A model generated the notes under the pieces. The model made no database searches. It was given only the letters and a program-made list of their open reading frames with translations, and was not told where the DNA came from. Shown piece by piece: positions 1 to 32,000 of a DNA stretch of 32,000 nucleotides. The position numbers and the translations under genes were made by a program. The first letter of the stretch is position 1. Each line of letters begins with the position of its first letter. Source of the stretch: Candidatus Thorarchaeota archaeon (lineage in GTDB: Archaea; Asgardarchaeota; Thorarchaeia; Thorarchaeales; Thorarchaeaceae); NCBI GenBank assembly GCA_003345555.1, contig PRDJ01000042.1, positions 1-32,000 on the forward strand, read 5' to 3'.

Positions 1-191
1 AAGTAGCAATGACCATCCAGATTCCTAATCTGGCAGAAACTATCCTTTGTCCTGACCACATATTCATCCCTTGCGTGACCTGCGGCATCTATCCGATCCA
101 TATCGGATTCTGTAAGCGTCATCTCGGTGTCGATGCAGCATGCCCGAGCAGTGTCACAGTCTCCTGCATGGTTGCAGACAAAAGGTGTCAA
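1..191 (-). CDS. YkgJ-family (CxxCxxCC-like) cysteine-cluster protein, 5' part; runs off the left edge
   Basis: Not in the ORF track; translated by hand from TTG at 191 (GGAGG about 10 nt upstream): LTPFVCNHAGDCDTARACCIDTEMTLTESDMDRIDAAGHARDEYVVRTKDSFCQIRNLDGHCYF. The C..C..CC cluster, the 'LT..D..RI' segment and the later 'G.CYF' are typical of YkgJ/FliB-like proteins. Confidence 0.75.
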   Translation of the reverse strand, partial: MTPFVCNHAGDCDTARACCIDTEMTLTESDMDRIDAAGHARDEYVVRTKDSFCQIRNLDGHCY

Positions 192-320
192 TATTCAATG
201 TCCTCCTTCAGGTGGGGACTATGCGCTGCATGGATGCCAGCTCCACAATCCGAGACTAAGGATATCTGCTAAGCTCATGGAGCATCCTTGAAGACCGTAA
301 TCCAAATGCGTTTCTTAATG

Positions 321-563
321 TCAGTCCTTCCTTGCCAAGCGTCTCAGAGGTGACATTCTCGTCGAATCGTCATCGGTCAAGTCAAGGGAGCTGCGTCCAA
401 TGTGGCTGGTCTCAGTCATGAGTTGTCTTCCAGTTATCGCCAGAAACGCTCTTGCACGAACGGCATTCACAAAATGCATTAGGTCGCTCGGCTGCATTGC
501 GGCCTCTGTCCTGATTCTGCGTGCTCCCGTGAAAGTATCAACCAGCCTGTCGATTATTCTCAT
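321..563 (-). CDS. Hypothetical protein (about 80 aa)
   Basis: Part of track ORF 321..626. ATG at 563 has GAGG just upstream. It fills the gap between the YkgJ gene and ABCE1. No family recognised. Confidence 0.4.
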   Translation of the reverse strand: MRIIDRLVDTFTGARRIRTEAAMQPSDLMHFVNAVRARAFLAITGRQLMTETSHIGRSSLDLTDDDSTRMSPLRRLARKD

Positions 564-696
564 CTTCCTCGCCTCAAGTGTAATTCCTTTGCTACGCACA
601 AAAGCCTTTGCAAGCTGGCATCTCACACAGCCAAAGTGCTAAATACTGTGTCAAGAGTCGCACTCCTAGTTTCTCTGCAGGTGTTGATAAACCAAT

Positions 697-2514
697 ATGC
701 GTGTCGCCGTACTAGATAGGGACCGCTGCAGGCCCAAGGATTGTACCCACGAATGCCAGAGGTTCTGTCCGAGGGTCAGGACCGGCGACGAGACCGTTGT
801 TTTTCCTGACGGGCTCGACAAACCGCCTGTGATCGTTGAGTCTCTCTGTTCGGGAGAGGCAATCTGCGTAAAGAAGTGCCCCTATCACGTCATCAGCATC
901 GTCAACCTACCTGAGGAACTCGAGACTGATACAAGTCACAGGTACGGAGTCAACGCATTCAAGCTATTCCGTCTGCCAATCCCTAAGGAGGGGAAGGTTC
1001 TGGGGCTTATCGGTCCCAACGGAGTGGGAAAGACCACAGCAGTCCGGATACTGTCGGGTGAGTTACAGCCCAACCTTGGCCGTATCGAGTCCCCGCCCAC
1101 GTGGGATGAGATCATTCTCCAATACAGGGGTTCTGAACTCCAGCCGTTCTTCGAGAGGATGCGTGCTGGTTCAATCAAGGCGATTCTCAAGCCTCAGAAC
1201 ATCACTGACCTACCAAAGGTCAAGTCATACGCTGAGCGTCCCGTGAGTGAACTGCTTGGAAGCGCGGATACATCTGGTCGGCTCAAAGAGCTCAAGGAGG
1301 ATTTGAGCTTAACAGGTATCTGGAATCGTCCAATCAAGTTTCTCAGTGGAGGAGAACTTCAGCGCGTGGCAATTAGTGCTGCGATAGTGCGTGATGGAGA
1401 CGTATACTTTTTCGACGAGCCTACTGCCTACCTTGACGTGAGAGAGCGTCTGCGCGTTGCTCGTGCGATAAGACATCTCTCAGATAATGGGAAGACGGTG
1501 GTCGTTGTCGAGCATGACCTTTCGATACTCGATTATGTATCCGACTTAGTTTGTCTATTCTACGGAAGCCCCGGGGTATACGGTATCGTGTCGCATCCAC
1601 ATGGAACCAGAGTCGGTGTAAACATATTCTTGGACGGGTATATTCCGGACGAAAACATGCGATTCCGGGATACTGAGATTTCGTTCAAGGGACAAACCAC
1701 GCAGGACGAACAGTGGGCCGGTGCAGAGACGCTTTTGGAATATGGTGACATGACCAAGAAGTTTGAGGATTTCGAGCTCCGAGTTGCCGGAGGTCGTGTT
1801 GCAAAGGCGCAGGTAATCGGCATTCTTGGACCCAATGGTATCGGAAAGACGACGTTTGTGCGTCTGCTCGCCGGTGAGCTTGAACCGGACGAGGGAGAAG
1901 CACCAAAGAAGACAGTCTTGGGCGCGGATTTGAAGGTGAGCTACAAGCCCCAGTACATTAGTGCGAATTTCGATGGTTCTGTCCGTCTGTATCTTCGTGA
2001 AGCCGGACACGACTTTGTCGAGACAGCCGAATACAAGACAACAGTCGTAAAGAAGCTCGAACTAGAGCATCTCATGGATCATGCGGTCTCCGAGTTAAGT
2101 GGTGGCGAACTACAGCGTGCGGCAATTGCTGCCTGTCTCGCACGAGAAGCAGACATCTATCTTCTAGACGAGCCATCAGCGTTCCTCGATATTGAACAGC
2201 GATTGGCAGGTTCGCGTGCCATTCGCAGAATGATGCAGACTAAAATGAAGACTGCCTTTGTCGTCGAACATTCCCTTCTCATGGCTGACTATCTGAGTGA
2301 CAGTCTCGTCGTGTTTGATGGGATTCCCGGGAAATCCGGACGGGCATCGCCAGTCACCACATTAAGAGTAGGAATGAATATGTTCCTGAAGCAGATGGGA
2401 GTGACGTTCAGGCGCGATCCACAGACAGGGCGTCCGAGGGTAAATAAGGATGGATCTCAGCTTGATTCGCAACAGAAAGCCATGGGCGAATACTACTATG
2501 TTGGTAAGATGTAG
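697..2514 (+). CDS. rli: ABCE1/RLI ribosome-recycling ATPase
   Basis: N-terminal Fe-S domain (CRPKDCTHECQRFCP...LCSGEAICVKKCP). Two NBDs with Walker A GPNGVGKTT and GPNGIGKTT, signature LSGGELQR twice, Walker B FFDEP and LLDEP. C-terminal TFRRDPQTGRPRVNK..SQLD..QK..GEYYY. Confidence 0.98.
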   Translation: MRVAVLDRDRCRPKDCTHECQRFCPRVRTGDETVVFPDGLDKPPVIVESLCSGEAICVKKCPYHVISIVNLPEELETDTSHRYGVNAFKLFRLPIPKEGKVLGLIGPNGVGKTTAVRILSGELQPNLGRIESPPTWDEIILQYRGSELQPFFERMRAGSIKAILKPQNITDLPKVKSYAERPVSELLGSADTSGRLKELKEDLSLTGIWNRPIKFLSGGELQRVAISAAIVRDGDVYFFDEPTAYLDVRERLRVARAIRHLSDNGKTVVVVEHDLSILDYVSDLVCLFYGSPGVYGIVSHPHGTRVGVNIFLDGYIPDENMRFRDTEISFKGQTTQDEQWAGAETLLEYGDMTKKFEDFELRVAGGRVAKAQVIGILGPNGIGKTTFVRLLAGELEPDEGEAPKKTVLGADLKVSYKPQYISANFDGSVRLYLREAGHDFVETAEYKTTVVKKLELEHLMDHAVSELSGGELQRAAIAACLAREADIYLLDEPSAFLDIEQRLAGSRAIRRMMQTKMKTAFVVEHSLLMADYLSDSLVVFDGIPGKSGRASPVTTLRVGMNMFLKQMGVTFRRDPQTGRPRVNKDGSQLDSQQKAMGEYYYVGKM

Positions 2515-2530
2515 TGGAACTTGACCACGG

Positions 2531-3364
2531 CTATCGTGTAACTGCCCTTGACCAGAACCTCTTGCCTTTGCTCCCCTTTTCGGTATCCATTTCTGCAAGA
2601 ATCTTGGCTGCTTCATTGCCGCAGTCAATCGCAGCATCTTCGCCCTTCACTGCGAATTCGTCTCGCACTCTATTCGCGTAGACGGCACAGACTGCTCCGG
2701 CTCTGAATCCGTATATATTCGCGAGAGTGAACAACGTGGCAGCCTCCATCTCGAAGTTTGTAACGTTCGCTCTCTGCAGTTCCTCGATTAGGCCGGTGGT
2801 CCAGCTTTGTTCATATCCACCGAACCCGGGTCTGGATTGGCCAAGATAGAACGAGTCAGTTGATGCCGAAATGCCGAGATGGTATCTCGCGCCCAGGCCC
2901 TCTGCAGCCTCAACTAGTGCCAGCAATACCTCGTAAGACGGCATTGCTGGATACTCTGGCCTGATGTACTGCTTGCTTGTGCCCTCAAGTCTTACTGCGC
3001 CAGTTGAAATGATGAGGTCTCCAATCTCAATTTCCTTCTTGAGAGTAGCACAGGAACCAACTCGAATGAAGTCCCGAGCACCTACATTGGCCAGTTCCTC
3101 GATCACGATTGCAGTCCCCGGTCCTCCGATTCCGGTTGAGCAGGCTGACAGAGATGCTCCCTTGTAGGTACCCGTATGTGTCACGAACTGCCTATGCGTC
3201 CCTATCTTCCTGACAGATTCCCATCGGGAACTTATTTTCTCCACTCGTTGCGGGTCACCTGGCAGAATGACGGTTCGAGCCACGTCACCCTCTCGAACTT
3301 CTATGTGGTACTGCTTGCGGTCTGGTGTTTCCGGTCTGCGTGCTGACACCTTAGCTGAGGGCAT
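2531..3364 (-). CDS. udp: Uridine phosphorylase / nucleoside phosphorylase (PNP_UDP_1)
   Basis: QYHI..., ILPGDPQRV, HRQFVT, STGIGGPG..IVIEEL, FIRVGSC, GAVRLEGTSKQY, STDSFYLGQ, NFEMEAATLF. Confidence 0.93.
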   Translation of the reverse strand: MPSAKVSARRPETPDRKQYHIEVREGDVARTVILPGDPQRVEKISSRWESVRKIGTHRQFVTHTGTYKGASLSACSTGIGGPGTAIVIEELANVGARDFIRVGSCATLKKEIEIGDLIISTGAVRLEGTSKQYIRPEYPAMPSYEVLLALVEAAEGLGARYHLGISASTDSFYLGQSRPGFGGYEQSWTTGLIEELQRANVTNFEMEAATLFTLANIYGFRAGAVCAVYANRVRDEFAVKGEDAAIDCGNEAAKILAEMDTEKGSKGKRFWSRAVTR

Positions 3365-3648
3365 CTTTCTTCATCCACTTGAAGGCATTACTGAAACGCC
3401 CTATTCTTGTTTTTGGGATACCTTGGTGCGAGCTAACAAACCTGGTCCTTGAACCGCCAAGACGAGTCTGAAACAAGGTCTACACTATTATACGTCCATA
3501 AAACTCATATGGGCGCGCGTTTTCTCAAAAAACGAGGCCTAACTCTCTTTGCGGGCTCGAAAGAATTAATACAAAGTGCAATGGAGGTCGTTCCTCCGCT
3601 GTGTAGAATGCAAGGAATTGAGCCCATAGAGAAAAAGGAGGAAGAGCG

Positions 3649-4815
3649 ATGGTTGAAACTACTCTTAGCGTCATCAAAGCAGATGTCGGTTCTTTGGCTG
3701 GCCATGTGATAGTACCCGATTTCGTAATGGAGCTTGCTCGGAAGTGTATGAAAGATGGCGTGGATAAGAAAATCATCAAAGACTTTCGAGTAGTGAATGC
3801 GGGCGACGATCTCGAGCTGATTATGACTCACCATCGCGGGGAGGGCGCCGAAGAAGTGCACAAGCTCGCTTGGGACACTTTCATGAAGTGCACTGAGAAA
3901 GCGCGTGAAATGAAGATCTACGCTGCCGGTCAGGACATGCTTTCTGACACGTTCAGTGGCAACGTGAAGGGGATGGGACCTGGGACTGCTGAGATGACTG
4001 TAGAGGAGAGAAAGTCAGAGCCCTTTGCAGTGTTCTGTGCCGACAAGACCGAACCAGGTGCTTACAACCTGCCTCTGTTCAAGATATATGCAGATCCTTT
4101 CAACACGGCGGGCTTGGTAATTGATCCTAATCTTCACGATGGTTTCAAGTTCGTCGTGCAAGACATAGAGAAGCAAGTTCCCTCCTATGTGGAACTGCAA
4201 TGTCCAGAAGAGATGTACGACCTGCTGGCTCTGATTGGGAGCACTGGTCGTTACGTGATTAAGAGAATCTTCAGACGTGACGGCATGGTAACGGCCTCAG
4301 TCAGCACCGACAAACTGTCGCATATTGCAGGGAAGTATGTCGGGAAAGACGACCCTGTCGCAATCGTAAGAGCACACTCTGGTCTGCCAGCAATGGGCGA
4401 GGTTTTGGAGGCCTTTACTCTTCCGCACCTAGTAGCAGGATGGATGCGCGGTTCTCATACAGGACCGCTGCTGCCAGTCGGTCTGAAAGACTCGAGGTGT
4501 ACCAGGTTTGACGGCCCTCCGCGGATAATCGCACTTGGTCTACAGGTCAGCAACGGCATGCTTGTAGGAATGGTGGATCTGTTCGAGGACGTGGCCTTTG
4601 ACATTACCAGACGCAGAGGAATGGAAGTCGCTGATTACCTAAGAAGGCACGGACCCTTTATGCCACACAGACTCAATGAGCATGACATGGAATACACAAC
4701 CCTGCCTAGTGTGATGACTAGGCTTGAGGGTCGTTTCACTGAGGATGATGGCTCGGTCGGGAAATCCGCAAGCTCCAAGAGTGCAAAGAAGCTTCGCGCA
4801 GATTCTGCCGAGTGA
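3649..4815 (+). CDS. fbp: Bifunctional fructose-1,6-bisphosphate aldolase/phosphatase (class V FBPase)
   Basis: TLSVIKADVGSLAGH, GDDLELIMTH, YAAGQDML...GNVKGMGPG.AE, ADKTEPGAYNLPL, DPFNTAGLVIDP, YVGKDDPV, GWMRGSHTGPL, RFDGPPR, RRHGPFMPHRL...MEYTTLP. SD AAGGAGG at 3635-3641. Confidence 0.98.
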   Translation: MVETTLSVIKADVGSLAGHVIVPDFVMELARKCMKDGVDKKIIKDFRVVNAGDDLELIMTHHRGEGAEEVHKLAWDTFMKCTEKAREMKIYAAGQDMLSDTFSGNVKGMGPGTAEMTVEERKSEPFAVFCADKTEPGAYNLPLFKIYADPFNTAGLVIDPNLHDGFKFVVQDIEKQVPSYVELQCPEEMYDLLALIGSTGRYVIKRIFRRDGMVTASVSTDKLSHIAGKYVGKDDPVAIVRAHSGLPAMGEVLEAFTLPHLVAGWMRGSHTGPLLPVGLKDSRCTRFDGPPRIIALGLQVSNGMLVGMVDLFEDVAFDITRRRGMEVADYLRRHGPFMPHRLNEHDMEYTTLPSVMTRLEGRFTEDDGSVGKSASSKSAKKLRADSAE

Positions 4816-4892
4816 TATCTCACCAAATGAAATGTGCATTGCAGGCACAAGCCGCCATTTTGCAACCGAATGTCGTGTTCGAAAAGAGAGTA

Positions 4893-4938
4893 GCTGAGCA
4901 AAATCTCAGTTCCGGTGACTCCGGGGGATTTGCTCAGC
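4893..4938. terminator. Long stem-loop between the convergent fbp and parvulin genes (candidate bidirectional terminator or RNA stability element)
   Basis: GCTGAGCAAA(A)TCTC pairs with GGGGATTTGCTCAGC, with an inner CCGG/CCGG stem. It overlaps the parvulin stop codon. Confidence 0.45.
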
Positions 4939-5224
4939 CTGTTCGCTTGATTATATGATATCCGAACTTAGTCTTGACTGGCTCAGTGGTCATCTGACCA
5001 GGATTCAAAGCAAATGCAGCTTGCTCGAACTCGGGGATCATCTTTCCTCTCCCAAACCAACCCAAGTCTCCGCCCTTGTTCTTCGACGGACACGTGCTAA
5101 ACTGTTTGGCCATATCTGCAAAGCTAGCGCCCTCATTGATCTTTCTGATTATATCCAATGCTTGGCTCTGTTTCTCAACCAAGATATGGCTAGCTTTCAC
5201 TTTTCCTGCAGTGCTTTTGCTCAC
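4934..5224 (-). CDS. ppiC: Parvulin-type peptidyl-prolyl cis-trans isomerase
   Basis: KASHILV, FADMAKQFSTCPS..GGDLGWFGRGKMIPEFEQAAF, PVKTKFGYHII. Confidence 0.96.
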   Translation of the reverse strand: MSKSTAGKVKASHILVEKQSQALDIIRKINEGASFADMAKQFSTCPSKNKGGDLGWFGRGKMIPEFEQAAFALNPGQMTTEPVKTKFGYHIIKRTG

Positions 5225-5470
5225 AGGTATTCACCTCAACTCGAAAGTCCATGTTACCAGGGCGCGCTTGGCATCACCGTGATGCATACCCGGGTTCCAT
5301 GTCATCTACCGCAGGAGCAATGGGACTTGGTTATTAGAGTATTCCTTTCGAGACCGTACGACAGACTACCACATAGCGTTGTAAGCAATCAGGTGGATAT
5401 TACGCAGATGCGCATCAGGGAATGACACCGGTTCTTTAGGACCTACATGTCAACTATTAATCGGTGCAGA

Positions 5471-5707
5471 ATGAGAGTAGTAACCATATGCTTGCCGGAG
5501 TCCTATGTTGAAGGCATGGACGCCCTGATAAAGAAGGACATGTACCCAAGCCGATCAGAGGTAATCCGTATTGCCATAAGGGACCTCTTGATTGCAGAGC
5601 TCTGGAGTGAGAAAAGCCCGACTGGTTTGCGTCCGATTCCCACAGCCGCCGAGCGGACTTCTCCAGTTCCACTGGACCGGATATCCCCCGTCGAACAATA
5701 TCGATAG
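5471..5707 (+). CDS. Ribbon-helix-helix (CopG/Arc/MetJ, CdrS-like) transcriptional regulator
   Basis: MRVVTICLPESYVEGMDALIKKDMYPSRSEVIRIAIRDLL is the archaeal RHH pattern (YPSRSE.IR.A.RDLL). ATG 5471 chosen over 5447. Confidence 0.88.
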   Translation: MRVVTICLPESYVEGMDALIKKDMYPSRSEVIRIAIRDLLIAELWSEKSPTGLRPIPTAAERTSPVPLDRISPVEQYR

Positions 5708-5785
5708 TCTGTACAACTCAATTACCTTTTTCTTGGAGAGATTCGCCTATCACCACCTGATATCTAGAGGCGGAGAACGCCGAAC

Positions 5786-6412
5786 ATGGTGCGTAAGATA
5801 TTCGGGCGCGGCAAGAAAGACACCAAAGAGGAAAAAGAGGAAGAAGAGGAGTCCATAGAAGAGCAGTTGGGCCCTCGAGAGATAGAAGCACCCTACACAC
5901 CCCCATCTCCAAACACTCCCATCGAAGTTGCTCCAAGTGTAGCTGAGAAGTTGTCAGTTGACAAGTTGCCGACAGTTGGTGCAAAGGAATCAAAGTCCTC
6001 TGAACGAGGAGGAACCGTCCCTTACCATAATTCGTTGCCGGACCGTCTGAAGTATTTCTCTGACGACCAATCTGCAGTCAAAGGACTGGAAAGCACAGAC
6101 TCGTTCACACTCGGTTTCTTAGCCATGGGCGACAGATTCAAGGTCGAAAAGGAACCGATGGGGCCCATCAAAGTGGAGCCCGGAATGACGCATGAGGAGG
6201 ATGCTTTCATCCGAGTCTCTAACGAGGCTGTTGCCGAGCTTCTTTCTGCGGCCTCATTCAAAGAGTTTTCAGATGTGTACATGCATTACTACAGAAATGC
6301 AGGACCGGGGAAGTTCGTCAAGATTGAGCTCCGCGAAGACATTAGTTCCCTGAACAAGCGAGGATTCGCCAGAGTCCCCATTCTCAAACTTCTGATTGGA
6401 ACTGCACGCTAG
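5786..6412 (+). CDS. Hypothetical protein: disordered N-terminus plus possible SCP2 sterol/lipid-carrier-like C-terminal domain
   Basis: Clean 208-aa ORF with GGAG upstream. Basic tip, acidic run, Pro-rich linker, then FTLGFLAMGDRFKVE...GPIKVEPG.....DAFIRVSNEAVAELL, reminiscent of SCP2 folds. Confidence 0.7.
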   Translation: MVRKIFGRGKKDTKEEKEEEEESIEEQLGPREIEAPYTPPSPNTPIEVAPSVAEKLSVDKLPTVGAKESKSSERGGTVPYHNSLPDRLKYFSDDQSAVKGLESTDSFTLGFLAMGDRFKVEKEPMGPIKVEPGMTHEEDAFIRVSNEAVAELLSAASFKEFSDVYMHYYRNAGPGKFVKIELREDISSLNKRGFARVPILKLLIGTAR

Positions 6413-6539
6413 AAGAGAATCGGCACCTGTTTTCGAGTCGTGTTCTCTGCCCCGTATCGCAGGCAATTTGGAGCGCCATGTTAATAGGTGACTACTCACG
6501 TGCAGGCTTTGTGGGTGGCTGAATCACCGAGGAGAGTAT

Positions 6540-7226
6540 GTGATGACTGAACTACGAATGCCAGTAGTTGTAGTGAATTTCAAGACCTATCCTCAGGCTA
6601 CAGGTGACAAGGCAGTGAGCTTAGCCAAGATATGTGAGAAGGTTGCACGAGAATACAATGTATCGATGGTCGTCGCACCTCAGATTGCGGACCTCTACAG
6701 GGTGACCACAGTCGTCACAATACCCGTCTTTTCCCAACATATGGATCCCGGAGAACCGGGCCGATACACAGGGCATACCCTAGGCGAAGCTCTTGTCGCT
6801 TCCGGATGCAAGGGCACATTGTTGAACCACTCTGAGAATAGGATGCAGCTGGCTGATATCGAAGAGGCGGTGAGAATTGCAGAGAAGCTTAAGCTCTACA
6901 CGATTGTGTGCACGAATAATCCCTTTGTCAGCGTTGCTGCCGCATCCGTCCGTCCTTCTGCGATAGCCGTTGAACCCCCCGAGTTGATATCTTCAGGTAT
7001 TTCAGTTTCTAAAGCTCAGCCCGAGATTATCACGGGTACAGTTGAAAAGATACGGGCTGTCAACCGGGAAGTGGCAATTCTCTGCGGGGCCGGTATCACA
7101 ACTGGCGAAGATGTGAGTGCCGCCATCAAGCTCGGCTCGCAAGGGGTCTTGCTAGCTTCAGCTGTTGCCAAGTCGGACAAACCCGAGACCGCGCTAAGAA
7201 ACCTTGTAGGTCCCCTGAGAAAATAG
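6540..7226 (+). CDS. tpiA: Triosephosphate isomerase (archaeal type)
   Basis: VVNFKTY, VFSQHMD, GTLLNHSENR, IAVEPPELI, LCGAGIT, GVLLASAVAK. Confidence 0.97.
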   Translation: MMTELRMPVVVVNFKTYPQATGDKAVSLAKICEKVAREYNVSMVVAPQIADLYRVTTVVTIPVFSQHMDPGEPGRYTGHTLGEALVASGCKGTLLNHSENRMQLADIEEAVRIAEKLKLYTIVCTNNPFVSVAAASVRPSAIAVEPPELISSGISVSKAQPEIITGTVEKIRAVNREVAILCGAGITTGEDVSAAIKLGSQGVLLASAVAKSDKPETALRNLVGPLRK

Positions 7227-7281
7227 CAGCTTCCGTTTATCTTTTCAGAGCAGGAACAAGGCGACAAGACGGCAATCCAAG

Positions 7282-8172
7282 TTGAAAGTCACTCCCATTT
7301 GTGCCCAGTGCTTGCTGGAACGGGCAGTAAAGCAAGTCCATTTGGCGACAACCGATAAGGATCTCCAGTCAAGGGTAGTCGCCTCCATGATGGAGCTTCT
7401 TGAGAGAGAGTTTACAGTCGACTCTGTACCATGCTACATTGGAACGGACCGGGACCTGCTCGTACAAAGGATGACAGGAGTGGATCCGTACAAGGATCTA
7501 AAAGCAAGATCGAATGAGATGGCCCTCCGCATTCTGCCCGAACTCCAGATGTCAATAGATATGATGAGAAGCCCGGTCCAGAAGTTCAGGAGGGCAGCGC
7601 TGATAGCGGCTGCAGCCAACGCCATTGAATTCGATGTTGCAGGCCGAGACTTTTGCCTTGCCGACTTCAAAGAGATAGTGGACCGTGTAGAATCCGACTT
7701 GGTAGTAGACGATATCGAGCCATTCCGACGTCTCTGCAAACAAGTCCGTAATGTAACGTATTTGGTTGATAACGCGGGAGAAGTCGCACTTGATACCATA
7801 CTGATTTCTCAAATCAAGCGCTTGGGTCCTCGTGTGACTGCAGTTGTGAAAAAGGGGCCGATCCTGAACGATGCAACACTCGAAGACGCCAAAGAGGTCG
7901 GTCTTAATAGTATCGCAGACCAGGTGATGGACATGGGTGCTCCAACAATCGGTATCATTCTGAACCGGGCATCGGAGGAGTTCAAGCAGGTCCTCTTCTC
8001 CTCCCAACTCATTGTCGCCAAGGGCATGGGTCATTACGAATCCATCACTGAGCTCAAACTTCCTTGTCCCGTGGTTCACATATTGCGGACTAAATGCAGC
8101 CCTGTTGCTGATCACATCGGCGTGCCACGCAACAAGAATGTGGTACTGCTCAGACGACCCGAGCATGCATAG
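7282..8172 (+). CDS. DUF89/ARMT1-like damage-control metal-dependent phosphatase
   Basis: CAQCLL N-terminus, DPYKDLK.RSN..A, AAANAIEF, YLVDNAGEVALD, PILNDAT..DA, IVAKGMGHYE, LRTKCSPVA. Confidence 0.92.
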   Translation: MKVTPICAQCLLERAVKQVHLATTDKDLQSRVVASMMELLEREFTVDSVPCYIGTDRDLLVQRMTGVDPYKDLKARSNEMALRILPELQMSIDMMRSPVQKFRRAALIAAAANAIEFDVAGRDFCLADFKEIVDRVESDLVVDDIEPFRRLCKQVRNVTYLVDNAGEVALDTILISQIKRLGPRVTAVVKKGPILNDATLEDAKEVGLNSIADQVMDMGAPTIGIILNRASEEFKQVLFSSQLIVAKGMGHYESITELKLPCPVVHILRTKCSPVADHIGVPRNKNVVLLRRPEHA

Positions 8173-8187
8173 GTACTCCGAGCTTTA

Positions 8188-9018
8188 CTAGGCCATATCC
8201 TGTGAGTACGGTCTGAGAGTCTTAGAGAGGGGAGGGGAGTCGATGAAATCCAATTTGAGTTCGGCAAACTCGAGGCTTAGTTGATACTTGAGACGCTTCA
8301 TACCCGGCTCCTCGCTGAAGAATGCCCCGAGCTCGACGGTGTTGATTCCTTCTTCGACGGCGATTGTTCTTGTTTCGGGGAGCAGCTCCCCAGTGACGAT
8401 TGTTTCTATATCTTGCTTCTTCGCTTCGGATATTTCCAGTAGATCAGTCAAGTCGCCTGCGATGACCAAGATTGGACCCAGTTCGTCGTCCAGTTCTCCC
8501 CCGAATTCAACCCCTTCGAGTCCCATCTTGCCAGCAACATAGTTGGCAAAGCCGGAATGGTTCATGACTCCGGGTGGCTCACATATTCTGCCCAGTGGAA
8601 CCGTTTCCGAATACGTGCCGAGAGTTCTGAATTCCTTGAGCGCTTTCAATCCCAATGTTTCGACTAAGGCATCAGTAAGTCCGCCGTTGGCGCTTGCCCA
8701 TGCACTGCCAATTGTGTATGCAGAGATGTAGTTCTTTGTCAGGAGTCTCACACGAATGAGGTCGAAACCATACAATCTATCAAGAGCAAATGGAAAAATC
8801 GGCCGGTATGTGATGAGAAGGTTGGCCTTATCTTGGGATGCCTTTGTCACTGCCCTCGCTGACGGGTATGTCGCCACGAGTATCCGGTTGACTGTTGTCT
8901 TTGCCTGCTCACTTTCTGTTTGCGGACCGATTTCGACCCGCGCTTCAATGTCTCTAACCGACAGTTCGCGTGGGGCGATACTCTGAAGGAACTTGGTTAT
9001 GTCATGAAGAGTCGTCAT
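8188..9018 (-). CDS. NIF3/DUF34-like protein with degenerate metal site
   Basis: Fold landmarks are present (I..FLQSIAP..L, V..ILVA, ANLLIT.rP.F, GGLTDAL...LGL, GRI, IVTGE, LG...SEEPGM..L). The HH, H..LD and H..E ligands are substituted. Confidence 0.8.
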   Translation of the reverse strand: MTTLHDITKFLQSIAPRELSVRDIEARVEIGPQTESEQAKTTVNRILVATYPSARAVTKASQDKANLLITYRPIFPFALDRLYGFDLIRVRLLTKNYISAYTIGSAWASANGGLTDALVETLGLKALKEFRTLGTYSETVPLGRICEPPGVMNHSGFANYVAGKMGLEGVEFGGELDDELGPILVIAGDLTDLLEISEAKKQDIETIVTGELLPETRTIAVEEGINTVELGAFFSEEPGMKRLKYQLSLEFAELKLDFIDSPPLSKTLRPYSQDMA

Positions 9019-9189
9019 GATGCACTATCTCGCATGAAGGGATTGCGTCCAGGCCGAGCCTTGGCATTCAACCTGTGCCTGTGAAATCTGTACGCGAGCC
9101 ATCCATCGAAGTCTATCTTATGCTTTTTTGTTGATTGAATATGGCTGGACCGGTGCTCTAGGAGACTCGAACAAGTGGTGGCTCGCCGT

Positions 9190-11622
9190 TCATGTTCTCT
9201 TTCTGAGGAATACAAAGACAACCAAGACTGCAAGAATCGCTCCGGCCCCTGCAATTCCAAGAATCAATGGCCATGAGTCAGCTGGCGTGGTGGATGTAAT
9301 CGCATTACTTACGATGTGGTAGGTTCCCCCATTGATTACGAAGGAATTCCCGAGCACGTCGTTCAGCAGGATTTGGAAGGTCACATTGACACCCGGCGAA
9401 TACGGACCGAGCGTTATGCCGTATCCCTCACCATCGTAGGCAAGGTTTGCTGTATGCGCCGTGCCGTTGTTATAGCTGATCTTGGCGCTAGCGATCATTA
9501 GGTTGTCTCTAGAACGAACCAACAGCTTGATGGCAAGAGCTGATCCTTCGGTGCTGTTGATAGCCTGTACTGTCATGCTTGAGATAATGCCGCCCATTTG
9601 GATGACCACAGGGTTCGGCTTTTCTGTTGTGTTGAAATCATGGAGGTTCAACATCACTTTGGTGTATCCGAAAGAGGAAGCAGTACCCGTCAGATCAGTA
9701 ACATGTGTTGAATTCGGACCTGCTATGACTTCGGTTGATGGATCGTCAAATGCGAGGGCGGTGTTTACAAAGGGGGTCGCATTCAGCTCCACACCATAAC
9801 CGAGCCTATTCTCAAGCTTAATTGAAAGTGCAACGCTGCTGCTAGGAGTCATGACACCCAAGTTAGGCGCTGTTGTGTTGAGGTCGAGCCCTGTTACCGA
9901 CGGCAATAGAGCATCGTGTGTTGCTTCGAGTGCAGCTGACGGGTTCCACCAGTCCATCGCCGACTCTGCTTTCTGCAGATACATCCTTGAAAGCCCGAGT
10001 TTCAAGCCTCCGCTTTCAAGCGACTCGATTTGGTTTCGAGTGTCGGTGATTGCGGTTTCCGCTTGGTCCCAAATGTCAAGGAATCTGTCGACCCAGACTC
10101 CTTGTCCGAATATCATGTTGTTACGTAGGTCGAGTACCACTATTCTCCGGTTGACTAGTGCATCAGCCACATCTGCGCCAGATACGGTGCCATTCGGTCC
10201 AGTTGGATTCTGGACGAACACGACGTCTCTGATATATCCCACTCCATTCGCAGAATGGCTATCTGAAGCTCCATAGAAAGACCTGAAATAACAGTACTCC
10301 CCGGATGCCTGGAAGTATCCATCATTGGTGACCTCGAAGGCGTCATATCCGTACGTATCGAATGCTAGCCACACGGGTATGTACGCGGAGTCCATCGTGG
10401 GATGTGACAGTCCTGCGATTCCTCCTTGCGCATGAATCGCATTGACTCCCGTCTGCTGGTCAGTTGTGTAGATGTCTTCGGTTAGAGGAAAGCCTATCGT
10501 GTGCAAGATGCTGGATAGTTCCGCACCGATAATAATCGGGCAATCCAATTCATATGTCTGAGCATAACTTCTGGCTGCAAGAGCGCCGAGTGTGCCCTCG
10601 TAGCCTACGACCATGTGGCTATGATCGGTCAGAACAAAATAGTCGAGGCTGGTGCGCAGGGCAGCCACAGTCATGGCGTCTGGAGTGTCTCCGCCATCGC
10701 TGTAAGTAGTATGTTCGTGAATTGCCCCGTTGAATAGAGTGTAATTGCTCAGCTCCGAGCTATTCATGGAAGGTCCTGAGCCGATTCTGAATATGGCTAT
10801 CTCAGGTGGCTCTACGATTCTGTGTGGGTTGCCCACTAGCCAATCGATCATATTCAGAGTGAGCTGGAAATGATCATTCGGGTTCAGCTGCCAACCGCCA
10901 TCGTGGCGATATTGGACGACTGGTGCAGGAGAGCCTACGGCGACCACCTTTCCGCTGCCGGACTGCGCCACTGCCAAAGCGCTCGCACCGTTTATGATGC
11001 CTATAGTAGTTGCGGGGCTAGTCACAGTGAGAGAGCAACCCCAGACTTCATCACATTTGGAGTGAAATGACTGGACATCCTCTGTCACCGGGTGGTCTAG
11101 GATTTGACCGCTACTACGGTATGCTCTTCCCACCACCCTGTTTAGGTTGAAGGTGATGTTGTAGGCTTGGGAGACCGGGTTTAGATTCGCGGGCGTATAC
11201 TTCCAGCCGGAGGTTGTGTATTCAATACCCACTAGGAGGAGTCCGCCGCCGCTGTCCACGAAATTGTGAACTGCGGTCACTTCACCTTCCGTTAGAGCTA
11301 TCATTGGGAAGACCAAGCAAAGAACTTGATAATTGAGCAGAATGCCGCTATCGAGCGAGTAATCCCAGTTCGTAGTCACATTGTATCCATACTCTGCTAG
11401 AATCCAACCGAACATGGATGCATTGCCCGGAGTCCACATATCAGAGCCGCGGTCAATGTGAGACTCATCACAGAGCACTTTCGCACTCGCGAAGTCGACA
11501 GCGACTTGGTTTGCTGCCTGCGGTGCCCCACATGATGAGGGAATACCCAATGGCGTAACCGGCCAAAGACTCAGCGATGATACCAGAAACAAAACGACGA
11601 TAGGGACTCCGATTTTGATCAT
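9190..11622 (-). CDS. Secreted, C-terminally anchored PHP-family metallohydrolase (CehA/McbA-like) with an N-terminal GATase-like (DUF4350/GIFT-type) domain
   Basis: Hydrophobic signal (IGVPIVVLFLVSSLSL). VLCDESH...FP...LTEGEV.AVHNFVDSGGGLLLVG. PHP motifs IHEHTTYSDG, LTDHSH, GAE, LSHP, FEVTN, GASDSHS. C-terminal TM WPLILGIAGAGAILAVLVVFVFLRKR. Confidence 0.85.
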   Translation of the reverse strand: MIKIGVPIVVLFLVSSLSLWPVTPLGIPSSCGAPQAANQVAVDFASAKVLCDESHIDRGSDMWTPGNASMFGWILAEYGYNVTTNWDYSLDSGILLNYQVLCLVFPMIALTEGEVTAVHNFVDSGGGLLLVGIEYTTSGWKYTPANLNPVSQAYNITFNLNRVVGRAYRSSGQILDHPVTEDVQSFHSKCDEVWGCSLTVTSPATTIGIINGASALAVAQSGSGKVVAVGSPAPVVQYRHDGGWQLNPNDHFQLTLNMIDWLVGNPHRIVEPPEIAIFRIGSGPSMNSSELSNYTLFNGAIHEHTTYSDGGDTPDAMTVAALRTSLDYFVLTDHSHMVVGYEGTLGALAARSYAQTYELDCPIIIGAELSSILHTIGFPLTEDIYTTDQQTGVNAIHAQGGIAGLSHPTMDSAYIPVWLAFDTYGYDAFEVTNDGYFQASGEYCYFRSFYGASDSHSANGVGYIRDVVFVQNPTGPNGTVSGADVADALVNRRIVVLDLRNNMIFGQGVWVDRFLDIWDQAETAITDTRNQIESLESGGLKLGLSRMYLQKAESAMDWWNPSAALEATHDALLPSVTGLDLNTTAPNLGVMTPSSSVALSIKLENRLGYGVELNATPFVNTALAFDDPSTEVIAGPNSTHVTDLTGTASSFGYTKVMLNLHDFNTTEKPNPVVIQMGGIISSMTVQAINSTEGSALAIKLLVRSRDNLMIASAKISYNNGTAHTANLAYDGEGYGITLGPYSPGVNVTFQILLNDVLGNSFVINGGTYHIVSNAITSTTPADSWPLILGIAGAGAILAVLVVFVFLRKRT

Positions 11623-11753
11623 CTACGATACCCTTCGGCCGTTAAGGGATGAATAACCAAATGATAAGGAATTCGCCCTGAGGCGTACTAGCTGTCCTTG
11701 AGAAGACTAGGTATAGCAAGCTGGGTCAGAGGGACGCACTCCAATTCCTTTCT

Positions 11754-12005
11754 CTAAGATTCCTCTTCCTGCTCTGTCTCTTCTTCGAGCTCTTCGGGTT
11801 CTGGCTTCTCAGCCCTCTTGGGCTTCTGCTTCGCATCTTCCTGTGGAGCCTCTGCCGCGGCAGCGACGGTCTTTCTCTTCATCGCCCAGAACTCTGTCTT
11901 AGCATCGCGAAGCTTCCGCTTACGTCTCATATCGGCTTGCTGTGGGTTCTGTGTCTTCCTGAGCCGAGACATGTCGCGTTTCACGGCTTTCAGCTTGTTT
12001 ACCAT
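11754..12005 (-). CDS. Small charge-polarised hypothetical protein (83 aa)
   Basis: ATG 12005 with GAGGT immediately upstream and GGTGA further up. Basic N-half (KRDMSRLRK..RRKRKLR), acidic C-tail (EPEELEEETEQEEES). Confidence 0.6.
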   Translation of the reverse strand: MVNKLKAVKRDMSRLRKTQNPQQADMRRKRKLRDAKTEFWAMKRKTVAAAAEAPQEDAKQKPKRAEKPEPEELEEETEQEEES

Positions 12006-12170
12006 GACCTCGTCACCGTCGTCATTATCTGCGATGCGGCTGGGGTCACCTGTTATAACTATGTCGGAGATTTCAGGGTGACAGCTGGGGGGCAAGCCTT
12101 TTTCTCTGAGACCTCGTAGTCAGAGCAGAGATTCCCCTTTGGATACGAGACTCGAGGTGCCAATTGATAC

Positions 12171-12704
12171 ATGAACAAGACTGGAAAACTGGAGGAGGTC
12201 AGCATCCGGGTCCGCCTAGGAAAGGAGATTCTCGAACGGATTGACGTGCTCGTGGGCAGCAATGGACGCCAGAAGTTCATCAGAGATGCTGTCGTGTCAA
12301 GGCTTGACGAGGATATCCCACCTGTCATGCTTGAGATGATCGATGACATCGACGGTCTGAAGGCGCGAGTCGCCCATCTTGAGAGAATCCAATCCACAAG
12401 CTATTACCTTGGCAAGCTCAGTGATGAAGTCAAGAGTAAGGTTTGTCGTGATGATCTTGATAGAAAGCTGCTGGCATATCTTCTCCAGCACGAAGGAGCC
12501 ACCACACCAGAACTTGCCCAGTCACTCTTGAGTAGCAATGGAAAGCGCCGGACGATTCTCGGTAGGATAGACAAGCTGAATCAGCGGGCTCGCACCATCC
12601 TTGGTGTACGCATACTGGAGCATGAGAGAGGGCTGGTGAAGGGGAAGCGCGGCGCCTGGTGGATAATCCATTCAGAAAAGCTAGTCCAGGTCCGAGATGT
12701 ATAG
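12171..12704 (+). CDS. Putative transcriptional regulator: RHH + coiled coil + winged-helix
   Basis: GAGGTG upstream. VSIRVRLGKEILERIDVLVG..GRQKFIRDAV (RHH-like), MIDDIDGLKARVAHLE (coil), LDRKLLAYLLQHEGATTPELAQ...KRRTILGRIDKL...GAWWI (wHTH-like). Confidence 0.65.
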   Translation: MNKTGKLEEVSIRVRLGKEILERIDVLVGSNGRQKFIRDAVVSRLDEDIPPVMLEMIDDIDGLKARVAHLERIQSTSYYLGKLSDEVKSKVCRDDLDRKLLAYLLQHEGATTPELAQSLLSSNGKRRTILGRIDKLNQRARTILGVRILEHERGLVKGKRGAWWIIHSEKLVQVRDV

Positions 12705-12781
12705 TGTCAAAGAGGTGCTCGTCATTCGCAGGGGAGAGGAATAAAAGTCCTTAAGGAACAGAATCAATCCCGGTCCTCAAC

Positions 12782-12859
12782 GGGCGCGTAGTCTAGCTTG
12801 GACAAGGCACCAGCCTCCGGAGTTGGATGTCGTCGGTTCGAATCCGACCGCGCCCGCCA
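12782..12859 (+). tRNA. trnR-CCG: tRNA-Arg(CCG), intronless, CCA encoded
   Basis: Cloverleaf: acceptor GGGCGCG/CGCGCCC, D arm GTCT/AGGC with G15, G18G19, A20, anticodon stem CCAGC/GTTGG with loop CT-CCG-GA, T arm GTCGG-TTCGAAT-CCGAC, discriminator G plus CCA. Confidence 0.97.
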
Positions 12860-12950
12860 TGTCTCCTTGTCGGCGAGTCACTGCTCTTTTCTCTCGGACT
12901 TTATATTGCATACAAAGGCTGACATTATCTTGAACTGAGAGGTATTGACT

Positions 12951-13160
12951 ATGAGTGCAGTTCAAGAAACCCTCAATCCTGATGAAGTGCTGGTCAGGAG
13001 ATTCACACGATATCTAAATGGGCCGATGGGCAAGGCAGTTCTGCAAGCTTTGAATGAGGGTGAAAGCTTCTTGCTGCAGACGTCTAATCATACATTCAAG
13101 GTGACCAAGAGCAGGGGTCGTGCAGTGGTAGACCTTCTCAGTTCACGCGAATTCTCATAG
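12951..13160 (+). CDS. Small hypothetical protein (69 aa) between the two tRNA-Arg genes
   Basis: GAGGT upstream of ATG 12951 and an AT-rich TTATAT element near 12901. Protein-like composition. No family recognised. Confidence 0.55.
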   Translation: MSAVQETLNPDEVLVRRFTRYLNGPMGKAVLQALNEGESFLLQTSNHTFKVTKSRGRAVVDLLSSREFS

Positions 13161-13238
13161 ATTGCAGGTAGTCATGCTAAACTCATCCACTATCTACTAC
13201 GAAGAGTCTATAAGTCAGACTCATCCCGACTGTCTTTG

Positions 13239-13346
13239 GGGCGCGTAGTCTAGCTTGGACAAGGCACCAGCCTGCGGAGTTGGATGTCGTCGGTTCTCAT
13301 GAGCCGAGTTGCAGCTCATGGCCGAGAAATCCGACCGCGCCCGCCA
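13239..13346 (+). tRNA. trnR-GCG: tRNA-Arg(GCG) with a 30-nt non-canonical intron in the T-loop, CCA encoded
   Basis: Matches the upstream tRNA except anticodon GCG. The T stems are separated by 37 nt instead of 7. Removing 13297-13326 restores GTCGG-TTCAAAT-CCGAC. Confidence 0.92.
13297..13326 (+). other. tRNA intron at position 56/57 with bulge-helix-bulge-type splice motif
   Basis: Central 4-bp helix CGGT(13291-13294)/GCCG(13321-13324), 3-nt bulges TCT (13295-13297) and AGA (13325-13327), perfect 7-bp intron helix CATGAGC/GCTCATG. Cutting after the second nt of each bulge gives exactly a canonical 7-nt T-loop. Confidence 0.88.
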
Positions 13347-13478
13347 TCTCGTCACCAATGGGACCATTGTCTTTTCGAGAAGCTTAAATGGAGCACAGCT
13401 AAAAGGTGAGAAAAGACCCCTGACAGGTCCTGTCCCATATGCGTCCGCCTTACTGACCCGCTTCTGGTGAAACATCCT

Positions 13479-14606
13479 ATGCAGTCCACATCACAGAGAA
13501 TCGAAAGGATTCATCGTACTATGCAGCGGGAAGGTGTCGACGCAATACTTGTAACGCGAAGAACTGATGTACACTACCTCACTGGCTATGAAAGCGTCTC
13601 AGAGAGTCTTCCTGTAGGATCCGTGATTGTCGAAGGCCAGCTTCCATACCTGATCATGCCCGAACTTCAACGTGAAGCCATGGGCCAAGATTCGACCATG
13701 GCAAAGTTGCGTTCTTTCGCTGACGCGCCCTCTGAACACTGGTATCCTAATCATGGGCCGGGCTTCTGGGATTGTATTGACGATATTCTGCGTGAAGCAG
13801 GGGTTCACAGGGGGATGATCGGGCTACAGCACGACTGCCTCTCAATAAGAGAATTCGAATCCCTCAAGTCTGCTTTTCCTGATGCTGGTTTCAAAGACTT
13901 CTCAAGGGCCCTATGGCGTCTCAGGCAGATTAAGGACGCGGCGGAGATTGATGCTATAAGACAAGCAGTGAAAATCGCAGAAATAGGTGTCAGGACTGCG
14001 CTTGAGACAGTAAAGGCAGGCAAGACAGAAGCTCAATGCTCGGTAGATATTGAGGCTGCGATGAGAGGCGCAGGCGGGGAGCTTAGAGGAATCAGGGCTG
14101 CTGTTTTGGCAGGCGGTCACGCACGCTTTCCGTTTGCACAGCCAACGACCGCTAGGGTTAGCAACAGTGAGCTAGTTTTGGTTGATGTCACCGTAAGCCA
14201 TTCCGGATACTTGGCCGAGGTGGCTCGAACCGTGCATGCCGGAAGTCCGTCGACAGTTCAGCGGAAGCTATTCGGCTCAGTATTGGCCACAAATGACGCT
14301 CTGCAAAGCGTGATGGCGCCGGAGACCAAGATATCCGAAGCGGCTACCCAAGCGCTCAAGATTGCTGGAAATGGGTCGCCCGTTCGCGGAGTCATACAGC
14401 CATTGGGCAGTTCAATAGGTCTTGACATAAGGGAGCCACCTTACATATACCAAGAGAGTAAGTCCACTTTCCGGGAGGGTATGGTGTTCTCGGTTCACCC
14501 CACGATATACGAACCGGAAGCAGGGTGCGCGAAGATTGCAGACGTTCTCATGATCACCGGCGAAGGCTGCGAGAGCCTGACTACGATTTCAAAGGAGACG
14601 CTTTAG
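13479..14606 (+). CDS. Xaa-Pro peptidase (M24B)/creatinase-fold protein with degenerate metal site
   Basis: Creatinase-N-like start (RIERIHRTMQREGVDAILVT..TDVHYLTGY), LRQIKDAAEIDAIRQA, and a pita-bread domain (LVDV....GY..EVART, GSSIGLDIREPP, GMVFSVHP.IY, KIAD..MIT..G.E.LT). SD GGTGA favours ATG 13479. Confidence 0.85.
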   Translation: MQSTSQRIERIHRTMQREGVDAILVTRRTDVHYLTGYESVSESLPVGSVIVEGQLPYLIMPELQREAMGQDSTMAKLRSFADAPSEHWYPNHGPGFWDCIDDILREAGVHRGMIGLQHDCLSIREFESLKSAFPDAGFKDFSRALWRLRQIKDAAEIDAIRQAVKIAEIGVRTALETVKAGKTEAQCSVDIEAAMRGAGGELRGIRAAVLAGGHARFPFAQPTTARVSNSELVLVDVTVSHSGYLAEVARTVHAGSPSTVQRKLFGSVLATNDALQSVMAPETKISEAATQALKIAGNGSPVRGVIQPLGSSIGLDIREPPYIYQESKSTFREGMVFSVHPTIYEPEAGCAKIADVLMITGEGCESLTTISKETL

Positions 14607-14607
14607 T

Positions 14608-15132
14608 TCAGGGTCCTACCTGCCACTTTCTGAGTTTCTGAAATACTTGAGCGATAGTCTCTGCTCTCGTTGTGTGCTTGCTTACTTCCTCCCTTGAAAC
14701 CTCTCGTATCTGAGCGGCCGGGGCACCAGAGTTCATACTTCGCGGGGGAATTACCACGTGTGCTGGTACGATGCTTCCAGGAGCAAGCATGACTCCTTCT
14801 CCTAGAGTAGCTCCATCGAAGATAACGCAGCCATCTCCGATGTTTGTATTGTCCCCGATGTACACACCGTGGACTACTGACGCAGTGCCGATGATGGTGA
14901 AGTTGCCGATTATGGTCGGATTGTCTTTCGTGTGAGCATGGATTACGACGCTGTCTTGAACACAAGTGCTCTCCCCTATTCTGACCGAAGCCTGATCACC
15001 ACGGATGACAGCGCCAGGCCAGACGCTTGCCCGTGCTCCTATCTCCACATTTCCTACGATGGTAGCTTGATGGCTCACAAAAGCTGTTGAGTCGATTTTC
15101 GGGAGGCGATCTCCAGAAGGAAGGATGGGCAT
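14608..15132 (-). CDS. Gamma carbonic anhydrase-like / left-handed beta-helix protein
   Basis: PKIDSTAFV...ATIVGNVEIG..ASVWPGAVIRGD, CVQDSVVIH, hexapeptide repeats, GAPAAQIREV. One of the three Zn-binding His appears to be replaced by Thr. Confidence 0.9.
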   Translation of the reverse strand: MPILPSGDRLPKIDSTAFVSHQATIVGNVEIGARASVWPGAVIRGDQASVRIGESTCVQDSVVIHAHTKDNPTIIGNFTIIGTASVVHGVYIGDNTNIGDGCVIFDGATLGEGVMLAPGSIVPAHVVIPPRSMNSGAPAAQIREVSREEVSKHTTRAETIAQVFQKLRKWQVGP

Positions 15133-15210
15133 AACCTCACCTCGTTTATTCTGCCCAAGTGAGGTTCAAGATTCTAATAAACAAAGCTCAGGTTGTCAGA
15201 CGGTTTAGTG

Positions 15211-15579
15211 TTATCCGAGGAGAGCGCGAATCACTTCTTCGTAGTGCCCAGCGGGCCGAAGTCCTATCAGCCTGTCCATCATGATTGCTTTCTTGCCTTT
15301 CGGCCCCGGTGACTCGAACCGAGCAGGTTTGCCCTCGAAATAGACAAGCACGCAGGGTATCGCATTAATGCCATGTTTCATGGCGAACTGGGGATAGTCT
15401 TGAGTGTTAATCTTGACGAATTTCACATCCGGGTTGTCCGCATACTTCTCGGCGAGTCCTTCAAGTATTGGCGCCAAGGCAACGCACGGGCCGCACCAAG
15501 GTGCCCAAGAATCGACAAAGAGGAGTTTCGATTCCTGTATTTCATCCTCAAGGGTCTCCGGGTTTACTTCCTTAACCAC
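15211..15579 (-). CDS. trxA: Thioredoxin (WCGPC)
   Basis: LFVDSWAPWCGPC..LAPILE, FVKINT, GINAIP, DRLIG. Confidence 0.93.
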   Translation of the reverse strand: MVKEVNPETLEDEIQESKLLFVDSWAPWCGPCVALAPILEGLAEKYADNPDVKFVKINTQDYPQFAMKHGINAIPCVLVYFEGKPARFESPGPKGKKAIMMDRLIGLRPAGHYEEVIRALLG

Positions 15580-15732
15580 CCTGCATCACTTAGTCCCAGT
15601 TTCGCCGGGTGGCACATTAAGAACGTTGCTGTCTAGGATAACCGACTGAGTGGTACTCGAAGACGATGAAGACCGTTGCCCTTTGTTGTCCGACGACATC
15701 GTCTTTCTCCCGAGGCGTGGCCAATGCAGGGC

Positions 15733-16299
15733 CTATATCCTCTCGGTCTTTACGGCTAGAGTTGCTCCACAATGAGGGCATCGGACCGAGTCGGGTCCGA
15801 CCCATTCCATCTCTTTCGGATTGATGCTCGCACCACACTTGTAGCATTTCTCAGGCGCCTTCCTGGTGACCATCACCTCCCGCTCTACAGCGACGCCTCC
15901 TTTGGTGGGTGCTGCCCTCATGAAAGTGTTACCCTGAATGGTGCCTGCCAAGTCTCCAGATGCTATCGCCGCGTATAGAACATCGTTAACGAGGGACGCA
16001 GGCCTGCTGCTCATTCGGCTCATCTCGTCTAAGGTCACTCTGTCATAGCCTCTGGCTATTCCGATGATCTTGACTCTCGATATCTCAAGCCGATACTTTC
16101 TCCAAGTGAAGAAAAGGACCGGAACGGAAGCGAGATACATGACGGCAACGACGACGTAGGCCTCCAATCCATAGTACCCATGACCCGTGAGTGTGACATA
16201 TATGAAATTACCCAACAGCAAGGTCGCAAAGGCAAGACCTGCCAAAGAAACTAGGATTAGTGGCAAGAACAGGCAGTAGATTTTCGTACTGCTTGACAT
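15733..16299 (-). CDS. Membrane protein: 2 TM + PCI-like winged helix + C-terminal zinc ribbon
   Basis: Two hydrophobic segments, then YDRVTLDEMSRM..RP...VNDVLYAAIASGDLAGTI, then CYKCG...CPHCG. Start 16299 chosen from GGAGG spacing (track ORF starts at 16335). Confidence 0.7.
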   Translation of the reverse strand: MSSSTKIYCLFLPLILVSLAGLAFATLLLGNFIYVTLTGHGYYGLEAYVVVAVMYLASVPVLFFTWRKYRLEISRVKIIGIARGYDRVTLDEMSRMSSRPASLVNDVLYAAIASGDLAGTIQGNTFMRAAPTKGGVAVEREVMVTRKAPEKCYKCGASINPKEMEWVGPDSVRCPHCGATLAVKTERI

Positions 16300-16542
16300 T
16301 TCCATCCTCCACCGAAATCGAATCAAACGTTGCACATATGATTAAACCATCTAATAACCATAGCGGGATGGTGCAAGCAACGCCGCGACTTGGTCAGCAT
16401 GAGCATTCATGTAGAATACTGCAGCTGAGCTGCCTGCCGGTCCAAACTCTATCCAATGATTCGCCAATCGAGTGAGACGGTGCAAGTCGCACTCTGACAG
16501 CACCCTTATGTAGTTCGCAGGGGAAGGGCTTACGGGAATGCG

Positions 16543-17034
16543 TTGGTGAGTGAGATTAGCAGAATTCCATTGAGATACATGTTCTGGGCTATTCTCTACT
16601 CATTCATAATCAATCTTCTTGACGAAACGATGATGAATGGTGGCTTCGTCGAAGGGGTGAAGACGCATTTCTGGGCAGATTTCTCTTCTGACAAGTTCTT
16701 CTTAATGAACGGTCTGTTCATTCTTTTCATCACGGTGAGCATTCTAATCTATGAAAGAAGAGGCGGCCGCTGGGTTGTGTTCCCGCTTTTCTGGTCGATG
16801 GAACGCACGTTCAATGGATTTTGGCATGTCTGGTGGACTCTTGCATTCCTCAGTTACTCTCCTGGTTTGGTGACCAGTGGCCTCTTCTGGATCATCACAT
16901 ACTTGCTGGTCAAGGAGAACTACAGACAGGGCGATTTCACAAGAAGACAACTACTGACAGCAACTGCGACTGCGTTGGTCTTTGAGTCACTATTCCTAGG
17001 ACTGTTTCTGGTTGTTCCTCTGTTAGGAGCATAG
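16543..17034 (+). CDS. HXXEE-domain-like integral membrane protein
   Basis: About 5 hydrophobic segments. FFLMN, NGFWH.....SYSPGLVTS match HXXEE-family landmarks. The signature itself reads NLLDE. Confidence 0.65.
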   Translation: MVSEISRIPLRYMFWAILYSFIINLLDETMMNGGFVEGVKTHFWADFSSDKFFLMNGLFILFITVSILIYERRGGRWVVFPLFWSMERTFNGFWHVWWTLAFLSYSPGLVTSGLFWIITYLLVKENYRQGDFTRRQLLTATATALVFESLFLGLFLVVPLLGA

Positions 17035-17063
17035 TGCACACGGCATAAAGAGTGAAGTGGATG

Positions 17064-17423
17064 CTACGCGTCTCCGCCCAAGAGACTCTCGACGAGTTCG
17101 GCATAGATTTCCTCCGGCATGACACCGACGAGTCTGTCCATTTTCTTACCGCTTCCATCATCGAATACTACACGCCTGCCTTCGCTGAACACGAAGACCG
17201 AAGGTACACCACTCACTCTGTTCTTCATACTGAATTCCCGGTTATTGTCAACGTCTATCTTTACGACCTTAAGCCCTCTATCGCCATACTTCTCAACTAG
17301 TCCCTCAAGAATCGGGCTCAGGACTTTGCAGGGGTGACACCAAGTGGCAAAACAGTCCACAAACACCAGCTTGTTGTCGCTGACGACTTTTTCAAGCTGG
17401 TCAGACATGATTTCATCAACCAT
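17064..17423 (-). CDS. Thioredoxin (WCHPC), paralog of 15211..15579
   Basis: VFVDCFATWCHPC..LSPILE, VVKIDVD, VSGVPSVFVF, DRLVG. Confidence 0.92.
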   Translation of the reverse strand: MVDEIMSDQLEKVVSDNKLVFVDCFATWCHPCKVLSPILEGLVEKYGDRGLKVVKIDVDNNREFSMKNRVSGVPSVFVFSEGRRVVFDDGSGKKMDRLVGVMPEEIYAELVESLLGGDA

Positions 17424-17596
17424 CGATTACTTTCTCCACTCATCGGTTGTGCACGATTACCGCACAACCCTTTTAATGTTTACGATAGAACACCAAGAAG
17501 GTGTTCTGCTATCTGCTTTTCAGTTTTCATCGGCTGTGCACTGCCAAACTTTGATAAGCGCCAGACCGACGTGCTGTCAAGTCCTAGGTGATTGCC

Positions 17597-20248
17597 ATGC
17601 CTGTGCTCCATTGCCCCACGTGTGGTTCCAAGCTTGACATCTACAAGGGCGGCCAGGTATGGACAGTTCGATGTCCTACATGCAACACGCAGGTAGACGT
17701 CGGAGGCCGGAACAAGGATCTTCTTGATGCTTACGAAGCGTACATTCAAGCTGTTCAGAGCGGCACGGCCCGGACAAGCACTGGCCCACGATTGGCCAAG
17801 ACTGAGGTGCCCCTAAGCACTATCGTCGAGGAAGAGGGAATCGGCAAGAGGACAGTCCATCGCGGCGGCGAGAAGAAACAGTCCCGGGAAGAAGTTGCCA
17901 AGACTGTGGCAGCTGGTGGCTCAAGCATCGATGAATTGCCGCACGCCTTGAGACCTCTGATTGAGAGCGGTAGGGACTACTTGGTGACCTATCGCTACAA
18001 TACCGCCACGGATGCTGAATATGGCTGCAGCATAGATGATCTGAAGATACCGTCGAGGCTGAAGTCATTACTCCTGAAGAGGGGCATATCTCGTCTGTAC
18101 AAGTTTCAGGAACAGGCCCTTGAAGAGATTCAGGCGGGAAAGGACGTCGTGCTAGTAGCTCCCACAGGACAGGGCAAGACAGAGGCTTTTGTCCTGCCGA
18201 TTATCAACAGACTTCTGGCGACCACACAAGACGCATTTGCCGAAAGGGGTATCAGAGCTCTCCTAGTATATCCCACCAAAGCGCTCGCAAGAGATCAGTA
18301 TGACAAACTCGAACAGATGTGCTCAGCATCCAGTTTGAGACTTGGAGTCTTCGATGGCGACGTTCCGGCTAATCAGCGGGAGAAAATCTATGCGAACCCA
18401 CCCGACATTCTGCTGACCAACCCAGACGTGCTACACTATCACCTAGGGTGGGACCGGTCACGTTTGGTACCTCTGCTGCGATCGGTCAAACATGTTGTAC
18501 TTGATGAGATTCATCTCTACACGGGGTCCATGGGCGCGAACGTCTACTACATTCTAAAACGTCTGGAGATGGAGTCGGGTAAGCTTCAGGTTGTGGGCGC
18601 CTCAGCAACGGTATCCAATCCGGTAGAGTTCGCTGAGCAACTCTTCGACAGACCTGTCCAACTTATTGAGTCGACATCTGCACGCCGGGGTCCGTTTCAC
18701 TTCTGCATGTACTTTCCAGCTGAACGCAGCAAATATAGCATGATAGTTGACTTGGTCCGGATGCTCCAGCGGGGCCAGTACAAGACTTTGGTCTTTGGCA
18801 ATACCCACTCCGAAGCTGAGTTGCTGAACCTCCTGCTCAGGAATGCCGGCGTGAAATCCGAGATTCATAGGGCAGGTTTGTCAAAGGCGCACAGGACTCA
18901 GGTAGAGAACGAGTTCAAGTCGGGGCAATTGCCAGTGCTTGTATCCACACCCACGCTTGAACTGGGCATAGACATCGGAGACCTTGACAGCGTAGTGAGC
19001 ATGATTGTTTCAATCACGAGACTGACTCAGAGAATCGGGAGAGCCGGACGCAAAGGGCAGGAAAGCGTCGCGATTCTTGCTCTTCGTGAGAATGATCCGA
19101 TTTCAGCCTACTATCGGCTTAGACCTGACAAGTATTTCACTGACATAGACTCAGCCTACATGGAACCGGAGAACGAAGTCGTCGGACGATATCAGCTCAT
19201 GGCCGCAGCCTTGAGTGGAAAGCTGGACGTATCTCAGTTTCCAAGGCAACGGAAGATAATCGACTCGTTGGTTGCAGAGGGCCTTCTCAAGGTGCTTGCT
19301 ACCGGACAGGTCAGAGTGGCCGAAGCTAATAAAGTTCGCAAGGAATTGCGAGACTACAACGTTCGTGGGATAGGTGCGACAATCGAAATCAAGAGCGGAA
19401 TGAAAACACTCGGCGAACGTTCGATGCCTATGGCCGCTCAAGAGCTTCACCCAGGAGCAATCTACCTACATGGCGGCAAGAACTACCAATGTGTCGATTT
19501 CAAGTACATTCCTCCCATCGGAAGAGCGACCGTAGCTCCTATGCAAGATCGTAGCTATTACACCCGTCCGTTGTACATGACCATGCCTAGGATAGTCGAG
19601 TCGCACGAAGAACGACAGGTCTTGGGTCTCAAGGTCCTCTACTGCAGTCTAGAGATGACGCAGACTGTAACAGGCTTTGTCAAGAAGGAAACACTCTCCG
19701 GCAGAAACGTGAGCAAAGCAGAACTTCCTCAGCCGCTGGAGTACAAGTATCCGACCCGTGGCTTCGTGTTTTCAATGCCGGAACCTAAATCTGCAATCGA
19801 CGATTATACTCATGGCAAGTTCGCCAGTCTGGGTGGTCCGAAGATGAGCCCAGTTGAGCTCTATGGAGGCACATTTCATGCAGTGGAGCATGTCATAATC
19901 GAGTCGAGTGACATGCTGACCGGCGGAGGGACCAGAGAGATAGGCGGCGTGTCGATGGGTGACTCCGGTATCATATTCGTCTACGATGGTAGTCCGGGCG
20001 GCAATGGAGCATCTAAGCTGCTCTTTGGTAGACTCGATGAAGCGTTTCAAAGGGCCGAGACCATGCTTGCAAAGTGTGACTGCAAGACTATCGACGGATG
20101 CCCACTCTGCACATATTCCTATCAATGCGGCAATAACAACCAACCGCTGTTCAAGCTCGGTGCTCTAGAGAGCATAAGAGCGGTCCTGAACAGAGCTGAG
20201 ACAAAGGTCGATGTGGTCGGATACTCAACCTATGAGCCTGTCGTATAG
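17597..20248 (+). CDS. SF2 DEAD/DEAH helicase with C-terminal DUF1998 (Hrq1/MrfA/SftH-like) and N-terminal zinc ribbon
   Basis: CPTCG...CPTC. LYKFQ, APTGQGKT, VYPTKALARDQ, LTNPD, VLDEIH, GASAT, IHRAG, STPTLELGIDIG, QRIGRAGR. DUF1998: HAVEH...YDG.PGGNG...CDC..GCPLC..S.QCGN.N. SD AGGTGA favours ATG 17597. Confidence 0.93.
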   Translation: MPVLHCPTCGSKLDIYKGGQVWTVRCPTCNTQVDVGGRNKDLLDAYEAYIQAVQSGTARTSTGPRLAKTEVPLSTIVEEEGIGKRTVHRGGEKKQSREEVAKTVAAGGSSIDELPHALRPLIESGRDYLVTYRYNTATDAEYGCSIDDLKIPSRLKSLLLKRGISRLYKFQEQALEEIQAGKDVVLVAPTGQGKTEAFVLPIINRLLATTQDAFAERGIRALLVYPTKALARDQYDKLEQMCSASSLRLGVFDGDVPANQREKIYANPPDILLTNPDVLHYHLGWDRSRLVPLLRSVKHVVLDEIHLYTGSMGANVYYILKRLEMESGKLQVVGASATVSNPVEFAEQLFDRPVQLIESTSARRGPFHFCMYFPAERSKYSMIVDLVRMLQRGQYKTLVFGNTHSEAELLNLLLRNAGVKSEIHRAGLSKAHRTQVENEFKSGQLPVLVSTPTLELGIDIGDLDSVVSMIVSITRLTQRIGRAGRKGQESVAILALRENDPISAYYRLRPDKYFTDIDSAYMEPENEVVGRYQLMAAALSGKLDVSQFPRQRKIIDSLVAEGLLKVLATGQVRVAEANKVRKELRDYNVRGIGATIEIKSGMKTLGERSMPMAAQELHPGAIYLHGGKNYQCVDFKYIPPIGRATVAPMQDRSYYTRPLYMTMPRIVESHEERQVLGLKVLYCSLEMTQTVTGFVKKETLSGRNVSKAELPQPLEYKYPTRGFVFSMPEPKSAIDDYTHGKFASLGGPKMSPVELYGGTFHAVEHVIIESSDMLTGGGTREIGGVSMGDSGIIFVYDGSPGGNGASKLLFGRLDEAFQRAETMLAKCDCKTIDGCPLCTYSYQCGNNNQPLFKLGALESIRAVLNRAETKVDVVGYSTYEPVV

Positions 20249-20260
20249 GAGCGTGAAGTT

Positions 20261-22204
20261 GTGACTGAGTTCCTTATCAATCGTGGTCATGATGGTCCTG
20301 CTCGCTCTGGTACGCTCAGGCTGAAATCCTCAACTACATCCACACCCGCCTTGATCGGAGGAACTAGTTCTACTGATTCTATTCTAGGGATCTGGACCTT
20401 AGGACGTGATTCTCGGCCATTGTCGGTCCCCTGCATTCTCGCCCTGCCTCCTCTCTCAGACTACACCGATTCGATGCTGGAATTGATCCGAGATGATGAT
20501 CCGATTCTCTTGCCATCGCTGCCATCCTCATCGACCTTGGGCCCGGACTTTGCAGCGGCTCTTCTCAATCGACAGCTGGTTCTTCTACAGAATTCAGGAG
20601 ATATGATTGAACCGTCGAGAGTGATAGTTAGAATACCTCCTCAAGTAAAACATGAGCTTCTTGACTCCATAGTCCCTCGGTTCGACGAGCTAGGCGTTCG
20701 CGGTGCGGCGTTCGTATTCAACGGCGAGCTTGGTCCGAACGACCGAGACTCGCTAGCGCTTCGGTCAAGGCTTCCTCGCAATTGGCTAACATTGGCGCTC
20801 GGAAGAATAGAGCCGTATGCCATTCCAGTATTCTACTATCTGGGTCTTGACTTGATTGATGCTGGTAGAGCATTGGGTGCGGCGGCTCAGGGAATCCGTC
20901 TGTGGCCCAGAGGATACGAGAGCATTCCACATTCCGAGGAGATACGCTATTGTTCTTGTCACGCATGTTCGTCGCAGACGAATCTAGCAGATATTGACAG
21001 AGAAGCCCTTCAGACAGTTCTCGTGGCACACAACATGGGTCTCTGCAGGACGTTTCTCTCAGAGAGTGTGAACGCGGCACATTTGGGGCAGCTGCGGTCT
21101 CTTGTCGAATCTATGACCCACTCAAGCCCGGCATCTGCAGCTTTCCTGAGAACCGTCGATAAGGAACTCTACACTTTTACCGAAGAGTTCACCAACACAA
21201 CGGGGAGTGGTGCTCTGCCGCTCATTGGTCCGGAGTCGTACAATTCCCCTGTTGTGAGACGATTCCGTGAATATGTCGCATCAAGATATGTGCCACCTAG
21301 TTACAAGAAGCTCATACTAATCCTGCCATGTTCTGCCCGCAAGCCGTATTCAGACTCAAAGTCACACAAGCTGTTCCGGGAGGTCACCGATGCAGGCTTG
21401 GGAGCATCGAGATTCGCAGTCGCGGAAACCATACTGACATCGCCACTAGGGGTTATTCCCAGAGAGCTTGAACGAAGTTACCCGGCATCCTTCTACGATC
21501 TTCCTGTGACCGGTGATTGGGACGCAGAGGAAACCGCGATTGCTGCTGACGCACTTTCTGTGCACCTGGCAAAATTCGACAAATCGGCTGTGGTTATTGC
21601 ACACGTTTCGGGAGGGTATGAAGATGCTGTCAAGGCTGCTGAATCCAGAATTCAGCAGAGCATAATTTACACCACGAGTGGTCAACCAGCTACCAGCAGG
21701 GAGTCGCTAGAATCTCTGGGGGAGACTCTCAAAGAACTGGTGGATGTTCTCTCCCTGAAGTCCGGCCGTAGCCTTGAGAACAAGGAGATACTTCGGGCAA
21801 CTGCTGACTTCCAGTTCGGATCCGGTTCGGGCGAAGTTCTGATTCCCGAGAATGCATCGGTATGGGGCAAGCCTTATGGTATGATTGTTAGTCGGATTGA
21901 GAAAGAGCAGACCTGCGCCTATGTGGCTGCTTCGGGTGCTCTCTCTCTTACGCTTGTGGGCGGGCGGCTAGTAGCTCCTCTTGAACGATACTGGGTACGA
22001 TTCGATGGGCGCCGGATAAAGGGGGGTTCGGTCTTTGCTGTTGGCGTCCTTGACGCAGACCCGAAGATACGACCGGGCGACGAGGTTATTGTGATTGGGA
22101 CTGATGATGAGGTCATAGGAGTAGGCCGCAGTGAAATGTCTGGCATTGAGATGTGTGAGTTCGAGAAGGGCTGCGCAGTGTCCGTGCGGCACAAGGTGGA
22201 TTGA
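20261..22204 (+). CDS. arcS: Archaeosine synthase subunit alpha (ArcS/TgtA2)
   Basis: Degenerate TGT barrel start (DGPARSG), Zn motif CSCHAC...HN, DUF5591 LILPCSARKPYSDSKSH, ILTSPLGVIPRELE..YP...YDLPVTGDW, ATADFQFG, C-terminal PUA (SVFAVGV..AD..IRPGDEV). Confidence 0.92.
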   Translation: MTEFLINRGHDGPARSGTLRLKSSTTSTPALIGGTSSTDSILGIWTLGRDSRPLSVPCILALPPLSDYTDSMLELIRDDDPILLPSLPSSSTLGPDFAAALLNRQLVLLQNSGDMIEPSRVIVRIPPQVKHELLDSIVPRFDELGVRGAAFVFNGELGPNDRDSLALRSRLPRNWLTLALGRIEPYAIPVFYYLGLDLIDAGRALGAAAQGIRLWPRGYESIPHSEEIRYCSCHACSSQTNLADIDREALQTVLVAHNMGLCRTFLSESVNAAHLGQLRSLVESMTHSSPASAAFLRTVDKELYTFTEEFTNTTGSGALPLIGPESYNSPVVRRFREYVASRYVPPSYKKLILILPCSARKPYSDSKSHKLFREVTDAGLGASRFAVAETILTSPLGVIPRELERSYPASFYDLPVTGDWDAEETAIAADALSVHLAKFDKSAVVIAHVSGGYEDAVKAAESRIQQSIIYTTSGQPATSRESLESLGETLKELVDVLSLKSGRSLENKEILRATADFQFGSGSGEVLIPENASVWGKPYGMIVSRIEKEQTCAYVAASGALSLTLVGGRLVAPLERYWVRFDGRRIKGGSVFAVGVLDADPKIRPGDEVIVIGTDDEVIGVGRSEMSGIEMCEFEKGCAVSVRHKVD

Positions 22205-22213
22205 GAGTAAGCC

Positions 22214-23314
22214 ATGGATGATTTTACGGATGAACTGCACAGGCTTGTTGTCGAGGAAACAAGGAGTGCAAGAGGAGCCTCAATTCGCAAACGTCCTGCT
22301 AGACCTGCCATCATGCCAGCTTCTGCATGGACGACAGAGACCCGAATTTCGTCCGAGACCGGAAGGGCTCTGTCCATTGTGTTTTCCACGATAGGATGTG
22401 CTCACGCGCGCGATGCCTCCGGAGGTTGCACTATGTGCAGTTACCTTCTGGATGGCACTCAAAGGTCACCGTCGTCCGAAGAGCTTCAACAGCAGTTCAC
22501 GAACGCAATGTCAAAGCTAGAGGGGGCACCTAGCCCGGTCTCTGTGAAGCTCTACACCAGTGGTAGCTTCTTGGACCCGGGCGAGGTGCCGGTCTCTGCT
22601 AGGACTGCCATATTGGAGATGCTTGCTGCTGACAGCCGAGTACGTGAGGTAGTGCTGGAATCGCGCCCTGAGTATGTGTCTCAGGAGGTCATGGCGGAGC
22701 TGAGAAAGTCTCTTGGAGACAAAGAGATAGAACTCGGCATTGGTCTGGAGAGCAGTAATGATCTGATTAGGTCAATATGCATCAACAAGGGGTTCTCAGC
22801 TGAGGACTTTCACAATGCCATCGAGATAGCAAGGTCAGAAGGAATTGGTGTGCGTGCCTATGTCTTGGTGAAGCCTCCCTTCCTGACTGAAAGGGATGCT
22901 CTTCTTGATGGCATACAGACGATTCGTGATGTAGCCGCCATGGGTGCCACAACAATCTCAGTCAATCCTGTCAACGTCCAGAGCTATACTCTCGTGGAGC
23001 GGCTGTGGTCCAGAGGCGAGTATCGGCCCCCGTGGCTGTGGACTGTGCTTGAGATTCTGCGACAGTCGAGTAGTTCCTCGGGCGATTCAGTCAGAATTGT
23101 GTGCGACCCCGTGGCGGCGGGAAGAATACGAGGAACGCACAACTGTGGGGTTTGTGACGAGGCTGTCTCGCAAGCCATTCATGAGTTTTCCTTAGTTCAG
23201 GATGCATCCGTTCTGGAGGGTCTCGACTGCAGCTGCTTGTCTGAGTGGGAACATGTGCTGGAACACGAAGACTCGTCGCTGTTAGTGCACGATCATACGT
23301 TAACGGGCAAATAG
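22214..23314 (+). CDS. raSEA: Archaeosine biosynthesis radical SAM protein RaSEA (TIGR01210-like)
   Basis: TIGC.....GGCTMCSY (Cx9Cx2C), VKLYTSGSFLD..EV, ESRPEYV, IGLES..D, INKG, AYVL.KPPFL.E, S.NP.NVQ.YT.VE.LW.RGEYRPPWLW, RGTHNCG.CD. Lies 9 bp after arcS. Confidence 0.93.
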   Translation: MDDFTDELHRLVVEETRSARGASIRKRPARPAIMPASAWTTETRISSETGRALSIVFSTIGCAHARDASGGCTMCSYLLDGTQRSPSSEELQQQFTNAMSKLEGAPSPVSVKLYTSGSFLDPGEVPVSARTAILEMLAADSRVREVVLESRPEYVSQEVMAELRKSLGDKEIELGIGLESSNDLIRSICINKGFSAEDFHNAIEIARSEGIGVRAYVLVKPPFLTERDALLDGIQTIRDVAAMGATTISVNPVNVQSYTLVERLWSRGEYRPPWLWTVLEILRQSSSSSGDSVRIVCDPVAAGRIRGTHNCGVCDEAVSQAIHEFSLVQDASVLEGLDCSCLSEWEHVLEHEDSSLLVHDHTLTGK

Positions 23315-23378
23315 CACGGAAAGTGTTATAGGAGCAGAAGGAGAAGGTCACCCGTTCTTGATAAGCGAGGTCTTCGAA

Positions 23379-23735
23379 ATGGCAAGATACGTCACTCGAG
23401 TTTCTGTTTGGTTCAATAGTGAGGGTGCAAGCCCTTCCACAGTCATAAGGAAGCTTGTCAGTCTTGGATTCATACCAGTGCGGGGTGCATACGATTTCAT
23501 CTACAAACATGAATCTCCGCAAGACATGACAGAATCAGAACTCAGCACTGCTATTATTGAGATTTCCAACGCGCTTCACAAGACTCTTGCCGGGTTCAAG
23601 GTTCTCTATACACTAGACACGCACACACTAGATGACGAATCTGATTACGTCCCTCTCGAGGACATAGACGCAGAGCTTGAAGCAACAAGGAAGGAAATCC
23701 AAGAACTGGAGAGAGAGACTTCGGAATTCAGCTAG
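23379..23735 (+). CDS. Conserved-looking archaeal hypothetical protein
   Basis: GAGGT upstream of ATG 23379. VWFNSEGASPS.VIRKL..LGF.PVRGAYDF.Y resembles small alpha/beta archaeal hypotheticals. Acidic coiled C-tail. Confidence 0.7.
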   Translation: MARYVTRVSVWFNSEGASPSTVIRKLVSLGFIPVRGAYDFIYKHESPQDMTESELSTAIIEISNALHKTLAGFKVLYTLDTHTLDDESDYVPLEDIDAELEATRKEIQELERETSEFS

Positions 23736-23789
23736 GATGAGCGAAGGGGCGAGAATGCCCCTGTCACTCATCTTGATAGGACTGGAGCT

Positions 23790-25571
23790 TTAGTCAGAGG
23801 CCACTTCGGGTTCGCGACGCTGGTACTCGCCCTCTCCTTTGACCACAATACGGAGTGACTTCTTGTCGCTTGGATTCATGCGAGCCCAGGTCCAGACCAT
23901 GTCAGTGCCGTCTTTCGCAGGATTCCGCTTTGGTTCGTCCTCTCGAGGATCTGTTGATACATAAGTGAAACCGCTAGGGATCCAGTCTACAAGTTTCACG
24001 TTCTCGACAGTGACTTCACCTTTGTTCTCGACGACCAGTGTTATCACATACTCACCAGCCTTCGAGCCCTTGCTAATCGCCTTCTTTGCTGCGATACGAC
24101 GCTTCCGATATACTACACCAAGCTTATGGGCAAAAGGTGTGGATACAGCTTCTGCAGCAAATCCAGCGGGGTGGGTATAAGCCCAACAATGGATTGGACT
24201 GGGGTACTCTTTCTCTGGCCTATTGCGCCAAGCCATTATGGCGTAGCTAACCTTCAAGCTATCACCGGGCTTCAGCTCACCCATGCTATCCCTCATGCCA
24301 GAGATCTTGATTCTAACCTTGTGCGGCGTCTCCGGGTTCTGGTCGTCAGGGGTTATTGTGACGCCGTAGGTTCCTGTATACTCCTTTCCCGCGACCGAGA
24401 CCGTCACATGTTCCTTCTTAGGAGGCATCACATCATCAGGAAGACTATCTTCTACCTCAATCTGGTCAAGGCGCGCCGAACCGCTGTTCTTAATGTCGAT
24501 TGTCACCTCGACCGGCGTCTTGTCAAGGCTGCTAACTTCTGAGGGATCGAATGACTTCGCATAGGTAATCTGGCACACTGGCAGGATCTGTGGCACTTTG
24601 GTTGCTGTTCCGAGCACTCTTCTCTTGACAACCCTTACCGGGGTGTAGACGACATCAGGTGTGCACTTGGGCGGGGCTTTGCTGTCAACTTCAAATGATG
24701 ACCTCCAAGTCTCACCTGGCTTCATCTCGACGCGGGGCGCAACTTCCACCATCTTCTTTTTCTCGCCACCCCCTTCTGGTGTGAGGAATACCACTGCCTT
24801 GTCAAGGCGAACTATCAAGTCGGTTTCGTTTGAGCACTCAAGAGTACACTCCCAGTGGTTGGGCTCGGTCTCAGCAGTCTCAATGCCGCTGAGGAACTCC
24901 GTGAGCGCGGTCATGTCAGGGTCCAAGCACGATCTCTGTTGACCCTGAGACTTGTAGCTGATGACAACTTCACCCGCATTTTTCTCGCTTACATCATCAA
25001 CATGAGCTAGACCCGAGAGCGTTAGTGTGGACTCTTCCTTGGGGTAGATGACGAAGTCTTTCCATACAACTTGTCGGGTTCCCTCATCGAACTTTGCCAT
25101 ACCCGATTTCGCACTGTCGACTTTGACCTTCGTCAGTTCAGGAGGAATCGTCTTGTTGACAATGATGTTGTCAATCTGGCCATCCGTCTCATTCTTGAGG
25201 TGCAGTGTAATCCTGACTGGGTTCTCCTTACCATGCACGTATGCCCAATGCGGGCTCTCTGCAGTGATGCTGCTACAGGTGTCATATGTCTCGGTGAGCG
25301 TAAGGATAGGCCCATCAATAGTGATACCATATTTCGTGCTCCACTCTCCGCCTGCTTCAACCTCACCGGCTGACAGCGTCGAGTCTTTGATGGTTGTACC
25401 GCTTCTGCTGTCTCCAAGGTTCACTCTGACATTCCATATGCGAGCTTGGGCCGAAACATTTTTGACAGTCATAACGCCTGTCGCTTCGGCAGACTCAATC
25501 TCACTCAGTTCACCAAAGCGGTTCTTCTCGCTTTCCTCCAAGTCTATAATCACATTCTTGCGCTCACTCAT
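23790..25571 (-). CDS. Multi-domain Ig-like (DUF11/BatD-type repeats) protein with no signal peptide or TM
   Basis: Three related repeats: VRITLHLKNETDGQIDNIIVNKTIPP, VEVTIDIKNSGSARLDQIEVEDSLPD, YVITLVVENKGEVTVENVKLVDWIPS. Beta-rich throughout. GGTGAG upstream favours ATG 25571; the alternative ATG 25598 overlaps the upstream stop as ATGA. Confidence 0.75.
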   Translation of the reverse strand: MSERKNVIIDLEESEKNRFGELSEIESAEATGVMTVKNVSAQARIWNVRVNLGDSRSGTTIKDSTLSAGEVEAGGEWSTKYGITIDGPILTLTETYDTCSSITAESPHWAYVHGKENPVRITLHLKNETDGQIDNIIVNKTIPPELTKVKVDSAKSGMAKFDEGTRQVVWKDFVIYPKEESTLTLSGLAHVDDVSEKNAGEVVISYKSQGQQRSCLDPDMTALTEFLSGIETAETEPNHWECTLECSNETDLIVRLDKAVVFLTPEGGGEKKKMVEVAPRVEMKPGETWRSSFEVDSKAPPKCTPDVVYTPVRVVKRRVLGTATKVPQILPVCQITYAKSFDPSEVSSLDKTPVEVTIDIKNSGSARLDQIEVEDSLPDDVMPPKKEHVTVSVAGKEYTGTYGVTITPDDQNPETPHKVRIKISGMRDSMGELKPGDSLKVSYAIMAWRNRPEKEYPSPIHCWAYTHPAGFAAEAVSTPFAHKLGVVYRKRRIAAKKAISKGSKAGEYVITLVVENKGEVTVENVKLVDWIPSGFTYVSTDPREDEPKRNPAKDGTDMVWTWARMNPSDKKSLRIVVKGEGEYQRREPEVASD

Positions 25572-25594
25572 CGATATCTCACCCGCCTGCGTGC

Positions 25595-26290
25595 TCATGA
25601 CACTTTATACCTGAATTCATTACCTGCGGCCCACTGAATCTCGAGAACCTGCTTAGGTTCCATTAGAATCGCGACGGTACCGCTTGCGAACTGCTCCAAG
25701 TACTTCCGGAATTTCGCACTCTGTTCCGGTGCGGTCCATCTGATGGGAATCCCTATTCTCGGCTTTGCATCTATGCAGAGGCTAACTGCATCCTTGACCG
25801 CGAAAACCTCGCCATCCCCTACTGGAACAATCATGACATCTGCCTCGATTTTTCCAAATGCACCCCGGACCACAGTGTCACCAAGGTACGCGACCTTCAT
25901 TCCAGACATTTCCAAGTACAAACCCAGATTCTGGGATTTCTCTCCCGACTTTGGGTCTGCTCTCTGAAGAGAGTAGGGAACAAGCTTGAGACCTGGTATC
26001 TGATAGACTTCTTCTGGTCTCAATATGTGGAGAAGCCAAGGCTTCCCTCCTTGGGATTTTGCCTTCTCGATTGTCTGCTCATTTCCCAAGATCCATGCCT
26101 TGGACTTCGAGGCAATAGCTGTAGCGTTACCAATCGCATCATCGAAGTGGTTAGTTGCCACTATGACTCTCACATCGCAGTCATCAGGCACTACGGGTTT
26201 TCCGTCCCATATGCCAGGATTCAGGAGGACTGACATGTCTTTGGAATCCAGCCTGAACGAAGTGTGACCGAAGTATGTAATCTTTAGCAA
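25595..26290 (-). CDS. Metallo-beta-lactamase-fold protein (UPF0173-like) with degenerate metal site
   Basis: LKITYFGHTSFRL, LLNP, AYLGDT, DVMIVPVG, A..L.....P...IP are MBL landmarks. The HxHxDH motif reads TNHFDD and the final His motif reads PIRW. Confidence 0.8.
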   Translation of the reverse strand: MLKITYFGHTSFRLDSKDMSVLLNPGIWDGKPVVPDDCDVRVIVATNHFDDAIGNATAIASKSKAWILGNEQTIEKAKSQGGKPWLLHILRPEEVYQIPGLKLVPYSLQRADPKSGEKSQNLGLYLEMSGMKVAYLGDTVVRGAFGKIEADVMIVPVGDGEVFAVKDAVSLCIDAKPRIGIPIRWTAPEQSAKFRKYLEQFASGTVAILMEPKQVLEIQWAAGNEFRYKVS

Positions 26291-26386
26291 CTGGCCACTT
26301 CCATTAGTACCGTTAGTCGCCGCTGGGTTGGAACTCCTGCAGCTGAAGGTAATCTAGGTCCCATTCCTTAAAAACAAAATTCGCAT

Positions 26387-26408
26387 TGGTGCTTACTTTG
26401 AAGCACCA
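26387..26408. promoter_or_regulatory. Perfect 8-bp inverted repeat in the divergent intergenic region upstream of the methyltransferase cluster
   Basis: TGGTGCTT-actttg-AAGCACCA, just downstream of an AT-rich CCTTAAAAACAAAAT element. Confidence 0.35.
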
Positions 26409-26526
26409 GCGGCATACTGTGAGATTACTCGACAGTCCTGTGCAAAGGTTATTGAGTCCCGCAGATTGCGAAACGACAAGTACTACACTAGTATGAGCAC
26501 ACAGAACGGGCTCCGGAGACCGCAGC

Positions 26527-27432
26527 ATGTACGAATACAAATCGCAGCAACGGACACTAGAATTCGGTGGTGTGAAGATCGGAGGAACACCGGGGCTTGC
26601 GCCGACAGTCCTCATAGGTTCCATTTTCTATTCGAAAGATAAGTTAGTGCTTGACCCGAAGGCTGGTGATATAGACAAGCCTCAGACGGACAGAGTTCTG
26701 ACTGAAGTCGCAGATATGTCAGAAAGAACGGGGTTACCCAGCATGCTGGACGTAGTTGCATCCTCGTCACCCGCAATGAGGCGATACATCACCTACCTCG
26801 CCGACAAGACGAGTATGCCGCTGCTAATCGACGGGTCTGGCTCTCAAGACGTGAATCTCGCCGGCATAGAGATGGCGCGTGAGAATGGCATGCTGGACAG
26901 AGTAATGCTCAATTCATTGACCCCGGAGACTAGTAATGAAATGTACAGGAAGATGCAGGAGGCAGGTCTCAAGAGTGCAGTTATCCTTACATTCTCCAAG
27001 GATGCTATGTCTTCTGTAGCAAAAAGAACCGAACTCGCTGATCAAATCCTTGCAAAAGCCACAGACTCTGGATTGACCAACCTGATAATCGACACTGGGG
27101 TTGTAGATATGCTCACTCTTGGACTTGCCTGCAAAGCCATGCAATCAATCAAGGACAAGCTTGGCTACCCGGTAGGATGCGGTGCCCATAATGCGGTGAA
27201 CATGTGGGCCGGCTTGGTTCCAAAATTCGGGAAGGACGCGAAGAATCCGGCTCTTGTTGGATCGAGTCTCATGCCCGTTGTTCTTGGGGCCGACTTCGTG
27301 CTTTATGGTCCCGTGAAGCATGCAGGTATTGTATTTCCTTCTGTGGCCATGATTGACACGGCTCTCTCAGGCGTGCTGCTAGAGAAGAGAATCCGACCGG
27401 ACCGACAGCATCCTCGCTTCAGAATCGGCTAG
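26527..27432 (+). CDS. mtrH: MtrH-family methyltransferase (methyl-corrinoid:tetrahydromethanopterin/folate methyltransferase, MtrH/MtgA/MtoA-like)
   Basis: GGVKIGG.PG..PTVLIGSIFY, D.TGLP...DVV, P.LID, NS, D.G, G.PVGCGAHNA, GADFVLYGP, HP..R. Confidence 0.9.
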   Translation: MYEYKSQQRTLEFGGVKIGGTPGLAPTVLIGSIFYSKDKLVLDPKAGDIDKPQTDRVLTEVADMSERTGLPSMLDVVASSSPAMRRYITYLADKTSMPLLIDGSGSQDVNLAGIEMARENGMLDRVMLNSLTPETSNEMYRKMQEAGLKSAVILTFSKDAMSSVAKRTELADQILAKATDSGLTNLIIDTGVVDMLTLGLACKAMQSIKDKLGYPVGCGAHNAVNMWAGLVPKFGKDAKNPALVGSSLMPVVLGADFVLYGPVKHAGIVFPSVAMIDTALSGVLLEKRIRPDRQHPRFRIG

Positions 27433-27443
27433 GTGATTCTGAC

Positions 27444-29099
27444 TTGTCAGGACCTATGCTTGTGTTTGAACCATCTGGCCAGAGGATTTACGTGTCTCAT
27501 GCTACAACGGTGCTTGACGCAGCTCGCAGTCTTGGTCTTCCCATTCCTACAGACTGTGGAGGCCATGGCACATGCGGAAAGTGCAGGATTAAGTTTCAAC
27601 CAGCGCCATTCCCGACTCAACGGGATTTGCAGCATCTATCCAAGGACGAACTGGCAGAAGGTATACGTCTGGCCTGCGAGCACGTGATTGAAACAGACAC
27701 GAGGGTTGTTCTTCCATTTCCTGAAGAGCAGGCCAAGATTCTGGTCTGGGGATCTTCGAAGGCTGCTGTGCAGAAACTGGACAAAGGCCTTGTCGGACAG
27801 TTGGGAGTCGCAATAGACCTAGGCACGACAACCATAGTAGCTTACCTCATGGACCTGGGGACAGGTAGTCAGATTGAACAACAGGCAATGCTCAACCCAG
27901 AGGTTGCCTATGGGGAGGACATCATGACGCGCATGGCCTATGTCATGAACGCGCATGAGGGCGGTGAGGAGCTCCGTCAATGTGTGCTTCGCGGCATTGA
28001 TGTGCTTCTCACGCGTCTTATTAGCGCAGCAGGAGTACTTCCCGACACTGTCTCTCGCATCTCGCTTGTGGGCAACACTGCCATGCACCATCTCTTTTTG
28101 GGATTGGACATCCACGGTCTGAGTCTTGCACCGTACAGACCAGCCATGTTGAAGTCACTCACGAAATCATCTGACGAAATCGGGCTCAAGTCCGTTCCAA
28201 AGGCTCAGGTATATGTTGCTCCGAATATTGAAGGTTTCATAGGCAGTGATACGGTAGGTCTTATTGTCTCACAAGGGCTTGGCTCTGTCAAGGGCACAGT
28301 GATGGGGATTGACATAGGAACCAACGCAGAGATAGTCCTCTCGGTTCGCGGGCGCCTCATATGTTGTTCAGCAGCAGCAGGTCCTGCGTTCGAAGGAGCA
28401 AGAATCAGGCTTGGCATGAGGGGCGAAGAGGGTGCGATAGAACACGTGCGTATCAACAATCCCTCAGAGCCGGCAGAATTGTCTGTGATAGGACAGGCTT
28501 CTCCTCGAGGCATTTGCGGCTCAGCTATCGTCGACATAGTCGCCGAGCTGTTGAGAACAGGTCTTGTAGACCGTACTGGACGGATGCGAGACTCGAAGAG
28601 GATTGTTCATGAAGGCGGGTACGGTCTCTGCTACATCGTAGCAGAACCAGGCGAGTCTGACGCGGGCCGACGCATAGTGTTCACTCAGGAAGACGTAAGA
28701 CAGGTCCAGCTTGCAAAGGCAGCAATTGCTACGGGTGCCGGGGTCCTAATGGATGAATGCGGCGTTACCTCTTATGATATTGATGCGCTTCTTCTAGCCG
28801 GCGCATTTGGAAACTACATCCGCCCTGAGAGTGCCTTAGCGATTGGTCTTCTTCCTGCGATCCCACTGGACAGAATCGTTCCGGTTGGAAACGCAGCAGG
28901 TGAGGGTGCCAAGAGGTTTCTTCTGTCCTTGAAAGAGAGGGCGGTTGCTGAGACGCTTAGCAGGAGCGTCAAGTACGTCAATCTTGCTGCTCATCCAGCG
29001 TTTGCTGACAGGTTCTTGGAGGCCACAGCAATAGGTCAAGCTGGAGACGGTTCGAATCACAGCCATGTGCGGATAGCCAACCACACTAGCAATCCGTAG
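27444..29099 (+). CDS. ASKHA-domain (DUF4445) ATP-dependent reductive activator of corrinoid proteins (RACo) with N-terminal 2Fe-2S
   Basis: CGGHGTCGKC...RLAC, AIDLGTTT, NP....YGED..TR, VGNTAMHHLFLG, GFIGSD, IDIGTNAE, AAAGPAFEG, GICGS, TQEDVRQVQLAKAAI, LAGAFGNY, GNAAGEGA. Confidence 0.94.
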   Translation: MSGPMLVFEPSGQRIYVSHATTVLDAARSLGLPIPTDCGGHGTCGKCRIKFQPAPFPTQRDLQHLSKDELAEGIRLACEHVIETDTRVVLPFPEEQAKILVWGSSKAAVQKLDKGLVGQLGVAIDLGTTTIVAYLMDLGTGSQIEQQAMLNPEVAYGEDIMTRMAYVMNAHEGGEELRQCVLRGIDVLLTRLISAAGVLPDTVSRISLVGNTAMHHLFLGLDIHGLSLAPYRPAMLKSLTKSSDEIGLKSVPKAQVYVAPNIEGFIGSDTVGLIVSQGLGSVKGTVMGIDIGTNAEIVLSVRGRLICCSAAAGPAFEGARIRLGMRGEEGAIEHVRINNPSEPAELSVIGQASPRGICGSAIVDIVAELLRTGLVDRTGRMRDSKRIVHEGGYGLCYIVAEPGESDAGRRIVFTQEDVRQVQLAKAAIATGAGVLMDECGVTSYDIDALLLAGAFGNYIRPESALAIGLLPAIPLDRIVPVGNAAGEGAKRFLLSLKERAVAETLSRSVKYVNLAAHPAFADRFLEATAIGQAGDGSNHSHVRIANHTSNP

Positions 29100-29286
29100 A
29101 CGAATCTCCAAAGCCAGTATCCATGATGAAAGATATATGTCCGTCAGCTTCCGGAGAATCCTAGTCCAATCAGCAGATGGCCACAGGACAGCCCGAAGCC
29201 GCTAAGATCCGTTGGCAAGGGCTGAGACCAGTCGATCTGCACCTGCGACACGACTAGTGACACTCCAAAGACTGAGGAAATGCAAA

Positions 29287-29916
29287 ATGACAGATTTGAC
29301 AGACGCAATGGCAGACCTTGACGAGCAGAAAGTGTTGAACATTGTCAATGAACAAATCCGCACGAACAAACCCGTTCAGATTCTCGATGAATTACGGCGA
29401 GGCTTGGACATCGTGGGTAACAGGTTCTCAAAGAATGAGTATTTTCTGGTCGAGTTGGTGATGTCAGCCGACATATTCAAGAAAGCGATGGCGATAGTAG
29501 AACCGAAACTGCTGGCTACTCAGCGTGCGAGCGCAAAGGGTAAGGTCGTAATCGGGACTGTCCAAGGCGACATCCATTACATAGGCAAGAACCTTGTCGT
29601 TGCGTTTCTCAAATCCAACGGATTCGAGGTCTACGATTTGGGCGAAGATGTGCCGCCTGAGAAGTTTGTTGACACGCTCAAGAAAACAGGATCTTCCATT
29701 CTTGCGCTTAGCGGGCTGATTACTACTACTCATGATGTAATGCGAACGACAATTGAGGCGCTCAAGACTGCAGGCATTAGGAAGAAGGTCAAAGTAATGA
29801 TTGGCGGTGGAGACATCGGCGAGGAGATCGTGAAATACACTGGTGCAGATGCTTTTGGTAGGGATGCCCTTAGTGCAGTAGAGCTTGCCAAGAAGTTCAC
29901 TGCGGGGACAAAGTGA
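29287..29916 (+). CDS. Corrinoid (B12-binding) methyltransferase protein (MttC/MtbC/MtoC-like)
   Basis: Helical cap (LRRGLDIVG.RF...EYFLVEL..SA), GTVQGDIHYIGKNLV (DxHxxG intact), V.DLG.DVPPEKFV, LSGLITTT, VKVMIGG, GADAFG.DA..AV. ATG 29287 used; the track ORF starts at TTG 29212. Confidence 0.94.
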   Translation: MTDLTDAMADLDEQKVLNIVNEQIRTNKPVQILDELRRGLDIVGNRFSKNEYFLVELVMSADIFKKAMAIVEPKLLATQRASAKGKVVIGTVQGDIHYIGKNLVVAFLKSNGFEVYDLGEDVPPEKFVDTLKKTGSSILALSGLITTTHDVMRTTIEALKTAGIRKKVKVMIGGGDIGEEIVKYTGADAFGRDALSAVELAKKFTAGTK

Positions 29917-30108
29917 TTACGAGTCTGTTTCCTCCCGGCTGTGGTCTGCGGCTTTTCCAGAGCCCAAAAGGTCAAATCGGCCGCTCCTGAGGAGGTCTTA
30001 GTCCTACGGTCGTCGCCACCGAGTGTTACCTTTTTATGACAAAGACCGGACTAGAACTCTGCATTTGCATGTCCGCGGCCAGAGAGCCATTTGTACAAGA
30101 GGGGTCTC

Positions 30109-31404
30109 ATGCTCGAAAGAATTCTCACCGATGAATTTAGGAATCAATTGAAAGCCACCTTCATGGACATACGTGAAACTCAGGAAAAGAAAGATGAGAA
30201 CGAACTGGCGAAAGACGAGGAAAGACTGAGGCACAAGCTCATTGACAGTATTGAACCATATCGGTCCGATGTTGTGTTCGACACGGATTATATGGTCTCT
30301 GCAGTCGACGGGTCCGGCTCAAGCGAACTCGCAACTCTCAACGATGTGAGGGTTCACCTACTGAGCACATCCACCATCGTGCTTGGCACAAATACGAAGA
30401 ACGGTGCACCTTTCATGCCGATGGACAGAGTCACGCTGGAGGCCGCACTTGGTCGGGCACAACCGTATGTGAACTCCTATTGGCATTCAGGCGTGAGAGG
30501 GGATGCCAGAGAAAAGATGGCAGAGACGCTCGAAGATATCTACCCGGTCAGTAAAATACCGGATCTGATCCTGCCCTTCTTCAGAGACACAACAAACGGG
30601 CAGATACAGTCAATCGCGGACCTGTCGAACTCTCGGTATAGCGAGCACGCTGCAATGCTGCAAACCATGGAATCACTCATTTTCTATGGGCAGTTTCTTA
30701 CAAATACCCACGTTCACGACGAACTCCGTAAGGCCTCCGAGTATGCCGCTGCTCGAGCCGTCATAACCAGTGACATCAGGCCGAAGTATGTGCTGCTTGA
30801 CGGTGCCATGTCCATGTTCTTGCATCAGGTTGGCCAGTATCCTATAATGCCGACGGGCTTCATGCTAAGGGAGCTGTGTTCCGTTGCGCGTGACAAGCGC
30901 GTCGTATTGTGTGCGGTAAGCAAGAGTCATACGATTCCGGGCGCGGATCGAATTGCAGAGTTGGCTGAAGAGGTGATCGGCAAGAGCAACAAGTGGTTTT
31001 GTTTCCTTCCCGGTCAAGACGACCCCGGCGGAGGTCTTCACATTCTGGAGAAGCGAACATATATTCCGCCACCCTTGGCCGTGCCCTACTTGTTCAGCTT
31101 TTCTCAGGACAACCGGCCATCGCGGATTGACTTCGACAGAGTATGGTGGCTTCAGGACATATTCGTGGCAGGTGACCCAAAGAAGACGAGGCAAAACGAA
31201 AAAGCGCTCTTTCGGGATATTGAGTTCATGTCAAGAGATGCTCGGTGGTATGGTTACCCCGTTGCTCTCGCGTTGGCACATGAGGAATGCAAGTTGAGCT
31301 ACGAAGACCTAAGACTTGCGAAGGAAATCGCTGATGATGTTCTTCAGGAATTGGGAATGGGTATTCGAAGAACTGTGGAACTGAGAGAAGACTACAATTT
31401 ATAG
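30109..31404 (+). CDS. nurA: NurA-family nuclease
   Basis: SAVDGS, VLLDG, CAVSK, PSRIDF, GYPVALALAHE.C.L. GAGGGG upstream of ATG 30109. Confidence 0.82.
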   Translation: MLERILTDEFRNQLKATFMDIRETQEKKDENELAKDEERLRHKLIDSIEPYRSDVVFDTDYMVSAVDGSGSSELATLNDVRVHLLSTSTIVLGTNTKNGAPFMPMDRVTLEAALGRAQPYVNSYWHSGVRGDAREKMAETLEDIYPVSKIPDLILPFFRDTTNGQIQSIADLSNSRYSEHAAMLQTMESLIFYGQFLTNTHVHDELRKASEYAAARAVITSDIRPKYVLLDGAMSMFLHQVGQYPIMPTGFMLRELCSVARDKRVVLCAVSKSHTIPGADRIAELAEEVIGKSNKWFCFLPGQDDPGGGLHILEKRTYIPPPLAVPYLFSFSQDNRPSRIDFDRVWWLQDIFVAGDPKKTRQNEKALFRDIEFMSRDARWYGYPVALALAHEECKLSYEDLRLAKEIADDVLQELGMGIRRTVELREDYNL

Positions 31405-31423
31405 ATACTACGAGTGATGCGCT

Positions 31424-32000
31424 ATGACTCTGGATGTGAAAACCCTCGGCGACTTGTACGGCAAGGTAGCAATAGGGAATCAGGCCATGCTTGGGATTAT
31501 GGGAAACAACCGTGATATCAGCGTCGGTGAGATATTCATGGTGTATTCCCAGAGAGACGGACACGAGCGAGTGTTCTTCTTCCGTGTCTCAGCCCTCCAA
31601 AACTACCTGCGTCATGTGGACGACATGGCGCGCGTAGCTGGCACATTGATGATTGAAGGGGACGCGTATCTCTCAGGCATCAAGAGAGACATGCTACTCG
31701 AAGTCGAAGGAAAGATGCTTGGGTACGCAGAAATGGAGAACGGGAAATACGCCTTCAAATCGCCGCGCCGTCTTCCTGACCATCTTGCTGATGTGTACCG
31801 ACCAGTCCCCGGTGTCTCCGACAAGACCGTAAGGGAAATGCTGTCTAGTCAAACAGGCGGCGAAGTGCTCATCGGAGACCTACAAGTTGGCGAGGCCACG
31901 CTAGATGTCCCGGTGGGCATACCTGCGAAGTTCCTTCCAATGCACATGGGAATCTATGGGTCCACAGGTTCTGGAAAAAGCAACCTGATGATGGTGATGA
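31424..32000 (+). CDS. herA: HerA/FtsK-like ATPase (HAS barrel + DUF87), partial; runs off the right edge
   Basis: Not in the ORF track; translated by hand: MTLDVKTLGDLYGKV...ISVGEIF...FFFRV...VEGKMLGY....FKSPRRLPDHLADVY...IGDL....VPVGI...LPMHMGIYGSTGSGKSNLMMV (Walker A). Starts 19 bp after nurA. Confidence 0.9.
   Translation, partial: MTLDVKTLGDLYGKVAIGNQAMLGIMGNNRDISVGEIFMVYSQRDGHERVFFFRVSALQNYLRHVDDMARVAGTLMIEGDAYLSGIKRDMLLEVEGKMLGYAEMENGKYAFKSPRRLPDHLADVYRPVPGVSDKTVREMLSSQTGGEVLIGDLQVGEATLDVPVGIPAKFLPMHMGIYGSTGSGKSNLMMVM

Follow-up and report, generated by a model that had tools for sequence, protein, structure and literature searches.

A probable 30-nt T-loop intron in a Thorarchaeota tRNA-Arg(GCG) gene and the class of mini-introns to which it belongs

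Introduction

Position 56/57, in the T-loop, is among the sites at which tRNAs of Thermoproteales carry introns. Non-canonical tRNA introns with BHB motifs have been described in Thermoproteales and other TACK archaea (Marck & Grosjean, 2003; Sugahara, 2008; Fujishima, 2010; as cited in PMC4090602 and PMC4033280), and the T-loop introns of ARMAN-2, located at 53/54 and 59/60, were cut in vitro by a broad-specificity EndA of the epsilon2 type (PMC3239211). In the enzyme of Aeropyrum pernix, broad substrate specificity is conferred by K44 of the specificity loop, or CSL (PMC3241643). Relaxed motifs and their tie to (alpha-beta)2 and epsilon2 enzymes are likewise on record (PMC3239211, PMC3241643, PMC5829648).

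Asgard archaea, including a Thorarchaeota MAG, have an (alpha-beta)2 EndA with an L1 loop, according to the study by Kaneta et al. (PMC5829648). In three Asgard reports (PMC5829648, PMC11291895, preprint 10.64898/2026.10.13.758758), non-canonical or multiple tRNA introns are numerous, their location in the T arm is common, their gains appear repeated and lineage-specific, and many of them have been missed by annotators. The initial annotation of the DNA described here had placed T-arm introns mainly in Thermoproteales and DPANN/ARMAN archaea, a view that is too narrow given that the same reports already describe them in Asgard. For its focal lineages, the preprint describes almost no intron families that cross isotypes, and no copying route.

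The window analyzed here is a 32,000-nt stretch of a Thorarchaeota (Asgard) contig, and coordinates without a contig prefix are positions in it. The assembly of the genome, labeled G000, totals 2.28 Mb in 82 contigs, with a completeness of 93%.

The tRNA-Arg(GCG) gene and its spliced product

Positions 13239-13346 (+) very probably represent a functional tRNA-Arg(GCG) gene that harbors a protein-spliced archaeal intron of 30 nt at T-loop position 56/57 (Table 1). Its 5' exon comprises the acceptor 5' strand, the D arm, the anticodon arm, a variable loop of 5 nt, the T-stem 5' strand and T54-Psi55-C56. The acceptor stem reads GGGCGCG/CGCGCCC, and the T-stem strands, GTCGG and CCGAC, surround a loop in which 30 extra bases are preceded by TTC and followed by AAAT. 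Deletion of these 30 bases left perfect exons and yielded, with ARAGORN, a 78-nt tRNA-Arg(gcg) of regular cloverleaf with the T-loop TTCAAAT, while shifting the excision by one base to either side gave products of 76 or 80 nt with abnormal T-loops. The location of the insert is as the initial annotation had it, and so is the presence of an intronless near-twin next to the gene; the twin is a tRNA-Arg(CCG). The spliced tRNA differs from this twin at two positions, 34 and 57, the latter being A in the spliced tRNA and G in the twin.

Upstream of the gene, a block of sequence GAAGA(G/A)TCTATAAGTCA is kept at the orthologs in two congeneric genomes, in support of the putative TATA-like box. The spacer between the tandem tRNA-Arg genes contains an ORF of 71 aa (12945-13160, +) without a Pfam match, which occupies the same place in two congeneric genomes and shows 87% amino acid identity in one Thorarchaeota MAG. 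Of the flanking genes, the one at 13467-14606 (+) codes for an M24 metallopeptidase of the Xaa-Pro aminopeptidase type with a Creatinase_N domain, and the one at 9190-11622 (-) for a protein of 810 aa with weak PHP and GIFT-like matches alone.

Table 1. Features of the tRNA-Arg(GCG) locus, with positions in the window.
Feature	Positions	Strand	Basis
Putative archaeal TATA-like box tctataag, centered ~28 nt upstream of the tRNA 5' end	13207..13214	+	inferred from sequence
Intronless near-twin tRNA-Arg(CCG), tandem partner	12782..12859	+	ARAGORN; Rfam 57.7 bits
5' exon of tRNA-Arg(GCG), acceptor through T54-Psi55-C56	13239..13296	+	sequence; ARAGORN cloverleaf after in-silico splicing
Anticodon GCG	13274-13276	+	sequence; loop CUGCGGA
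Predicted 30-nt intron at 56/57	13297..13326	+	sole excision that leaves a tRNA of 78 nt whose T-loop, TTCAAAT, has 7 nt and includes C56
3' exon: A57-U60, T-stem 3' strand, acceptor 3' strand, discriminator G, CCA	13327..13346	+	sequence; ARAGORN
Encoded CCA	13344-13346	+	sequence
Central helix H, 5' strand CGGT (tRNA positions 51-54)	13291..13294	+	pairs with 13321-13324; covariation; MFE fold
Central helix H, 3' strand GCCG (intron)	13321..13324	+	sequence; covariation; MFE fold
5' bulge UC↓U, predicted cut after 13296	13295..13297	+	BHB geometry; unpaired in MFE fold
3' bulge AG↓A, predicted cut after 13326; no closing exon helix	13325..13327	+	sequence
Intron hairpin h', 7-bp stem 13298-13304/13314-13320 with 9-nt loop	13298..13320	+	sequence; family covariation

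Splice motif and precursor folds

Each helix and bulge that had been proposed for the splice motif (CGGT/GCCG, TCT, AGA and CATGAGC/GCTCATG) was found in place. The arrangement is that of a relaxed HBh' motif, with a central helix H of 4 bp, two 3-nt bulges on opposite strands and a hairpin h' stacked on H, and the predicted cuts, each behind the second bulge base, restore the canonical tRNA. On both strands H is followed on its 3' side by the bulge, and no other geometry fits a two-fold symmetric BHB. On the exon side, T13290-A13328 is the sole pair that can form, in agreement with the earlier proposal of a weak helix there; because of this single pair and of the unclosed 3' bulge, the motif is classified as relaxed HBh' rather than strict hBHBh'.

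Since H takes up positions 51-54, a fully formed T stem is incompatible with a precursor competent for cleavage. When the 108-nt precursor was folded in full, its MFE structure retained the acceptor stem and included H, the 5' bulge of 3 nt and the intron hairpin. In contrast, both the MFE and the centroid folds of the isolated T arm show a competing structure, in which the T stem is intact and is extended by pairing of UUCUC, formed by positions 54-56 and the two bases that open the intron, with GAGAA, formed by the three that end it and positions 57-58, so that both cut sites, within 13294-13329, are buried in a helix. Because the local fold did not give the BHB, weight was placed on the full-length fold and on covariation. 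The extended-T-stem fold may compete with the BHB fold in this genome, the only one in which the UUCUC/GAGAA pairing is possible; it is not conserved, the first intron base being G in the congeneric genome G025. Local folds of three related T-arm introns display the order H, bulge, h', and one of the three, the Arg intron of another congener, G034, retains only three of the four H pairs, with a C-A mismatch in the central helix.

A family-wide class of 30-nt T-loop introns

Related introns were sought among 81 genomes of the family with a pattern made solely of the T-loop flanks and a GGCC tail, the reversed pattern serving as control. The search, which answers the suggestion that the intron be looked for in other tRNA genes and in relatives, retrieved 32 sites of the same architecture in 23 of the 81 genomes, and none with the reversed pattern. 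Twenty-nine of them are 30-nt introns at 56/57 that align without gaps. After excision, their hosts represent ten isoacceptors, namely Arg(GCG), Arg(CCG), Arg(CCT), Pro(CGG), Phe(GAA), Val(TAC), Ala(GGC), Lys(CTT), Leu(CAA) and Tyr(GTA).

The 29 introns conform to the proposed BHB structure in 95.6% of the alignment cells, compared with 70.8% after shuffling, a level that none of 500 shuffles reached. The covariation score was 0.696, as opposed to 0.193 in shuffled alignments, and sliding of the 3' partners lowered pairing to 25-43%. Since the search pattern itself dictated three of the four H pairs, these carry no weight in covariation, and a single H pair provides an independent test. This unconstrained pair, 51:(intron end minus 2), is CG in 9, UA in 7, GC in 4, GU in 4 and unpaired in 4 of the 28 distinct introns. 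Its covariation directly supports the strand swap that had been postulated, in which the 5' strand of the T stem would be recruited into the central helix. Among the same 28 introns, eight of the nine hairpin pairs have changed on both sides, and 95.2% of the cells are paired. On the exon side, the first outer pair is present in 4 of the 29 introns and the next two in none; as a helix is almost never possible there, HBh' is a property of the whole class.

The members of the class are 30 nt long, interrupt 56/57, have C as second base, a hairpin of 7-9 bp and a 3' tail GGCC-N-A-R. The intron of tRNA-Arg(GCG) has all these traits and is a member of this stereotyped class, whose T-loop mini-introns occur in many isoacceptors of the family; its stem, CATGAGC/GCTCATG, is the majority consensus. 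In the alignment of introns from ten isoacceptors, five bases of the hairpin apex between positions 9 and 17 (T9, A11, T13, C15 and A17) are conserved in 24-26 of the 29 introns. The BHB motif does not need this conserved apex.

Splicing enzymes and proposed route

The genome contains exactly two EndA homologs, both with the Pfam EndA N- and C-terminal domains. The first, EndA alpha (188 aa, contig C57), matches the A. pernix catalytic subunit 3p1z_B (E 1e-45) and retains the Tyr/His/Lys (Y-H-K) catalytic triad. Its loop RKPKSAEF aligns without gaps with EKPRGADF of 3p1z_B, placing Lys43 and Lys45 opposite K44 and R46. The second, EndA beta (232 aa, contig C63), has Thr at the position of the catalytic His in an alignment to 1a79, and is therefore assigned as a structural subunit. 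The combination of a catalytic and a His-less subunit indicates, at the level of sequence, an (alpha-beta)2 enzyme. An Asgard genome with such an intron had been expected to hold a broad-specificity EndA, and a Y-H-K alpha subunit with a CSL-type Lys together with a His-less paralog is what was found. Relaxed-motif introns are matched, in an Asgard lineage, with a predicted (alpha-beta)2 endonuclease that bears a specificity loop. An RtcB ligase is encoded as well.

From these elements, we infer the following route for transcription, folding of the precursor in vivo, cleavage and ligation. The gene would be transcribed from its own TATA-like promoter. In the precursor, CGGU (51-54) of the T arm would leave its T-stem partners to pair with GCCG near the 3' end of the intron, and the 7-bp intron hairpin would stack on the resulting 4-bp helix. 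UC↓U and AG↓A would then be presented on opposite strands, with the exon helix open, as a relaxed HBh' motif. The heteromeric (alpha-beta)2 endonuclease, with its crenarchaeal-type specificity loop, would cut each bulge behind its second base, RtcB would join the exons, and the T stem would re-form around the loop UUCAAAU. In the one wetland metatranscriptome run that contained part of the region (20% of sampled words), the only contig, of 259 nt, covers 12846-13105, that is, the spacer and the small ORF, and stops short of the tRNA.

Visibility to tRNA finders

In its unspliced form the gene was called neither by ARAGORN nor by the Rfam model RF00005, both of which reported the CCG twin alone at this place, and it had no match to RF00005 in a whole-genome search, even at E<=10. 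The concern that standard annotation could overlook it was therefore justified for both tools. Archaea require a tRNA-Arg with a GCG anticodon to read CGU and CGC codons. No second Arg(GCG) gene, an intact copy of which would have spoken against the intron-containing one, emerged in the 93%-complete genome from ARAGORN, from Rfam at E<=10 or from an excision scan of the genome, in which each of 292,003 BHB-like candidates was excised and ARAGORN rerun on the products. One candidate for a second Arg(gcg), at C77:7075-7178 (+), was rejected, as brute-force excision turned it into a tRNA-His(GTG) with a 5'-proximal intron. This hidden tRNA-His gene has an intron of ~29-31 nt directly after the acceptor 5' strand; it was missed by ARAGORN and scored just 22.7 bits with Rfam.

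The excision scan also brought to light further hidden genes of the same genome with non-canonical introns, among them Tyr(GTA) and Ala(GGC), whose introns of 30 nt occupy this T-loop site too, as well as Lys(TTT), Ser(TGA), Gly(CCC) and Glu(CTC). The sole decoder of CGU/CGC arginine codons found in the genome escapes ARAGORN and the Rfam tRNA model, and MAGs of this kind will appear deficient in tRNAs unless intron-aware finders are used.

Gain and spread

Two congeneric genomes share the intron. In the MAG G025, intron and gene are present at 97% identity over the full length, and the tRNA-Arg(GCG) of G034 is interrupted at the same site. The tandem pair, CCG followed by GCG, is conserved across the family, and among the fetched loci the GCG gene lacks an intron in 20 genomes from five genera. 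With a class-wide pattern that ran from the anticodon loop to the T-loop, Arg(GCG) was uninterrupted at 56/57 in ~50 genomes of 11 genera and interrupted only in the genus of G000, G025 and G034. Because the site is uninterrupted in so many genomes of 11 other genera, a lineage-specific gain within the genus is likely. Gain on the genus branch is the simplest reading, tied with a single loss only if the genus is sister to all the rest. The earlier suggestion that the locus is a snapshot of intron gain or loss can accordingly be narrowed to a probable genus-specific gain, for which orthologs in sister genera and the adjacent twin, all of them lacking the intron, are available for comparison.

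Within each genome the tandem Arg genes are near-identical, but they differ from one genome to the next, a pattern that speaks for gene conversion between the two. In G034 (L007:980-1600), the tandem CCG and GCG genes each have two introns, of 34 nt in the D-loop and of 30 nt in the T-loop. Relocation of this D-loop intron was considered as a source of the Arg(GCG) intron; the two share the stem CATGAGC/GCTCATG (20/24), yet this stem is also the class majority consensus, and the candidate was set aside. Orthologous or related genes bear other inserts as well. In G023, a genome of another genus, tRNA-Arg(GCG) at L026:2417-2523 has a different insert, of 29 nt, in the T-stem 3' strand, with a junction that is ambiguous between 60/61 and 63/64; it represents an independent intron in the orthologous gene. 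The tRNA-Pro(CGG) of G000 (C26:31311-31418) has an intron at 37/38 and none in the T-loop. This 37/38 intron shares ~22 of 30 bases, including a CTGA..CCAG apex, with the Pro T-loop introns of G010 (L036:1509-1560) and G034.

Whether the members of the class are related by descent was approached through their similarity. The Arg intron of G000 is no closer to the Tyr or Ala introns of the same genome than random members of the class are to each other, which already have a mean of 17.4 of 30 positions in common. Across isotypes, hairpin similarity amounts to 11.3 of 23, vs. 7.5 in a structure-preserving shuffle, a value attained in 0 of 1000 shuffles. The Arg and Pro(CGG) introns of G034 match at 26 of 30 positions (87%; P ~0.0015 per pair under the class profile), a likeness that hints at recent copying and is suggestive only, because of the multiple comparisons. 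A tentative and rather doubtful proposal is that the 30-nt T-loop mini-introns of Thorarchaeota form one homologous family that is still spreading, rather than a set of independent look-alikes. Under that proposal, a copy may have entered tRNA-Arg(GCG) after the genus had split from the ~11 uninterrupted genera, in a congener it may then have moved to the tandem tRNA-Arg(CCG) by gene conversion, and the conserved pentaloop A-Y-U-N-C could be the sign of a function, or an element by which the spreading intron is recognized. If true, the class would serve, within an Asgard lineage, as a system in which the arrival of archaeal tRNA introns can be dated and studied by comparison.

Alternative explanations

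The locus might be thought to be a tRNA pseudogene, in which an unrelated 30-nt insertion has struck a duplicate of the neighboring tRNA-Arg so that the transcript never matures. Such a gene would be passed over by standard finders, as this one is; a near-identical intact paralog lies 380 nt upstream, and the tRNA is absent from the metatranscriptome contig obtained in the region. The paralog, however, has another anticodon (CCG), and no other GCG decoder was found. Furthermore, the insert is placed precisely so that BHB cuts bring back a T-loop of 7 nt, three congeneric genomes retain it with changes that preserve pairing, the exons have not decayed, and the architecture recurs in ten isoacceptors with strong covariation. 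With neither decayed exons, nor loss in the congeners, nor a redundant copy found in the 93%-complete genome, a pseudogene is very improbable. A chimeric join inside repeated tRNA sequence, at the assembly or binning stage, is more improbable still, to the point of being negligible. The first ~30 nt are identical in both tandem Arg genes and short-read unitigs do break there (12811 and 13268), but three DNA runs of two wetland studies gave contigs (3709, 5417 and 671 nt) that span 13244-13500 with zero differences. The possibility that no reads would span the insert has thus been addressed, since these contigs cross the intron unchanged, and an independent MAG contains the same gene at 97% identity.

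It might also be that the intron is real and that its cut sites or fold differ from HBh', the substrate being a T-stem-extended hairpin or the enzyme another nuclease. The local folds of the T arm, which favor an intact T stem with the UUCUC/GAGAA extension, and the lack of an exon helix to close the 3' bulge are what such a view would predict. Against this, the extension is not conserved in G025, alternative excision frames yield tRNAs of aberrant length and T-loop, the pairs of both H and h' show class-wide covariation, and (alpha-beta)2 enzymes are known to cut HBh' substrates (PMC5829648, PMC3239211). A different fold or set of cut sites consequently appears quite improbable, and the HBh' intron at 56/57 remains the preferred reading. 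So read, the locus provides a clean T-loop intron with comparative support, whose recognition motif would need the precursor to open its T stem.

Comparison with known systems

The closest solved relative of the catalytic subunit belongs to the (alpha-beta)2 EndA of A. pernix (PDB 3P1Z; PMC3241643), with which the triad and the basic residues of the CSL align. The two differ in that R46 is replaced by Lys and that the predicted beta subunit is longer, at 232 aa, with an acidic N-terminal extension. As in ARMAN-2 (PMC3239211), where the BHB motifs are strict or relaxed, introns lie within the T-loop; in contrast to ARMAN-2, the genome has alpha plus beta EndA subunits instead of epsilon2, and both the intron positions and the lineage are others.

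The likeness to Thermoproteales and other TACK archaea (PMC4090602, PMC4033280) extends to short introns outside 37/38, including in the T arm, to relaxed HBh' and hBH motifs, to an (alpha-beta)2 EndA with a specificity loop, and to similar introns across isoacceptors. Unlike in those archaea, the host is Asgard and the class is stereotyped, being always of 30 nt and at 56/57, with a conserved pentaloop. Within Asgard, the published accounts center on Atabey-, Freyr- and Jordiarchaeia, and the locus described here is not named in their available excerpts. Because both the introns and the EndA type of Asgard have been published, the intron of tRNA-Arg(GCG) is a well-supported example and not a new kind; it adds detail to that picture and leaves the picture unchanged. 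Where the Thorarchaeota family departs from the focal lineages of the preprint is in having one intron architecture common to ten isoacceptors.
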